Part shown: piece after piece, positions 1 through 64,000 of the stretch
How the letters are laid out: every line of letters starts with the position of its first letter
How positions within the stretch are numbered: position 1 is the first letter of the stretch
Assembly (NCBI GenBank): GCA_964457225.1
Contig: CAYWEM010000003.1
Coordinates: 114-64,113 of the forward strand
Source: an uncultured Clostridia bacterium
Lineage (GTDB): Bacteria; Acidobacteriota; Aminicenantia; UBA2199
DNA length: 64,000 nucleotides
Direction: 5' to 3'
Program-made: the position numbers and the translations under genes
The notes under the pieces: model-generated
Told to the model about the DNA's origin: nothing
Databases searched by the model: none
What the model saw: the letters and a program-made list of their open reading frames with translations, nothing else

Positions 1-60
1 AATCGAACTGATGACCTCATCCTTACCAAGGATGCGCTCTGCCGACTGAGCTACGAGGGC
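1..60 (-). tRNA. thrT: tRNA-Thr (anticodon GGT), 3' part cut by window edge
   Basis: Reverse complement reads GCCCTCGTAGCTCAGTCGGCAGAGCGCATCCTTGGTAAGGATGAGGTCATCAGTTCGATT. D-arm GCTC/GAGC. Anticodon stem CATCC/GGATG with loop TTGGTAA. Closely resembles E. coli thrT. Confidence 0.85.
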
Positions 61-65
61 AGATC

Positions 66-138
66 AGCGGGAGACGGGATTCGAACCCGCGACCTATAGC
101 TTGGAAGGCTATAGCTCTTCCAACTGAGCTACTCCCGC
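66..138 (-). tRNA. glyT: tRNA-Gly (anticodon TCC)
   Basis: Reverse complement reads GCGGGAGTAGCTCAGTTGGAAGAGCTATAGCCTTCCAAGCTATAGGTCGCGGGTTCGAATCCCGTCTCCCGCT. Anticodon stem ATAGC/GCTAT, loop CTTCCAA. T-loop GGTTCGAATCC. Confidence 0.9.
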
Positions 139-145
139 GTATAAC

Positions 146-228
146 TGGGCAGGGAAGGATTCGAACCTCCGAAGACTCGCGTCAACGGGTTTACAGCCCG
201 TCCCATTTGGCCACTCTGGAACCTGCCC
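146..228 (-). tRNA. tyrU: tRNA-Tyr (anticodon GTA), long variable arm
   Basis: Reverse complement reads GGGCAGGTTCCAGAGTGGCCAAATGGGACGGGCTGTAAACCCGTTGACGCGAGTCTTCGGAGGTTCGAATCCTTCCCTGCCCA. Anticodon loop CTGTAAA. Long variable arm is typical of Tyr. Confidence 0.9.
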
Positions 229-240
229 ATCAATACGCAT

Positions 241-313
241 AGCTGGCGAAGGGACTTGAACCCCCGACCGGCTGATTACAAATCAGCTGCTCTACCAGCT
301 GAGCTACGCCAGC
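241..313 (-). tRNA. thrU: tRNA-Thr (anticodon TGT)
   Basis: Reverse complement reads GCTGGCGTAGCTCAGCTGGTAGAGCAGCTGATTTGTAATCAGCCGGTCGGGGGTTCAAGTCCCTTCGCCAGCT. Anticodon stem GCTGA/TCAGC, loop TTTGTAA. Acceptor GCTGGCG/CGCCAGC. Confidence 0.9.
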
Positions 314-434
314 GCATTTGGAAAATGTGAATATAGCACAATCCTGGTGATTTTGTCAATCACTTTTGCGTGCCTGCAGCAAAACCGGATGAATTATACC
401 ACGAACTTCGACAATTACCAAGCGCCAGGTTTTC

Positions 435-1406
435 TTGCCAGGCTTTCCCGGTCATTGTATCATGATGACGATCATGTCCTGTATCTACTTTATATTCATC
501 GACGGCGTCGGCATCGGCGCGGCCGGCCCGGACAACCCTTTTTACCAGAGCGGAGCACGGTTCCTGCCTTTTTTCCAGGGCGGTCTGAGCCTGCCTGACG
601 GCACCCCGGTAAAAGCCATTGACGCCACTCTGGGCATCCCCGGCCGCCCCCAGAGTGCTTCAGGGCAAACCGCCCTTTTCTGCGGCTGTAACCCCCTGAA
701 CGCGGGTGGACCTCACCAGAACGGTTATCCAAACCGGGATTTAAGGCGGATCATCCGTTCCGGCAACCTTTTTTCCGAACTGGAAAGGCGCGGTCTGCCC
801 TGGATCTTCGCCAATGCTTACCCGCTCTACAGTCACTTGTTCCAGCCGGAGCACGCGGCCATCCTTACCGATGGCTCCCTGCGCTTTTCGGACGAGTTTC
901 CGCCTGCATTCCGGCGCCGGCTGTCCGTCACCAGTTGCATGATGCTGAGCGTCGGACGCAGACCGCCGGGAGAAACGGATATCCTGGAAGGCCGGGCTCT
1001 CTACCAGGATTATTCCAATCGCAGCCTGCGCGAAAAAGGGCTTGATCTGCCGGAGTTCTCGCCGCTGCAGGCCGCGGAAATCCTCTTCAGGGCCGGACGC
1101 GGCCGCAGGCTGCTGCTTTACGAGTACTTTCAGACCGATATCAGTGCGCATCACCCTGAACGGCAAACTGCACTGGAAGTGGTGAAAGGCCTGGATTCCC
1201 TGGTCGGCCGCCTGCTGGAACTGCTCGACCCCCAACATGACACCCTGTTGCTCTGCAGTGATCACGGCAACCTGGAAGACCTGAGCACCCGGCGGCACAC
1301 GCTCAACCCGGTCCCCCTGCTGGCCTGGGGCCGCTTCGCTGAACCCATCCGCGATTCCAGCGCCCTCATCAGCGACCTGCTGCCGGCCATCCTGCAGGTC
1401 ATCTGA
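435..1406 (+). CDS. Metalloenzyme-superfamily phosphatase or phosphomutase (alkaline phosphatase superfamily; cofactor-independent phosphoglycerate mutase or phosphopentomutase-like). True start may be the internal Met near 462-465.
   Basis: N-terminal FIFIDGVGIG metal-binding motif and C-terminal LLLCSDHGN motif, characteristic of the PF01676 metalloenzyme family (iPGM/DeoB). 323-aa ORF. Confidence 0.7.
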   Translation: MPGFPGHCIMMTIMSCIYFIFIDGVGIGAAGPDNPFYQSGARFLPFFQGGLSLPDGTPVKAIDATLGIPGRPQSASGQTALFCGCNPLNAGGPHQNGYPNRDLRRIIRSGNLFSELERRGLPWIFANAYPLYSHLFQPEHAAILTDGSLRFSDEFPPAFRRRLSVTSCMMLSVGRRPPGETDILEGRALYQDYSNRSLREKGLDLPEFSPLQAAEILFRAGRGRRLLLYEYFQTDISAHHPERQTALEVVKGLDSLVGRLLELLDPQHDTLLLCSDHGNLEDLSTRRHTLNPVPLLAWGRFAEPIRDSSALISDLLPAILQVI

Positions 1407-1502
1407 TTTTTTCTCCTGGTTTTTCAATTGCCGGCCTCAGGCAACAATAACTGCTTCAGTCAAGTTTATTTTTCGGAAAAGGCCTTTTCAAGCCATTATG
1501 AC

Positions 1503-1531
1503 TTGACAACGCACTTTTACTTGGCTAAAGT
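1503..1531 (+). promoter_or_regulatory. Putative sigma70 promoter of hup: TTGACA, 17 nt, TAAAGT
   Basis: TTGACA at 1503-1508, a 17-nt spacer, TAAAGT at 1526-1531, about 48 nt upstream of the hup ATG. Confidence 0.4.
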
Positions 1532-1578
1532 CATTAGGCGGGAGAAAGCCTTCCCTGACTTAACGAATGGAGGAATCT

Positions 1579-1854
1579 ATGAACAAGAGCGAGTTGATCA
1601 AAGCCATCGCCGAAAAGTCCGGTCTCACTCAGGCCGACACTGAACAGGCCGTCAATGCCTTTCTCGAGATCGTTCCGGCTGAACTCAAGAAAAAAGGCAA
1701 GGTAACCCTGGTCGGGTTCGGCACTTTCGGAGTGGCCACCAGAAAGGCCCGGAAGGGCGTCAACCCCAAGACCGGCGCCAAGATCAACATCCCGGCCAGG
1801 ACCGCCCCGGTCTTCAAAGCCGGCAAGGCCCTGAAAGACAAGGTCGCCAAGTAG
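1579..1854 (+). CDS. hup: HU family nucleoid DNA-binding protein
   Basis: MNKSELIKAIAEKSGLTQADTEQAVNAFLEIV...GFGTFGVATRKARKGVNPKTG is the canonical HU/IHF fold sequence. GGAGG RBS 7 nt upstream of the ATG at 1579. The ORF-track start at 1567 was rejected in favour of the RBS-supported Met. Confidence 0.95.
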   Translation: MNKSELIKAIAEKSGLTQADTEQAVNAFLEIVPAELKKKGKVTLVGFGTFGVATRKARKGVNPKTGAKINIPARTAPVFKAGKALKDKVAK

Positions 1855-1865
1855 GAATTCCGGTA

Positions 1866-1888
1866 GGGGCGGATTCCAAATCCGCCCC
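1866..1888 (+). terminator. GC-rich hairpin downstream of hup (GGGGCGGAT-tccaa-ATCCGCCCC); no clear U-tract
   Basis: Perfect 9-bp GC-rich inverted repeat 12 nt after the hup stop, followed by a partial tandem copy (gattccaaatccg twice). Confidence 0.45.
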
Positions 1889-2131
1889 GATTCCAAATCC
1901 GTCTCGGCCTTTAATCCGTTTCAATCGTCAATCCGCCTTGTTTTTTTCTGTCTTGTATTACAATTTCACTTTTACAATTATCCATCACCCCTGATTTTTA
2001 TGAGCATCCTCCACCGGGATGATCCGGATCCTTTAAAGCCAGTTCTTGAGCTGATTTTCGGGAAAGCATTTTATGCGTTTCAGGCCGATCGGCTTTATCC
2101 GGCCTCACTTTACTGCTAGAATGAACCCGAC

Positions 2132-3997
2132 ATGAATCAACTGTACCTCTCGAAAAGCGATTTCAAGGTGGGCAGAAGCTGTCCAACCAAGCTGTACTAC
2201 AAAAAGCAGGGTTACCCCTCCCAACTGGAAGGAAGTGAATACCTGGAATTCCTGGCCGACGGCGGCTACCTGGTCGGCAAACTGGCCCAATTGCTGATTC
2301 CCGGGGGAGTGGAAATCCGCAGTGAGCTCGGCACCCGGGCCGCCCTGGAAGAAAGCGCCCGGCTGCTGGAGAGGGAAAACGCCATCGTCTACGAAGCAGC
2401 CGTGGCGGCAGGCGGCAAGCTGGCCCGGATTGACATCCTGGTGAAAAAAGGTCATTCGCTTGACCTGATCGAAGTCAAGTCCAAGTCTTACGACAGCCGG
2501 GAAGAGGTGTTCAGCAAGGACATGAAAGAATACTTCGAGGATGTCGCCTTTCAAGCCTGGCTGCTGCAGGAAGCCTATCCCAGGTTTGAAGTACGATCTT
2601 TCCTGATGCTGCCGGACAAAAGCCTGGCCACCCAAATCGAAGGCCTGGCCGGCTGGTTCAAAAAAAGCCTGGTTCAGCCGCCCGTCGATGACCGGTCACG
2701 CTTCCGCCGGATTGAGGTCGATTTCCTTTTCCCTGAGAATTCCCCCCAGCATCGCCGCTTACTCCAGGAAAACCTGCTGACCCGGATACCGGTGGACGTG
2801 GAAGTGCGCCGCCGCCTGCCGGAAGTTATGGCCGCCGGCGAGGAACTGCTAAAAAGCCTGAGCGATGGAAAAATCAGCAAGATTCCGCCCCGGATCGGCA
2901 GGAAGTGCTTCAACTGCGAATACCGGGGCCTGCCGGACGATCCCCGAGACGGTTTCCTGGAATGCTGGGGCGAACTTGGCCCGGTTGCTCCGCATGTTTC
3001 GGAGCTTTACCATGCCGGCACCCTGGGTGGGCGCGGCGGCTTCCTGGTGGAAGAAATGATCGCTTCAAAGCGGGTCAGCCTGCTGGACGTGCCCCCGGCC
3101 GCCCTGCTCAACAGCAAGGGCGATCTGTCATTCCGCGGCCGCAGGCAGCAGATCCAGATCGAGCATACCCGCGATAACAGCGAATGGGTTTCTCCCGAAT
3201 TAAAATCACTGCTCGGGGGACTGCGCTACCCGCTTCATTTCATCGACTTTGAAACCATCACCCCGGCCCTGCCCTTTCACAGTAGCATGCGGCCCTACGA
3301 AATGATCGCCTTTCAATGGAGCTGCCATACCGTGAACGGACCGGGCGAAGAACCTCGGCACGCGGAATGGCTGAACACGAAACCCTCCTTTCCCAACTTC
3401 GACTTCGCCCGCTCCCTGATGGAGCGGATCGGCACCGAAGGCACTCCCTTGATGTGGGCCAGTCATGAAAACACGGTTCTGCGGGTCATCCTCGAGCAAA
3501 TGGAAAAACGGGGACACCGGGATGAGGAACTCAGGCAATGGCTGTTGGGCATAACCCGGGACAAGGAAAAAAGAAGAACGGGCCGCCTGGTTGACCTGAA
3601 TCAAATTGCCCTGGATCACTTCTATCACCCGGACATGAAAGGCAAAACTTCGATCAAGCTGGTTCTGCCGGCCGTCTGGAACAACCACCCCGAACTGCAC
3701 CAAATACCCTGGTTCCGCAAGTATCTCAAGCTCGAAAACGGCGTGATCCAGAGCCCCTACAACGCTCTTTCCGATCTGAACGAAGAGCTGGAACGGGGCG
3801 GCGAAGTCATCAAGGAAGGAACCGGGGCCATGCGCGCTTATTACGAGATTAACTGCGGAGATCTCCGCGACGACCCGCAGGCCCGGGAAAAACGGCACAA
3901 AATGCTTTTACGGTATTGCGAGCTCGACACCATGGCCATGGTGATCATCTGGACCCACTGGATACAAGCCGCCGAGCTTAACAGTTCGGGCGCCTGA
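2132..3997 (+). CDS. PD-(D/E)xK (Cas4/RecB-like) nuclease domain fused to a DUF2779 domain; function unknown
   Basis: The N-terminus has nuclease motifs: D in ARIDILV, then LIEVKSKS giving E.K. The C-terminal half carries the DUF2779 signature LHFIDFETITPALPF...YEMIAFQWSCH. Confidence 0.75.
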   Translation: MNQLYLSKSDFKVGRSCPTKLYYKKQGYPSQLEGSEYLEFLADGGYLVGKLAQLLIPGGVEIRSELGTRAALEESARLLERENAIVYEAAVAAGGKLARIDILVKKGHSLDLIEVKSKSYDSREEVFSKDMKEYFEDVAFQAWLLQEAYPRFEVRSFLMLPDKSLATQIEGLAGWFKKSLVQPPVDDRSRFRRIEVDFLFPENSPQHRRLLQENLLTRIPVDVEVRRRLPEVMAAGEELLKSLSDGKISKIPPRIGRKCFNCEYRGLPDDPRDGFLECWGELGPVAPHVSELYHAGTLGGRGGFLVEEMIASKRVSLLDVPPAALLNSKGDLSFRGRRQQIQIEHTRDNSEWVSPELKSLLGGLRYPLHFIDFETITPALPFHSSMRPYEMIAFQWSCHTVNGPGEEPRHAEWLNTKPSFPNFDFARSLMERIGTEGTPLMWASHENTVLRVILEQMEKRGHRDEELRQWLLGITRDKEKRRTGRLVDLNQIALDHFYHPDMKGKTSIKLVLPAVWNNHPELHQIPWFRKYLKLENGVIQSPYNALSDLNEELERGGEVIKEGTGAMRAYYEINCGDLRDDPQAREKRHKMLLRYCELDTMAMVIIWTHWIQAAELNSSGA

Positions 3998-4117
3998 CAG
4001 AATTCAAGCTGAACAGCCCCTTGCTTAATTGGAATAAATCAGAAACCTGAAGTTTTGTTTCAGGATCAATCCGGGCTGAAAAACTGCTCTGCACTCCGGC
4101 GGCGATGGCCGCATGAA

Positions 4118-4810
4118 TCAGGAAACCACTCGGAAAGGTGCGCTCAGGAAACTCATCCCGCCGAAGCTTCCTCCGGGTTGAATTTCAATACGGTATGTTC
4201 CCGGAACCGTTCCGGCCGGGATCCTGATCTCAGCCCTCCCGGAATTGGGCACCTGCCTGGCCAGAACAAGCTCGGCAACCATGGAGCCCTCGCGCCGGAG
4301 CAGGATGTCGATACGCAGTGAAGAGGCCTGATTCGTCCGCCAGCCGATTGAATAAGTGCGACCTCGGACCAGATTTCCGGCCGGAACAACCAGGATAAAA
4401 GGTGAAGTCCTGATAAAAAACGGCTTGGAAATCCCTTTTACCACCCCGTCCGCAGTTTCAACCCTGACGGTATAAATCCCCTCCGCCTGGTTCAGGCGCG
4501 GCTCAACGTTTTCGTTGCCGTCGTTCAAGGTGTTGACCGCCAACCGGTCAAGCATCATATTGCCCGCTTCATCGCAGAGATGAATGTTCAGATTGGGAGT
4601 GGCAAAAGTGCCGGAAGTCGTCCATTCAACGGGATAACTGGTCCCTGAACCGGCATACCAGGTGACATCAACACCTGGCCTGGTAACCCAAATGGTCGGA
4701 ACAGGCTTCATGACGGTTTTTAACGGTGCCGTCTTCACCTGGGCATTGGGAGTCCCTGGGGACATAACCAGTAAAAGAATTGAGACGATAAAAAAAGAAT
4801 ACTTTTTCAT
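4118..4810 (-). CDS. Secreted hypothetical protein with N-terminal signal peptide
   Basis: MKKYSFFIVSILLLVMSPGTPNAQ is a signal peptide. The 230-aa ORF is in coding frame with no recognisable motif. Confidence 0.6.
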   Translation of the reverse strand: MKKYSFFIVSILLLVMSPGTPNAQVKTAPLKTVMKPVPTIWVTRPGVDVTWYAGSGTSYPVEWTTSGTFATPNLNIHLCDEAGNMMLDRLAVNTLNDGNENVEPRLNQAEGIYTVRVETADGVVKGISKPFFIRTSPFILVVPAGNLVRGRTYSIGWRTNQASSLRIDILLRREGSMVAELVLARQVPNSGRAEIRIPAGTVPGTYRIEIQPGGSFGGMSFLSAPFRVVS

Positions 4811-5140
4811 GGCACCTCTCCCGGAATGATTTCAGGAAAACTGACTGGAAAATCAATTTTTCCCATGTTGTAATTATAATTTGTTTTTGTTAAAAATCAT
4901 TGCCGACGGAGGAATTGTGTCATGATGACCTTGATGATGGATTGGCTTCAAGAGCCTGTTCATTTGATTTAAAACCGCACTGATCGCGTTTTGGCAGCGA
5001 AAAGAAGAATGAATCGTCACCCCGTTATCCAGATGCCGTGATGATCGGTTGTTTTTCATTTTTTTGGGTATTTTTGATCGCTGTCGCCCGCGTTACCTGG
5101 TCGGGTTGACTCGGCCGGTTTGAATCCATAGAATCAATGC

Positions 5141-5641
5141 ATGAAAAGAATCGTTTTGCCGTTACTCTTGATGTGCTGGTGCTGTCTGCTTTGGAACTGT
5201 CATTCTCAGGCCGGGCCGAAACAGATATCCAGAATTGAGTACGCCTACATCTCGGGGAGCATCCTGCCCGAGCTGCAGTTACATGAACTTTACCTGGTAA
5301 GCCCCGACCGGGTCACCCTGACCCGCAAAGGCCCGGCGCCGGACAGCCTGGTCAATGCCGGAGAGTGGGAACTTTCTTTCACCCTTTCCGACCTGGATGA
5401 GCTGTTCCAGGAACTGGCCCGGGTGGACATTGATGTAATTGAGCTTGTTTCCCCAAAAGACTCTCCCGAAGGCGGGCATACAACGCTCTATTCAGTCTTC
5501 TACACGGACGGCACCGTTCTCAGCCTGCATTACCTGCCAGGCACGACCTATACCGGCAGCGAGACGCTCACCCTCCCCATCGACAACTTCATCCGCAAAC
5601 TAAGCCTGCCTCCGCAAGCAAGTCCGCAATACCTCGATTAA
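5141..5641 (+). CDS. Hypothetical secreted or lipoprotein
   Basis: MKRIVLPLLLMCWCCLLWNCHSQAG is a signal peptide with a lipobox-like cysteine. 166-aa ORF. Confidence 0.55.
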   Translation: MKRIVLPLLLMCWCCLLWNCHSQAGPKQISRIEYAYISGSILPELQLHELYLVSPDRVTLTRKGPAPDSLVNAGEWELSFTLSDLDELFQELARVDIDVIELVSPKDSPEGGHTTLYSVFYTDGTVLSLHYLPGTTYTGSETLTLPIDNFIRKLSLPPQASPQYLD

Positions 5642-5839
5642 CAAGGAGCCGTAAAAATCGATTATGGTTCGTGATATGGTCAAGTCATCCAAAACCATTC
5701 TGAGAGGAACGGCATTGAACATCGCTATCTGCCGGATTTCCTGCTGGATTCCGAATAAAATCAACGGGGACAGGTAGAATTTCCGCCCGAAAAACCAGTC
5801 AAGAAAAATGATTTTCGGAGGGCGGTACCGGGCAGATTA

Positions 5840-6151
5840 TCATCTTTCGTTCTTCTGCAGGAAGTACGGGGGAATGAGCGCCGGCTTGACGACAACCTCC
5901 TGCCAGACCCCGGCCAGGATATAAGGCTCACGGTCCAGCCATTCCCGGCGTAGCTGATCCTCGGAGTCAAAACGGCAGACGATCATCGAACCGATCAAAG
6001 CACCGGCATCGTTCTGAATTCCGCAGGCGTAGAGCCATTTTCCATTCCCGTGGAACTCTTCAGCCAGCTCCAGGTGCCTGGGCCGCACCGCCATCCTCTT
6101 TTCCAGGGCATTCTCTTCTTTGCCGTCCCAGCCAATCACGATAAAATGCAT
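5840..6151 (-). CDS. YciI-like (YCII-related) small protein
   Basis: MHFIVIGWDGKEENALEKRMAVRPRHLE...GNGKWLYACGI has the length and motifs of the YciI/Dabb stress-protein family. Confidence 0.7.
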   Translation of the reverse strand: MHFIVIGWDGKEENALEKRMAVRPRHLELAEEFHGNGKWLYACGIQNDAGALIGSMIVCRFDSEDQLRREWLDREPYILAGVWQEVVVKPALIPPYFLQKNER

Positions 6152-6277
6152 GCCTTCCTCCCGGTGGATTAACCGCCACTATGATAGTTCCTTTCAGCAT
6201 CCTGAACAAGATAAGCCGGAAAAGCGGCCTGCCGACCAACTGTTCTAATGGAGTTTAAATCATCTCCTGGAAAAAGT

Positions 6278-8152
6278 TTATCCCGTTTCGACTCGGTTTC
6301 GGCCACATTCCTTGGCCTTGTAAAGAGCTTTATCCGCTTTCTTGATGCTGTCTTCAATACCTGCTTGGGCGTTGTACTCTGCGATTCCGAAAGACATGGT
6401 AATCCGCATGGAATGATTTTCCCAGGGCAGAGGAGTATCCTCCACCATCCGGCGAAGCTTTTCCGCCGCCCGTACACCCTGTTCCAGGGGGGTTCCCGGG
6501 AACATGAGCATAAACTCTTCACCCCCCCAGCGGCTGATGTGATCGTGTGGCCGGGTGTTTTGCCTGATCAGTTCAGCGATTTTAACCAGTACGGCGTCGC
6601 CGCAATCATGGCCCCATTGGTCGTTGAACTTCTTGAAGTGATCGATGTCCGTAAGCACAATGGTGAATGGCTCGCCCCGACGGGAGAAACGGGCTGTCTC
6701 CTTGCACAACTCCTCCATCATGGCCCGACGGTTCAGGAGTTGAGTCAGGGTATCAGTGCGGGATAAAGCGCGCATAACGTCAGCCATCCGTTTCTTGTTC
6801 CGGTAAAAAACGAAAAGCAGAATGACCAGGAGTAAAAACAACAGGGAAAGGGTTGACACAATAGTCAGAATGTAGCGGTTGATGCGGGCGTCTTTCAGCA
6901 AGGATTGATTTCTTAATTCCGCTTTTTCCAGTTCGAATTCCTTGTTGAGGGTATCAAAGCGGACCATCATCCGGGTGACCTGCTGAGAAAGATTGGCCTT
7001 GAACATCTCCTCATTCAAGGCCTGATGGACCTCCAGATGTTTCAGGGCCTGTCCTGTTTGACCCAGTCCTTTGTAAGCCTGAGACAGAAGCAGATGTGAT
7101 TTGATGACAACCAGCTTAAAGTTAGATCGGGCGGCGATGTCCAGGGCTTCAACAAGAAGAGGTAAAGCTTCGCTGAAGGCATTCTGATTAATCAGACTTC
7201 GACCAAGGTTGAGTAAATTATTGGTGTAGGTGATGTTCTGATCGTATTTTCTTAAGATTGCAACGGCTGTTTCAAAGTGGTCCCTGGAATTGTTCAGCGC
7301 ATCACGGTTGCCCGAAGACTCGTATTCGCCGTAAAAACGATCGCCCAGAACGGATTGAGCGTGAGCCACAAATATTTCCTGATTGGCGTCCCGGGCCAGT
7401 TCCAGCAGTTTGCGGCCGTAAAACTCACTGCTGGTGTAATCCTTCAGGTTGTTGTAAGTATAGGCCAGGTTGAACAGGGCCACCATTTCGTAATAGGGGT
7501 CATTTTCTATCAAGTTGTACGTTTTTTGAAAGTATTCCGCTGCATTGGGCCATTGTTCGAGCAGTGCATACACTCCGGCCAGGTTGCCGTAGAGAGTCAG
7601 CAGCATGTCTTTGTCTTCAATGCTGTTTTGCTGGATGACTTCCAGAGCCTTGTTGTAGAAGTCCAGAGAGGACTGGAAATCCGAATCTTCCTTGGCGCAG
7701 ATGCCTGCCGCCTGATAGGCTTTGATTTGTCCGATGGGTTCGCTTTGGGCCAGGGCGCGATCAATGGCCTCTTTATATGCATTCCTGGCCTCAAGGTGAT
7801 TGCCCTGATAGCTATGGGCAATGGCCGAGTTGCACAGGCCGGTAATCCACCCCATCTGATAATCATTCTTTTGGGACTGCTCAATCGCCTGGCTTGCATA
7901 GGCCAGGGATTGCCTGGCATTGTTATAGGAGGTTTTCAATGAAAGTTCGTTGAGAATATCCGCCTTTTCTTCGGAGGTTTCAGCCTGCTCAAGCTTTTTC
8001 AGCAGGATCTGTTCCGGAGTTGCGGGCGGCTCCTGCGCACCTGCCTGGGGATTGATCATGTAAAGGCCGAGCAGAATGACGGCAGGAATGATGAACCATC
8101 GCTGTTGGGCGCCAACCCGGCTTTCATAAGCTTTATTTCTGACCTTTTTCAT
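6278..8152 (-). CDS. Membrane-anchored TPR-repeat diguanylate cyclase (GGDEF domain, GGEEF variant)
   Basis: Signal/TM segment, multiple TPR-like repeats and a TM helix. The C-terminal GGDEF domain includes the active-site stretch RWGGEEFMLMF and ends in ...RVETG. Confidence 0.9.
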   Translation of the reverse strand: MKKVRNKAYESRVGAQQRWFIIPAVILLGLYMINPQAGAQEPPATPEQILLKKLEQAETSEEKADILNELSLKTSYNNARQSLAYASQAIEQSQKNDYQMGWITGLCNSAIAHSYQGNHLEARNAYKEAIDRALAQSEPIGQIKAYQAAGICAKEDSDFQSSLDFYNKALEVIQQNSIEDKDMLLTLYGNLAGVYALLEQWPNAAEYFQKTYNLIENDPYYEMVALFNLAYTYNNLKDYTSSEFYGRKLLELARDANQEIFVAHAQSVLGDRFYGEYESSGNRDALNNSRDHFETAVAILRKYDQNITYTNNLLNLGRSLINQNAFSEALPLLVEALDIAARSNFKLVVIKSHLLLSQAYKGLGQTGQALKHLEVHQALNEEMFKANLSQQVTRMMVRFDTLNKEFELEKAELRNQSLLKDARINRYILTIVSTLSLLFLLLVILLFVFYRNKKRMADVMRALSRTDTLTQLLNRRAMMEELCKETARFSRRGEPFTIVLTDIDHFKKFNDQWGHDCGDAVLVKIAELIRQNTRPHDHISRWGGEEFMLMFPGTPLEQGVRAAEKLRRMVEDTPLPWENHSMRITMSFGIAEYNAQAGIEDSIKKADKALYKAKECGRNRVETG

Positions 8153-8285
8153 GATCCCCCCTTAATTTTCCCTCATCTGGGAATGTCAAAAAAACTTCCA
8201 TAAAAAAGCAGGCAATCCTGTATGGAGTAAAGTTTCGATCAAAAGTGGTTTTTTGTAGAACCACGACCATGCAGGTGTTATCATC

Positions 8286-9407
8286 TTAGTTCTTGCCATC
8301 AGCGAGTTGATTTACTCCATTGAGTATGTCATGGAGCACAATATGTGCCATTTTCGCTGGTTCTTCGAACATGGGGCTGTGAGCGGAGTTCTCAAATGTA
8401 TAAAAACCCTTCACCGGGGCTCGCAGGTTTTCCAGGTATGTTCTTGCAAGCAGGTAAGAAACAGTATAATCGTACTTGCCGTGGAAGAAATAGACAGGGA
8501 GGCCGGCCTCCGGCACTGCTTTCCTCATATCCAGGGCGATCATCCTGTCCCACAATAACCTGTCCGAAAAGAACTTGCCGCGCCATAAGGCAAACTTCTC
8601 GCCCAAGGTATACTGACGGCACAGCCAGGAGGCCAGAAAAACACCGCTGATGACTGACCTCATTTCCCGTGTCGTGCCTACGCCAAGTCCATGCATGGCC
8701 TGGTCACGAACCTTCATGTACGAAGCCGGCAATGGAATCGCCGTTGTAACCCGCCCGGCTTCGAGTTGCCGCACCATTCTTCTGTTTCCGATCTCTCGGT
8801 ACTTCCGCAACATATACTCATAGGACAGCTTTTCAGATTCAAGTTGACAGGTTATCTGACCGACGCCGATATATGCGGAATACAGCTCAGGCGCCCGGGC
8901 GGCCGCCTGTATTCCTATCAGGCTTCCCCCTGAATGCGCCATGAGGAAGATCTTTTCTTTATTAAAGCGTTTCCTCAGGTATTTCGTCACTTCAATCGTG
9001 TCAGCAATCATCTGCTCCAGTGTCATTGTCTCAGGGGGAATGCTCGGAGAGTAAGAAAGTCCAGCACCACGGCGTTCCCACCAGCAAACTGTGAAATATC
9101 TCTCCAGGCCGGTTGGATACTTCCGAGCCAGGAAGTACTCGGGCATACCCGCCCCGCCGTGCAGGAACAGGAGCACCGGATTGCCGACATCTCTTCCTTC
9201 AATGAACATGCCTTGTTGCACGCCATTGATCAGCACATGGTTTTTCTCTGAAATACTGCCCGGCAACACATTGCCTTTATCATCAAGGAAAGGTCTTGTT
9301 TTCCCCGGACTGAAAGCCAGCAGCACAACCAATACAACGAGCACGGCCGCCGTAAGAACTGAAATCATGATCAACATTATGCGCCCAGCTGCAGGAATTC
9401 GCGCCAT
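8286..9407 (-). CDS. Alpha/beta hydrolase (S33 proline-iminopeptidase-like) with N-terminal TM anchor
   Basis: Oxyanion-hole motif LFLHGGAGMP and nucleophile elbow MAHSGGSLIG (GxSxG). Confidence 0.8.
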   Translation of the reverse strand: MARIPAAGRIMLIMISVLTAAVLVVLVVLLAFSPGKTRPFLDDKGNVLPGSISEKNHVLINGVQQGMFIEGRDVGNPVLLFLHGGAGMPEYFLARKYPTGLERYFTVCWWERRGAGLSYSPSIPPETMTLEQMIADTIEVTKYLRKRFNKEKIFLMAHSGGSLIGIQAAARAPELYSAYIGVGQITCQLESEKLSYEYMLRKYREIGNRRMVRQLEAGRVTTAIPLPASYMKVRDQAMHGLGVGTTREMRSVISGVFLASWLCRQYTLGEKFALWRGKFFSDRLLWDRMIALDMRKAVPEAGLPVYFFHGKYDYTVSYLLARTYLENLRAPVKGFYTFENSAHSPMFEEPAKMAHIVLHDILNGVNQLADGKN

Positions 9408-9536
9408 GATGATTTCCTCCTGTTCCTGCTTGAATAAAATCGAACCCGAACGGCGACAATGCCTTCGGCACTAAAGATTTCGTTCATCAGCCTCCGCGGT
9501 CATCAAGCGCCATTGCTACAGTCTCAAGCATCCATT

Positions 9537-10106
9537 TCACATCGGCTTTAAATTCTTGTCAAGCCTGTCAATAATCCTTTCCAGCCGGGCTTGACGGGTT
9601 TTTTCTGATTTGGCGTCAAGATAGAATCCGGCATACGCACGCTGTACCGAGTGCGACATGGCCAGTAAATTGCTGTAAGCAGGCTCATGCGGCAGAATGA
9701 TTTCCCTGAAAACCCGGATTTGTTCATCACTGATTACGGTTCGTTCGGCATTAGCCCATGAACCGTTTTTCCTGGCGCGTTCGACGGCTTGCAAACCTTG
9801 CCGGGTCATTAAACCTTTTTCCATGAGAGCCTGGGCCAGTTTTTTATTTTTTTCCGACCACTTGCTTTTCGGCAGGCGTCGCGCAAAGTACTTTTTGTAA
9901 GTACTTTCGTCAAGGGATTCAATCTGCCCGTCTATCCATCCGTGACAAAGCGCCTCCTCCAATGCATCGGCGGCAGAGAGCGTGAGGGGTTTTCCTTTTT
10001 TGCTGAAGAGCAACCATATGCCGTCGCTCTCTGCTCCATTCTCTCCAAGCCACTCCCGGAAGGCCTGCCTGTCAGTGAATGCCAGTATTTTGCTCATATC
10101 TTTCAA
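9537..10106 (-). CDS. YdeI/OmpD-associated family protein (PF13376-like)
   Basis: ALCHGWIDGQ...YFARRLPKSKWS...GLMTRQGL matches the pattern of the YdeI (bacteriocin-protection) family. Confidence 0.6.
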   Translation of the reverse strand: MKDMSKILAFTDRQAFREWLGENGAESDGIWLLFSKKGKPLTLSAADALEEALCHGWIDGQIESLDESTYKKYFARRLPKSKWSEKNKKLAQALMEKGLMTRQGLQAVERARKNGSWANAERTVISDEQIRVFREIILPHEPAYSNLLAMSHSVQRAYAGFYLDAKSEKTRQARLERIIDRLDKNLKPM

Positions 10107-10123
10107 AAAGATGTGAAACTGTA

Positions 10124-10510
10124 TTAATCAACAGGAGGTTTAGTCAACGACCAATGACTGTGGATGATTTTCCACTCGTTGTTTTCTTCAAGCCTGTACA
10201 CCTCCGTGCAATTCTCCTTCCAGAGAGTTTCGCCTGAATATGAGTGCAGATTGTAGGTCAAAACTGCCATTGTTTCGCTTTGTTGTACAACGGGATTTAT
10301 CATTTCAAATTTATCCATCTTTATTTTTCCACGCATGCTCTCATAGAATTCTTTTATCTTGTCCCAACCGTCAAGCCGCCTCTCATGGGCAGGATCGAAA
10401 TAAGTAAAGTCTTTCGAATAAAGCTCAAGATAGTGAGAAGGATTTCCATTGTGCCAGGCCTCAAGAGCAGCTGTCTCCAGGGCAATTATGGTTTCTGCAA
10501 TAGATTTCAT
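10124..10510 (-). CDS. SnoaL-like/NTF2-like (DUF4440) small protein
   Basis: MKSIAETIIALETAALEAWHNGNP...YFDP...EWKIIHSHWS. The internal Met at 10510 was chosen because a GGAGG RBS precedes it. The longer ORF runs into the intergenic region. Confidence 0.6.
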   Translation of the reverse strand: MKSIAETIIALETAALEAWHNGNPSHYLELYSKDFTYFDPAHERRLDGWDKIKEFYESMRGKIKMDKFEMINPVVQQSETMAVLTYNLHSYSGETLWKENCTEVYRLEENNEWKIIHSHWSLTKPPVD

Positions 10511-10823
10511 GAATCGACCTCCTTTTTCTGACAACTGTTTACCCAAAGTTCGGATGATAAGACCAGGGGGAATTCCTGTCAACCAATTGCTCCAAACCCT
10601 TGCGGCCACTTGCCAACCACTCCTTTTTGGAGGTGACAGAGCTGATCTGCTTTTTTCGCTGCGTCCCTTCTCATAATTCAGGATTTGATCTCTTTGCATT
10701 GTACGAACCTGTTCAAAACAATCCTTTCGGGTAGATTCTTACCTGAGGCATCGATACCATCTTCGGGTAGTTTTTCAGTGAGGCAATGCGAAGACTTGAC
10801 CCCCTGATATTTTTTTCTGTAAA

Positions 10824-11576
10824 ATGGCCGCAATGCGTATCAAGATCAACTTTGCCCTGGAAAGACAGATCAGGATTCCCATAGAGTACAACTACCACCT
10901 CTACCTGGCCCTGCGCCGCACCCTGTTCGCCTACCTGCGCCGCCACGAACCCGGCCTGCTCCAGAGCTACAAGTTGGATTTTCCGGCCATGACCTTTTCC
11001 CAGCTGCTGATTCCCCAGCGCCGGGTGGAATACGGCTTCATCAACATTGAAAGCCACTACCTGTCCATGCTGGTCGGCTCCCCGGAAGAGCGCTTCATCG
11101 AAATGCTGGCCGCGGCCGTCCAGGATCGCGGGCGTTTCAGCATTTACCGCCACCAGCTGGGCGTATCCAAGATCCAGATCCTGGAAGAACCATATTTCAG
11201 CCCGGTTATGAAGTGGAAATTGCTTTCCCCCTTTGTACTGGCCCGCCGCGAAAAGGGCCGGGTCAGCTTTGCCCGGCCCGGTGACGCAGATCTCAGCAGC
11301 CTGCTGGCCGCGAGCCTGATCTCCCGCTACGGCCGCCTGTTGAAACGCCGGCTTGGCCCGGATGAAATCAGCATCACCCTGAACCAGGATTACAGCCGCA
11401 GTCACAAGAACCTGACCAAGCTGATCAGCGTGCGCAACATCCATTACAAGGCCATTCACTGTCCCTTCACCCTGAAAGCCCCCATGGAAATAATCCGCCC
11501 TGCTTATGCCGGCGGTATCGGCGAAAAACCCCATTACGGTTTCGGCATGATCGAGCTGGCCAACCAAGGCGAGTGA
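10824..11576 (+). CDS. cas6: Cas6-type CRISPR-associated endoribonuclease homolog (orphan: no array or other cas genes in the window)
   Basis: 250 aa. N-terminus MRIKINFALERQIRIPIEYNYHLYLAL has the Cas6 ferredoxin-fold beta1 pattern with candidate catalytic Tyr and His. C-terminal glycine-rich loop GGIGEKPHYGFGMIEL closely matches the P. furiosus Cas6 loop GFGEKTSMGFGMV, as recalled from memory. The overlapping minus-strand ORF 10713..11672 is Q/G/A-rich antisense noise. Confidence 0.75.
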   Translation: MAAMRIKINFALERQIRIPIEYNYHLYLALRRTLFAYLRRHEPGLLQSYKLDFPAMTFSQLLIPQRRVEYGFINIESHYLSMLVGSPEERFIEMLAAAVQDRGRFSIYRHQLGVSKIQILEEPYFSPVMKWKLLSPFVLARREKGRVSFARPGDADLSSLLAASLISRYGRLLKRRLGPDEISITLNQDYSRSHKNLTKLISVRNIHYKAIHCPFTLKAPMEIIRPAYAGGIGEKPHYGFGMIELANQGE

Positions 11577-11607
11577 AAACGCCCGCTTACAGCCAAGCTT
11601 TTCCCCG

Positions 11608-12525
11608 ATGATCGAGGACTGCCCGAAAACCCTGCTGGCGGTCAACCCGGCGGCCGGACACGGCCGTGGCAAAAAGGTTTACCATGCCCTGGCCGCGGAC
11701 CTGGAACAATCGATTCCCGGCCTGGAAACAGTGATATCCGGCCGGCCCGGCCATACCCGGGAAATAGGACGCCAGGCCGCCCTGCGGGGTATCAGGCGAC
11801 TGATCTGCCTGGGCGGCGACGGTACTCCTTTCGAAGTACTCAACGGGTATTACAGCACCGTCGGGACGGACCGACGCCTGGAACTGGGCCTGATTCCGGC
11901 CGGAACCGGCAATTCCTTCCTGCGCGATTTCGGGCTCATAGGACCGCGCCAGGCATTAGATTCCATCCTGTCCGGGCGGAAGCGGCCGGTAGACCTGATG
12001 GAGTTCAACTGTCGGACCGGGTCTGAATTCAAGCCTTATTTCTCGCTCAACCTGGTCGGCATCGGACTGATCGCCGACATCCTGGAACTGACCAACAAGC
12101 GCTTCAAGTTCCTCGGCCCGATGGGCTACAGCCTGGCCGTACTGGTCAGCCTGGCCCGGGGCCTGCGCAATGAGATACGGATCAGCGGCGGCGGCCGGAC
12201 GCGGCAGGTGCTGAACAGCGCCCTGGTTATCAACAATTCCCGTTATACCGGGGGGCGCATGCTGATCGCACCCGGGGCCGATCCGGGCGACGGACTGGCT
12301 GAGCTGGTGCTGTTCAACCAGGTCAAGCGCCGGGACATAATCGGGATTTTCCGGCGCGTCTTTACCGGCACCCATACTGAACATCCCAAAGTAGAGCGGA
12401 TCAGCTGCGCGGAGTTCAACATCAGCGCCGAACCGGACCTGCAGGTCATGGCCGACGGAGAACTGCTGGGCCGCACCCCGCTGCAACTGAGGGTTCACCA
12501 GGGGCTCATAGATCTTCTGGCATGA
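11608..12525 (+). CDS. Diacylglycerol-kinase catalytic-domain lipid kinase (YegS/BmrU family)
   Basis: LLAVNPAAGHGRGKK...LICLGGDGTPFEVLNG...LGLIPAGTGNSF are the DAGK_cat motifs. Start is 32 nt after the cas6 stop. Confidence 0.85.
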   Translation: MIEDCPKTLLAVNPAAGHGRGKKVYHALAADLEQSIPGLETVISGRPGHTREIGRQAALRGIRRLICLGGDGTPFEVLNGYYSTVGTDRRLELGLIPAGTGNSFLRDFGLIGPRQALDSILSGRKRPVDLMEFNCRTGSEFKPYFSLNLVGIGLIADILELTNKRFKFLGPMGYSLAVLVSLARGLRNEIRISGGGRTRQVLNSALVINNSRYTGGRMLIAPGADPGDGLAELVLFNQVKRRDIIGIFRRVFTGTHTEHPKVERISCAEFNISAEPDLQVMADGELLGRTPLQLRVHQGLIDLLA

Positions 12526-13244
12526 AAACGGCTAAACGAATCATACTGACCCTGCCGGCCTGGCTGCTTGGTTTTCCGGCTTTCGCCTGCTGCTGCCTGC
12601 TGATCGTGCTGGTTTCACTCATCAGCCGGGGCCGACTGCTGGAAGCCGTACTCAAGTTCAGCTGCCGCCTGGTTTTGTTGCTTTGCGGCATCCGCACCAA
12701 GTGGGACGGCCTGGAGCATTTCGATCCCGGCCGTCAATACCTGATCATGATGAACCACGTCAACTTTCTGGACACCTTTGTCTTTTATGCCCGTTTCCCC
12801 GGACGGGCCCGGGCCCTGGAAGAAGAATCCCACTTCTCCTGGCCGCTTTACGGCGCCATGCTGCGGCGCATCGGCATGATTCCGATCAACCGCCGCCAAC
12901 CGGCCCAGGCCCTGAAAAACCTGGAAAAAAGCGCGGACCTGATTCTGAAAGTTCCGGGGCAATCAATCGTCATCATGCCGGAAGGGACCCGCAGTCGCGA
13001 CGGACGCCTGGGCCCCTTCAAACGGGGCGGCTTCCTGCTGGCCCTGCAGACCGGACTGGAGATACTGCCCGTGGTTCAGCAAGGAGCCCACGACATCAAC
13101 CGCAAAGGCAGTCTGCTGATCAACCCGGGCCGGGTCAAGCTGGAGATACTGGCGCCGATCGCCACCCGGGAGCATTCCCGGCGGGATTTGGACAAACTGC
13201 TGGAAAAAACCCGAAAAGCTTTTCTCAGCAAGCTGGGAGAATGA
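12522..13244 (+). CDS. plsC: 1-acyl-sn-glycerol-3-phosphate acyltransferase (PlsC/LPLAT family) with N-terminal TM anchor
   Basis: HxxxxD motif in MMNHVNFLDT, then PEGTRSRDG. ATGA start/stop overlap with the upstream kinase gene. Confidence 0.85.
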   Translation: MKTAKRIILTLPAWLLGFPAFACCCLLIVLVSLISRGRLLEAVLKFSCRLVLLLCGIRTKWDGLEHFDPGRQYLIMMNHVNFLDTFVFYARFPGRARALEEESHFSWPLYGAMLRRIGMIPINRRQPAQALKNLEKSADLILKVPGQSIVIMPEGTRSRDGRLGPFKRGGFLLALQTGLEILPVVQQGAHDINRKGSLLINPGRVKLEILAPIATREHSRRDLDKLLEKTRKAFLSKLGE

Positions 13245-13279
13245 AACCAAGCGCCTTTTTGTGACCCGGTTGAAGAATT

Positions 13280-15361
13280 ATGCTACAATTTAAGATGAAA
13301 AAAATTCTGCTATTCCTGCTGCTGCTTTCCCTGCCGGCGGCGGTTTTCAGTTACGTGGGCCCGGGCGCCGGTTTCGCCTTCGTTGGTTCTTTCCTGTTCA
13401 TTTTCCTGGCCTTTATCCTGGCTGCGGTCAACCTGTTGACCTTTCCGCTGCGCCTGCTGTTCCGCAACCTGAAAAAACTGCTGAAAAAACAGAAAGCCCG
13501 TTTTTCGCGGGTACTGGTCATCGGTTTCGACGGCATGGATTACAATCTCCTGCGCCACTACCTGCAGGATAAATCCTTTCGTGACCATTTGCCGAATTTC
13601 AGCGCCTTGAGAGATTCCGGATCCTTTCTGCCCCTGCTGAGCAGCGAGCCCCCCATCTCCCCCGTGGCCTGGTCGACTTTCGCCACCGGGGTGAATCCCG
13701 GCAAACACAACATCTTCGACTTCCTGGCCACCGACCGGGCTACTTACATGCCCAAGCTGGCCTGCTCGGAAATCCTGCCCGGCGGCAAATGCCTGAGATT
13801 CGGTAAATTGCAGATACCCCTGCCCGGCGGCGGCATTGAAGCCAAGAGAAAATCCCTGTCTTTCTGGAAAACTGCGGCCGGGCACGGAGTTTACAGCCAG
13901 GTTCTGCGCGTGCCCTTCACCTTTCCACCGGAGTCCTTTTACGGCACCATGCTGGCCGGGCTGGGTACCCCGGACCTGCGCGGCACCCAGGGCAGTTTTA
14001 CTTTTTTCAGCACCGAAGCGGAAAAGGACAGCGGCATCAGCGAGGGATTGATCGAGAAACTGGAGCCGGGCCCGGACGGTAGCTACCGAGGGCGCATCCG
14101 GGGGCCGCGCAATCCTTTCATGACCGATCAGCCCCTGCTGTATCTGCCATTCCAGGTATCCCGGGACCTGCAAGCCGGCACGGCCACGGTCATCCTGGAA
14201 GACAAGCAAATCGTACTGCGGCCCGGTGAATTTTCAGCCTGGATGCCGCTGAAATTCCGCACCGGTTTGCTCTCGATTTCGGGAATCGCCCAATGGCTGC
14301 TGAAAGACCTGGATCCCCTGAAAATCTACCTGTCGCCTTTGAACATCGATCCGGAAGCCCCTTCCATGCCGGTTTCCCAGCCCAAGACTTTCGCCGCCTA
14401 CCTGGCCAAGCGCCTGGGTCCCTTCGCCACCCTGGGCATGGCCGAGGACACCTGGGCCCTGAACGAAGGCCTGCTGAACGAGGGGGAATTCCTGGCTCAG
14501 ACCTGGCAGATGCAGCAGGAGAGGGAAAATATCTTTTTCGACGGCCTGGACAAGATAAAAACAGGACTGCTGGTGGCGGTGTTCGAAGCCACCGACCGGG
14601 TTCAGCACATGTTCTGGCGCGACAACGGCCAAGACGGTTCACCGCTCCCCGGACCCGAGGTGTTTGAAAGCTACCGGCGCATGGACGAACTACTGGGCCG
14701 AGTCCTGCCTCGCATCAAACCAGACGACCTCCTGCTGGTGGTTTCCGATCACGGCTTCAGTTCTTTCAGGCGCGAGTTCCACCTCAACAGCTGGCTGAAG
14801 CAGGAAGGCTACCTGGTACTGAAGCAGGGTTCCACCAGCAGCGCCAAGTGGTACGCCGAAGTTGACTGGTCTAGAAGCCGGGCCTACGGCCAGGGCCTGA
14901 ACGGAATTTACCTGAACCTGAAAAACCGCGAACGCCAGGGCATAGTAGAGCCCGGGGCCGAGGCCGAAAAACTCAAAGCGGAGATCAGGGATAAACTTTT
15001 GAAATTGGTCGATCCGGAAACCGGAATGCGCCCGCTGCGCCAGGTCCAGGCGGCCGACCGCCTCTACCGGGGACCTTACACCGGAAATGCCCCCGACCTG
15101 GTCATGGGTTATGAACGCGGCTTCCGGGTTTCCTGGGAATCTTCGGTAAACGTGGTCAGCGATAAAATATTCACCGACAACACCAGGCCCTGGAGCGGCG
15201 ATCATGCCTTCACCCGCGACCAGGTGCCCGGCATTCTATTCTGCAACCGCGCGGTAGCGACGGCCGACCCCGGGCTGATCGACATCGCGCCGACGGTACT
15301 CAGCCAGTTCGGCATCGCCAGGCCGGCTTACCTGGAGGGCCGTGATCTGGGCATCGGATAA
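13280..15361 (+). CDS. Alkaline-phosphatase-superfamily phosphodiesterase (type I phosphodiesterase/nucleotide pyrophosphatase, ENPP-like), membrane-anchored
   Basis: VIGFDGMDYN...ISPVAWSTFATGVNPGKHNIFDF...VVSDHGF. Two N-terminal hydrophobic helices. 693 aa. Confidence 0.8.
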   Translation: MLQFKMKKILLFLLLLSLPAAVFSYVGPGAGFAFVGSFLFIFLAFILAAVNLLTFPLRLLFRNLKKLLKKQKARFSRVLVIGFDGMDYNLLRHYLQDKSFRDHLPNFSALRDSGSFLPLLSSEPPISPVAWSTFATGVNPGKHNIFDFLATDRATYMPKLACSEILPGGKCLRFGKLQIPLPGGGIEAKRKSLSFWKTAAGHGVYSQVLRVPFTFPPESFYGTMLAGLGTPDLRGTQGSFTFFSTEAEKDSGISEGLIEKLEPGPDGSYRGRIRGPRNPFMTDQPLLYLPFQVSRDLQAGTATVILEDKQIVLRPGEFSAWMPLKFRTGLLSISGIAQWLLKDLDPLKIYLSPLNIDPEAPSMPVSQPKTFAAYLAKRLGPFATLGMAEDTWALNEGLLNEGEFLAQTWQMQQERENIFFDGLDKIKTGLLVAVFEATDRVQHMFWRDNGQDGSPLPGPEVFESYRRMDELLGRVLPRIKPDDLLLVVSDHGFSSFRREFHLNSWLKQEGYLVLKQGSTSSAKWYAEVDWSRSRAYGQGLNGIYLNLKNRERQGIVEPGAEAEKLKAEIRDKLLKLVDPETGMRPLRQVQAADRLYRGPYTGNAPDLVMGYERGFRVSWESSVNVVSDKIFTDNTRPWSGDHAFTRDQVPGILFCNRAVATADPGLIDIAPTVLSQFGIARPAYLEGRDLGIG

Positions 15362-15399
15362 GAGCCGGCCCGACCTTGTGGTAAAATCAAGGTGAAAAA

Positions 15400-17370
15400 A
15401 TGAAAAGACGTGAATTTCTAAGTAAAAGCATGCTCTGCGGGGCGGCCGCCCTGCTGCCCGGCGGCCTGGGACTGGCCGGATCGGCAAAAAAAAACATGGT
15501 CATCCTGGGCATAGACGGCATGGATCCTCACCGGGTAATGCGCCTGATGCGGAAAGGCCTGATGCCGGCCATGTCCCGGCTGGCCGAAACGGGAACTTTC
15601 ACCATGATGCGCTCGACCATCCCCCCCCAGAGCCCGGTGGCCTGGGCCAGTTTCATCAGCGGCGCCGATCCGGGGCGCACCGGCATTTTCGACTTCATCC
15701 ACCGCCAGCCGGAAGACTACCAGCCGATTTTTTCCCAGAGCGAAACCTTGCCGCCGGCCTGGCCCCTGAAGATAGGTAAATACAACATCCCCCTGAAAAG
15801 CGGTAAAACCATCCTGAAACGCGAGGGAACTTCTTTCTGGCAGCACCTGGAGGAAAAAGGCATCCCGGCCACCGTGATCAAGATTCCCAGCAACTTCCCA
15901 CCGGACCGCACCAAACAACGCACCATATCAGGCATGGGCACTCCGGACCTGCTGGGCACCTACGGCATCTACACGCTCTACACTTCCGATGAAAGGGAAG
16001 CCCGGCGAAAACTGCCGGCGGCCAATGTCAGTTACGCCTACATAGATGAAAACGACGTCATGGAAGGAGAAATAGAGGGACCGGTCAACGACCTGACCGC
16101 CGACAAGCCTCCGATTTACATTCCTTTCAAGGTTTACGTCGACCGGGTCAACCGCACCATCCGCATCGACATCCAGAAGCGCACCCTGCTGCTGGCCGCC
16201 GGAAAATACTCCGAATGGGTGGAAATAGACTTTTCCCTGATTCCTGGCCTGGCCTCGATCCAGGGCATGGTCAGGTTTTACCTGCTGAATTTCGATGAAC
16301 GATTCCGACTCTACGTTTCTCCAATCCACATCAACCCGGGCCGGCCGGCCGTGCCGATCAGCACCCCGGATTCCTACGCCGCAGACCTGGCCGCCGCAAT
16401 CGGCCCCTTTCACACCATCGGCCTGCCGGCCGACACCAAGGCCCTAAGTGACGGCACCTTCAACCTGGAACAGTTCCTGACCCAGTCCAATTCGGTGCTG
16501 GCAGAGAGCCGGCGTCTCTTCTTTCACGAACTGGCCGCTTTTCTGAGTCGCAGGGAAGGCCTTTTCTTCCACTATTTTTCTTCCCTGGACCAGAACCAGC
16601 ACATGTTCTGGGCCCTGGAAGACCAGGAACACCCATATTTCCAGGCGGAAGAAGCCCGCCGCTTCGCCGGTCTCACCGACCAACAGTACCGGGAATACGA
16701 CCAACTGCTGGCCGAAGTACAGCGCCTGCTGCCAGCGGACATCCCCCTGATGGTCATTTCCGACCACGGTTTCGCCCCCTTCAGGCGCCGGGTCAACATC
16801 AACAACTGGCTGGCTGAAAACGGTTACCTGGCCTTGCGCCGCGGCCGTCCCCAGGATGGCGGGACCCTGTTTTCCGAGGTCGACTGGGGACGCTCCCGGG
16901 CCTATGCCCTGGGCCTGAACGGCCTTTACCTGAACCTGGCCGGTCGTGAAGCCGAGGGCCTGGTTAAGGAAGAGGACCGGGAAAAGCTGCTGCGGGAAAT
17001 ATCCAGCGGGCTGGAAAACATCACAGACCCTGTTTCCGGCAGCCGGGCGGTCAGCCGGGCCTACGTAAGCAGCGAGCATTTTTCGCCGGATTACCTTGAT
17101 CGCGCCCCGGACATCATCGTCGGTTTCGAGCGCGGTTTCCGCATCAGCGATGATTCGGCCCTGGGTGTGTTCGGTGCTGAGCTGATCTCGGACAATCTGA
17201 ACTGGTGGTCGGCCGACCATTGCGTGGATCCGGCCCGGGTCCCGGCCCTGTTCGCCGCCAACTTCAAGATAAACGAATCTTTCCCGGCCATGGTCGACCT
17301 GGCCCCGACCATATTGAAAAACTTCAATCTGGCCGTTCCAAAGGCCATGACCGGCAAAGCTCTCATCTGA
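15400..17370 (+). CDS. Alkaline-phosphatase-superfamily phosphodiesterase (ENPP-like), paralog of the upstream gene with a Tat-type signal
   Basis: MKRREFLSKSMLCGAAALL has a twin-arginine motif. ILGIDGMDPH...QSPVAWASFISGADPGRTGIFDF...VISDHGF. 656 aa. Confidence 0.8.
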   Translation: MKRREFLSKSMLCGAAALLPGGLGLAGSAKKNMVILGIDGMDPHRVMRLMRKGLMPAMSRLAETGTFTMMRSTIPPQSPVAWASFISGADPGRTGIFDFIHRQPEDYQPIFSQSETLPPAWPLKIGKYNIPLKSGKTILKREGTSFWQHLEEKGIPATVIKIPSNFPPDRTKQRTISGMGTPDLLGTYGIYTLYTSDEREARRKLPAANVSYAYIDENDVMEGEIEGPVNDLTADKPPIYIPFKVYVDRVNRTIRIDIQKRTLLLAAGKYSEWVEIDFSLIPGLASIQGMVRFYLLNFDERFRLYVSPIHINPGRPAVPISTPDSYAADLAAAIGPFHTIGLPADTKALSDGTFNLEQFLTQSNSVLAESRRLFFHELAAFLSRREGLFFHYFSSLDQNQHMFWALEDQEHPYFQAEEARRFAGLTDQQYREYDQLLAEVQRLLPADIPLMVISDHGFAPFRRRVNINNWLAENGYLALRRGRPQDGGTLFSEVDWGRSRAYALGLNGLYLNLAGREAEGLVKEEDREKLLREISSGLENITDPVSGSRAVSRAYVSSEHFSPDYLDRAPDIIVGFERGFRISDDSALGVFGAELISDNLNWWSADHCVDPARVPALFAANFKINESFPAMVDLAPTILKNFNLAVPKAMTGKALI

Positions 17371-17383
17371 ATCAGGAGGATCA

Positions 17384-17572
17384 ATGGCAAAAAAAGTCAA
17401 ACTCTCCAGCGAGGCCCTGCGCAAGGCCGATGAGATAATAGCCCTGCAGGGTTATTCCTCATTGGAAGAAATGGTCGAGGAACTGATCGCCCGTGAATTC
17501 GAGAAGATCAAATCCGGTGATGACCCGGAAGAAATGGCTGAAAGGCTGAGCGGCCTCGGTTACATTTCCTGA
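17384..17572 (+). CDS. Small (62 aa) acidic protein, possibly ribbon-helix-helix-like
   Basis: GGAGG RBS. MAKKVKLSSEALRKADEIIALQGYSSLEEMVEELIAREF has a strand-helix-helix pattern. Its stop overlaps the next start (TGATG). Confidence 0.5.
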   Translation: MAKKVKLSSEALRKADEIIALQGYSSLEEMVEELIAREFEKIKSGDDPEEMAERLSGLGYIS

Positions 17573-18393
17573 TGCTTTACCAGCTGCATCACCTGCTTCA
17601 GCGGGGGCTGGACATCCTGCTGACTCCACTGGACCGCCTCTCGCCCTGGCTTGGCCTCGGCGGCCTGGCCCTGCTGAGCACCTTCCTGGTTCTGCCCGTA
17701 TACCGCTTTCTCACCCGGCCTGAAAGGCTCAAGGCCTGTAAAAACCAGATCAAGGCCAATATCCTGGCCATCCGCATATACCGCGATTTTTGGCGGGTCA
17801 TCGTGGCTTCCTTCGGCCGCAGCCTGGGCTGGACCTCGCTTTATTTCGCCCAGCACCTGCTGCCCCTGCTGCTGCTGGTGCCCCTGCTCTGGCCCCTGCT
17901 GCTGCAGATGGACGCCCGTTACGGCCGCCGAACCTTTCACGAAGGGGAAGCTTTCGTTCTGCACGCCGTAATGCAAGACGACCTGGCTGACTCAGAACTT
18001 CGATTGCTGGACAGCGAGGCGGTCAAACCGCTGATGAACCCGGTACGGGTCAAGGCCCTGGGCGAAATGAACTGGCAACTGGCCCCGACCAACGAGGGCA
18101 GGCATACAATCCGGCTGGAAATCAACGGGCGGGAGATCGAAAAGGAAGTAGTCGCCGGGCGGCATGTCGGTATGCTTTCCTGGCGTCGGGCGGTTCCCGA
18201 CCTGGAAAGCGCCCTGCTGGCCCCCCTGGAAAAGTCCCTGCCGTCTTCAGCGGGCCTGAAGGAAATCAGCTTCGCCTATCCCCCGGCCCGCATGAAACTG
18301 GGGCCGTTTTCCGGGCACTGGCTGATCCCCTACCTGCTGCTGGTCCTGGTCCTGGCCCTCTGCTTCAGAAAAAGGTTCGGAGTCGAGTTTTAG
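17572..18393 (+). CDS. Hypothetical integral membrane protein
   Basis: Several hydrophobic helices (LALLSTFLVLPV, LLPLLLLVPLLWPLLL, LIPYLLLVLVLAL). Translationally coupled to the upstream small ORF. Confidence 0.55.
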   Translation: MLYQLHHLLQRGLDILLTPLDRLSPWLGLGGLALLSTFLVLPVYRFLTRPERLKACKNQIKANILAIRIYRDFWRVIVASFGRSLGWTSLYFAQHLLPLLLLVPLLWPLLLQMDARYGRRTFHEGEAFVLHAVMQDDLADSELRLLDSEAVKPLMNPVRVKALGEMNWQLAPTNEGRHTIRLEINGREIEKEVVAGRHVGMLSWRRAVPDLESALLAPLEKSLPSSAGLKEISFAYPPARMKLGPFSGHWLIPYLLLVLVLALCFRKRFGVEF

Positions 18394-18491
18394 AGTTAAT
18401 ATTCCAAGCAGGGAAAGCGAAAAAAACAGCTGATCCTGTAAAGCTTATATCGGGGCTTTTTTCAGGTATAATACGGCCTTGAGGAGTCCCC

Positions 18492-19172
18492 ATGCTGCTG
18501 ATTGCCGACACTTTCATTTCAGATGCTTTCGCGCTGACCTTCGACCGCCTGCTGGCTGACACGGCCAAGCAGGCCGGAATCAAGGCGGAGTTCTGGCGGC
18601 CGTTGAAACAGCCCCCTATCACAGACCTGGCGCGCTTCAGCCATATGATCATGTCGGGCTCAGAGGCTTCGATCGTTGACGACCACCCCTGGGAACAGCC
18701 GCTGGCCGAAGTACTGGACGCTTTCATGGCAGCAGGCAAGCCGGTACTCGGCATTTGCTACAGCCACCAGTTTATCGCCAAGAGACTGCTGGGCAGGAAG
18801 CACGTCCGCCACTCCGCCTGCCCGGAATTCGGCTACCGTCGGATCGAATTCAGCGCCAACCCCCTCTTCGCCGGGATCGAAACCCCACTGGTTTCGGTGG
18901 TCTCCCATTTCGACGAGGTGCTGGACCTGGGGGAGAACTTCGACGTCCTGGCCTCTACTCCCGACTGCGCGGTGCAGGCCTTCCAGCTCAAGGGAGCCCC
19001 GGTCTGGGGAGTGCAGTTTCATCCCGAATACGGCCCCGGCAGTATCGAGGAGATCTTTGTCGAAGTCAATGCGATTTTCCCCGGCTTCAGGAGCCGGTAT
19101 TTCGACGAACGCAGCCGGCCGGGAGAAACAGATCAGAACCGGATGATCTTCACCAATTTCCTGAAACAATGA
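18492..19172 (+). CDS. Class I glutamine amidotransferase-like protein
   Basis: Nucleophile elbow VLGICYSHQ and the VQFHPE catalytic His/Glu region typical of GATase1. Confidence 0.8.
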   Translation: MLLIADTFISDAFALTFDRLLADTAKQAGIKAEFWRPLKQPPITDLARFSHMIMSGSEASIVDDHPWEQPLAEVLDAFMAAGKPVLGICYSHQFIAKRLLGRKHVRHSACPEFGYRRIEFSANPLFAGIETPLVSVVSHFDEVLDLGENFDVLASTPDCAVQAFQLKGAPVWGVQFHPEYGPGSIEEIFVEVNAIFPGFRSRYFDERSRPGETDQNRMIFTNFLKQ

Positions 19173-19298
19173 AGCGGGCGAACTTGCTTGTCTCCGGCGA
19201 ATCCGACGGGTATTCCACGGTAATAACAGATCGCCGGGCAGGGCAGGGAGACAGGACAAAACTGTTCTCAATAATCCGGATGCTGTTCCAAAAGAGAA

Positions 19299-20393
19299 TT
19301 ACAATCTCAGTATCCAATGCTTTAACATTACATCCTGAATTGTATATGCCCCGTTTTTCAGAACGATCTCTTTTTTTATGAGCGAGTCAAGGGATTTTGT
19401 CACCTGGGAGGGAGTTGAAAAACTCACGGATTTTAAGGAATCCGCTGAATACAGTTCCCTGCCCTCATTTATGGCAATCAGCTTAAGGGTTTTTCGCTGA
19501 TTCAGGGTGAGACTGTCCCAGAGAGTCATGAATTCATTTTCATTACGTTTCAGTATTTCATTATGAGTCCTGTTTATTATTTCTTGATCCGTCAGATCAC
19601 TGTCCCAGAGAAAAAAGAAAAATTGCTGAATATACATTGGGTGCTCTTCGCAGAGTTTGATAACGTCAAGTATCTGCTTTTCTGAAATTTTTTTGTGTTT
19701 GCGGAATAATCCTTTTACCCAGCCGACGTACTCAGCTTCATCTATTTCAGGTAATGGACAACTCTGGGCCAGTTTATAAAAGGCTTTGCCTTTGGAATTG
19801 AACATACCGGCAAGTATATGCCGCCTGCTTCCGGCAAATACATAGGATATTCGATTGTGTTTCTGAATGATTCCCCGAAGCCGTTTTTCGAATTCACCTT
19901 TTGAATAGTTTTCGATCTCCTGGAACTCATCAAAAACAACCACCATTTTATTCTTTACCGAATACTTCTGTAACAGGTTCATGGCATTTTCAAGAAGTAT
20001 CGTTTTGTCTTTTGATCTGAAAGCCGGACTCAAGGACGGGAGTCCGGTTGCCGGATCTATCGATATTGAAAAATTCGCCGAGGTAAAAAACTCACGCGCG
20101 GCTTTTATCAGCTTCTCAGCTCCGGATTCAAGCTGGCCGGCGCTTTTCATGACAGCTGTGATGAAATCCTCTTCGCTTACAGTACCGTAAAGGTCGATAT
20201 ACATTTTTACCGTATCAGGATTCAGCCTGGAGAACACCTGGTATATCAATGATGTTTTCCCCATCCTCCTGTTTGCGTAAAGCATCACGTTCTGAGAGTT
20301 TTCAATGAGATTGATAAGGTCTTCCTGCTCCTTCTCCCGGTTACAGAACCGATCTCCGGTAACGATTCCTGAAAAGCTGAAGGGATTGCCCAT
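19299..20393 (-). CDS. ATP-binding protein of the PF01637 (ATPase_2)/DUF234 family, encoded on an AT-rich island
   Basis: Walker A NRRMGKTS and Walker B VVVFDEFQ. C-terminal DUF234-like winged-helix region. Local GC about 38% versus about 60% in the flanks. Confidence 0.8.
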   Translation of the reverse strand: MGNPFSFSGIVTGDRFCNREKEQEDLINLIENSQNVMLYANRRMGKTSLIYQVFSRLNPDTVKMYIDLYGTVSEEDFITAVMKSAGQLESGAEKLIKAAREFFTSANFSISIDPATGLPSLSPAFRSKDKTILLENAMNLLQKYSVKNKMVVVFDEFQEIENYSKGEFEKRLRGIIQKHNRISYVFAGSRRHILAGMFNSKGKAFYKLAQSCPLPEIDEAEYVGWVKGLFRKHKKISEKQILDVIKLCEEHPMYIQQFFFFLWDSDLTDQEIINRTHNEILKRNENEFMTLWDSLTLNQRKTLKLIAINEGRELYSADSLKSVSFSTPSQVTKSLDSLIKKEIVLKNGAYTIQDVMLKHWILRL

Positions 20394-20424
20394 ATTACAC
20401 CTCTTTGGCTAATATATATAGTGT

Positions 20425-20453
20425 AATATATTGCACTTATTGTGCAATGTCAA
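20425..20453 (-). promoter_or_regulatory. Consensus sigma70 promoter (TTGACA-17-TATATT) with palindromic operator TTGCAC-aataa-GTGCAA in the spacer, upstream of the ATPase gene
   Basis: Reverse complement of 20425-20453 reads TTGACAttgcacaataagtgcaaTATATT. AGAGG RBS lies before the ATG at 20393. Confidence 0.55.
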
Positions 20454-20712
20454 GTTTTTTCATGCTTCAGGCAAAAATATCCCCAAAAACATTAAATCAT
20501 CAAGAAACACGCTAATTGGGTTGTTTTCAACTTGATTTGTGTTGAATTGACCAGAAACCGCTTTTGCTTAGTTGGACTTTATTCGGGAAATCACCTTGCG
20601 AGCTGATTATCGGTGCATCGGCAGCTCATTACGCTTCAAATCATTTCGCGCTGACCTAAACACTGATTCATGGTCTCTGGAGATCCGGGTTTCCGGGCGA
20701 TCTCAAAAAAAA

Positions 20713-21477
20713 TCAACCTGCCTTGCGCGCCTTGAAAATGAAGTTGGAAGCACTCTTGAAACGGCCGGAAGCGGGCAGGAATTTCTCGATTTCATAACCC
20801 TTTCCTTCCAGGTGACTGCGGATCTCATCCGGGGTGAAGTAGAAGCGGATGGGCACGAAGTACCAGTCGAGAATCAATTCGGACAGTTTTTCACCCTTGC
20901 GGGACTTCTGCTTGAACAGCTGGCGCAGGGCCACCAGGGGCCAGGAAAAGAAGGCCATGGTTTTCGCCAGGGGCAGCCACATTTTTTTCGGCGTGCGCAC
21001 CAGGGTCTTGCGCAGGATTTCATGCAGCCAGGTGAAACCGGTTCGCAGGTAGAGGGCCAGCAGCAGGGTGCCGCCCGGCTTGAGCACCCGGTCGATTTCA
21101 GCCAGGGCCCGCCAGGGATCCTCGGTGTGGTGGGCGCTGCCCCAGGCCCAGACTATGTCGAAGGAAGCATCGGGGAAGGGCATCTGCAGCATGTCGTGCT
21201 GTATCAGCTCTATGTTTTCCAGCTTCATGGCTTCCTTGAGGGAGGCGGCCGTACCGAGACTGCCCGGCGATATGTCCAGGCCGGTGACCTTGGCCGCGCC
21301 CATCGAGCCGAAGACGGTGCAGAAAATTCCTGTGCCGCAACCGCAGTCCAGCACCCGGCGGCCCTTGATTTCCTCTTCGTTGAAAAACAGTTCGAGGTGT
21401 TCCTTGCTTTCCTGGAAGCGGGGGACGTATTCAGTCCAGACAACATCGTAAAAATTCTGTACGTCTTCTTTTTTCAT
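20713..21477 (-). CDS. Class I SAM-dependent methyltransferase
   Basis: Motif I VLDCGCGTGIF, motif II GLDIS, and post-I/II FDIVWAWGSAHH, resembling Methyltransf_11/25. Confidence 0.85.
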   Translation of the reverse strand: MKKEDVQNFYDVVWTEYVPRFQESKEHLELFFNEEEIKGRRVLDCGCGTGIFCTVFGSMGAAKVTGLDISPGSLGTAASLKEAMKLENIELIQHDMLQMPFPDASFDIVWAWGSAHHTEDPWRALAEIDRVLKPGGTLLLALYLRTGFTWLHEILRKTLVRTPKKMWLPLAKTMAFFSWPLVALRQLFKQKSRKGEKLSELILDWYFVPIRFYFTPDEIRSHLEGKGYEIEKFLPASGRFKSASNFIFKARKAG

Positions 21478-21544
21478 TTAGAGTCCTTAAGGCCGCCATT
21501 TTAGCACAGCTCCGCCCTCCAGGCAAGGGAAAGCAGGCCGGTAT

Positions 21545-21573
21545 TTGACAATCCATTCGCCTATGCATAGAAT
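21545..21573 (+). promoter_or_regulatory. Putative sigma70 promoter: TTGACA, 17 nt, TAGAAT
   Basis: TTGACA at 21545-21550 and TAGAAT at 21568-21573, with a GGAGGAAAG RBS before the ATG at 21596. Confidence 0.4.
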
Positions 21574-21595
21574 CCGGAGCAAACAAGGAGGAAAG

Positions 21596-22234
21596 ATGAA
21601 CTTTGCTAAAACAATGAGAAAAGGGGCGGCCTTGCTGGTGGTGTTCTGTTTCACCTTTGTACTGCAGGTCCAGGCAATGCCCCTGCCGGTGCAAAGCGGA
21701 AGTGCCGCTCCAGGTTTTTCCGCCCTGCCCGACGAAGACCAGGGCCTGGTCGAAATAGAAGACGATGAATACAAGCCTGCCGGGAAAAAGAGTTCTATGA
21801 CCCCGATCCTGATCGGCCTGGCCGCCGCCGGGGTGGTGGCCGCCCTGCTTTTCCTGGTGGTACTGAAATCAAGTTGGGATCTCTCCGGAACCTGGGACCT
21901 GACCGTCACCCAGACCGGGTCAGGTTACAAGGAATACCTGACCCTGGTTTGCACCGGCAGTAAGAAAGAAGGCTCAGCCCGTTTCACCCTGGCGCACAGC
22001 GGCACCGGCACTTACTCGGTTCAAGGTAAAGACAATTTTACAGTGACCATACCCATTCCGCCCGGGCCGACAGTCAGTCTGCAGGGCCGTTTCGACAGCA
22101 AGGACCAGATCAGCGGCCGGGCCACCAATGACTCCGGTTACGAAGGCACCTTCACCGGCACCCGCAAAGCCGCCGGCAGTCTCGGACAGCCGGCCGCAAC
22201 CAGTCATAACCAGGGCATTACGGCAAAAAAATAG
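21596..22234 (+). CDS. Hypothetical secreted protein
   Basis: MNFAKTMRKGAALLVVFCFTFVLQVQA is a signal peptide and a second hydrophobic segment follows. The RBS-supported start was chosen over the longer ORF. Confidence 0.55.
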   Translation: MNFAKTMRKGAALLVVFCFTFVLQVQAMPLPVQSGSAAPGFSALPDEDQGLVEIEDDEYKPAGKKSSMTPILIGLAAAGVVAALLFLVVLKSSWDLSGTWDLTVTQTGSGYKEYLTLVCTGSKKEGSARFTLAHSGTGTYSVQGKDNFTVTIPIPPGPTVSLQGRFDSKDQISGRATNDSGYEGTFTGTRKAAGSLGQPAATSHNQGITAKK

Positions 22235-22525
22235 TTTTCATCAGGCTGATCAGCAACCAAGGTCCTGAGTTTGGGGGTTTTCTTTGCAAGCCATACTGTA
22301 TTAGATCTTTAATCCCGATCAAGCCGGAATTCTGACTTTTCTGATGATTGGATTTATACCCCTTTAAACAGCCTAAAACCCACTATTCTTTAGCCATCAA
22401 AGGCTTTTTCAATACAATTCTCATCAAATCAACCTGCTTTGCCTCGTTTTAACTGCATTTTCCCGCCGAATGGAACCCGGCGCGGTTTTTTTTCGTCTCC
22501 CTGGTATGAGACAACAGGAGGTTCG

Positions 22526-25171
22526 ATGAAAAACCTGAAAGCAATCATGACAGCAGCATTGCTCATAGCTTCGGCCTGGTTGATACCGGCCGCGGATCTA
22601 CAGCAGGAAAAACGTGTTTACCGTGCGGCCCATGTCAATCCCCACCCTCCGGTCATAGACGGGAAAATCGATGACCCGGCCTGGGAAAAGGTACCCTGGA
22701 GCGGAGATTTCATCCAGCGCGAACCGAATGAAGGCCAGGCTCCGAGTCAGAAAACGGCTTTTAAAATACTGTACGACGACCAGAACCTGTACATCGCTGT
22801 CCGCGCCTATGACGATCAGCCGGAAAAAATCGTGCGCCGGGTTTCGCGGCGGGACGCCCTGGACGGTGACGTACTCAGTGTCTCGCTGGACAGTTACTTC
22901 GACCAGCGCTGCGCCTTCATATTTAAAATCAGCGCCGCCGGGGTCAAGGCCGATGAATTCATGAGCAACGACGGAGGCAGCCGCGATCTCAGCTGGGACG
23001 CGGTCTGGTACGCCAAGACCGCCATCGACGACCAGGGCTGGGCCGCCGAAATGAAGATTCCCTTTTCCCAGTTGCGTTTTTCCGGCAGCGAGGAACAGAC
23101 CTGGGGTCTGCAGGTGGACCGCTGGCTCGAGCGTAAGCAGGAACGTTCGGTCTGGCAGCCGATCCCCCGGGAAGCCCCGGGCTGGGTGCATCGCTTCGGC
23201 CTGCTGGAAGGCCTTTCCGGCATCAAGTCGGCCCGGCGCATCGAGCTGATGCCTTACGCGGTCGGCAAAGCCCATACCTACCCGGCCCAGGCAGGCAATC
23301 CCTTCGCCCCGGGGAGCTCTTTCAGCGGCCTGGGAGGGCTGGACGGCAAAATCGGGCTGACCAGCAACCTGACCCTGGACTTCACCCTCAATCCCGACTT
23401 CGGCCAGGTGGAAGCCGACCCCTCGGAAATCAACCTGACCGCCTTTGAAAGCTATTTCACCGAAAAAAGACCTTTTTTCATCGAAGGACGCAACATTTTC
23501 AACTTCAACCTGATGGACGGGGACGGTGACTTCTCCATGGACAACCTGTTCTATTCCAGGCGGATCGGCCGCACTCCCCAGTTCAGGCCGCAACCTGGTT
23601 CCGGAGAATACCTGGACATGCCCGAGAACGTGCCGATCATCGGCGCCTTGAAGCTCAGCGGCAAAACCGCCGGCGGGTTTTCCATCGGGCTGATCAACGC
23701 CACCACGGCGCAGAGCAGCGCGGCCATCGGCAACTTCCAGGAGGAACGAAGTGAAATAGTAGAACCCCTGACCAATTTCCTGGTCCTGCGCCTGCAGAAG
23801 GACGCCAACCAGGGCGACACCATCTTCGGAGCCATGGCCACCGCCACCCATCGCGACATTTCCGCCGAGCATCTCAACTTCCTGCACCATTCAGCCTACT
23901 CGGCCGGTTTTGACCTTTCCCACTCCTGGCATAAAAAGACCTATCGCATCATACTGCGCACCGTATTCAGCAATGTCCAGGGCAGCGAACAGGCCATCAG
24001 CCGCACCCAGCAGGCCCCCCAGCGTTATTACCAGCGGCCCGATGCAGAGCACCTGGAAATGAACGAAGAACTGACCTCCCTGTCCGGCCACGGCGGCACC
24101 CTGGCTTTCAGCAAAAGCGGCAACAGCCCCTGGCGTTTTTCCGGAGGGCTTACCTGGCGTTCCCCGGGCCTGGAGCTGAACGATGCCGGTTTCCTGCGTG
24201 AATCAGACGTCATGATGCAATGGCTCTGGTCCGGCTACAATTTCTGGAAGCCTTTTTTCATCTTCCGCTACTTCAACATCAACGTCAACCAGTGGCAGGG
24301 TTGGAATTTCGCCGGAGAAAACATCTTCCAGGGCGGCAACATCAACTTGAACTTCCAATTCAAGAATTACTGGTGGGCCGGCCTGGGCATCAACCGCCAG
24401 GGTGACGGGCTTTCCAAGAGCGCCCTGCGCGGCGGGCCGGCCTTCAGAACCCTGGGTGGCTGGAACACCTGGTACAGTATTTCCACTGATCAAAGAAAAA
24501 AACTGCAGTTTTCCATCAATGGCTCGGAATTCCGGGGTGATCAGCAATCCAATATATTCAGCAATCTGCGTTTCGGCCTGGTTTACCGGCCCAGCAACGC
24601 CCTGCTTCTTTCAGTACAACCTTATTTCAGCGATGTGATGCGCACCATGCAGTACGTGGCCACCCGCGATTTCAACCAGGACAAGCGTTACGTGTTCGCC
24701 ACCCTGGACCAGAAGACCATCGCCCTGATCACCCGTCTCAATCTCAACCTGACCCCGGATCTTTCCATCCAGTTCTACGGCCAGCCCTTCATCTCCAGCG
24801 GCCATTACCGTGACTTCAAGCACATCACCGCCCCCCGTCACGGCTCTTATTACCAGCGGTTCCGCAACTACCAGGACACGGAAATAAAATACGATCCGAG
24901 TTCGGAAACTTACTCGATCCATGAAAGCGGCAAAAGCCAGGCTGATTACAGCTTCGGCAACCCCAATTTCAATTTCCTGCAGTTCCGGGCCAACCTGGTC
25001 GTGCGCTGGGAGTATTCCCCGGGCTCGGTACTCTTCCTGGTCTGGTCCCAGGGACGCACCGACTGGCTGATCAACGGTGAACTGGGCTTTTTCGACGGCA
25101 TGAGCGACCTCTTCGCCCTGCCGGCGCAGAACGTTTTCCTGTTAAAATTTTCCCATCGTTTCCGGCTCTGA
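22526..25171 (+). CDS. CBM9-like/DUF5916 family secreted (likely outer-membrane-associated) hydrolase-like protein
   Basis: Signal peptide MKNLKAIMTAALLIASAWLIPA, then PVIDGKIDDPAWEKVPW...LYIAVRAYDD, typical of a CBM9-like N-domain, followed by a long beta-rich DUF5916-like region. GGAGG RBS. Confidence 0.65.
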   Translation: MKNLKAIMTAALLIASAWLIPAADLQQEKRVYRAAHVNPHPPVIDGKIDDPAWEKVPWSGDFIQREPNEGQAPSQKTAFKILYDDQNLYIAVRAYDDQPEKIVRRVSRRDALDGDVLSVSLDSYFDQRCAFIFKISAAGVKADEFMSNDGGSRDLSWDAVWYAKTAIDDQGWAAEMKIPFSQLRFSGSEEQTWGLQVDRWLERKQERSVWQPIPREAPGWVHRFGLLEGLSGIKSARRIELMPYAVGKAHTYPAQAGNPFAPGSSFSGLGGLDGKIGLTSNLTLDFTLNPDFGQVEADPSEINLTAFESYFTEKRPFFIEGRNIFNFNLMDGDGDFSMDNLFYSRRIGRTPQFRPQPGSGEYLDMPENVPIIGALKLSGKTAGGFSIGLINATTAQSSAAIGNFQEERSEIVEPLTNFLVLRLQKDANQGDTIFGAMATATHRDISAEHLNFLHHSAYSAGFDLSHSWHKKTYRIILRTVFSNVQGSEQAISRTQQAPQRYYQRPDAEHLEMNEELTSLSGHGGTLAFSKSGNSPWRFSGGLTWRSPGLELNDAGFLRESDVMMQWLWSGYNFWKPFFIFRYFNINVNQWQGWNFAGENIFQGGNINLNFQFKNYWWAGLGINRQGDGLSKSALRGGPAFRTLGGWNTWYSISTDQRKKLQFSINGSEFRGDQQSNIFSNLRFGLVYRPSNALLLSVQPYFSDVMRTMQYVATRDFNQDKRYVFATLDQKTIALITRLNLNLTPDLSIQFYGQPFISSGHYRDFKHITAPRHGSYYQRFRNYQDTEIKYDPSSETYSIHESGKSQADYSFGNPNFNFLQFRANLVVRWEYSPGSVLFLVWSQGRTDWLINGELGFFDGMSDLFALPAQNVFLLKFSHRFRL

Positions 25172-25187
25172 ACATAGCAGCCCGCGT

Positions 25188-27113
25188 TTGCAATTCCCAT
25201 GGCCGTCGATTATAATCGCGGCCATGGGACCGCGGAACAAAGCAGACCAGATCTCCGGAGAATTTGAAAACAAAGATAATCCTTTTATCAGGCTTTTTGA
25301 AGCAATTCCGGCCGGAATATACGAAACCACTGTCAAGGGAGAAATCGTGGCCTGTAATTCCTCCCTGGCAAAAATCCTGGGCGGCAAAGACAAGGCTGAC
25401 ATCCTGGGCCGCAATGCCGGCGAGTTTTACCCGCACCCGGAGGAACGGCGGAAATTCGTTGATCACCTGCACCGTCACGGCAGTCATATCAATACGGCAG
25501 CCAAGCTGAAAAGACTTGATGGTTCGGACTGCTGGGCCATGATCAACGCTGTTCTGGAAAACGATTGCATACTGGGGTCGATGATCGACATCACCGAACA
25601 GAAGAAGGCTGAAGAAGCCCTGCGCCGGAGCGAGGAAAGCTATCGCGGTTTGTTTGACTCCATCAGCGAAGCGATATACATCCAGGATGAAAGCGGCCGT
25701 TTCATAGACGTCAACCAGGGCGCCCTGGATATGTACGGGTACGAACGCAGTGATTTCATCGGCAGTACTCCCGAGTTCCTGTCCGCCCCGGGTCTGAACA
25801 ACCTGGAAGAAACCATTGAACACGCCCGCCTGGCCTTCGCCGGACAGAGAAGGCAGTTTGAGTGGTGGGGCCGACGCAGGAACGGACAGGTTTTTCCAAA
25901 AGACGTAATTCTCAATCCAGGTATGTATTTCGGCCGGCAGGTGGTAATCGCCATCGCCAGGGATATCAGCATCAAGAAACGCCTTGAGGAAGAACGCCAG
26001 AACGCCCAGAAGCTCGAATCGCTCGGCCTGCTGGCCGGAGGCATCGCCCACGATTTCAACAACATCCTGACCGGGGTGATGGGAAAAATCAGCCTGGCCC
26101 TGGAACATACCGATGCCCGGGGCCGCGGGCTTCTCCAGGAAACAGAGAAGGCCGTTTTACGAGCCCGGGAACTGACCGGCAAACTGCTCACCTTCGCCCA
26201 GGGCGGGGCCCCGATCAAGGAAAACACATCGATCGCCGAATTGATCAGGGAATCAACGGCCTTCGCTCTCAGCGGATCGGCGACCGCCGCTGATTTTTCG
26301 CTGGCCGAAGACCTGAAAGCTGCGGCCATCGACCGCAACCAGATCAACCAGGTGCTGCACAACCTGGTCATCAACGCCAGCCAGGCCATGCCCAGAGGGG
26401 GGCTGGTCCGCATCAGCGCCGAAAACCGCCGGGTAAAAAAATCGGATGACCTGCCGGTTCCGGATGGTGATTACGTGCAGATAAAGATCAGTGACCAGGG
26501 TGTCGGCATCGAGGAAAAAAACCGCCAGCGCATATTCGACCCTTATTTCACCACCAAGCCGGATGGCACCGGTCTCGGTCTGCCCACGGTTTATTCGATA
26601 ATCAGGAAACACGGCGGTCACATCAGCTTTGAATCCCGGCCTGGAGCGGGCACCACTTTCATCTTCCTGCTGCCGACAGCCGCGGAAGCAAAACCGGAAC
26701 CTTTTTATCCCGAAATCTCCCCGGCGGGACCAGCTACCAAGAGAATCCTGGTCATGGACGATGAAGAAATGGTCAGGGAAGTCATCGCCGGTATCCTTGA
26801 GGCCAGGGGCTACCAGGTCGAATGCCTGGACAACGGGGAAAGCACCCTGCGGCGTTACCGGGAGGAATTGAACGGACCGCATCCGTTCAGCGCGGTGATC
26901 ATGGACCTGACCCTGCCCGGCGGCATGGGCGGCAAGGACACCCTGCAACTACTTCGCGCCGTCGACCCTGCGGTCAGGGCCATTGTCATCAGCGGTTATT
27001 CAAATGATCCGGTAATGGCCGATCATAAGCGCTTCGGCTTCACCGCAGCCCTGCCCAAACCATTCCGGGACAAAGAACTGCTGAACACCCTGGAAAACGT
27101 CCTGAAAAGCTGA
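25188..27113 (+). CDS. PAS-domain hybrid sensor histidine kinase with C-terminal receiver domain
   Basis: H-box IAHDFNNILTGVMG, N/G boxes (GTGLGL), and receiver LVMDDEEMVREV...VIMDLTLPGGMGG. Confidence 0.9.
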   Translation: MQFPWPSIIIAAMGPRNKADQISGEFENKDNPFIRLFEAIPAGIYETTVKGEIVACNSSLAKILGGKDKADILGRNAGEFYPHPEERRKFVDHLHRHGSHINTAAKLKRLDGSDCWAMINAVLENDCILGSMIDITEQKKAEEALRRSEESYRGLFDSISEAIYIQDESGRFIDVNQGALDMYGYERSDFIGSTPEFLSAPGLNNLEETIEHARLAFAGQRRQFEWWGRRRNGQVFPKDVILNPGMYFGRQVVIAIARDISIKKRLEEERQNAQKLESLGLLAGGIAHDFNNILTGVMGKISLALEHTDARGRGLLQETEKAVLRARELTGKLLTFAQGGAPIKENTSIAELIRESTAFALSGSATAADFSLAEDLKAAAIDRNQINQVLHNLVINASQAMPRGGLVRISAENRRVKKSDDLPVPDGDYVQIKISDQGVGIEEKNRQRIFDPYFTTKPDGTGLGLPTVYSIIRKHGGHISFESRPGAGTTFIFLLPTAAEAKPEPFYPEISPAGPATKRILVMDDEEMVREVIAGILEARGYQVECLDNGESTLRRYREELNGPHPFSAVIMDLTLPGGMGGKDTLQLLRAVDPAVRAIVISGYSNDPVMADHKRFGFTAALPKPFRDKELLNTLENVLKS

Positions 27114-27126
27114 AAACGCCTGACTT

Positions 27127-28329
27127 CTATTCGATCAGCTTGAAGGAAAGAGCTTCTTTCAGCTCGAAGAAATCACTGCCCCGCGGCACGATGCGCAACC
27201 TGGTCAGCATGGTCTCGGGATCAATCAGTTCGGAAAACGGCACCCCGATCACCTGGAAGTTGTCCGACACTGAAACCATGTTGCTGAAATTGCCTTCCCG
27301 GTAAAGCTTGTATGCCCCGTAACCGAGCATACTGCCGAGCACGACGTCGAAACTGGCCGGCGGAGTATTGCGGGTTTCGTAGCCGATCTGCTTGTAAACG
27401 ATTTTCTTGCGCCGGCCGGTCTGTTTTTCATAAAGATTTTCCACCGTGTCCCGGATCAGGCGGCCCACTTCGGCTGTACCGAAAAGCATGTTGCCGTGGC
27501 GGTCTTTCTCCATCGGCCTCATTTTTTCCGGCAGTTTTTCAGCCAGGCCTTCGGCGATACAGATAACCCCGTAAAACTTGTTTTTTCTTTCCCGGATCAG
27601 AATTGTGTCTACCATGGAAGCGGCGATCTTTTCCAGGTCCATGGTCCGGCCGGGAATATCCTCGTTCGACAACATCATCACCGATTCACCGGCTATGCCG
27701 GCGGCATAGGTTATCCAGCCGGCCTTGCGGCCCATCAGTTCGACTATGAAATAAGAATTGGTGCTCTCGCCGTCGGCCTTGAGGTTGAGCAGGGCTTCCT
27801 GGTAATACTGCACACTGCTCCAGTACCCGAAGGTCCATGGAATCCCGAAATAATCGTTGTCTATGGTTTTAGGGATGTGAATAACCGGCAGTCCCAGCAG
27901 GCTCAGAAAATTGGCGGTCTTCAAAGTGTCGTCACCGCCCACGGTGATCAGGCAGCCGACGCCCAGGCGATTGAAGATGTTTATGATGTTGAGCAGGTTG
28001 CGGTTCTTCTGGGGATCCTCCAGATCCTTGCGGCAATGAACTGTTTTGCCGGGATTGGCCCGGGAAGTGCGCAGAAAAACTCCGCGCCGGTTCCTGATCC
28101 GTGAAATATCGGCATCCAGGTTCAGGTAGTGAATGCCCTCAACCAGGGAAAAACGATTGCTCTGGTCAAAGTTTTCCAGGTGTTCAAAACCGTCGAAGAA
28201 ACCAAGCAGGGGGATCTTGGCGTTGATGAAACTCAGGGCCACCGATGATATGACGGCATTAGCCGAGGGGGCCGGGCCGCCGGAAAAGACCAGGGCCACC
28301 TTGGAATTCTTCTTTTTGCCGGCGCTCAT
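27127..28329 (-). CDS. pfk: 6-phosphofructokinase (possibly PPi-dependent type)
   Basis: KVALVFSGGPAPSANAVI...LITVGGDDTLKTA...IPKTIDNDY...MGRKAGW. The start was set at MSAGKKK (28329) because the longer ORF overlaps the convergent thioesterase gene. Confidence 0.85.
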   Translation of the reverse strand: MSAGKKKNSKVALVFSGGPAPSANAVISSVALSFINAKIPLLGFFDGFEHLENFDQSNRFSLVEGIHYLNLDADISRIRNRRGVFLRTSRANPGKTVHCRKDLEDPQKNRNLLNIINIFNRLGVGCLITVGGDDTLKTANFLSLLGLPVIHIPKTIDNDYFGIPWTFGYWSSVQYYQEALLNLKADGESTNSYFIVELMGRKAGWITYAAGIAGESVMMLSNEDIPGRTMDLEKIAASMVDTILIRERKNKFYGVICIAEGLAEKLPEKMRPMEKDRHGNMLFGTAEVGRLIRDTVENLYEKQTGRRKKIVYKQIGYETRNTPPASFDVVLGSMLGYGAYKLYREGNFSNMVSVSDNFQVIGVPFSELIDPETMLTRLRIVPRGSDFFELKEALSFKLIE

Positions 28330-28414
28330 GCCAGCATGATAGAGATTTTCCTTCCAGCTGTCAATGTCATCGGGCAGCGCTTGAGAAAAATAACTCCTGC
28401 AGTATAATCTGTTC

Positions 28415-28813
28415 ATGGAAAAAGTAAACCTGGACAGCTGTTGTTTCGTCTGCGGGCCGGAAAACGAAAAGGGGCTCAAACTGGACTTTGAATTGAGCCC
28501 GGAACAGGCCCGGGCCGAAGTGGTTTTCGCCCCCCATCTCTGCGGCTGGCAGGAAATAGTGCACGGCGGAATCCTGGCCACGGTGCTGGATGAGGCCATG
28601 GCCAAGGCGGCCCAGGCCAGGGGCTGGCACTGCCTGACCGCGGAAATGACCGTCAGGTACAGAACCCCGGCCCAGACAGGAAAAAAATACAAGCTTTGCG
28701 GTACGATAATCTCCGAGAGAGGCCGGATCGTCATGGCGGCTGCCGAGTTGAGCGACCAGGACGGCCGGGTGGTGGCCGCGGCCGGCGGAAAACTCTGCCG
28801 GACAGGTTGCTGA
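28415..28813 (+). CDS. PaaI-family (hotdog-fold) thioesterase
   Basis: CFVCGPENEKGLKLDF...VHGGILATVLDEAMA is the canonical PaaI/YbgC-like pattern. Confidence 0.85.
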   Translation: MEKVNLDSCCFVCGPENEKGLKLDFELSPEQARAEVVFAPHLCGWQEIVHGGILATVLDEAMAKAAQARGWHCLTAEMTVRYRTPAQTGKKYKLCGTIISERGRIVMAAAELSDQDGRVVAAAGGKLCRTGC

Positions 28814-28850
28814 ACCTGCATTCCGGCTTGACCACCGGGGCTGTCCGCAT

Positions 28851-28879
28851 TTGACATCATGGCCCGCTTTTGATAATAT
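28851..28879 (+). promoter_or_regulatory. Putative sigma70 promoter of metK: TTGACA, 17 nt, TAATAT
   Basis: TTGACA at 28851-28856 and TAATAT at 28874-28879. The leader is about 25 nt, too short for a SAM riboswitch. Confidence 0.45.
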
Positions 28880-28905
28880 TTCCTTTAATCATCCATGGAG
28901 GTCCA

Positions 28906-30060
28906 ATGATCAAAGGAAGATACCTGTTTACCTCGGAATCAGTAAGTGAAGGCCATCCCGACAAGGTTTGCGACCAGATTTCCGATGCCATTCTCGATGC
29001 CTGCCTGGCCCATGACCCTGACTCCAGGGTAGCCATAGAGTGCCTGACCAAAACCGGCATGGTGGTGGTAGCCGGCGAATTGACCACGAAAAGCTATGTC
29101 AACATTCCCAGCATCGTTCGCAACACCCTGAAGGAAATCGGCTATACCAAGTCGAGTTACGGCATTGAATACAATACCTGCGCGGTGCTGACCCATATCG
29201 AAGAGCAGTCTCCCGACATTTCCCAGGGAGTCACCGAAGACAAGGACCGCGAGCAGGGCGCCGGAGACCAGGGCATGATGTTCGGCTACGCTTCCAACGA
29301 AACCGACAACCTGATGCCCCTGCCCATTGATCTGGCCCACAAACTGACCATGAGACTGTCCGAAGTCCGCCGCAACCGGGTGATCCCCTATTTCGGGCCG
29401 GACGGCAAATCGCAGGTTACGGTTGAGTACCTGGACGGAAAACCTCAGCGCGTCACCGCGGTGGTCATTTCCAACCAGCACGACGATGACGTCGACCAGG
29501 AGACCATCAGGCAGGACGTGATCGAAAAAGTGATCAAGCCGGTCTGCAAGGAATGGCTCAGCCCTGAGACCAAATTCTACGTCAACCCCACCGGGAAATT
29601 CGTTTTCGGCGGACCCTACGCTGACGCCGGGCTTACCGGAAGAAAGATCATCGTGGACACCTACGGCGGCATGGGCCGCCACGGCGGCGGTGCCTTTTCC
29701 GGTAAGGACGCATCCAAGGTCGATCGTTCCGGAGCCTACATGGCCCGCTACATCGCCAAGAACCTGGTCGCCGCCGGAATGGCCGACAAATGCGAAGTCC
29801 AGCTGGCCTACGCCATCGGCGTGGCTGATCCGGTTTCAGTCAACGTGAATTTCTTCGGTACCGGAAAAATCAGTGAAGAAAAGGCAGTGGGTTACATCCG
29901 CCAGGTATTCCCGCTGAAACCGAGCCAGATCATCAAGCAGCTCAACCTGAAACAGCCTATTTTCCGTCGCACCGCGGCCTTCGGTCACTTCGGGCGGGAT
30001 TCCTTCCCCTGGGAACAGCTTGACAAGGTGGAAGAACTGGCCGCCCTGCAGCAGGGCTGA
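28906..30060 (+). CDS. metK: S-adenosylmethionine synthetase
   Basis: [32 protein letters not shown] is a near-identical MetK N-terminus. GGAGG RBS. Confidence 0.97.
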
Positions 30061-30097
30061 TCGGGAAGCGCCCGATGCCCGGCACAAGACGAGGTGA

Positions 30098-31516
<1,419 letters not shown>

Positions 31517-31519
31517 GCA

Positions 31520-32608
31520 ATGAACAAGGGTAGAGTTCTCATAGTCGACGACGAAAAAGACATCAGGGAATTGCTGGCCGATTTTCTGGAAAGCGAAGAC
31601 TATGAATGCTTTCAGGCGCCTGACGCATTTACCGCCCTGAAACTCTTTCAAACTGAGCCCGGTATCGACATTGTCATGTCGGATATCCGCATGCCCGGCA
31701 AAACCGGCCTGGAACTGCTGAAAGAGATCAAGGAAATTGACGGTGACGCAATGGTGATCATGATCTCGGCGGTGAAGGACATCGAATCGGCCATCACCGC
31801 CATGTCCAGGGGCGCCTACGATTATGTCGCCAAGCCTTTCAAACTCAACGAAGTGGCCATGATCGCCCAGAAAGCCCTGGAAAAGCGCCGACTGATAGTA
31901 GAAAACAGGGAATACCAGAAAAACCTTGAAAAAATGGTGGAAGAACGCACCGTGCAATTACAGCATACCTTGAAAGAGCTTCACGCCACTTACACATCCA
32001 CCCTGCAGGCCATGGTGACCGCCCTGGACACCAGGGACACCGAAACCCAGGGACACTCTTTACGCGTGGTCCACTACACCCTGATGCTTTCCAGGCTGAT
32101 GGGCATCACCGATACGGCGGTTTTAAAGGATTTCGAGTACGGAGCCCTGTTACACGATATCGGGAAAATAGGCATTCCCGACTCCATCCTGCGCAAACCG
32201 GGCAAACTGACTCCCGATGAATGGCAGATCATGAAAACCCATCCCCAGCTCGGTTTCAACATCCTGCCGCGCATCCCTTTCCTGCATAACGCTTCCCAGC
32301 TGGTCCTCCATCATCACGAAGCCTTCAACGGCCAGGGCTACCCGGACGGACTCAAAGGCGAGGAAATCACCTTGGGAGCCCGTATTTTCGCCGTTGCCGA
32401 CACCATCGACGCCATGACCTCCGACCGGCCTTACCGGGCAGCGCTTACCTTTGAAAAAGCGGCCGCCGAACTTGAGCTTTTCGCCGACCGCCAGTTCGAT
32501 CCCCGGGTCGTTGAAGCTTTTTTCTCTCTGGATCTCAAATCCTGGAAAGAAGAAAAACTGTTCGTTGACCGCCAGATCAAGGAACAGCCGGTTTACCTGT
32601 ACTCATAG
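31520..32608 (+). CDS. Response regulator with HD-GYP phosphodiesterase output (RpfG-like)
   Basis: Receiver VLIVDDEKDIRELL...VMSDIRMPGKTG. HD-GYP motifs HDIGK and HHHEAFNGQGYPDGL. Confidence 0.9.
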   Translation: MNKGRVLIVDDEKDIRELLADFLESEDYECFQAPDAFTALKLFQTEPGIDIVMSDIRMPGKTGLELLKEIKEIDGDAMVIMISAVKDIESAITAMSRGAYDYVAKPFKLNEVAMIAQKALEKRRLIVENREYQKNLEKMVEERTVQLQHTLKELHATYTSTLQAMVTALDTRDTETQGHSLRVVHYTLMLSRLMGITDTAVLKDFEYGALLHDIGKIGIPDSILRKPGKLTPDEWQIMKTHPQLGFNILPRIPFLHNASQLVLHHHEAFNGQGYPDGLKGEEITLGARIFAVADTIDAMTSDRPYRAALTFEKAAAELELFADRQFDPRVVEAFFSLDLKSWKEEKLFVDRQIKEQPVYLYS

Positions 32609-33070
32609 AATCAATCGGTAAAGACAGGCATCCTCATCGGGAAAACCATAGTACCCGGGCCTGGTTCCCTGGCAAAGAAAACTGTATTTTTCATAAAGGG
32701 AACGGGCGGCCAGATTGCCCTGCCTAACTTCCAGCAGTATTTCCTGCACTCCTTCCAGGCGCAGTTCAGCGATAGTTTTTTCCATCAGGGCCTGGGCCAC
32801 CCGCCTCCTCTTCCGGCTTTCCGCCACGGCTATCCTGAGCAGTTCCGCCGTCGGCCCGATTCTGCGGATCACTGAATACCCCCACAAAGCACCATCCAGA
32901 AGCGATTCCGCCAGGTAAATCCGGGCCGTCGGAAAAGAGATTTCAGCGGCAATAGCCTGTGGAGACCAGGGTCGTGAAAACTGCTCGTTTTCTATGGCGG
33001 CGATTGACCCGATATCGGCGGGAAGCGCCAGGCGCAGCCGCAGTTCAGTCGAGCTGGTTCTGCTCGGCAT
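32603..33070 (-). CDS. rimI: Ribosomal-protein-alanine N-acetyltransferase (GNAT)
   Basis: GNAT motif A region RRRVAQALMEK. Overlaps tsaB, which is the typical arrangement. Confidence 0.8.
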   Translation of the reverse strand: MPSRTSSTELRLRLALPADIGSIAAIENEQFSRPWSPQAIAAEISFPTARIYLAESLLDGALWGYSVIRRIGPTAELLRIAVAESRKRRRVAQALMEKTIAELRLEGVQEILLEVRQGNLAARSLYEKYSFLCQGTRPGYYGFPDEDACLYRLIL

Positions 33071-33728
33071 CGGGACGACGAATGTAAAAAGGGAGCAGAT
33101 CCTGCAGATCGGTCAAGTATTGTTTTTCACGATACCGTATCCAGGCCAGCCGGCCTATTTCCGAAGCCAGAAAGCTCGATCTGAAACGCATTTTGGCTTC
33201 AGGAAATGCTTCTTTCAAATAATCCCGGTAATGGTCAAGCCCGCTGCCGACAAAAAGCACCTCAGCCGGGGAGGTCACGATTCTCGGCAATTCCACCACC
33301 GGCAGCAGTTCAGGAGCTGCGGTTTCCCGCACCGAGGCGGAAAGAACCCGATAGCAGGCACAGTACACTTCACCGCGGCGGGCATCGATCAGGGGGATTA
33401 TGGTTCTCTTGCTGGGAGCGGCTTTAAAAGCCAGGGTTTCCAGAGTATTCAGCGCGACCACCGGGCGCGGTTGGGCAAACAGGATGCCCTTGATAGTGGC
33501 AAGGCCAACCCTGATGCCGGTGAAGTTGCCCGGCCCCACGGCCACGGCAAAAAGCTCCACCTGGTCCAGGGTTATACCGGCACTGCCCAGTACGAATTCC
33601 AGGTTGGGCATCAGGATGGCCGAAAGATTGTCCGTACTCACAAAATTGTACTCCAGCAATACCTGATCGTCTTCGATCAGGGCCAGGGACGGATAGGAAG
33701 AAGTAGTATCAACAGCCAGGATTTTCAC
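33045..33728 (-). CDS. tsaB: tRNA threonylcarbamoyladenosine biosynthesis protein TsaB (YeaZ)
   Basis: MKILAVDTTSSYPSLALIED...VAVGPGNFTGIRVGLA. Confidence 0.9.
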   Translation of the reverse strand: MKILAVDTTSSYPSLALIEDDQVLLEYNFVSTDNLSAILMPNLEFVLGSAGITLDQVELFAVAVGPGNFTGIRVGLATIKGILFAQPRPVVALNTLETLAFKAAPSKRTIIPLIDARRGEVYCACYRVLSASVRETAAPELLPVVELPRIVTSPAEVLFVGSGLDHYRDYLKEAFPEAKMRFRSSFLASEIGRLAWIRYREKQYLTDLQDLLPFYIRRPDAEQNQLD

Positions 33729-34146
33729 TGAGTCTTTTCTCCATGATGATCTTGTTGCCCCGTTCTCCCTGTTTCAAGCTGATCTCGTCCATGTAGTTGC
33801 GGATTATCAGCAAGCCGCGTCCGCCTGAAGACAGCACTTCGCGTCCGGCCAATTCGGCTTCGACCTCCTGCCAGTCCGGAGCCTGGGGGCTTTCATCCTC
33901 GACCACCAGGCGGATAAGCCGCTCCGACCAGCTCAGTTTCAGGTAAACGTTTCGATCGGCGACCAGGCGGTTTCCATGCAGAATGGCATTGTTGACCGCT
34001 TCCCGCAGGCTGATTTCCAACTTGAAGAAATCCTCGTCGTCAATGGCCAGCAGGGTTTTAAGGTGGTTGAGCACCAGGACGCCAAGTTCGGTGAAGCGCA
34101 GGTCACTTCTGAAAGAGACGAATACGCATCGGTCGTCTGTTTCCAT
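33709..34146 (-). CDS. GHKL-ATPase anti-sigma regulatory factor (RsbW/SpoIIAB-like serine kinase)
   Basis: N-box EAVNNAILHGN and G-box GGRGLLIIRN. Internal Met start chosen. Confidence 0.75.
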   Translation of the reverse strand: METDDRCVFVSFRSDLRFTELGVLVLNHLKTLLAIDDEDFFKLEISLREAVNNAILHGNRLVADRNVYLKLSWSERLIRLVVEDESPQAPDWQEVEAELAGREVLSSGGRGLLIIRNYMDEISLKQGERGNKIIMEKRLSENPGC

Positions 34147-34264
34147 GACAGTAAGTATAGCAAAAAAAATCAATTCACTCCAGTCCAGCCCGATCTGACC
34201 GGATAATCGAACAGACCCGGCTGAAATTTACTTGCCCGGCTTTCAATGGTATAATGACCAGGAC

Positions 34265-34903
34265 ATGGAACACCGCAAATACATAGTGGTGGAAGGTCTC
34301 GTCAAATCCGGAAAGACCAGTCTGGCGAAGACTCTGGCCGCCAGACTGGAAGCCCGGCTGATTCTGGACCAGGTCGAGAATCCCTTTCTTGACGACTTCC
34401 ATTCGTCCCTGGCCGAGAACCTGCCAGGCCCGGCTTTAAAGACCCAACTCCTTTATCTGATGAACCGTTACTATCAGCAGCACGAAATCAAGCAAAAAGA
34501 CCTGTTCCAGAAAATCACCGTTTCCGACTATCTCTTTTTCCGGGACGGTATTTACGCTCATTCTCTGCTCAATGACGACGACCTGCAGATATACAAGAAA
34601 ATTTTCGCCATTCTGAGTGAAAAAATCACCCCCCCGGACATGGTGATTTACCTGCAGACCTCTTTTCAGGAGATGCTCAACCGCATTCAAAAGACTTCGG
34701 GTAATAACGAAAAACGCGTCCCAACAGATTACTGGCGCGATATTTTTGAAGCATACAACTATTATTTTTTCAATTACAAGCAATCCCCCCTGATGGTGGT
34801 CAACGTTGAAAAAAACGATTTTTCCAAGCCGGCCGACCTTGACAACCTGATCAGGGAATTGAATTCAATAAAAAGTGGAATAAGCTACTATGCCCCACTC
34901 TGA
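34265..34903 (+). CDS. Deoxynucleoside kinase
   Basis: P-loop VVEGLVKSGKTSLAK plus ERS-like/LID regions typical of dAK/dGK/dCK kinases. Confidence 0.8.
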   Translation: MEHRKYIVVEGLVKSGKTSLAKTLAARLEARLILDQVENPFLDDFHSSLAENLPGPALKTQLLYLMNRYYQQHEIKQKDLFQKITVSDYLFFRDGIYAHSLLNDDDLQIYKKIFAILSEKITPPDMVIYLQTSFQEMLNRIQKTSGNNEKRVPTDYWRDIFEAYNYYFFNYKQSPLMVVNVEKNDFSKPADLDNLIRELNSIKSGISYYAPL

Positions 34904-35750
34904 AAAAGAAAAAAGAACCACAGTGTCCCTGCTGGAAATGAAAAGCAGGGCAGAAAAGATCTGCGCGGTCACTGCCTATGATCATCCCACCTCCGAACTG
35001 GCTTCCACGGCCGGCATGGACATCATCCTGGTCGGCGATTCCCTGGGCATGGTACTGCAGGGCTACAAGAACACCCTCAAAGTATCGGTGGCCGAGGTTC
35101 TATATCACACCACCATGGTAACCCGGGCTGAACCGCTCTCCCTGGTCGTGGCCGACATGCCCTTTCAATCCTACCAGGTCAGCCCGGAAAAAGCAGTGGA
35201 AAACGCGGGTCTTTTCATCAAGGAAGGCGGCGCCGAGGCGGTCAAGATAGAGGGGGGGCGCCGCAGGTTCAAGACCATAAAAGCGATAATCGAAGCGGAA
35301 ATTCCGGTTATGGCCCATCTGGGTCTTACTCCGCAATCAGTACACCAGCTGGGAGGCTTCAAGGTGCAGGGTAAAGCGGGTGAACAGGCCCGGGAAATAT
35401 TCGACCAGGCGCTTGAACTGGAACAACTGGGAGTTTTCGCCCTGGTTCTGGAATCAATTCCAGCGGAACTAGGCAAAAAGATTTCCCGGGCCCTGAAAAT
35501 TCCGACCATCGGCATCGGCGCCGGTCCGGACTGCGACGGGCAAATCCTGGTATTTCACGATCTGGTCGGTCTTACCCACCTTTACCTGCCGAAATTCGTA
35601 CGCCGTTTCAGCCAGGGTCACCAGATCTTTCTGGAGGCCCTGAAGAACTACGGCGACGAAGTCCGCCGGGGAAGTTTTCCCGGACCGCAGGAAAGCTACC
35701 ATCACAAGGACGAACAGGAGTGGGCCTCTTTTTTCAATGAAAACAGCTGA
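34890..35750 (+). CDS. panB: 3-methyl-2-oxobutanoate hydroxymethyltransferase
   Basis: ITAYDHPTSELASTAGMDIILVGDSLGMV is the PanB signature. Confidence 0.95.
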   Translation: MPHSEKEKRTTVSLLEMKSRAEKICAVTAYDHPTSELASTAGMDIILVGDSLGMVLQGYKNTLKVSVAEVLYHTTMVTRAEPLSLVVADMPFQSYQVSPEKAVENAGLFIKEGGAEAVKIEGGRRRFKTIKAIIEAEIPVMAHLGLTPQSVHQLGGFKVQGKAGEQAREIFDQALELEQLGVFALVLESIPAELGKKISRALKIPTIGIGAGPDCDGQILVFHDLVGLTHLYLPKFVRRFSQGHQIFLEALKNYGDEVRRGSFPGPQESYHHKDEQEWASFFNENS

Positions 35751-36588
35751 ATCCATTTCCGATCTGCGGCTGCTGCTGAATTCCGCACCCAGGCCGATCG
35801 GCTTCGTGCCCACCATGGGTTTCCTGCACCAGGGACACCTGAGCCTGGTCGAAGCAAGTATCCGGGAAAACAAGACCACGGTTGTCTCCATCTACGTCAA
35901 CCCCCTGCAATTCGCCCCGGGAGAAGATTTCAAGCAATACCCGCGTGATCCGGAAGCCGACCGCCGAATGCTCTCCGAAATCGGAACCGACGTTCTTTTC
36001 ATGCCGTCCGACCTGGAACTCTTTCCGGCCGGTTTCGGCACCCAGGTTGAAGTTCCGGCTATGAGCGAAGCCCTGTGCGGCCGGCATCGTCCGGGTCATT
36101 TCCGGGGAGTGGCCACCATAGTTCTCAAGCTGTTCAACCTGGTAAAACCCGACTCCGCCTATTTCGGCCGCAAGGACGCTCAACAGGCGCTGATCATAAA
36201 AAGGATGAGCCGTGATCTCAACCTGGACCTGAAAATCAGGACTTTGCCCACTGTCCGCGATCGTGACGGCCTGGCCCTTTCTTCCCGCAACTCCTATCTC
36301 AGCCCCGAAGAAAGGAAGAAAGCTCCGGCTCTGTCAGCCGCCCTGAGAGAAGCCGAACGCCTGGTCAGCCTGGGGGAAAAGAATACAGCCCTGATCAAGC
36401 AGGCCATGCTGGCCGTACTGGATGGAACCGCCGGAATAGAGACGGAATACTGCGAAACTGTGAGCCTCGATACCATGCGTCCGCTGGAAACCGTGGAGCC
36501 GGGCAACACCCTGATCGCCGTCGCAGTCAGGATAGGCGGGACCAGGCTTATCGACAATACAGTTATAGGAGATTTGGACCAATGTTAA
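35737..36588 (+). CDS. panC: Pantoate--beta-alanine ligase
   Basis: GFVPTMGFLHQGHLSLV and FGRKDAQQ motifs. Confidence 0.95.
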   Translation: MKTAESISDLRLLLNSAPRPIGFVPTMGFLHQGHLSLVEASIRENKTTVVSIYVNPLQFAPGEDFKQYPRDPEADRRMLSEIGTDVLFMPSDLELFPAGFGTQVEVPAMSEALCGRHRPGHFRGVATIVLKLFNLVKPDSAYFGRKDAQQALIIKRMSRDLNLDLKIRTLPTVRDRDGLALSSRNSYLSPEERKKAPALSAALREAERLVSLGEKNTALIKQAMLAVLDGTAGIETEYCETVSLDTMRPLETVEPGNTLIAVAVRIGGTRLIDNTVIGDLDQC

Positions 36589-36950
36589 TTCCATTTTTAA
36601 TCTGTAAAATTCACCGGGCCACCATAACTTCGACCGATCTGAATTACCAGGGCAGCATTTCCATTGACCAGGAAATAATCAAGAAGGCCGGACTCCGCCC
36701 CCTGCAGAAAGTTGAAATCTACGACATCGACAACGGCAACCGCTTCCAGACTTATGTACTGGCATCACCGCCGGGTTCGGGCGAATTCATGATCAACGGA
36801 GCGGCCGCCCGGCTGGTGCATCGCGGTGATAAAATCATAATCGCGGCTTACGGCCTGATTCCGGAAAAAGAACTCGATTCCCACCGGGCGACAATTCTGC
36901 TGATGAAGGAGAACAATGAAATCGAAAGAATCGTTTACGAATCTATCTGA
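36582..36950 (+). CDS. panD: Aspartate 1-decarboxylase
   Basis: CKIHRATITSTDLNYQGSISID (self-processing Gly-Ser site) and YDIDNG. Confidence 0.95.
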   Translation: MLIPFLICKIHRATITSTDLNYQGSISIDQEIIKKAGLRPLQKVEIYDIDNGNRFQTYVLASPPGSGEFMINGAAARLVHRGDKIIIAAYGLIPEKELDSHRATILLMKENNEIERIVYESI

Positions 36951-37965
36951 ACGTATAGCCGGCGGCCGGGATATCCGGGTGCTCGGCATCGGCAATGCCC
37001 TGGTCGACGTTCTGGTCAAGGTTTCAGGCGAGGAACTGGCCGAAAAGATATCCCTGCCCAAGGGCAGCATGACCCTGGTGGAGAAAACTGAAATAGACCG
37101 GCTCCTGGCCCTGGTTTCAGGTCGGCCGACCGGCCTGGCCGCCGGAGGCTCAGCCGCCAACACGATTCACGGCCTGGCCTGCCTGGGCCTGCCGGGCGGC
37201 TTTATCGGTAAAATCGGCCGCGATGAATTCGGATCCTCGTTCGCCGCGGCCATGAGTGAAAACGGAGTCACGCTGCACCTCTCGAAAAGCGATGAAATGA
37301 CCGGTATCTGCCTGGGGCTGATCACCGAAGATTGTGAACGAACTTTCGCCACTTTTTTGGGGGCCGCGGTCGGAATAAGCGCCGATGATCTGCGGGTCGA
37401 TCAATTCCACCCCTATTCGCTTCTGCACGTGGAAGGTTACCTGACCTGCAACCACAGCCTCCTGGAACGGGCCTTGAGCCTGGCCGCCGAAGCCGGACTT
37501 GCCGTTTCGCTTGACCTGGCCTCCTTCAACGTGGTTCGCGAACACCATTCCTTCCTGGAGGGAATTCTGAACCATCACGTCGATATAGTCTTTGCCAACG
37601 AAGACGAAGCAGAAGCCATGACCGGCTGCCGGGATCCGGAAAAAGCACTGGACCTGCTGGCGGAATCCTGTTCAATCGCCGTGGTCAAGACGGGCAAAAA
37701 CGGATCGCTGGTCAGACGGGGACACGAAAAACACAGAATTGAGGCCATAACGGCCAGGGCAGTTGACAGCACCGGAGCCGGCGACCTGTACGCCGCCGGT
37801 TTTCTTTTCGGCCTGGCCCGCAACCTGGATCTGCCTGCCTGCGGCCGGATCGGCTCGCTGGTGGCCGGGCGGGTGGTGGAAACCATCGGCGCCAAGCTGG
37901 ACTCATCCTGCTGGAACCGAATTCACGGAGAACTGGCGTCCCTGGTCCCGAAAGACCGCCTGTAA
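36916..37965 (+). CDS. PfkB-family carbohydrate/nucleoside kinase (adenosine-kinase-like)
   Basis: VLGIGNALVDVL...GGSAANT and the C-terminal DSTGAGDLYAAGFLFG anion-hole motif. Confidence 0.85.
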   Translation: MKSKESFTNLSERIAGGRDIRVLGIGNALVDVLVKVSGEELAEKISLPKGSMTLVEKTEIDRLLALVSGRPTGLAAGGSAANTIHGLACLGLPGGFIGKIGRDEFGSSFAAAMSENGVTLHLSKSDEMTGICLGLITEDCERTFATFLGAAVGISADDLRVDQFHPYSLLHVEGYLTCNHSLLERALSLAAEAGLAVSLDLASFNVVREHHSFLEGILNHHVDIVFANEDEAEAMTGCRDPEKALDLLAESCSIAVVKTGKNGSLVRRGHEKHRIEAITARAVDSTGAGDLYAAGFLFGLARNLDLPACGRIGSLVAGRVVETIGAKLDSSCWNRIHGELASLVPKDRL

Positions 37966-37970
37966 GCCCG

Positions 37971-38000
37971 TTGACAAATTTGCCCGCAATGTGTTACCAT
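37971..38000 (+). promoter_or_regulatory. Putative promoter of tRNA-Ala: TTGACA, 18 nt, TACCAT
   Basis: TTGACA at 37971-37976 and TACCAT at 37995-38000, 10 nt upstream of the mature tRNA 5' end. Confidence 0.4.
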
Positions 38001-38010
38001 GGCGGCATAC

Positions 38011-38081
38011 GGGGCCATGGTTCAACGGCAGAACACAGCTTTCGCACGGCTGAAATGGCGGTTCAATTCCGCCTGGCTCCA
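38011..38081 (+). tRNA. tRNA-Ala (anticodon CGC)
   Basis: GGGGCCATGGTTCAACGGCAGAACACAGCTTTCGCACGGCTGAAATGGCGGTTCAATTCCGCCTGGCTCCA. G3:U70 alanine identity pair. Anticodon loop TTCGCAC. T-loop GGTTCAATTCC. Followed by a T-run. Confidence 0.85.
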
Positions 38082-38173
38082 TTTTTTCAACCAAATCTGA
38101 GCATACAGCAAATTAAATCCTTTCGGTACAATGACGCGGTTTATGCCTCCAGCGGGAAATAAGACAGGTCAAA

Positions 38174-39502
38174 ATGCTTTTCTGGCTCATTTTTTATTTT
38201 CTGTTCCTCCTGTTGATCGGCATCGCCGGCGGCAGACGGCTGGAAAACGTTGAAAGCTTTTTTTTCGCCGGCCGTAACACCGGCGTTTTCCTGCTGTTTG
38301 TAACCATCACCGCCTCCTGGCTGGGAGCTGCAGCCACCCTGGCCACCATGGAGGCGTCTTTCAAAAACGGTTTTCGGGCCGCCTGGTTGATCGGCATCCC
38401 GACCATAGCCACCCTGCTGCTGTTCGTCCTGCTGACCGGAAAGATAAGGTCATCCGCTTTCATTTCCCTGCCCGCATTTCTCGATCGCTATTACGGCAAG
38501 ACCTTTAAATCACTGGCCGCCATCCTGGTTTATTTCTACATGGTCGTACTGGCCGCATCTCAATTCGTGGCCTGGGGACAGTTCGTTTCCGGTTTTTTCT
38601 CCTTGAATTACCTGCCGACGGTTTTCCTGGGCGCCCTGATTGTGCTGGCCTATTCAGCCGGCGGCGGTTTCCGCTCGGTAATGATTACCGACCTGGTCCA
38701 GGTTGCCCTGCTGACCGCCGCCCTGCTCACCCTGTTTTTTTTCCTGGCCTCGGCCCCGTTGAGCTTAAACCAGCAGGATCTCGCCATGAACATAGATTTA
38801 ACCGGCAACCTGTTGATATGTTTTTCATTCGTTCTGGCCTGGACGGTTTCACCGATCATCTGGCAGAGAATCTGCGCGGCGCGTTCGGCGGCCGTGGCCA
38901 GAAAGAGTCTCTGGCTGTCAGCCGCGGCCTTCATCCTGATCTACCTGCTGATCATGCAAACCGGCCTGAAGTTCAGGTTTTTCCTGCAGGATTTCAGCGC
39001 TTTCAGCGCTTTCCTGCAGGAACACCTGCCTTACTGGGCCCTGGTGCTGGTCTTTCTGGGTTTTGCCGCGGCCATCATGTCAACGGCGGACACCGCCCTG
39101 AACCTGGCCGCCCTGACCTTCGCGACCGAAAAGGAAGACCGCCGCGGAATCGGCAAGGCCCGCCGGGCCACGGTTTTTTCCGGACTCCTGGCCATGCTGA
39201 TCGCCTTTCGTTTCGATTCGATCATAGCCACCCTGGGGCTGGCCTCGGAAATCATGGCCGAAGGACTTTTCGTTCCGGTACTGGCCGCCCTGCTCTGGAA
39301 AAAACGGGCTCCGCTGGCAGGTTTATTCAGCCTTTTCGCCGGGGGCGGTTTCGCCCTGCTTTCCTTCACCAGGGCGCTCGGCCTGCCCCTGCCCATTCCG
39401 GACTGGCCTTATTCCCTGCCCATCGGCCTGGGACTGTCTTTGGCCGCTTTTTTGATTGGAATGCTGATTCAAGACGGAAAGACCAGAATTATATCGAATT
39501 AG
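38174..39502 (+). CDS. Sodium:solute symporter family transporter (candidate pantothenate/proline-type)
   Basis: About 12 predicted TM helices. The N-terminal FFFAGRNTGVF motif is characteristic of SSS (PutP/PanF). Lies directly downstream of panBCD. Confidence 0.8.
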   Translation: MLFWLIFYFLFLLLIGIAGGRRLENVESFFFAGRNTGVFLLFVTITASWLGAAATLATMEASFKNGFRAAWLIGIPTIATLLLFVLLTGKIRSSAFISLPAFLDRYYGKTFKSLAAILVYFYMVVLAASQFVAWGQFVSGFFSLNYLPTVFLGALIVLAYSAGGGFRSVMITDLVQVALLTAALLTLFFFLASAPLSLNQQDLAMNIDLTGNLLICFSFVLAWTVSPIIWQRICAARSAAVARKSLWLSAAAFILIYLLIMQTGLKFRFFLQDFSAFSAFLQEHLPYWALVLVFLGFAAAIMSTADTALNLAALTFATEKEDRRGIGKARRATVFSGLLAMLIAFRFDSIIATLGLASEIMAEGLFVPVLAALLWKKRAPLAGLFSLFAGGGFALLSFTRALGLPLPIPDWPYSLPIGLGLSLAAFLIGMLIQDGKTRIISN

Positions 39503-39545
39503 CCAGGGACTTGCTCCAGTGTAGTCCGAATTTACCCACCAACTT

Positions 39546-40616
39546 TTATTCGCTTTTTCCGTAAACCTTGCCGTACAGGTTTAGGGAGCAGTCAGGGCAG
39601 ATACCGTGACTGAAACGGACATCACTGTGTTCGCTGACAAACTGCTCAACCTGTTTCCAGTAGCCCTGGTCATCACGAATTTTTTTGCAGGAACTGCATA
39701 TGGGCAGAAGTCCGCACATTACGTTCATTCGTTCCAGGGATTCATGCAATTCCCTGGTTCTCTCGGCGACCCTGTTTTCCAGGCCTTCACGGCCCGCTTC
39801 CAGTTCATTGACAGCCCGTAAAAGATCAGACCTGGTTTCCGCCAGTTTTTCACTCATGGTGTTGAAAGCATTCGCCAGATCATCGAATTCATCGAAAGTA
39901 TGCCCCTTGATTCGGGCCTGGTAATTTCCCAAAGCCAGTTCGTGACATTGCTTCGATAAGATTTCAATTCGCCGGGTCAGTCCCCGGGACAGGTACAAGG
40001 CGAAGACCAGAGCCAACAGTATGGAGGCAAACAGCGAAGCCAGGCCGGTCAGCCGCAATTCAGCCAGCTTGCTTTTTACTTCATCGGCCCGCATGTCGAT
40101 TCCGACCAGGTAGCGCCCCTTGCCGTTTATCAACGGTGCGTATCCGGAAAGGAAAACGCCCCATTCATCTTCGGTCAAATCCTTGTCCACCGCGGCTTCA
40201 TGAAAGCCCAGCTGCATTTGCCTGCTGCTTTCCTCGTATATTCTCCCCGGCAAGGCCTGGGCATCGGTTTCATCGGAATCAATGACGAATCGTATTTCAT
40301 CACCCTGTTTACGCATGATGTACAAAAACGCTATGTCAGGATTACTGCGGCGTATGCGGCGCATTTTTTCCAGGGCATTGAGGTATTCAGCCTTGTTCAC
40401 ATCCTCGGGTTTGCGAATGGATTCCAGCTCATAGGCATCAATGCTCTGGCTTAAAAGAGCGGCACTACTCTGCAGACGCGATTTCAAGCTGCGCGTCAGG
40501 TTCTCCATGGCCCGCAGGTAGAAGAAGGTTCCGATACTGCCTGATACCAGAAAAACAGCCAGCATGTGGCTTATAAAAAGCTTGCCGGCAAAGCGAATAC
40601 GAATGCTTGTCAACAT
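39546..40616 (-). CDS. Membrane signalling protein with sensor domain, HAMP, coiled coil and a C-terminal Cys4 zinc-ribbon-like module
   Basis: Two TM segments flank a periplasmic domain. HAMP runs LSRGLTRRIEIL...FDEFDDLANAFNTMSEKL. C-terminus is MCGLLPICSSCKKIRDDQGYWKQVEQFVSEHSDVRFSHGICPDCS. No kinase, GGDEF or MCP output is present. Confidence 0.7.
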   Translation of the reverse strand: MLTSIRIRFAGKLFISHMLAVFLVSGSIGTFFYLRAMENLTRSLKSRLQSSAALLSQSIDAYELESIRKPEDVNKAEYLNALEKMRRIRRSNPDIAFLYIMRKQGDEIRFVIDSDETDAQALPGRIYEESSRQMQLGFHEAAVDKDLTEDEWGVFLSGYAPLINGKGRYLVGIDMRADEVKSKLAELRLTGLASLFASILLALVFALYLSRGLTRRIEILSKQCHELALGNYQARIKGHTFDEFDDLANAFNTMSEKLAETRSDLLRAVNELEAGREGLENRVAERTRELHESLERMNVMCGLLPICSSCKKIRDDQGYWKQVEQFVSEHSDVRFSHGICPDCSLNLYGKVYGKSE

Positions 40617-41264
40617 TTAATCATTCCTTTCATAAGCCAGGGCCAGCAGGTAACGCAACTGCAGCCAGGCCAGCAGGCAGAGTGAAAAAGCAAGGAGCAA
40701 AGGGAAAAGCACAGGAAGCGCAAAACTGAACAGAGGCCGCCGGGAGAAAATGAACGGGAAGAACTGCCAGAACTCCAACCATAAAATCAACTGGACTATC
40801 AGGCAGAGAGCACACCAGCGCCCCAGCTTGAAAGCCTGGTAACCCACCGAAAAAAAAGTGTAAGGCAGGGCCAGCAGGTTGAGCGCTCCCAGCAAAACCA
40901 CCTGGTAGTAATAATTCGGGGAAAACGCGGAAATCAGCATACCCAGGAGTGAGCCTGAAAAATACAGTACTCCCAGGTCAGCGACGTGAATCAGGGAAAA
41001 GATCTTCCCGGCCGGTGAGCCGATCACCGCCTTGCAGTCGAACCGGGGATGCCGAGGACAGAAACGGTCGAAAAAAGGAGCCTGCAAAGAACCCAGCACC
41101 AGCACGTAGGAAGCGAACAACCCTGAGGTTTTCAGCAGTATCAACAATATGCTGAGGCGTTCATTGCCGCCGTGCTGGTGAAAGCGGACCAGGATCATCA
41201 AGAGCAGTAAGGCAAAACCGTAGCCTGACCATGACAGTAGTTGTCGTTTTTTTTCAGCTGTCAT
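40617..41264 (-). CDS. Vitamin K epoxide reductase (VKOR) family membrane protein
   Basis: Loop cysteine pair FCPRHPRFDC, active-site RWCALC (CxxC) inside a TM helix, and a multi-helix topology. Confidence 0.65.
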   Translation of the reverse strand: MTAEKKRQLLSWSGYGFALLLLMILVRFHQHGGNERLSILLILLKTSGLFASYVLVLGSLQAPFFDRFCPRHPRFDCKAVIGSPAGKIFSLIHVADLGVLYFSGSLLGMLISAFSPNYYYQVVLLGALNLLALPYTFFSVGYQAFKLGRWCALCLIVQLILWLEFWQFFPFIFSRRPLFSFALPVLFPLLLAFSLCLLAWLQLRYLLALAYERND

Positions 41265-41305
41265 GAATACTCCCGGAGACTCTCTACGAAGGGGATCCGG
41301 CCCGC

Positions 41306-42769
41306 TCAAGGCCGGAGCTGATCCAGACGCCCACGGAGTATCATCCCCACCAAGCCGTTTTCCAGCAATTGCCTCGGCTTCAACGAGGCCAGGCCGGGCA
41401 GCTGATCACGGACCAGGCGCACCAGCCATTTCCAGGCAGCGAATTCTGGCGCATCCGCCAGCAGGGCCAGCAGGGAATCAGCCCTGAACAGCTGCTTCCC
41501 GGAAAGAGGCTTGTCCAGGATGGTTTCCAAGCCGACCGCGGCCGTTTCAGCGACTTCCAGCAGTAATTCCCGGCCCAGGCGGTAAATCCGGGAATCAGCC
41601 CGGGAAGCGGCCCCCAGGTCATCGCTGAGGCGGTAATACCAATCAACGGCTTCGGCTCCGCTGTTTCCGGCCGACATCAAGCCGGAGCGCAAGCTCCGCA
41701 ATGAGGTCAGGACATCCGGCCCGCTGAGCGCCAGGCCGCCTCCGAGGTCCTCGGCGTAGCATTTCCTGGTATTCGGAGTTTCCGTTCCCGGGCCGTCGGG
41801 CAGATTGCCGGCGATGAATTCCTTGTAAACAAAATAGGCCGGTTTGTACTCAAGGTTACTGCGGATTATGCCGAAAGGCGGAAAAGCCGGGTTGCTGTCA
41901 TCGATTATTTCGTAAAAAAATATTTTTGCAGGAAAACTCTTGTTTTTCATGGTCTGCAGCATTTCCAGGTAGCGATCCGCCTGCACCTGCATGGAAAACT
42001 GGGCCGTGTGCCAGCCTACCTCTGTTAGCCAGAGCTGTTTGCCGCCGTGCCCGGCTTCTTCTATTACCTTGACCACTGAAGGAATGAATCCTTCGCCCCT
42101 CTCCAAGAGCTCATAGAGGTAATAAACGCCTCTGCTCTCGTAGATGTGGTGTGAGATGATATCGATGAATTCCCGGCCCTGTTCCAGAATGAACTTGAGC
42201 CAGAAAAACCACTCCCGGCCTTCGCTGGTCAGGTGAGCCAGTTCCGGTCCGACTATGAAGGCCGAGGGATCGGCGCTCCTGATCGCTTCTCCGGCCGGCC
42301 GAAAAACCCTGTTTACGAAAGCATCCTTGGGCAGGGCGAAAAATTCGGGCATATTGGGTTCATTCCAGATGCCCCAGTAACGAATGTGGTTCTTGTAACG
42401 GTTGACCACCCGGGAAACAAAGCTCTGCCAGTGCGGAGTGTGGTCGGCCGGATAGTTTGCACCCTGGTTGCCGTTGGCCCAACCCGGGGTATAGGCAATG
42501 GTGGCGAATATGGACAGGGCGTTCTGGGCGGCGTAGTTAACCACCCGGTCAAGCTCTGTAAAATTGAACTGCCCGGGTACGGACTCAATATCGACCCAGT
42601 TGATGTCGATCCTGATCCACTTGATGCCGGCATCGCGCACCTGGTCGAGTACGGTGTTCCTGGCCAGGTGAACGTTGATTCCGTAAGGCGATGGAGATAT
42701 ATATGCCGCCGGCAGTACAGCGGCCAAAAAAATGAATAATGCAAATAAGAGGATGCTGGTTTTTTTCAT
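41306..42769 (-). CDS. Secreted glycoside hydrolase (GH5/GH39-like clan GH-A TIM barrel) with C-terminal extension
   Basis: Signal peptide MKKTSILLFALFIFLAAV. Acid/base region YWGIWNEPN. Later LTEVGW carries the nucleophile Glu. Confidence 0.7.
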   Translation of the reverse strand: MKKTSILLFALFIFLAAVLPAAYISPSPYGINVHLARNTVLDQVRDAGIKWIRIDINWVDIESVPGQFNFTELDRVVNYAAQNALSIFATIAYTPGWANGNQGANYPADHTPHWQSFVSRVVNRYKNHIRYWGIWNEPNMPEFFALPKDAFVNRVFRPAGEAIRSADPSAFIVGPELAHLTSEGREWFFWLKFILEQGREFIDIISHHIYESRGVYYLYELLERGEGFIPSVVKVIEEAGHGGKQLWLTEVGWHTAQFSMQVQADRYLEMLQTMKNKSFPAKIFFYEIIDDSNPAFPPFGIIRSNLEYKPAYFVYKEFIAGNLPDGPGTETPNTRKCYAEDLGGGLALSGPDVLTSLRSLRSGLMSAGNSGAEAVDWYYRLSDDLGAASRADSRIYRLGRELLLEVAETAAVGLETILDKPLSGKQLFRADSLLALLADAPEFAAWKWLVRLVRDQLPGLASLKPRQLLENGLVGMILRGRLDQLRP

Positions 42770-42877
42770 GGACTTATCATAAGCCATCGGGCTGAAAGTT
42801 GTCAATGGCCATTGCTCAAGCCTTGCCGACTTTTTTTGACAGCATTCCCTGCTTGTGTTATAGAACCCGGAAACGAA

Positions 42878-43789
42878 ATGACTGAAAGAATTACATTGGC
42901 TCTGCCAAATCTGCTTACCAAGAAATACCCGCAGGCGGAACTACTGCCGGGTGATGCCTCCAACCGGGCTTTTTTCCGGCTGAAATCAGCTGAAAGCACG
43001 GCCGTGGCCATGGTCTATCCCCGGCCGGCCGGCCCGGAAATCGCGGCCATAATTCGCCTGACCGGGATCTATTCCCGGGCCGGCCTGCGCCTGCCCCGCA
43101 TTCTTGATCAAATCGATGAACGCACCCTGTTGCTGGAAGACCTGGGGGATTTGTCACTGCAGCAAGCCATGAGAAAAGGCAGTCCGGCTGAAAAAGACGG
43201 CTATTTTCACCAGGCCGGGCTGATGCTTGCCAGAATAGCCGCCATCCCGCCCCGGGAAACGACTGCCCGGCTTGACCGGGACAGGATGAAAATGGAACTG
43301 TTCTTTTTCCGTGATCATTTTTTACGCCCGCGAACCGACGATCCGGAACTAGAAATACTGAGCGGTGTGCTTGAATACCTTTCAACCCGGGTACCGGCGG
43401 AAAACCGCTTCGCTCATCGTGATTTTCACTCGCGTAACCTGATGGTAAAGAACGGCAAACTCTACCTGATTGACTTTCAGGATTCCCTGGTCGCCCCGCC
43501 GGATTACGACCTGGTATCCCTGGCCTTCGACTCCTACCTGGACATCGGCCGACGCCGTTCAATGCTGACGGCCGCCCACCAGGAATGGCATGGGCCTGAA
43601 TTGCGTTACACCGCCCTGCAGAGGAACATCAAGGCCCTGGGAACCTTCGCCTTTCAGGCTCAAGAGCGGGGTAAAAAAAGATTCCTGCGCTACCTGCCGC
43701 GCACCCTGCGCCATGCCCGCGGACACCTGGCCGTACTCGATGATCCACTTTTACAGCCCCTGGCTTTGAAACTGGCAAACATCGGTTAA
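42878..43789 (+). CDS. APH-fold phosphotransferase (aminoglycoside phosphotransferase-like kinase, possibly anomeric sugar kinase)
   Basis: Brenner motif HRDFHSRNLMV and the following LIDFQD (DFG-like) motif. Confidence 0.75.
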   Translation: MTERITLALPNLLTKKYPQAELLPGDASNRAFFRLKSAESTAVAMVYPRPAGPEIAAIIRLTGIYSRAGLRLPRILDQIDERTLLLEDLGDLSLQQAMRKGSPAEKDGYFHQAGLMLARIAAIPPRETTARLDRDRMKMELFFFRDHFLRPRTDDPELEILSGVLEYLSTRVPAENRFAHRDFHSRNLMVKNGKLYLIDFQDSLVAPPDYDLVSLAFDSYLDIGRRRSMLTAAHQEWHGPELRYTALQRNIKALGTFAFQAQERGKKRFLRYLPRTLRHARGHLAVLDDPLLQPLALKLANIG

Positions 43790-44139
43790 GTTGAATAAAC
43801 CAGCCCCGTCTCCCGGTCAGTGCTCAGTCCGGAATACCACCACCATGTCCTGGTTGGCCACGGCTCCCGGCCGCAATGATCCGGCATCAGGTGGGTGAAA
43901 ACCGAAGTGGCCAGGGCGAAATCAAAACTTCCGTCGGCAAAGGGAAAGACTGCATTGACGCCGTCAACCCTGCCGGACCGGTTGTATTGCCTGTTGTAAA
44001 CATCGAGCTGGAAGAACTGGAAATTCGGAAACTTTGCGCTGATATGCCGGCGACACCAGTCGACGGCTTCGGCATGGACGTCAAAGCCGCAATACACTGA
44101 CCCGGAATTCAGGTAGCCGGTTAAAGGCAGGGTCATCAA
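43786..44139 (-). pseudogene. Truncated class I methyltransferase remnant (motif post-I/II region only)
   Basis: GSFDFALATSVFTHLMP resembles Methyltransf_11 motif II/III but there is no GxGxG motif I. The tail is non-homologous. Upstream sequence is occupied by the YjfB-like gene. Confidence 0.3.
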
Positions 44140-44174
44140 CTCAAGAAAAAAAGATTTCTTCCGATATAATCGAC

Positions 44175-44357
44175 ATGAACGTGATTGCCGCGGCTCAACA
44201 GGTCAGCCTGGAAAAAATGGCTGAAGCCAAGCAGACCCGGGAAGTCCTGATGCTGAAAAAAACACTGGACAACCAGGAAATGCTCCAGCTGCAACTGCTC
44301 GAAATGCTGCGGGAAATCCAGCCCCATATCGGCTCCAGCGTCAACATCCAGGCCTGA
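44175..44357 (+). CDS. YjfB-like small protein (putative motility protein family, PF14070-like)
   Basis: MNVIAAAQQVSLEKMAEAKQTREVLMLKKTLDNQEMLQLQLLEMLREIQPHIGSSVNIQA matches the family pattern ...VSV.MLKKAMD.QE.....LLEML....P.LG..IDI.A. Confidence 0.6.
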   Translation: MNVIAAAQQVSLEKMAEAKQTREVLMLKKTLDNQEMLQLQLLEMLREIQPHIGSSVNIQA

Positions 44358-44481
44358 AGCAAAAGGAAAAACCTTTTTTTCTCTCCGGTTGATAATTCCA
44401 GTCATTCAGGCACTCGGGGAAATAATCCTGGAAAACAAGCTCCATCGGCCCTGACTGCCTGTTTGAACTAAAAGACCGCTA

Positions 44482-44510
44482 TTGACAAAGTCGACTGAAT
44501 CTGCTACTCT
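44482..44510 (+). promoter_or_regulatory. Putative sigma70 promoter of tRNA-Met: TTGACA, 17 nt, TACTCT
   Basis: TTGACA at 44482-44487 and TACTCT at 44505-44510, 13 nt before the tRNA. Confidence 0.35.
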
Positions 44511-44523
44511 TGATCGTTGTATT

Positions 44524-44596
44524 GGGTCTATAGCTCAACGGCTAGAGCTACCGGCTCATAACCGGTTGGTTCCAGGTTCGAATCCTGGTAGGCCCA
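44524..44596 (+). tRNA. tRNA with CAT anticodon (elongator Met or lysidine-modified Ile2; not initiator)
   Basis: GGGTCTATAGCTCAACGGCTAGAGCTACCGGCTCATAACCGGTTGGTTCCAGGTTCGAATCCTGGTAGGCCCA. Anticodon stem ACCGG/CCGGT, loop CTCATAA. Position 1:72 is a paired G:C, so it is not fMet. Confidence 0.85.
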
Positions 44597-44616
44597 AAAC
44601 ACGGTAAGGAGTATCA

Positions 44617-45354
44617 TTGAAAGAAGGATTAAACTTACTGCTCAACCTCCAACAAAAAGACGATCAAATCAAGAACATAGAAACCATCATCAAGGAAATC
44701 CCGCTGCGCATCCAGCAGATGGAAAAAGAGCGCGACAAAAAAGCTGAAATGGTTGAACTGGCCAAGAAAAAGATGCAGGCCAACCTGGAAGACAGGAAAA
44801 AAATCGAACACGAGATTTCCGTCATCAAGGAAAAGATCAAGAAATACCGCGAACAGATGAAGAAAGTGACCACCAACAAGGAATACCAGGGATTCATCAG
44901 CGAGATCCAGTTTGAAGAAAACAGCATCAATGCCCAGGAAGAAAAGATCATCGAGAAAATGGTGGAAGCGGATGAAATAGTGGCGGAAATCACCCAGATC
45001 GAAAAGGAATATGCCGAGATAGCCGCATCCTACAACCTTAAAATCGGCGAGTTGAAAAGCCACCTGGATTTCAACCAGAAAAAAATCCAGGAAGAGCGGG
45101 AAAAACGCCAGGTTCTCCAGGACAAGGTCGAAAAAGACCTGGTCAGGGTCTACCACAACCTGTATCAAAGAAAGCTCGGCAAGGTGATTTCGATAGTTGA
45201 AACCGAGTTCTGCGGAGTATGCAATCTGAAAATCCGTCCCCAACTGCTCAGCGAGTTGATTACCACCAGCGACTTGCTGATCTGTGAAAACTGCGGGCGC
45301 ATCCTCTACAAAAAAATCGGTCCCGACCAAGAAGAACAAAGCCTGGAAAGGTGA
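44617..45354 (+). CDS. Coiled-coil protein with C-terminal C4 zinc ribbon (COG1579/DUF164-like)
   Basis: Long K/E-rich heptad region, then CGVCNLKIRPQ...CENCGRILY giving CxxC...CxxC. Confidence 0.75.
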   Translation: MKEGLNLLLNLQQKDDQIKNIETIIKEIPLRIQQMEKERDKKAEMVELAKKKMQANLEDRKKIEHEISVIKEKIKKYREQMKKVTTNKEYQGFISEIQFEENSINAQEEKIIEKMVEADEIVAEITQIEKEYAEIAASYNLKIGELKSHLDFNQKKIQEEREKRQVLQDKVEKDLVRVYHNLYQRKLGKVISIVETEFCGVCNLKIRPQLLSELITTSDLLICENCGRILYKKIGPDQEEQSLER

Positions 45355-45397
45355 AAAACAACCAGACCCCGTCCTGTTTTTCAGAGCCAGGGGAACG

Positions 45398-46072
45398 ATG
45401 ATTCAGTTTTTTCACGTTTCGATGAGCTACCTGAAAGACGTTCCGGCCTTGGACGATGTCAGTTTTTCCCTGGAAAAAGGTGAATTCACCTTTCTGACCG
45501 GAGCTTCCGGAGCCGGCAAGAGCACCCTGCTCAAGCTCATCTACCGGGAGGAATCACCCAACAAGGGCCAGATCCTGATCGATTCGGTCAACATCAACCT
45601 GATCAAACCGGAGAGACTGCCCTTTCTCCGCCGCCAGATCGGCATCGTATTCCAGGATTTCAAACTTCTGAAAGACAGAACCGTCCAGGAAAACGTCGCC
45701 GTTCCTTTGCGCATCAGGGGTGAAAGACCGGCGGTCATCGAAAACAAGGTCAATTATGCACTGGGCATGGTCGGCCTGAGCCACCGCAAGCGCTATCTGA
45801 CCTCCCATATTTCAGGCGGAGAGCAGCAGCGCGTGGCCATCGCCCGCGCCGTGGTCGGAAACCCCAAAATACTCATCGCCGATGAGCCGACCGGCAACCT
45901 TGACACCGAGCTTTCATTGGAAATAATCAAGATTTTCGAGAGGATAAATCAGAACGGCATAACCATGGTAGTGGCCACCCATGACCAGTTCCTGCTCAGC
46001 GAATTCGCCAAGCGTATCATCAAGCTGGACAAGGGCCGGATCATCCTGGACCGCCCGGCGGGAGCAGCATGA
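45398..46072 (+). CDS. ftsE: Cell division ATP-binding protein FtsE
   Basis: [11 protein letters not shown]. Walker [13 protein letters not shown] signature [14 protein letters not shown], Walker B ILIADEPT. Confidence 0.93.
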
Positions 46073-46962
46073 TTTACGCCTGCACCCAGGCCATCCGGGA
46101 CGCCCTGGAAAACCTGAAGCGCAATAAGGCGGCCAACATCCTCTGCCTGGGCATAATCTCCTTCACCCTGCTGGTACTTGGGATTTTCCGCTTCATCGGC
46201 GCCAACCTGAACGACTACATCAAACAGAATTCCAGCCAGGTTGAAGCCATATTCTACCTGGCAAAAAATGTCGGCCAGGACGAGATTGAATCCCTGCGGC
46301 AAAGAATCAGCAACAGCCTGCTGGTCAGCGAAGTCAGGCTGATCACACCTGAACAGGCCCGCACCAGGTTCAGCCGTGACTTTCCCGAACTGGAACACCT
46401 GGTGAACGAGTACAGCGAATCACCGTTCCCGCTTTCAATCGAGGTGCTCTTCCGGGAAGACCTGAGCCGGGATATCCAGATCACGGCTTTCATAGAAGAC
46501 ATAAGGCGCAATCGCTCGGTCGAATCAATGGAAATAAACATCGACTGGATCCGCAGGCTGGCCGCGGTAAAACGTTTTATTTCCCTGGTCGGGTTTTTTC
46601 TGACCGGCATACTTCTTTTCGTCACCGTGTTCATAATCTTCAACGTCATCAAGATGACTGTTCTCTTCCGCCGCGATGAAATCCAGATAATGCTGCTGGT
46701 CGGAGCCACCAGGATGTACATCCGGGTCCCCTTCCTGATCGAAGGATCACTGCTGGGCCTGGCCGGAGGACTTTTGGGGGCCGGACTGCTGCTGGCCCTG
46801 GTAAGGTTTCTGCCGGCTTCGGACAAGTTTGTTTTCAACATGGTCAGTGAAATGATTTCACTGGACCGTCCTGTCAACTTCATCATCCGCGAAATGCTGC
46901 TGGTCGGCACCCTGATCGGTCTGGTTTCTTCCTGGTTTTCAGTGGAAAAGCACGTCCGCTGA
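46069..46962 (+). CDS. ftsX: Cell division permease-like protein FtsX
   Basis: Overlaps ftsE by 4 nt. N-terminal TM, large periplasmic domain and three C-terminal TM helices, the FtsX topology. Confidence 0.9.
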   Translation: MIYACTQAIRDALENLKRNKAANILCLGIISFTLLVLGIFRFIGANLNDYIKQNSSQVEAIFYLAKNVGQDEIESLRQRISNSLLVSEVRLITPEQARTRFSRDFPELEHLVNEYSESPFPLSIEVLFREDLSRDIQITAFIEDIRRNRSVESMEINIDWIRRLAAVKRFISLVGFFLTGILLFVTVFIIFNVIKMTVLFRRDEIQIMLLVGATRMYIRVPFLIEGSLLGLAGGLLGAGLLLALVRFLPASDKFVFNMVSEMISLDRPVNFIIREMLLVGTLIGLVSSWFSVEKHVR

Positions 46963-46979
46963 ATGTCTTCAGCCGTTTT

Positions 46980-47474
46980 TCAGGGCAGTACGGCCACCAC
47001 CCACTGCAAACGGGAACGCCAGAATGAAGTCAACTGTTCCCGGCGCACCAGGGTACCGGTCTGGGGAGCATGAACAAATAAACCGTTACCCGCGTAAACA
47101 GCGGTGTGCCAGCGCCCGCGGTCGCGGAAAACCAGGATGTCGGCCGGCCTGGCCTGGGCCAGGTTGACCCTTCTTTTCAACTTGGCCTGCCCGGCGGCGG
47201 TACGCGGCAGGCTGACGCCGAAAGAATCGAAAATGTAGAAAATCAATCCGCTGCAATCAAAACCGTCGATTTCCCGGCCGCCGTAGCGATAGGGAATTCC
47301 CTGCAGGCTGTCGGCCAGCTGGACTATCTTTTCCCGCAGGCGCGGCTCCCTGACCGCCTGGTTCATCTGCAAAGAACAGCCGCTGAAAACAAAAATTATT
47401 ACCAGGAAAACCAAGGCAAGCGCCGGGGCAGGCGAAAGCCCGGGGGGGAAAACCGCTTTTACTGAGTTTTGCAT
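46980..47474 (-). CDS. NlpC/P60 (C40) family peptidoglycan endopeptidase lipoprotein
   Basis: Lipobox FSGCS, catalytic FDCSGLIFY and the later HTAVYAG region. Start set at MQNSVKA because the longer ORF runs through the tRNA-Leu gene. Confidence 0.85.
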   Translation of the reverse strand: MQNSVKAVFPPGLSPAPALALVFLVIIFVFSGCSLQMNQAVREPRLREKIVQLADSLQGIPYRYGGREIDGFDCSGLIFYIFDSFGVSLPRTAAGQAKLKRRVNLAQARPADILVFRDRGRWHTAVYAGNGLFVHAPQTGTLVRREQLTSFWRSRLQWVVAVLP

Positions 47475-47476
47475 CC

Positions 47477-47558
47477 TGCGAAAGGGGGGAATCGAACCCC
47501 CACGCCCAAGGGCATCAGATCCTAAGTCTGACGTGTCTGCCATTTCCACCACTTTCGC
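47477..47558 (-). tRNA. tRNA-Leu (anticodon TAG), long variable arm
   Basis: Reverse complement reads GCGAAAGTGGTGGAAATGGCAGACACGTCAGACTTAGGATCTGATGCCCTTGGGCGTGGGGGTTCGATTCCCCCCTTTCGCA. Anticodon loop CTTAGGA. Confidence 0.85.
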
Positions 47559-47638
47559 ATCAGATCATTTAATTACCACCATCTCCGGGAATTGTCAAAC
47601 CGGCCTTCCCGCCCGGCGGCACTGAATTCTGCAGGTAC

Positions 47639-47667
47639 TTGAAAATGTATTGCAAATCGGGTAAATT
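47639..47667 (+). promoter_or_regulatory. Putative sigma70 promoter of buk-ptb: TTGAAA, 17 nt, TAAATT
   Basis: TTGAAA at 47639-47644 and TAAATT at 47662-47667, 6 nt before the ATG. Confidence 0.4.
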
Positions 47668-47673
47668 TTCAAA

Positions 47674-48756
47674 ATGAAAAAAGCATACATACTGGCCGTC
47701 AATCCCGGATCCACCTCGACCAAAATCGCCGTTTTCGATCAGGAAGAACTGATCCTCAAGGAATCGATTGATCACAGCAGCGAGGAACTGGCCCCCTTCC
47801 CCCGGGTCATTGATCAGCTTCCCCTTCGTCTCCAGGTGATTAAGACCTTCCTGGAAAAGAACTCGATTCCACTGGATCAACTGGGCGCGGTGGTCGGCCG
47901 CGGCGGTCTCCTGACCCCGATGGCCTCCGGAACCTACCAGGTAAACCGGGAAATGATCGATTACCTGCGCGAGAACCGCATGGAACACGCATCCAATCTC
48001 GGCGCCCTGATCGCCGCGGATATCGCAACGGCCGCCGGAGTAAACGCTTATATCGTCGACCCGGTTGTGGTGGACGAAATGGAAGAACTGGCCCGCATAA
48101 CCGGCCGGCCGGAAATAAAACGTATCAGCATCTTTCACGCTCTGAATCACAAGGCCGCGGCCCGCGAAGCAGCCCGGAAAATCGGCAAACCCTATGAAAA
48201 ATGCCGCCTGATAGTCGCCCACCTGGGCGGCGGAATTTCCATCGGCGCCCACCGTGAAGGCCGGGTGATCGATGTCAACAACGCCCTTAACGGCGACGGC
48301 CCCTTCGCCCCGGAACGGGCTGGTTCTTTGCCGGCCTGGGGACTGCTGGAATGGGCCTTCAAGGAAAAACTGGGATTGCCGGAATTGAAAAAGAAGCTGG
48401 CCGGAAACGGCGGCATGGTCGCCCACCTGGGTACCAATGACCTGCGCCGGGTTGAGCTCCAGTTCAAGCAGGGCGAGCCGGGACCTTCCCTGATTTACGA
48501 AGCCATGGCCTACAACGTGGCCAAGGAGATCGGCAGCCTGGCCGCGGTCCTGGAAGGTCGAATCGACGCCCTGGTTTTCACCGGCGGTATCGCCTTCGAC
48601 AAGGAGTTCCTGACCCTGGTAAGCAAGCGGGTGGCCTTCCTGGCGCCTATCATAATCATCCCCGGAGAAGACGAAATGAAAGCTCTGGCCAATGGCGCCC
48701 GGCGGGTGCAGAACGGGGAAGAAACAGCAAAAACTTGGACCAACAGCGGAGGATAA
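47674..48756 (+). CDS. buk: Butyrate kinase (acetate/butyrate kinase family)
   Basis: MKKAYILAVNPGSTSTKIAVF...IVAHLGGGISIGAH...TGGIAF matches the Buk family throughout. Confidence 0.93.
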   Translation: MKKAYILAVNPGSTSTKIAVFDQEELILKESIDHSSEELAPFPRVIDQLPLRLQVIKTFLEKNSIPLDQLGAVVGRGGLLTPMASGTYQVNREMIDYLRENRMEHASNLGALIAADIATAAGVNAYIVDPVVVDEMEELARITGRPEIKRISIFHALNHKAAAREAARKIGKPYEKCRLIVAHLGGGISIGAHREGRVIDVNNALNGDGPFAPERAGSLPAWGLLEWAFKEKLGLPELKKKLAGNGGMVAHLGTNDLRRVELQFKQGEPGPSLIYEAMAYNVAKEIGSLAAVLEGRIDALVFTGGIAFDKEFLTLVSKRVAFLAPIIIIPGEDEMKALANGARRVQNGEETAKTWTNSGG

Positions 48757-48757
48757 A

Positions 48758-49663
48758 ATGCAAGCTATTCGAACTCTGAAAGGAATGGAAGAACTGGTCA
48801 AGAGCAAGCCGCCGTGCAAAATTTCGGTGGCCTACGGCCAGGATGAAGACACCCTGATTGCGGTTCACCGGGCCGTAAGCGAGAAAATCGTCGAAGCCGT
48901 GCTCTTCGGAGACCGGGAAGTAATCGCATCGGTATGCTCGAAACTGAACATACCTCTGTCCGATTTCGAAATTGTTCACCAGCCTGATGAAAAGAAATGC
49001 GGTGACCTGGCAGTCAAGCTGATCGTGGACGGCCAGGCCCAGATACTGATGAAAGGACTGATCGCCACCCCGTATTTTCTCAAATCCATCCTGAACAAGG
49101 AACTCAACGTCGTTCCCAAGGGCGGAGTGCTTTCCCATACCGCGATCATCGAAGTGCCGACTTACGACAAGCTGATCTTTGTTTCCGACGTGGCCATGAT
49201 CCCCTACCCCGACCTGGGGCAAAAGGTCCAGATGATCAATTACAACGTGGCCATCGCCAAAAAACTCGGCATCATCAACCCGCTGGTGGCCATTGTAACC
49301 GCCAATGAAAAGGTCTCGGACAAGATGCCCTGCACCATGGAAGCGGCCATCATCAGCAAGATGGCGGACAGGGGGCAGATCAAAGGCGCCGTGGTGGACG
49401 GCCCGCTGGCCCTGGACGTGGCCCTTTCCAGGAAGGCCTGCGAGATCAAGGGGTTGAAGTCGGCCGTGAACGGTTATGCCGACGTGCTGATCATGCCCAA
49501 CATCGAAAGCGGGAACATCTTTTACAAGACCACGACCATCCTGGCCAGGGCCAAGCTGGCGGCGGTAGTCACCGGGGCTTCTTTCCCGGCCATCCTGACC
49601 TCCAGGGCCGAGGACGACGATTCGAAATACTACTCAATAGTCCTGGCCGCGGCCATGGTATGA
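48758..49663 (+). CDS. ptb: Phosphate butyryltransferase/phosphotransacylase
   Basis: KISVAYGQDEDTLIAV...ILMKGLIATP...VSDVAM resembles the Pta/Ptb PTA_PTB domain. GGAGG RBS. Starts 1 nt after the buk stop. Confidence 0.9.
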   Translation: MQAIRTLKGMEELVKSKPPCKISVAYGQDEDTLIAVHRAVSEKIVEAVLFGDREVIASVCSKLNIPLSDFEIVHQPDEKKCGDLAVKLIVDGQAQILMKGLIATPYFLKSILNKELNVVPKGGVLSHTAIIEVPTYDKLIFVSDVAMIPYPDLGQKVQMINYNVAIAKKLGIINPLVAIVTANEKVSDKMPCTMEAAIISKMADRGQIKGAVVDGPLALDVALSRKACEIKGLKSAVNGYADVLIMPNIESGNIFYKTTTILARAKLAAVVTGASFPAILTSRAEDDDSKYYSIVLAAAMV

Positions 49664-49739
49664 CCCCGGAGAAACTGGCCTGGGCGATTTGATGCAGTTT
49701 CCAGCCTCAAGCCGAACCCCCGGCCGGTCAATGAGGTGA

Positions 49740-50087
49740 ATGGAAAAGAACAGAGGATCGCGCTGGCTTTTTTTACTGGGGGTTACCCTGGTCTTGCTGT
49801 CGGTCGCGGTTTTTGCCGAACGTCGCTGTTTGAAGGTCAACAACCTCATTCAGCTCCTGGGAGCACCGCTGACCTTTTTCCTGTTGTTCATCGCGGTCAC
49901 CCCATTGAGCGTAATTGCAATCAGTCTGCTTTTTCGGCCCCGGGTCAGCGCAATGCTGCTGCGCTTCAAACAGGAAAAAGACCTGTTCAGCCTGGCCGCC
50001 CTGACCGCGATGATCCTGTCGGCCAACCTGGCCTTTCTGATTCTGCCCAACCTGATCTGCTCGGTCTGGAACCTGGTCTTTCCCTGA
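49740..50087 (+). CDS. Small hypothetical membrane protein (3 TM)
   Basis: 115 aa with three hydrophobic helices. Confidence 0.45.
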   Translation: MEKNRGSRWLFLLGVTLVLLSVAVFAERRCLKVNNLIQLLGAPLTFFLLFIAVTPLSVIAISLLFRPRVSAMLLRFKQEKDLFSLAALTAMILSANLAFLILPNLICSVWNLVFP

Positions 50088-50117
50088 AGCCGGCAGGCTG
50101 ATCGTTTTTTATCAGAT

Positions 50118-50903
50118 CTACTGCTCCAGCAACTGCACCGGGCTGAAACCGGCCGGAATGCTGAACATTTCCGCCGGAATCTGCCTGATCTGGACCAGGG
50201 TCACTTCCTGCTCGGTGCGGGATTTCTCCTTGCGCCGGCCCTTCTTGTCCTCGGAAACCGTTGTGCTGATTATCTTCAACGGGAAACCCATTTCACCTTC
50301 GGCCTTCATCTGTTTTTCCACCAGTTGATCAACATCGGGAAAACCGGTCTTGAAATCCCGGCCGCGGAAGGGGTCACCCATTTCAGCAAGCTTGATCGCC
50401 GGGGTGGCCCAGATTTCCCGTTCCACGTAATCGCGGCTCCGGGTCTTGATGATGGCCACCTTGACTTCAATATCGTAAACCGTGCTGAGCTTGTAATGGT
50501 TGCAGGGATAATTGAGAATCGTCTCACTGCCGAGTTTTTCCAGTTTCACCTCGGGATTTTCAACCGTGACCTGGATCAGTTTGCCCAGTGATTCACCTAT
50601 CTTGAACAGGTAATCGAAGGGAATCTCGCTGTAGCTTTTTTCCTGCTCGTTGACCAGGTAAAGCTTGTTTTCCTTGGCCAGGTACAGCCAGTAAACACCC
50701 GGGCCGTAAAACTGGTTTTTCTGGTTTACCGAAACGAATTCCTGGCGCACGTTGCCGTCCTGGGCGAACATGTGCATTTCCATTTCCAGGTAATCCTTCT
50801 TGCTCTGGCCCTGGGTGACGCTTTTCACCTTCCATTCTATGCCGGCCTGGACGTAACCGGCCAGCAACACGCAGATCATCAGGAAAAACAGGGTTTTTTT
50901 CAT
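50118..50903 (-). CDS. Hypothetical secreted protein
   Basis: Signal peptide MKKTLFFLMICVLLAGYVQAG and an AGAGG RBS. The longer ORF overlaps tRNA-Ala and was rejected. Confidence 0.6.
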   Translation of the reverse strand: MKKTLFFLMICVLLAGYVQAGIEWKVKSVTQGQSKKDYLEMEMHMFAQDGNVRQEFVSVNQKNQFYGPGVYWLYLAKENKLYLVNEQEKSYSEIPFDYLFKIGESLGKLIQVTVENPEVKLEKLGSETILNYPCNHYKLSTVYDIEVKVAIIKTRSRDYVEREIWATPAIKLAEMGDPFRGRDFKTGFPDVDQLVEKQMKAEGEMGFPLKIISTTVSEDKKGRRKEKSRTEQEVTLVQIRQIPAEMFSIPAGFSPVQLLEQ

Positions 50904-50995
50904 GGTACACCTCTTTTTATTCATATAATCAAAGAATGAAAATCGGCTGAGTCGGACAAGCCAGGTCTTTTTAGGGTCATTTTTGAAAGAAAAAG

Positions 50996-51068
<73 letters not shown>

Positions 51069-51121
51069 ACGAAAAACCATTTATACCACATTTCATGCCT
51101 TTTGGCAAATGATTCCCGCTT

Positions 51122-52477
51122 TCACTCGACCAGCAGGGAGAGCCAGGTGACCCTTGAGCCGCAGGCTTCAAACCAGTCAATACCTTCACTGACCAGGTCG
51201 AATTTCAGCCGGTAAGAACCGGGCTCGGCTGGAGCGGTCAGTTCGATTTCGACCCGGGTCCGGCCCCGGCCGGGCACATCGGCCGAAAGCCAGGCCCGCT
51301 GAAAATCGCGTTCAAGCAATTCTCCCGCTGCTGAATACAACTGGGCGCCCAGGCGCACCAGCCGGCGGCCGTAACTGGCCTGGCGGGGCCAGGGCCGGTC
51401 GCCTCGATTCTTCAGTTTAAGGGTCAGGGTCATGCTCTGACCTGGTTTCAGCCTGAGCCCCCGGCGCCGCTTTAACGGCACCTTGATCAGGGCCCGCGGA
51501 CTGGCCCCGGGAATGGCATTGCCCAGATTGTTGTCATCCCAGACGGCCCGGCTGATTTTTTCATAGTCCGGATTTCCCGGCTGGAACCTGGTGGAATAAG
51601 CATCTTCCGGATGGTCGGTGATTTCCCAGCTCAGGCGGTCGACCCCGATTCGGGCGGCCAGTTTTCGCGCCCGGTTCATCTCGCGGTCGCTGTCGTTCCA
51701 GCGGAACAGGATGTAACGCCAGTTGATGACCGGAACATCCAGGCCGGCCCGGCGTTTGATGGCCACCGCTTCAGCCAGGTTGGCCAGCACCCGGTCAAAG
51801 TCGCCCCGGCGGCGATAACGGGCATAACTCTCCTGGCTCGCTCCGTCCACCGAAAAGGTCAGCTCGTCGATTCCGGATCCGACCAGCCGCTCCAGGTCGT
51901 CGCCCCGGAAAGCCAGGCCGTTGGTGCTGGAGTACAGGTATATTGCCGGGAATCTTTCCTTGATGTAAGCGGCCATGTCCACGGCCCGGCGGTGCAGGAA
52001 GGTTTCCCCGTAATTGAACAGGTCGATCCGCACCAGTTGCGGGCCGCATTCATCGATGACCTTTCGAAACAGCTCAAAATCGAGCATCGGCCGCCGCCTG
52101 GTTTTGATGATACCGCTCTCGGGCGCGCAACAGGATTTATAGCAGGAAAGGTTGCAGACCGCCGTGCTTTCGATGAACAGCCGATTGGGCCGTGGTCCGG
52201 GGTCCGATCTGGGTGCGGCCGGGCTTCCCGGAGGCAAAGGGCATTTCAGCGGGCAGTCGCCGCAGAAATCAGACCAGCCCTGGTTCAACTCCCGGCGCAG
52301 TTTTTCCAGCAACGGCCCCCGCCATACCTGGGCCACGCTTTCCCGCTGGGCGTCACCGACCACCCGGCGGGCATAGGGATCGGCACAACCGCAGGTCAGC
52401 CGGCCGTCACAGAGCAGGACCAGGGTAGTCCAGGGCCAGGCGCAGGAAAAACCGTGCTTTCCGGGGGAAGCGTTCAT
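51122..52477 (-). CDS. Radical SAM protein with an N-terminal SPASM/twitch-like Cys-rich domain and a C-terminal uncharacterised domain
   Basis: Radical SAM core CNLSCYKSC. It is preceded by CAWPWTTLVLLCDGRLTCGC...FCGDCPLKC, which follows the C..PW......DG.V..C plus CxxCxxxC pattern of SPASM domains. About 170 aa of unknown function follow. Confidence 0.75.
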   Translation of the reverse strand: MNASPGKHGFSCAWPWTTLVLLCDGRLTCGCADPYARRVVGDAQRESVAQVWRGPLLEKLRRELNQGWSDFCGDCPLKCPLPPGSPAAPRSDPGPRPNRLFIESTAVCNLSCYKSCCAPESGIIKTRRRPMLDFELFRKVIDECGPQLVRIDLFNYGETFLHRRAVDMAAYIKERFPAIYLYSSTNGLAFRGDDLERLVGSGIDELTFSVDGASQESYARYRRRGDFDRVLANLAEAVAIKRRAGLDVPVINWRYILFRWNDSDREMNRARKLAARIGVDRLSWEITDHPEDAYSTRFQPGNPDYEKISRAVWDDNNLGNAIPGASPRALIKVPLKRRRGLRLKPGQSMTLTLKLKNRGDRPWPRQASYGRRLVRLGAQLYSAAGELLERDFQRAWLSADVPGRGRTRVEIELTAPAEPGSYRLKFDLVSEGIDWFEACGSRVTWLSLLVE

Positions 52478-52590
52478 GACCTGATTTTATCAGCCCGGCC
52501 CGGGAAAAGAAAGCTTCTTGACCGAATTGGCTGGATATAATTGGTCTGAAGTGGTATCATTTTTCTTCTATTTCACAGCGGAGGTTTTTC

Positions 52591-54756
52591 ATGAAAAAAA
52601 TCCTGAAGATCAACCTGAACTTGTTTTTGATCCTGGTCCTGCTTGCCCCGGCCGCGCTTTCCAGCGACGAGGGCATGTGGCTGCCCCACCAGCTGAAGAA
52701 TTTACCCCTGGACCAATTCGGCTTGCTGATCGAAGCGGACAAGATATACAACCCGCAAGGCACCGGCCTGGCCAATGCCGTGGTTTCCTTCGGCGGCGGC
52801 ACCGGTTCCTTCGTCTCGGCCGAAGGCCTGCTGCTGACCAATCACCACGTCGCCTACTCGGCCATCCAGCGCGCCTCAAGCAAGGAAAACGATTACCTGG
52901 CAAATGGCTTCATGGCTGTTGACCGAAAAGGCGAAATCCCCTCTCCCGGTTTCCAGGCTTTCGTCCTGTTGAAATACGAAGACGTCAGCGCCCGGGTCAA
53001 TTCAGCCCTGCGCCGGGCCCGGACTCCGGCCCGCCGGGCGGCCCTGCTGGAAAGACTGCAAAAGGAAATGGAGGCCGCCGCTGAACGGCAGGGAAGCGAT
53101 CTGCGCTGCAATTTGCGGGCCATGTACAACGGCAACGAGTACTACCTGTTCACTTTCAAGCACCTCCAGGACGTCCGCCTGGTTTACGCTCCGCCTTCAT
53201 CACTGGGCAACTTCGGCGGTGAAATCGACAACTGGATGTGGCCCCGGCACACGGCGGATTTCACCTTCATGCGGGCTTACGTGGCCCCTGACGGCACAGG
53301 CCGGGCTTATCACGCAGAGAACGTGCCTTACCGACCGGCCTCCTACCTGCGCTTCGCCTCCAGCGCGCTTAAACCGGGCGATGCCACCTTCATCGTCGGC
53401 TACCCGGGCCGGACTTATCGCAACGACACCCTGGCCGAACTGGATTTCATGATCAGTAACATGGAAAAAAACCAGGAAAAACGCCGGGAAGTCATCGACT
53501 TCCTGGAAAAAGCCAGCTCCGGGGACCGCGGCCTGGAGATCAAGTACGCCGGCCGACTGCGCGGCCTGTACAACGGCCTGAAGAACAACCAGGCCAAGCT
53601 GGAAGGTTTCAGCCGCTTTGGAATAAGAGATAGAAAGGCGGCTTTTGAAAAGGAACTGCTGGACTGGATCGGGGCTGAACCCGGCCGGGGACGGAAATTC
53701 GCCGGGGTCACCGAAAGAATCGCCTCCCTGCTGGAGCGGATGGCTGTTTTCAACCAGCGCCAGGAGACGATTTCCAACACGATCGGGGGCTATGCGCCCA
53801 CCCTGCTGTCCCTGGCCCATACCATCTACCGTAACGCCCTGGAACGCGGCAAACCCGACCTGCAGCGGGAAGCAGGTTTCCAGGACCGTTTCCAGCCCCA
53901 GATCAGGATGCGCCTGGAAATAGCCGAAAGAAGCTTCGACCAGGCGGTTGACGCCGCTTACTTCGCCTTTATGCTCAACGGCCTGAAAGAACAGGACAGC
54001 GCCGGATTGCCGGCCGCCTGGCGACAACTGTTGTCCTCGAAAAAAACCGATGAGATTGAAAAATACGTCCAGGACCTTTACCGGGAGTCAGGGCTCGGTG
54101 ACCCGGACAGGCGCCTGGCCCTTTTCGACATGCCGCTTAAAGAACTGCTGGCCGCCGGTGATCCGTTTATCAAGCTGGCCGCCGAGCTGGAAAAGGAAAT
54201 GGCCGCCCTGCGCCGCCAGGGCAAGGAGCTGAACCAGGAACTCAATGACCTGAAAAAGGATTACAACGCCGCCCTGCTGGCCCGGTCCGACGGCATCTGG
54301 CCCACTGACGCCAACGGCACTATCCGCTTCACCCACGGCCTGGTTCAAGGTTACGAGCCGCGGGACGCAGTGGTGTTCGCCCCCTTCACCACCCTGTCCG
54401 GAGTAGTGGCCAAGCACAGCGGCACGGAACCCTTCATCGTTCCGGAAAAGCTCAGGGAACTGCACGCGGCTTGGGATTTCGGCCCGCATGAAGACCCCGA
54501 CCTGCAGGACGTACCGGCCTGTTTCCTGAACACGGCCAACGTCACCGGCGGTAATTCAGGTTCCCCGGTGCTGAACGGCCGGGGGGAAGTCGTCGGCCTG
54601 GTTTTCGACATGACCTACGAAAGCGTCATCGGAGATCATTACGTCATCCCCGAACTCCAGCGCACCATCAACGTTGACTCACGCTATATCCTGTTCATCA
54701 TCGACCGTTTCGCCGAAAACCGTTCCCTGCTGGCCGAAATAACCGGTACTGATTGA
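52591..54756 (+). CDS. S46 family dipeptidyl-peptidase (DPP7/DPP11-like)
   Basis: Signal peptide then SSDEGMWLPHQL at the mature N-terminus, catalytic His in LLTNHHVA, and serine motif TGGNSGSPV. Confidence 0.9.
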   Translation: MKKILKINLNLFLILVLLAPAALSSDEGMWLPHQLKNLPLDQFGLLIEADKIYNPQGTGLANAVVSFGGGTGSFVSAEGLLLTNHHVAYSAIQRASSKENDYLANGFMAVDRKGEIPSPGFQAFVLLKYEDVSARVNSALRRARTPARRAALLERLQKEMEAAAERQGSDLRCNLRAMYNGNEYYLFTFKHLQDVRLVYAPPSSLGNFGGEIDNWMWPRHTADFTFMRAYVAPDGTGRAYHAENVPYRPASYLRFASSALKPGDATFIVGYPGRTYRNDTLAELDFMISNMEKNQEKRREVIDFLEKASSGDRGLEIKYAGRLRGLYNGLKNNQAKLEGFSRFGIRDRKAAFEKELLDWIGAEPGRGRKFAGVTERIASLLERMAVFNQRQETISNTIGGYAPTLLSLAHTIYRNALERGKPDLQREAGFQDRFQPQIRMRLEIAERSFDQAVDAAYFAFMLNGLKEQDSAGLPAAWRQLLSSKKTDEIEKYVQDLYRESGLGDPDRRLALFDMPLKELLAAGDPFIKLAAELEKEMAALRRQGKELNQELNDLKKDYNAALLARSDGIWPTDANGTIRFTHGLVQGYEPRDAVVFAPFTTLSGVVAKHSGTEPFIVPEKLRELHAAWDFGPHEDPDLQDVPACFLNTANVTGGNSGSPVLNGRGEVVGLVFDMTYESVIGDHYVIPELQRTINVDSRYILFIIDRFAENRSLLAEITGTD

Positions 54757-54795
54757 GAAGGCGGAATTGATTTTTTTCAGCCGAGGAGGCGAACC

Positions 54796-55251
54796 GTGAA
54801 GCGAAAAGTCGTGTTGCTGACTGTTATCCTTATCCTGGCTTGCACCTGGAGCCCCGCCCTGAGCGAAACAAAAAACGAGGTGCAGGCTGAATACCTCGGA
54901 GGCAGGCCCGACCGCCCGCTTTCTGAAGCGGTCAGGCTGGGCAACCTGTTGATTTTATCCGGGAAACTCGGCATAGACCCGGCCACCGGCAAACTGGCGC
55001 CGGGGGGCATAACCGCGGAAACCAGGCAAACCCTGGAAAACATCAGGCAAACCCTCGAAAAATACGGCTCGTCAATGGACCGGGTTCTTAAATGCACGGT
55101 CATGCTGACTGACATTAACGAATGGGCTGAAATGAACAAAGTTTATGCCGAATACTTCATTCAAAACAAACCGGCCCGCAGCGCTTTCGGAGTCAGCGGC
55201 CTGGTCCTGGGCGCCCGGGTGGAAATCGAGTGCTGGGCCCTGATCGACTGA
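54796..55251 (+). CDS. RidA (YjgF/TdcF) family protein with signal peptide
   Basis: LILSGKLGIDPATGKL...TLENIRQTLEKYGSSMDRVLKCTVMLTDINEWAEMNKVY resembles the RidA family. Confidence 0.85.
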   Translation: MKRKVVLLTVILILACTWSPALSETKNEVQAEYLGGRPDRPLSEAVRLGNLLILSGKLGIDPATGKLAPGGITAETRQTLENIRQTLEKYGSSMDRVLKCTVMLTDINEWAEMNKVYAEYFIQNKPARSAFGVSGLVLGARVEIECWALID

Positions 55252-55289
55252 GCCGGGGATGTTTTACAAATAACCGGCCGGCATCAGCT

Positions 55290-55949
55290 CTATGCCCTGC
55301 TTTTAATGCATCCGCTGAGGCTGAAAACTTCGCGCCTGGGGTTTTCAGCCAGGCGCTTGGCCCAGGAAGAGTCCAGGCCGCGCAGTTCCGCTTGGCCGAC
55401 ACTGCCGACCTGGTTGATAAACAAACCCTGCCCGGCGTACAGAGGTCGCAGCACCTCAAGGAACAAGCCTTCGGAAAGAGCCGGCAGTTCCCGGCGCTCC
55501 ATTTCCCCGGCTTCCAGCAACTGACTGCAGGAAAGCCAGGCCGCAAAATCAGCGCCGTTTTCCCGGTCGGCCAACCCGGCAATTCCGGCAAGTATTTTCT
55601 CCTCGGCCTTGAGCAGGCCGACCAGTAAAGCGCCCCAGGGCAGGATAATCGTGATGCGGTCGGCCGTACCCGAGAGATCGGGCGGCAGGTACTCTACCGC
55701 GGCCGCCACCAACAGCAGGTTGTCACGGCCGCCTTTCCGGGCCGGGCGGGCCGCCCGGGAAGCAGTGTCAAACAGGTTGGCCGCCGCCGGGTCAATGCCG
55801 ATGTAAAGAGTATCGGGCCGGCGGCCAGCCAGCCGGTAGAGCCGGCGGCCGTCACCGCAACCAAGTTCTATTTCGACTTCCCGGTATTGCCCGATCATGG
55901 ATTGCAGGTCCAGGTCCCTGAGCTCGTTTCTGCCTGTCAGGACCTGCAT
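55290..55949 (-). CDS. Class I SAM-dependent methyltransferase (TrmB or rRNA m7G-methyltransferase-like)
   Basis: Motif I VEIELGCGDGRRL, IGIDP, and a later ITIILPWG motif resembling the TrmB ..DPW.. region. Confidence 0.5.
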   Translation of the reverse strand: MQVLTGRNELRDLDLQSMIGQYREVEIELGCGDGRRLYRLAGRRPDTLYIGIDPAAANLFDTASRAARPARKGGRDNLLLVAAAVEYLPPDLSGTADRITIILPWGALLVGLLKAEEKILAGIAGLADRENGADFAAWLSCSQLLEAGEMERRELPALSEGLFLEVLRPLYAGQGLFINQVGSVGQAELRGLDSSWAKRLAENPRREVFSLSGCIKSRA

Positions 55950-55954
55950 CTTGC

Positions 55955-56767
55955 TCAGCCTGCCGGCCCTCCGCCGGCCTGGTTCAGGATGTTTTTCAAC
56001 TGCCGCAGGTTGAGCAGGGCCTGGCCCCGGTAATGGTTGTTGCCGGCCAGGTAAACCCTGGGCACCCGGCCGCTCAGATCGCTGATCAGTTCGGCGATCC
56101 GTTCCAGTTCGCCCGGAGAATACAGGTAATCGTAACGGGCATCGCGACCGGCGCCGGCGAACCAGTTCGCGGCATTGCGGCCGTGCAGGCGGAAATAGAC
56201 CGCCTCGGTACTGGTCAGCCGGGCGGTCAGCGGCAGGTTGGCCGAAATCTGCGGCTGGTCGATGTTGCAGAAAATCCAGCCGCGGCCGCTCAGCATTTCA
56301 AAAAGTTCGGGCCGGTTCCAGGAAGCATGTCTGAATTCCAGAGCCAACCTGTACCCGGCGAACAGTTCACCCAGGGCGGCCAGGTAATCGACCTGGGGCC
56401 GGCGGCAGTGAAAGGAATAGGGAAACTGCAGCAGGATGCCGGCCAGTTTGCCGCATTCAGCCAGGGGTTGCAGAGCCTCCAGGAAAATCTTGACCTCATT
56501 TTCGGGCCGAGTCAGGCCTGCGTGGCTGAAACCCCGGTAAGCCTTGATCCAGAAGTGGAAATCGGGAAAACCCGCGGTTTTCGCCGCCCAGCCGGCCACC
56601 AGGCGGACAGCCGGAATCCGGTAAAAAGTGGTGTTCACCTCGACGAAATCGAATTGCCCGGCGATAAAGGCCAGGCGATCAAAATCGCGACCGGCTCCGG
56701 CCGGGTAGACCGGCCCTTCCCAGTCCGGGTAGCTCCAGCCGCTGGGACCGAAGAGAAAACGGGTCAT
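55955..56767 (-). CDS. DUF72 (YecE) family protein
   Basis: FLFGPSGWSYPDW..VYP and the FEFRHASW motif are DUF72 hallmarks. Confidence 0.85.
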   Translation of the reverse strand: MTRFLFGPSGWSYPDWEGPVYPAGAGRDFDRLAFIAGQFDFVEVNTTFYRIPAVRLVAGWAAKTAGFPDFHFWIKAYRGFSHAGLTRPENEVKIFLEALQPLAECGKLAGILLQFPYSFHCRRPQVDYLAALGELFAGYRLALEFRHASWNRPELFEMLSGRGWIFCNIDQPQISANLPLTARLTSTEAVYFRLHGRNAANWFAGAGRDARYDYLYSPGELERIAELISDLSGRVPRVYLAGNNHYRGQALLNLRQLKNILNQAGGGPAG

Positions 56768-56777
56768 GGCCCGGGCC

Positions 56778-58916
56778 TCAGGCTTTTTTCACCAGGAAGC
56801 GGTTGTAGAGCAGCAGGGCGGCGATGGTCAGCAGGCCGATGCCGCTGAAGATCAACCAGAGCAGGCGCGGCTGGTTGAGGTTGTCAACGAAGTGCACGTA
56901 GAGCCTGGCCCCGACCACCGCGCCGACCGAAGCCCCGAAAACCCCGTACAGGAAGAGATAACCCTGGTAGAGGGCCTTCTTGTCCGGCGGGGCCACCAGT
57001 CCTATATAGCTTATGAACTTGGGATGGGCGGTCATTTCACCGATGGAGAAGATCATGATGCCGGCCATGAACACCCAGATGGAAGTGGACAGGGCCAGGA
57101 TGGCCATGCCCAGGGTGCCGATGGTGATGCCGCTGATCATGGTCGGCAGGGCCTTCCTGTTTTTGACCAGGCTGGAGATGAACAACTGGAGCAGGATGAT
57201 AGTGCCGGCATTGATTACCGTGACGTGCTCGACGTCGAAGAACCAGTCGGCCCTGATGCCGAACCATCCCAGGAATGAATTCACCGCCTGGTTGAGCGGC
57301 CCGGCGTCAACGTAGGCCCGCACGTACCAGAGCACGGCGTCGAACATCTGGAAGTAGAGTATCCAGAAGCCCGAGTAAAGCACGATCATCAGCAGGAACT
57401 TGCCGTGGTCCACGAATTGAGCCGTGTCACGGCGGTCGATGACCAGCAGTGAGGACAGGGAAAGGTAAATCACCGAGCAGATGATGCGGCCCAGCACGCT
57501 CAGCCCGGGCAACAGCCAACAGCAGGCCAGGGCCGCGGCCAGCACCAGGGGGGCGCGGGGACCGCCCCGGGAGGCCAGGCCCAGGGTCAGGAACCCCAAA
57601 AGCACCAGGGAGACCAGGAACAGGGGGAAAAAGGACCTTGACTTCAGCTCCGGAGACAGCTGTTCCAGGTGGGCGGCGCTCAGGCCGGCCAGTTCGGGCC
57701 GCTGTTTGAGCTCGGCCAGCACCGCCTCCGGCCAGCCGGGATCGGCCAGGGGCACGCTGACCCGGTAATGCCGCCGACCCGGCCCGGGTTGCTCGACCCG
57801 CAGTTCGGCCTGGTTCCGGTCTGCGGCCAGGAAGCGCAGGTAAACCCTTTTCTCGGAAGCCGTGACGGCCGCGGCCAGGGCGGCCCGGTCTATTTCCAGC
57901 CGGGAATCGATCCGGCGCAGTTCTTCCTGCAGTTCCGGCAGAAATTCATCCAGCCGGCCCGGCCGGAACACGGTGATGTCGAGGATTTCCGACTCCGGCC
58001 CAGCGGGGAGGATCTGGAAATCCCGGCGGGCGGCCATGTCGCGGTGGACGGTCAGGAAAACCCGGCCAGGCTCGGTCTGCAGGGCGGTGCGGGCCAGGGC
58101 CAGGTTGGCGCTCGGCGCGGCCAGGTAATGGCGCAGGCCGAGCAGGGCGGCCACGGCCAGCAGGACGGCCAGGCCGATGCGGAAAGGCCTGGAGCCGCGG
58201 GCCCGGGCCAGCAGGATGACCAGCGGCGAGTAGATGATGGCAAAGGCATCGGCCAGGGTCTTGAGCAGGTTCTTGCGCTCCCTGGTCCCGGTGGCGGCCG
58301 CGGCCGGGGGCTCCCGGTAAAACAGGGCGGTGGGGATCAGCAGGGCTCCGGTGCACAGGGCCGCGGACAGGATGACGTAAGCCGGGTTGATGTTCTTCAG
58401 GTAGGGCACCAGGAAGAGCGGAAAGAGAAAGGCGCCCAGGTTGATCGACCAGTAAAATATGCCGAAGCCCTGGGTGGAATTGGACTCATCGGTCAGCCGG
58501 GCGATCGAGGCCGAGATGATCGGTTTGAAGATCCCGGCTCCGAAACCCATGACCACCATGGCGAAGAAGACCGCGGTGTAGGAGGTCACCTGGCTGATCA
58601 GGAAGTAGCCGCCGCCCATCAGGGCGAAGGCCAGCATGAGCATGCGCCGGTAGCCGAAGCGGTCGGCGATGGCCCCGGAAAGAATCGGCAGAAAGTACAG
58701 GAGCGGCTGGATCACGCCCTTGATCACTCCGACGCTTTCCTTGGGAAAATGCAGAACGCCTACGAAGTAATCGGAGATGAAACTCATCATGCCGTAATAA
58801 GAACCGCGCTCGATGAATTCAAAAAAGATGACCAGCCAGAACTGGGCCGGGAATTTCCGGAAAAGTCCCTGCTTGTCCTGCGCTGTCTTGGTGGTTTCTT
58901 TCCCTGCATCGTTCAT
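56778..58916 (-). CDS. MFS transporter of the POT/PTR2 peptide:proton symporter family with a large central insertion
   Basis: POT signature GAIADRFGYRR and the YWSINLGAF motif. About 200 residues of low-complexity A/L/R-rich insert lie between the two six-helix halves. Confidence 0.8.
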   Translation of the reverse strand: MNDAGKETTKTAQDKQGLFRKFPAQFWLVIFFEFIERGSYYGMMSFISDYFVGVLHFPKESVGVIKGVIQPLLYFLPILSGAIADRFGYRRMLMLAFALMGGGYFLISQVTSYTAVFFAMVVMGFGAGIFKPIISASIARLTDESNSTQGFGIFYWSINLGAFLFPLFLVPYLKNINPAYVILSAALCTGALLIPTALFYREPPAAAATGTRERKNLLKTLADAFAIIYSPLVILLARARGSRPFRIGLAVLLAVAALLGLRHYLAAPSANLALARTALQTEPGRVFLTVHRDMAARRDFQILPAGPESEILDITVFRPGRLDEFLPELQEELRRIDSRLEIDRAALAAAVTASEKRVYLRFLAADRNQAELRVEQPGPGRRHYRVSVPLADPGWPEAVLAELKQRPELAGLSAAHLEQLSPELKSRSFFPLFLVSLVLLGFLTLGLASRGGPRAPLVLAAALACCWLLPGLSVLGRIICSVIYLSLSSLLVIDRRDTAQFVDHGKFLLMIVLYSGFWILYFQMFDAVLWYVRAYVDAGPLNQAVNSFLGWFGIRADWFFDVEHVTVINAGTIILLQLFISSLVKNRKALPTMISGITIGTLGMAILALSTSIWVFMAGIMIFSIGEMTAHPKFISYIGLVAPPDKKALYQGYLFLYGVFGASVGAVVGARLYVHFVDNLNQPRLLWLIFSGIGLLTIAALLLYNRFLVKKA

Positions 58917-59022
58917 GTCAGACCTCGCTTCAGGTTTCAGGCAACCCGCTCATTCTAACAATCGGGAATAAAAAATAAAAGTACGCTGAAACCAGCGTTC
59001 AGAACCAGGTTCAAGAAAAAAC

Positions 59023-60465
59023 TCAGGAAATGCTCCGGCCTGTTTCTTTATCATGCCCCAGCAGGTAATCAACCACCTGGGCGGCTGAAAAATCCCGGCC
59101 CAGGTTGCGCACCAGTTGCACCAGCTGGTCAAAACAGGCCCCCACGGTCAGCAGGGGTTTTTCCAGGTAGCCGCCGCCGCGTTCCACGGCATAGCCGATA
59201 TTGGCCAGCAGGCCGTTGCAGAGGCATTTGCGGCCGGCCAGTTCCTCTTTTTCGCCGCCCTTGGCCAGCCAGCTGTTCTCAGCTTCGGCCGGACAACGGT
59301 AGCCGACCTGGCCGTCGTCCTTCTTGTACAAGGAACGCAGGAAACCGAAATCACAGACCCGCGGCCGGGTCAGGTACTCTTTCAGGTCGGAAAGCGTGCC
59401 TTCCAGGTTGAGCACCTTGAAGGGAAAACCGGTCGGCGAAGCCAGGACATCGGTTATTACCTTGCCGATATTGCGCATGGCCTTGACCAGGGTCGTTTCC
59501 TTTATCGAATTTATCAGGCCCGATTCGCGGCAGAAGGCGAACAGGGTGCCCACCTGGATGCCGCTGGCCCCGAGCTTTTCCGCTTGCTCGAGCTTGCCCG
59601 GGTAGCCGTAGCCCCCGGCCAGGTAAAAGGGCAGGCCGAGCTCGGCGATGCGCTCCAGGATGATCTCGTCTTTTGGTCCGTAAACCGGCTCATGGTTTTC
59701 ATCCAGGTTCAGGCCGCCGCGCGGCGGGGCGTTGTGGCCCCCGGCGCAGTGCCCCTCGACCACCAGGCCCTCGATACTGCCGTTGGCCTTGCGGGCCATG
59801 GTGGCGGCCAGCAGGTTGGACGACACGATCGGGAAAAAAGCCGGCCGGGGCAGGTCCCGTTCCGGTCCCTGAACCAGGCGGCGCGGACTCAGCTGTACCC
59901 GGTAATCATCCTGCGGACCGGCATCCTTGACCTGCACGGCCAGGGAAACGTCCCGGTGCCGGGCCAGGTCATCGAGCAGGCCGGGAATGTCGCGGGGAAT
60001 GCCGGCGCCCATGATCACGTAATCGACCCCGGCCAGCATGGCCCCGTACAGAGTAGCCGGAATCGGCAGTTGAATCTTGGTCAGCAGGTTGATGCCCACC
60101 GGCCGGTCATGCCCTTCCTTGGCCAGGAAAACTTCGACGAAGGCGGCGGCGATGGTTTCCCGGACCAGGTCCTCGGGATCGTCCAGGCGATGCGGCCGGG
60201 CCAGGCTGACTTTCCCGGCCGGCGAACCTGCTTGGCTCAAGTGCCTGCGGATGATGGTTTCAGCGGCTTCCCGGTCGGGAAAGGCCTGCAGGGCCCGGAC
60301 CACGTGGCCGCCGGGATCACCGGCCTGCAGGCGCCGGGCATTGATAATCTCCAGGGCCACCCCGGAGACCACGCCGAGTTGTCCGGATTGGGACACGGCC
60401 CGGGCCAGTTTCCAGTCGGAAACCCCGGCGCCCATGCCGCCCTGGATGATTTTCGGTATTATCAT
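59023..60465 (-). CDS. Nitronate monooxygenase (NMO/2-nitropropane dioxygenase) family FMN oxidoreductase
   Basis: IIQGGMGAGVS, AGIP and YLAGGYG are the NMO domain motifs. Confidence 0.75.
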   Translation of the reverse strand: MIIPKIIQGGMGAGVSDWKLARAVSQSGQLGVVSGVALEIINARRLQAGDPGGHVVRALQAFPDREAAETIIRRHLSQAGSPAGKVSLARPHRLDDPEDLVRETIAAAFVEVFLAKEGHDRPVGINLLTKIQLPIPATLYGAMLAGVDYVIMGAGIPRDIPGLLDDLARHRDVSLAVQVKDAGPQDDYRVQLSPRRLVQGPERDLPRPAFFPIVSSNLLAATMARKANGSIEGLVVEGHCAGGHNAPPRGGLNLDENHEPVYGPKDEIILERIAELGLPFYLAGGYGYPGKLEQAEKLGASGIQVGTLFAFCRESGLINSIKETTLVKAMRNIGKVITDVLASPTGFPFKVLNLEGTLSDLKEYLTRPRVCDFGFLRSLYKKDDGQVGYRCPAEAENSWLAKGGEKEELAGRKCLCNGLLANIGYAVERGGGYLEKPLLTVGACFDQLVQLVRNLGRDFSAAQVVDYLLGHDKETGRSIS

Positions 60466-60640
60466 GTGGCCCGGCCTAAACAGGAAAGTACATCAACCAT
60501 CGATTTAATCAAGCTGTTATTAAACAAGATCACCCACCATTGCTTTTGCCGTTGATAAAGCGCAAAAATTCATTATAGCACAATTAAAAAAACAAGTCGC
60601 CCCTGCTTAAAATTGCAAAACCACTTGAGAAAAGTCAACA

Positions 60641-60760
60641 CCAGGCGCAGGCCGAAAACGGCGGCCCCGGGCCGGTTCAGCTGATGCTTGGACCGGCCGA
60701 GCAAGGCGTTGCCGGCGAATTGGCTGTGGGCAGCGGGCGGCCGGCCCTAGTAATCGACCA
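60641..60760 (-). pseudogene. Decayed remnant of a leucyl aminopeptidase (M17) C-terminus, copy A
   Basis: Minus-strand translation GRPPAAHSQFAGNALLGRSKHQLNRPGAAVFGLRL. It is about 75% nucleotide-identical to the fragment at 62078-62190. Confidence 0.4.
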
Positions 60761-61919
60761 CTTCCCAGTAATTGCCCGTACCGCCGATGTTCTCGATGAT
60801 GTTCAGCGAAGTGGCATGCGACATGGTGTTCATGTCCATCATCATCTGCATACAGCGTTGCCGGGCCTGGAAATCGGCCATTTCCCGGGCGGCTGAACCG
60901 GAGCCGGCGGCCGGCGGCGCCGCGGTGAAGGCCGGAGGCTGGAACTGGGCCCGGAACTGCTGTTTCTGGGCCGGGCTCAGACTGCGCCAGTTACTATCCA
61001 TGACCTGCCAGAGCAGGCCGGCCGAGCAGAGCAGTTTTTTCTGCTCCAGGGGCAGGCCCGCAAAGCTCTTGAGCAGGTCGTCGGCCAACTGGCGCCGCAG
61101 GGCCTGGTCAAAGGGCCGGGTATTGCCGCTCATTTCGCTCAGGAAGGCCAGGTAGCTGACCATGCCGTCCAGGTCGCGGTTGGTCAGCAGGAGTTTGTTT
61201 TGCCGATCCTCGGCCAGCACCTTGATGTAATTCTGCATGACCTTGATCAGCAGAGGTTTCTGGGCCTCGGGCTGGCCGGAGCTGGCCTGGTACAGGGCGT
61301 AAAACAGTTCCTGGCGGGCGATGCCGATGTGCACCGGGTCGGTCAGGGTGCGCAGTTGGGCCAGCGAGCCGGCCAGGGATTCGAGCTGGCCCAGCACGAA
61401 GACCGGCTCCTGCTGGAATTCGGCCACGGTGGCCGCACTCAGTTCCCGGGTTTCCTGGGGCTTGAGGGCCTGGCCGATGATGAACTGCAAAAGTCCGATA
61501 CCGGCCTGCACCTGGCCGGCGTACAGGCTGTGCTCACCGGACCGGGCCAGGGGCTGACCGGTCCGGGCCGGGACGCGCTCCGGTTTCGGCCGGCTGACCG
61601 CCCGCTGGAAGCGCATCTGCACTCCCTGGATGTCGCGCAGTAACAGCAGGTCTTCCTGCAGGCCGACCACGGCATACTGCACCACCGCCCCGCCGGCCTG
61701 GTAATCCTGCAGCAGCAAAAATCCGTTCTGAAAAGCCCAGCGGCCGTTGCTGGCGCCCCCGGGAAACTGCATGCCGTAGGTGAAATCGAGTTTCAGCTCC
61801 AGGTTGATGTTGAAATCGGCATCGCGCCATTTGCCCTCGAAATCAGTCGGCTGGACCGCCGGCAGGAAAGCACAAAATAAAACTGCCAGAAAAAGCGCTG
61901 TTTTAAACTTCATGTTCAA
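60747..61919 (-). CDS. Hypothetical secreted protein
   Basis: Signal peptide MNMKFKTALFLAVLFCAFLPAV. 390 aa with no recognisable motif. Confidence 0.6.
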   Translation of the reverse strand: MNMKFKTALFLAVLFCAFLPAVQPTDFEGKWRDADFNINLELKLDFTYGMQFPGGASNGRWAFQNGFLLLQDYQAGGAVVQYAVVGLQEDLLLLRDIQGVQMRFQRAVSRPKPERVPARTGQPLARSGEHSLYAGQVQAGIGLLQFIIGQALKPQETRELSAATVAEFQQEPVFVLGQLESLAGSLAQLRTLTDPVHIGIARQELFYALYQASSGQPEAQKPLLIKVMQNYIKVLAEDRQNKLLLTNRDLDGMVSYLAFLSEMSGNTRPFDQALRRQLADDLLKSFAGLPLEQKKLLCSAGLLWQVMDSNWRSLSPAQKQQFRAQFQPPAFTAAPPAAGSGSAAREMADFQARQRCMQMMMDMNTMSHATSLNIIENIGGTGNYWEVVDY

Positions 61920-62052
61920 CCTCCCGGCCGCGCAGGACTGTCGACAGCCCAGCCCGGCCCGCCGAAAATACTAGACATTTCCGCAAAAAAAGTCAATCCG
62001 GAGTTATCGCCAGATTCTGATTTTTCCCGCTTTTCTGATTGGATGCAGTTTT

Positions 62053-62260
62053 TCAGGCCAGGCGGCGCAGGAACTCGATCAGCAGGCGCAGGCCGAAGCC
62101 GCTGGCCCCGGGGCTGTTGAAGTAGGAATTGGCCCGGCTGAGCAAGGCGGTGCCGGCGATGTCGATGTGGGCGAAGGGCGTCCGGCCGCAGAATTCGGCC
62201 AGGAAGAGCGCGGCCTTGATAGCCGAAGCGCCCCGGTAATCGGCGTTTTTCAGGTCGGGC
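62053..62260 (-). pseudogene. Leucyl aminopeptidase (PepA, M17) C-terminal fragment, copy B
   Basis: ...GASAIKAALFLAEFCGRTPFAHIDIAGTAL..GASGFGLRLLIEFLRRLA* aligns with the E. coli PepA C-terminus (NWAHLDIAGTAW...GATGRPVALLAQFL). The N-terminal 28 residues of the ORF are non-homologous. Confidence 0.6.
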
Positions 62261-62321
62261 GCAACTTTGGTGTCAGGTCTTTCATTATTACATCTGGTTT
62301 GACATGATGGATTCAGGTCCA

Positions 62322-62458
62322 GGACAATACGCATCGAATATCCTGTCACCGTGTATCACATCACTTCTCAAGGTAACGAGCGAAAGAGTGTATTTGTTGA
62401 TGACTATGATCAGGAAATCTTTCCAGGCATTATTCAGCAGGTCCGGAACCGCTTTCAT
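62322..62458 (+). mobile_element. IS200/IS605-family Y1 transposase (TnpA) internal fragment, pseudogene
   Basis: Translation RIEYPVTVYHITSQGNERKSVFVDDYDQEIFPGIIQQVRNRFHWLFHAYVLTII* matches the HUH/Y1 transposase pattern (..YH.M.RGN.R..IF.DDEDR..FL....E....F...AYVLM.NH.HLL). It lacks a start and stops before the HxH and Tyr regions. Local sequence is AT-rich. Confidence 0.55.
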
Positions 62459-62673
62459 TGGCTGTTTCATGCCTATGTGTTGACGATTATCTGATCGCAG
62501 TAAGCTGGTATATTACATTGAATCCGAGCTGGGCCGACTTAGTGGTTAAAAAAAAGGAATGTTTGTAGAGCAGTTAGTTACCGGGTGCTCACTATTGAAA
62601 AGGGATAAAAAATCAGAAGTAAAAATGAAAGACCTGACACCATTTCTGAACCAGGCATGGAAACCTGGAAGGT

Positions 62674-63906
62674 TCAGCGGCCGGAGAGGCGGCGGCGGGC
62701 CCGCTCGGCCAGGTCGCTGTGGGGGCCGGCCTCGATGCAGAGTGCAAAGCCTTGGCGCGCCTCGGCGGGCTGTCCCAGCAGTTCCATGGTCAGGCCGTAG
62801 ACGTAGGCGTCGTAAAACAGCCAGAAGCGGCTTTCCAAATCTCCCCGGGCCCGTCGGCGCATCTCATCCAGCCCGTCCCGGGCCAGGGACTCCGCCTCCG
62901 ACTTGCCGGCCCGGGCCTTGAAATAGGCCCGGGAGACCGCCGACTGGTGGCGGCGCTCTTTGCCGTGGCGGTGCAGGTCGGAAAAGAGGAATTCGGCCAG
63001 CTCGGGATCCTGCTCGGAGAGCAGCAGGGCCCGGGCGGCCAGCAGGTGCACGGTCTCCATGCTGAAATGGGTGCTGCGATAGTGAAAGGGGCCCTTGAGC
63101 TGGTCCAGGGCGCGGTCATAGCGCCCCTGGTAGAGATCGAGCAGGGCCGGCAGAACCTGGGGACTGGCCTCGCCCAGGCTAGCCATATCCTTGACGGGCT
63201 GTTTTGCCAGCTCCCCTTCCGCCCGGCTGAATCGGCCTTGCTGGAGGTGGCAGTAAATGAGGAAGAGGTGGCGCCCCACGGTGAGCCCCCAAAACCAGCT
63301 GATTCGTTCAATTATATCTTCTACGATAAGACCTTCAACCAGAGCCACGGCGGCATCAACCTCACCGCGCAGAAAAAGAATTTCACAGTGGCGGTGCAGC
63401 AGGTCGGAGCTGTCGGGGAAGAGGTCCAGCCCGGCCTCGACCCGGGTAGCCGCAGCATCGTAATCGGCAGTGGCGAGGTCCTCGCCGGCGCGTAGGTAGA
63501 GAAGCGCGGCCTTCAGCCAGGGGTTTTGGGGGTTGGCAGCCAGGGCGCGGTCCAGGTGCGGGGCGGCTGCCCCGGGCTGAGGATAGACCACGGCCTTGCG
63601 GTAGTACTCGTTGATCTCGCGGTAAATGCGCTGCAGCCCGGCCGGGTCGTCGTGAAAACTAAGGATCTCCAAGCCGTCTTTTTGCACCACAACCTGACCG
63701 TCACGGTTCAGGGTCAGTCGCCGGCCGCTTTCCTCGTCGACCAGACTCAGCCGGTCCGCTGCATCCCAATCTTGGTCTACCAGCAGGTAATACACGGGCA
63801 CAACAATTAGGAAGACATCGTCAGGCAACAGGTCGCTGCTTTTCCAAGGCCAGCGAGTCAAGGTCGATTGAAAACCGAAAGGGCGCCATAATGGAATATC
63901 GGCCAC
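62674..63906 (-). CDS. TPR-like repeat protein
   Basis: Helical repeat pattern throughout (..AL.LY...G.YD.A....). No catalytic motif seen. Confidence 0.6.
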   Translation of the reverse strand: MADIPLWRPFGFQSTLTRWPWKSSDLLPDDVFLIVVPVYYLLVDQDWDAADRLSLVDEESGRRLTLNRDGQVVVQKDGLEILSFHDDPAGLQRIYREINEYYRKAVVYPQPGAAAPHLDRALAANPQNPWLKAALLYLRAGEDLATADYDAAATRVEAGLDLFPDSSDLLHRHCEILFLRGEVDAAVALVEGLIVEDIIERISWFWGLTVGRHLFLIYCHLQQGRFSRAEGELAKQPVKDMASLGEASPQVLPALLDLYQGRYDRALDQLKGPFHYRSTHFSMETVHLLAARALLLSEQDPELAEFLFSDLHRHGKERRHQSAVSRAYFKARAGKSEAESLARDGLDEMRRRARGDLESRFWLFYDAYVYGLTMELLGQPAEARQGFALCIEAGPHSDLAERARRRLSGR

Positions 63907-64000
63907 GAATTTAAGATGGGCCAGAGGGTTGCAGTAAGCCAGGGCCAGCAGGCGCTGACGACCATCAGTTCCAGGATGGACAATAGCCTCTTGTACATAC

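Follow-up and report, generated by a model that had tools for sequence, protein, structure and literature searches.

The window, as the whole stretch of DNA analysed here will be called, is 64 kb long and carries a run of seven plus-strand genes, the first of which encodes a Cas6-like protein. The seven open reading frames are laid out as described in the initial annotation, except for the start codons of two of them. They are given below together with two promoter-like sites.

10796..10825, plus strand: promoter-like site TTGACC-18 nt-TAAAAT (consensus scan, 10 of 12 positions matching)
10833..11576, plus strand: Cas6-like gene, 247 aa (TIGR01877, PF01881, PADLOC Cas6b, AlphaFold2, Foldseek)
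11608..12525, plus strand: YegS/DAGK-family lipid kinase, dgk (TIGR00147, 127.6 bits, cutoff 118.65; PF00781, PF19279)
12522..13244, plus strand: PlsC/LPLAT-type acyltransferase, plsC (PF01553, 78.3 bits; NHVNFLD (HX4D) and PEGTRS motifs)
13261..13289, plus strand: internal promoter-like site GTGACC-17 nt-TACAAT, preceded by TG (consensus scan)
13295..15361, plus strand: ENPP1, membrane-anchored AlkP-superfamily (ENPP-like) phosphohydrolase (PF01663, 108.2 bits)
15400..17370, plus strand: second PF01663 phosphohydrolase, with a twin-arginine (RREFL) signal (110.8 bits; motif in the translation)
17384..17572, plus strand: 62-aa protein, possibly ribbon-helix-helix (weak NikR N-terminal match, E 0.012, the one match behind this label)
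17572..18393, plus strand: 273-aa membrane protein (no Pfam, NCBIfam or PADLOC match)

The DAGK-family kinase, the PlsC-type acyltransferase and the two ENPP-like proteins had been named correctly, as indicated by matches to TIGR00147, PF01553 and PF01663 that exceed the curated thresholds, and the Tat signal assigned to the second ENPP is readable in its translation. The acyltransferase scores 82.3 bits against TIGR00530, the equivalog-level PlsC model, under the cutoff of 102.95. The Cas6-like frame ending at 11576 is real, but was read from the ATG at 10824, which overlaps the -10-like box; the true start is more probably the ATG at 10833 (MRIKINF), common to all homologs. Similarly, ENPP1 probably starts at 13295, and not at 13280. 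Distances between consecutive genes are 31, -4, 35, 38, 13 and -1 nt. The short gaps are thus confirmed, and so are the two couplings reported initially, an ATGA overlap at 12522-12525 between the kinase and acyltransferase genes, and a TGATG overlap at 17570-17574 between the 62-aa gene and the membrane-protein gene. A strong AGGAGG ribosome-binding site lies upstream of the 62-aa gene.

The promoter sites, and the leaderless reading drawn from them, are consensus matches. The first site ends 7 nt ahead of the ATG at 10833, so that the cas6-like mRNA would be leaderless or nearly so. In seven of the nine clade loci inspected (the window and six others), a -10-like hexamer stands 5-7 nt upstream of the ATG. 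The scan detected neither promoter-like nor terminator-like sites in the 31-nt gap separating the cas6-like and lipid kinase genes, and the latter is therefore probably co-transcribed with the former. A single transcript had been proposed for the whole cluster. Co-directionality, short gaps and the lack of a convincing intergenic terminator-like site inside the seven-gene cluster agree with the proposal, which is weakened by the conserved extended -10-like element directly preceding ENPP1. The element ends 5 nt before the ATG at 13295, and the arrangement TGcTAnAAT-N5-ATG is found ahead of ENPP1 in the window, in the related locus L017 and in the Aminicenantes locus L033. Neither the leader nor the spacers between the genes of the cluster contain a repeated or conserved hairpin.

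Fold and catalytic residues of the Cas6-like protein

The first gene encodes a genuine Cas6-fold protein, as initially claimed. The ORF matches the TIGR01877 (cas_cas6, 72.5 bits, cutoff 58.65) and PF01881 (55.8 bits, cutoff 23) models above their curated cutoffs, and PADLOC Cas6b matches the protein over its full length (E 2.5e-35). The AlphaFold2 model has a pLDDT of 96.9 and a pTM of 0.92, and Foldseek aligned it to the Cas6 structures 3qjj, 3ufc, 5yi6 and 3i4h with TM scores of 0.78-0.83; all of the top 27 PDB matches are Cas6 proteins. The protein features tandem ferredoxin/RAMP domains and a C-terminal G-rich loop, GGIGEKPHYGFGM, in which G228, G230, G236, G238 and M239 are invariant in the clade. 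The loop had been recognized from the start, although the P. furiosus Cas6 sequence quoted for comparison was not quite right, and should read GFGEKNSLGFGMV.

The resemblance does not extend to the active site. The columns of Tyr31, His46 and Lys52 of PfuCas6 were compared in six clade sequences and 81 ordinary Cas6 relatives. The latter carry Y in 66, H in 64 and K in 63 cases, and to our knowledge the catalytic His is nearly universal in Cas6. In the clade, the His46 column is a gap in all six sequences, the His46-bearing loop being deleted, and Pro occupies the Lys52 column in five of the six. The Tyr31 column reads R/R/R/R/K/M (basic in all but one sequence), an assignment less certain than the His-loop deletion because of indels around helix alpha1. 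No His is invariant anywhere in the clade alignment. The clade does not conserve the Tyr and His residues initially singled out at the N-terminus as catalytic candidates, the His of the YNYHLY motif included, and the canonical Tyr/His/Lys triad is lost. Loss of the triad is no proof that cleavage is lost, since some Cas6 enzymes, SsoCas6 among them, are active without a catalytic His (PMC3652601).

Two groups of known proteins are relevant for comparison. The clade resembles type I-B/III Cas6 (PfuCas6, 3i4h/3pkm; 5yi6; PADLOC Cas6b) in the full-length profile match, the tandem ferredoxin/RAMP fold (TM 0.78-0.79) and the GxGxxxxxGFGM loop. It differs in lacking the His46 loop, in having Tyr31 and Lys52 replaced in five of six sequences each, and in the absence of arrays and cas genes near any clade member inspected. 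Structurally, the best matches are Pyrococcus PH0350 (3qjj/3qjp) and PfuCas6nc (3ufc), with TM scores of 0.82-0.85; 3qjj and 3ufc are also the best matches in sequence. Both proteins have been described as non-catalytic (PMC3652601, PMC3902920), and in the profile alignment the same shortened segment replaces their His loop (flH-egy is missing). Judging from alignment and model, the clade would fit the Cas6nc type, a Cas6 fold devoid of the catalytic His loop. The Pyrococcus homologs are archaeal and 23-24% identical to the Cas6-like protein, and the loop has therefore probably been lost independently. Another difference is the housekeeping locus at which the bacterial clade is inherited.

Inheritance and CRISPR context of the clade

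When 1.84 billion representatives were searched exhaustively with HMMER, the Cas6-like protein gave 538 matches. Five of them lie below E 1e-30, the next one being at E 8e-24. The clade consists of five 50%-identity clusters, and at least some of its members belong to Candidatus Aminicenantes (Acidobacteriota); its closest outside relatives (L020-L022) are about 30% identical to the Cas6-like protein. All eight lineages have an intact, full-length ORF, and 27 residues are invariant at identities of 32-70%. The gene is under purifying selection: dN/dS is 0.36 (window versus L017) and 0.28 (L003 versus L014), values similar to those of the neighbouring PDDEXK (0.21) and M50B (0.37) genes.

In three lineages the order rpsT - Cas4-like PD-(D/E)XK - cas6-like is kept. 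The nuclease directly preceding the cas6-like gene is a 4-Cys protein, one copy of which reaches the Pfam cutoff for Cas_Cas4. Identities of Cas6-like and PDDEXK proteins are congruent (75/76%, 40/43%, 30/35% and 32/38%), and the clade appears to be vertically inherited at a core chromosomal site near rpsT. The pairing is not obligatory, since the PDDEXK gene occurs much more broadly, and stays beside rpsT in genomes lacking the cas6-like gene. The distribution of the latter is patchy, about 6 90%-identity clusters versus 104 clusters of its neighbour. Arrangements of cas6 and cas4 have been noted in I-B and I-D adaptation modules by Cas4 phylogenomics (PMC5704561).

The initial annotation had stated that the window has no CRISPR array and no other cas gene. 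TRF, repeat search, Rfam and a k-mer scan indeed gave no array, and no cas family was recognized among the 59 other ORFs that reach 170 aa. A weak Cas10 match (E 3e-5) corresponds to the GGDEF palm domain of a TPR-GGDEF protein at 6278-8152. The non-CRISPR neighbourhood is the same in every clade relative inspected: at nine clade loci, covering 172 kb, there are no arrays, and the surroundings of the cas6-like gene are free of arrays and cas genes out to about 10 kb. The called genes of these loci carry no Pfam match to a cas family, except for a faint one to Cas_Cas4 in L013, which falls on the adjacent PD-(D/E)XK nuclease. In a control set of ordinary Cas6 relatives, 21-30% identical, arrays occur at 6 of 11 loci; those adjoining L020-L022 have typical 30-nt repeats ending in ATTGAAAC. 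Solitary repeat-like elements do not exceed chance in the window or the clade loci, and a search for conserved hairpins near the cas6-like gene gave no candidate RNA ligand.

Trans-acting Cas6 proteins serve many type III and some type I systems. The gene could accordingly be a conventional cas6 displaced from its system, its product binding the repeats of an array located elsewhere in the genome and perhaps processing them as well. This we regard as unlikely, though well worth keeping in mind. The protein passes the TIGR01877 equivalog model, the clade member HNX97610.1 is named Cas6 by NCBI, and the nearest relatives outside the clade adjoin arrays. Moreover, the closest structures, those of Pyrococcus Cas6nc, have been solved with RNA (PDB title 'One RAMP protein binding different RNA substrates'), and the array search took in 64 kb of a 268 kb contig. 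Against displacement stand the missing triad, with no invariant His, and the contrast between the nine array-free clade loci and the array-bearing controls. Residence at an rpsT-linked core site in three divergent lineages, with congruent divergence, is likewise unlike typical mobile cas modules.

Downstream genes in related lineages

According to the initial annotation, Cas6 is a working part of a seven-gene lipid or phosphoester operon, for instance processing its transcript or a structured leader. A common strand, gaps not exceeding 38 nt, two start/stop overlaps and the absence of a convincing internal terminator are all in line with this model, but the comparison with relatives is not. 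Downstream of the cas6-like gene, five other lineages carry unrelated genes: M50B and PLD, a convergent HAD gene, a convergent ABC transporter, Memo, and rmlC-epimerase-rmlD. Adjacency of the cas6-like gene and ENPP1 is kept only in the 70%-identical relative (L002/L017, from two independent metagenomes), and this closest relative has neither dgk nor plsC at the locus. The expected cas6-dgk-plsC-ENPP synteny is hence not conserved. A PLD-family (cardiolipin-synthase-like) gene follows the cas6-like gene in the P0003 lineage (L003), a further point for the model; the occurrence of phospholipid-related neighbours in two lineages, dgk and plsC here and PLD there, is treated as a coincidence.

ENPP1, widespread among Aminicenantes, belongs to a family of more than 6000 homologs, set against five Cas6-like clusters. 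The best homologs are 54-60% identical, and among those with a name several are labelled Candidatus Aminicenantes. In the Aminicenantes loci examined the order is ackA | ENPP1-PilZ, and cas6, dgk, plsC and another ENPP gene are all missing. The promoter-like element conserved ahead of ENPP1, the lack of repeated or conserved hairpins in leader and spacers and the loss of the triad also speak against the model, and recruitment of Cas6 into a lipid or phosphoester operon is quite improbable. Least probable of all is a decaying, functionless remnant of a lost CRISPR-Cas system, suggested by the lost catalytic residues, the absence of CRISPR context and the patchy spread, but at odds with intact ORFs and invariant residues in eight lineages, dN/dS values within the range of flanking genes, a very confident fold prediction and a conserved promoter-like element.

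Possible role of the Cas6-like clade

We give an even chance to the view that the protein is a stand-alone Cas6 derivative, probably a non-cleaving RNA binder, which acts outside CRISPR-cas and is vertically inherited in a small clade. The RNA-binding architecture, made of two ferredoxin/RAMP domains and the G-rich loop, is retained, and the protein would most likely recognize RNA by sequence or structure, and either leave it uncut, as Pyrococcus Cas6nc does, or cleave it through a non-canonical site. Its gene appears to have a promoter of its own and a leaderless mRNA, on which dgk and plsC probably came to ride in this genome, while the ENPP genes would be driven by another promoter. On this view the lipid/phosphoesterase neighbourhood is a lineage-specific accident of gene order rather than a functional system. 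The data show the family, the fold, the loss of the triad, purifying selection, the lack of nearby arrays and cas genes and a neighbourhood that is not conserved; RNA binding, absence of cleavage, leaderless transcription and CRISPR independence are features which we infer. A more specific scenario, in which a Cas6 scaffold removed from CRISPR lost its triad and became a stand-alone leaderless chromosomal gene in an Aminicenantes lineage, ancestrally located after the rpsT-Cas4-like pair, whose product binds a non-CRISPR cellular RNA, is put forward tentatively, its chances falling somewhat short of even.

Whichever reading holds, the claim of a Cas6-containing lipid-remodelling operon fails on comparison with relatives. 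Should the protein serve a remote array, it would be an otherwise ordinary bacterial Cas6, of biochemical interest for its missing His. Should the clade work outside CRISPR, the Cas6 ribonuclease fold would have been kept by selection for another RNA-related role, a situation for which no comparable bacterial case was found in the literature, nor was any description of a solo Cas6 clade. Solo-Cas4 and cas1-solo are similar in that a cas-family gene is persistently encoded away from CRISPR-cas, and a CRISPR-independent Cas6-like clade would parallel them. The Cas6-like protein would then represent a compact RNA-binding module endowed with a new specificity.

Family, fold and active site of the Cas6-like protein

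The 247-aa protein encoded at window positions 10833-11576 (forward strand) is a Cas6 homolog, as claimed in the initial annotation. In profile searches it exceeds the cutoffs of both TIGR01877 (72.5 bits, cutoff 58.65) and PF01881 (55.8 bits, cutoff 23), and it aligns over its full length to PADLOC Cas6b (E 2.5e-35) and, by phmmer against PDB sequences, to PH0350 (3qjj), 3ufc and 5yi6. The AlphaFold2 model, built on an 87-sequence alignment, has a mean pLDDT of 96.9, and the predicted fold matches known Cas6 structures. The top 27 Foldseek matches in the PDB are Cas6 proteins throughout, the best being 3qjj, 3ufc and 5yi6 (TM 0.78-0.83); PfuCas6 (3i4h) matches the model with TM 0.79. When 1.84 billion representatives were searched exhaustively with HMMER, 538 Cas6 relatives came up, but only five lie below E 1e-30, namely the protein itself and the homolog clusters P0003-P0006 (33-41% identity), the next match being at E 8e-24. 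A further homolog, P0002, is 70% identical to the window protein, and one member of P0003 has been named Cas6 of Candidatus Aminicenantes by NCBI. The window protein and P0002-P0006 are referred to as the clade. A profile search of genome contigs with a four-sequence clade alignment gave three loci, none of them from the genome of the window; nine non-redundant clade loci, 172 kb in all, were recovered.

The catalytic residues of PfuCas6 are Tyr31, His46 and Lys52 (PMC3652601), and their positions were placed on the family by profile alignment to 3pkm. At these columns Y, H and K predominate among 81 ordinary relatives, with 66, 64 and 63 sequences respectively. In the six clade sequences, the Tyr31 column reads R/R/R/R/K/M, the His46 column is a gap in all, and the Lys52 column is occupied by Pro in five; no invariant histidine was found across the whole clade alignment. 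What the clade does keep is the glycine-rich loop, along with the S132-P133 motif. The best structural matches, the Pyrococcus homologs PH0350 and 3ufc, similarly miss the His-carrying loop in the profile alignment, and are termed non-catalytic in the literature (PMC3652601, PMC3902920). Judging from these residues, clade proteins are likely catalytically inactive. This is likely rather than proven, because some His-less Cas6 enzymes, such as SsoCas6 (PMC3652601), do cleave RNA.

CRISPR arrays and cas genes

As the initial annotation had stated, the 64-kb window hosts neither arrays nor additional cas genes. No CRISPR array was detected by four methods (TRF, repeat search, Rfam and a k-mer array scan), and no other cas family was found among 59 further ORFs of at least 170 aa. 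A single weak Cas10 match (E 3e-5, residues 554-620) was discarded, being the GGDEF palm domain of a TPR-GGDEF diguanylate cyclase (6278-8152, reverse strand); a syntenic TPR-GGDEF gene resides upstream in locus L007 as well. Arrays are similarly missing in the nine clade loci, and searches of their called genes for cas Pfam families gave only a faint Cas_Cas4 match, on the PD-(D/E)XK nuclease (PDDEXK) of L013. Of 11 ordinary Cas6 loci (21-30% identity) recovered by the same scan, 6 hold arrays of typical 30-nt repeats close to the gene. No solitary repeat-like element occurs above chance in the window and the clade loci, sequences compared with the 30-nt repeats found at the closest ordinary Cas6 loci gave best matches no better than shuffles did, and leader and intergenic spacers carry no repeated or conserved hairpin for Cas6 processing. 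The gene could encode a displaced Cas6, serving in trans a remote array; we regard this as unlikely, though a serious alternative.

A few other matches were recorded. A 621-aa DUF2779 protein (2132-3997, forward strand) is weakly similar at its N-terminus to the L013 PDDEXK (tblastn E 0.009). An ATPase_2/AAA protein (19299-20393, reverse strand), 1 kb past the gene cluster, resembles PDC-S27 (E 3.7e-8), a candidate defence family in PADLOC, and faint ATPase_2 matches are found also in the gene following rpsT-PDDEXK in L034. PADLOC matches to mad2 (two ORFs, E 8e-25), mad3 (E 2e-28) and mad8 (E 5e-14) probably reflect generic domains of response regulators and histidine kinases, given that Pfam shows two Response_reg proteins in the window; the ORFs behind them were not found among 20 window ORFs re-scanned.

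Gene neighbourhoods and transcription units

The sole recurrent partner of the clade gene lies upstream. In three divergent lineages rpsT is followed by the gene for a 250-aa, Cas4/RecB-like PDDEXK nuclease and then by the cas6-like gene, with PilZ and PspC inserted before the latter in one of them. The nuclease features four invariant Cys, and D..(D/E)xK and QxxxY motifs, and one copy is above the Cas_Cas4 Pfam cutoff. Cas6-like and PDDEXK identities track each other between lineages (75 vs 76%, 40 vs 43%, 30 vs 35%, 32 vs 38%), which argues for long co-inheritance at the rpsT-PDDEXK site. The nuclease family includes 104 clusters, most of the named ones labelled Aminicenantes, and keeps its place after rpsT without a cas6-like gene in L034-L036; a 9.1 Mb genome is one such case. 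On both counts, an obligatory two-gene module of Cas4-like nuclease and Cas6-like protein was rejected. Because PDDEXK stays without it, the cas6-like gene is an occasional tenant at the end of a core rpsT-PDDEXK synteny block. The function of the nuclease family is not CRISPR-linked. The rpsT-PDDEXK pair is kept in 7/7 Aminicenantes-type loci examined (L003, 8178-9211; L007, 8327-9362; L013, 8929-9944; L034-L036, about 5690-6777). Neither PDDEXK nor S20 homologs were found near the cas6-like gene in the window.

The seven co-directional ORFs described initially are all in place, and profile searches and translation bore out the identities of the downstream genes and their short gaps or overlaps (gaps of 31, 35, 38 and 13 nt):

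10833-11576 (+), cas6-like gene; homologs and a -10-like box favour this start over the 10824 of the initial annotation
directly after it, dgk, YegS/DAGK lipid kinase, by profile match
plsC, LPLAT/PlsC acyltransferase, start overlapping the kinase stop (ATGA)
13295-15361 (+), ENPP1, and 15400-17370 (+), ENPP2, PF01663 AlkP-superfamily proteins, one membrane-anchored, the other with a RREFL twin-arginine signal; the ENPP1 start is probably 13295
62-aa protein, weak NikR-RHH match only
273-aa membrane protein, no family match, start overlapping the preceding stop (TGATG)

A tRNA-Trp predicted by ARAGORN antisense within the ENPP2 coding region (16577-16650, reverse strand) is probably a false positive, as no tRNA was found there by Rfam at gathering threshold. 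Genes for tRNA-Thr, Tyr and Gly and a truncated fourth cluster at the window edge (1-313, reverse strand). Apart from these, housekeeping genes (SAM synthetase, AdoHcy hydrolase, panB/panC, PFK) are present, and the window is thus chromosomal and not a mobile element.

Downstream genes of the clade gene are different in every lineage.

Table. Genes downstream of the cas6-like gene
Window: dgk-plsC-ENPP
70% relative: ENPP1 directly downstream (two independent metagenomes)
P0003 lineage and L014: M50B-family membrane protein, then PLD-family gene
P0004 lineage: HAD gene, convergent
P0006 lineage: ABC transporter, convergent
P0005 lineage: Memo (two genomes, upstream genes unlike)
L018: rmlC-epimerase-rmlD

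The cas6-dgk-plsC-ENPP arrangement is therefore not kept in relatives: only cas6-ENPP1 recurs, in the 70% relative, which has neither dgk nor plsC there. M50B and PLD-family (cardiolipin-synthase-like) genes follow the cas6-like gene in L003 (10081-12239), and also in L004-L006, L014 and L019; PLD is a second phospholipid-enzyme neighbour, a fact treated as coincidence.

A -10-like hexamer (TAAAAT, TACAAT, TAGAAT or TATATT) ends 5-7 nt short of the cas6-like ATG; of the nine clade loci inspected, seven show it, window included (upstream regions covered: window 10796-10835; L003, L007, L011, L013, L014, L017, L037), also where the preceding gene stops at a distance of just 44 nt. This pattern suggests a conserved leaderless mRNA. 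In L013, translation probably begins at an ATG 9 nt before the GTG that was called. An extended -10-like element, TGcTA(C/A)AAT, is located 5 nt before the ENPP1 ATG (window 13281-13297; L017, about 2256-2274; L033, about 7985-8003). Its conservation between the window and an Aminicenantes homolog of 60% identity makes an own, possibly leaderless, ENPP1 promoter probable, and mRNAs without leaders may be widespread in the group. ENPP1 belongs to a large family (6130 matches at E below 1e-20), several named homologs among the best matches being labelled Candidatus Aminicenantes. Together with the name given to the P0003 member, these labels make an origin of the window in Aminicenantes or a close relative probable. 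In Aminicenantes loci examined the order is ackA, ENPP1-PilZ, with cas6, dgk, plsC and a second ENPP all missing.

The case for the single seven-gene transcript initially proposed is weakened: no promoter-like or terminator-like site separates the cas6-like gene from dgk, but the conserved element before ENPP1 speaks against one unit. In the most economical reading, cas6-dgk-plsC is probably a recent, lineage-specific tricistronic unit and the ENPP genes are a separate one, so that no functional system of seven genes has been conserved. The recruitment of Cas6 into a lipid or phosphoester operon is hence improbable, given the lineage-dependent downstream genes and the occurrence of ENPP1 elsewhere without cas6.

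Proposed role of the Cas6-like clade

The cas6-like gene is under purifying selection, dN/dS being 0.36 (window vs L017) and 0.28 (L003 vs L014); values for the neighbouring PDDEXK, M50B and S20 genes are 0.21, 0.37 and 0.12. These figures, and the intact ORFs, make it very improbable that the gene is a decaying remnant.

We give about even credence to the view that the clade protein is a stand-alone Cas6 derivative. It would bind a specific RNA via the conserved inter-domain cleft and the G-rich loop; the bound RNA would be left uncleaved, or cut through a non-canonical site, and the protein would act away from any CRISPR-cas locus. Neither orphan cas6 genes nor Cas6 homologs without catalysis are new in themselves, and literature searches on solo, orphan or stand-alone Cas6 brought up no description of this clade. 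What is new is that, in bacteria, a Cas6 clade without the triad is inherited vertically and lies consistently apart from CRISPR loci.
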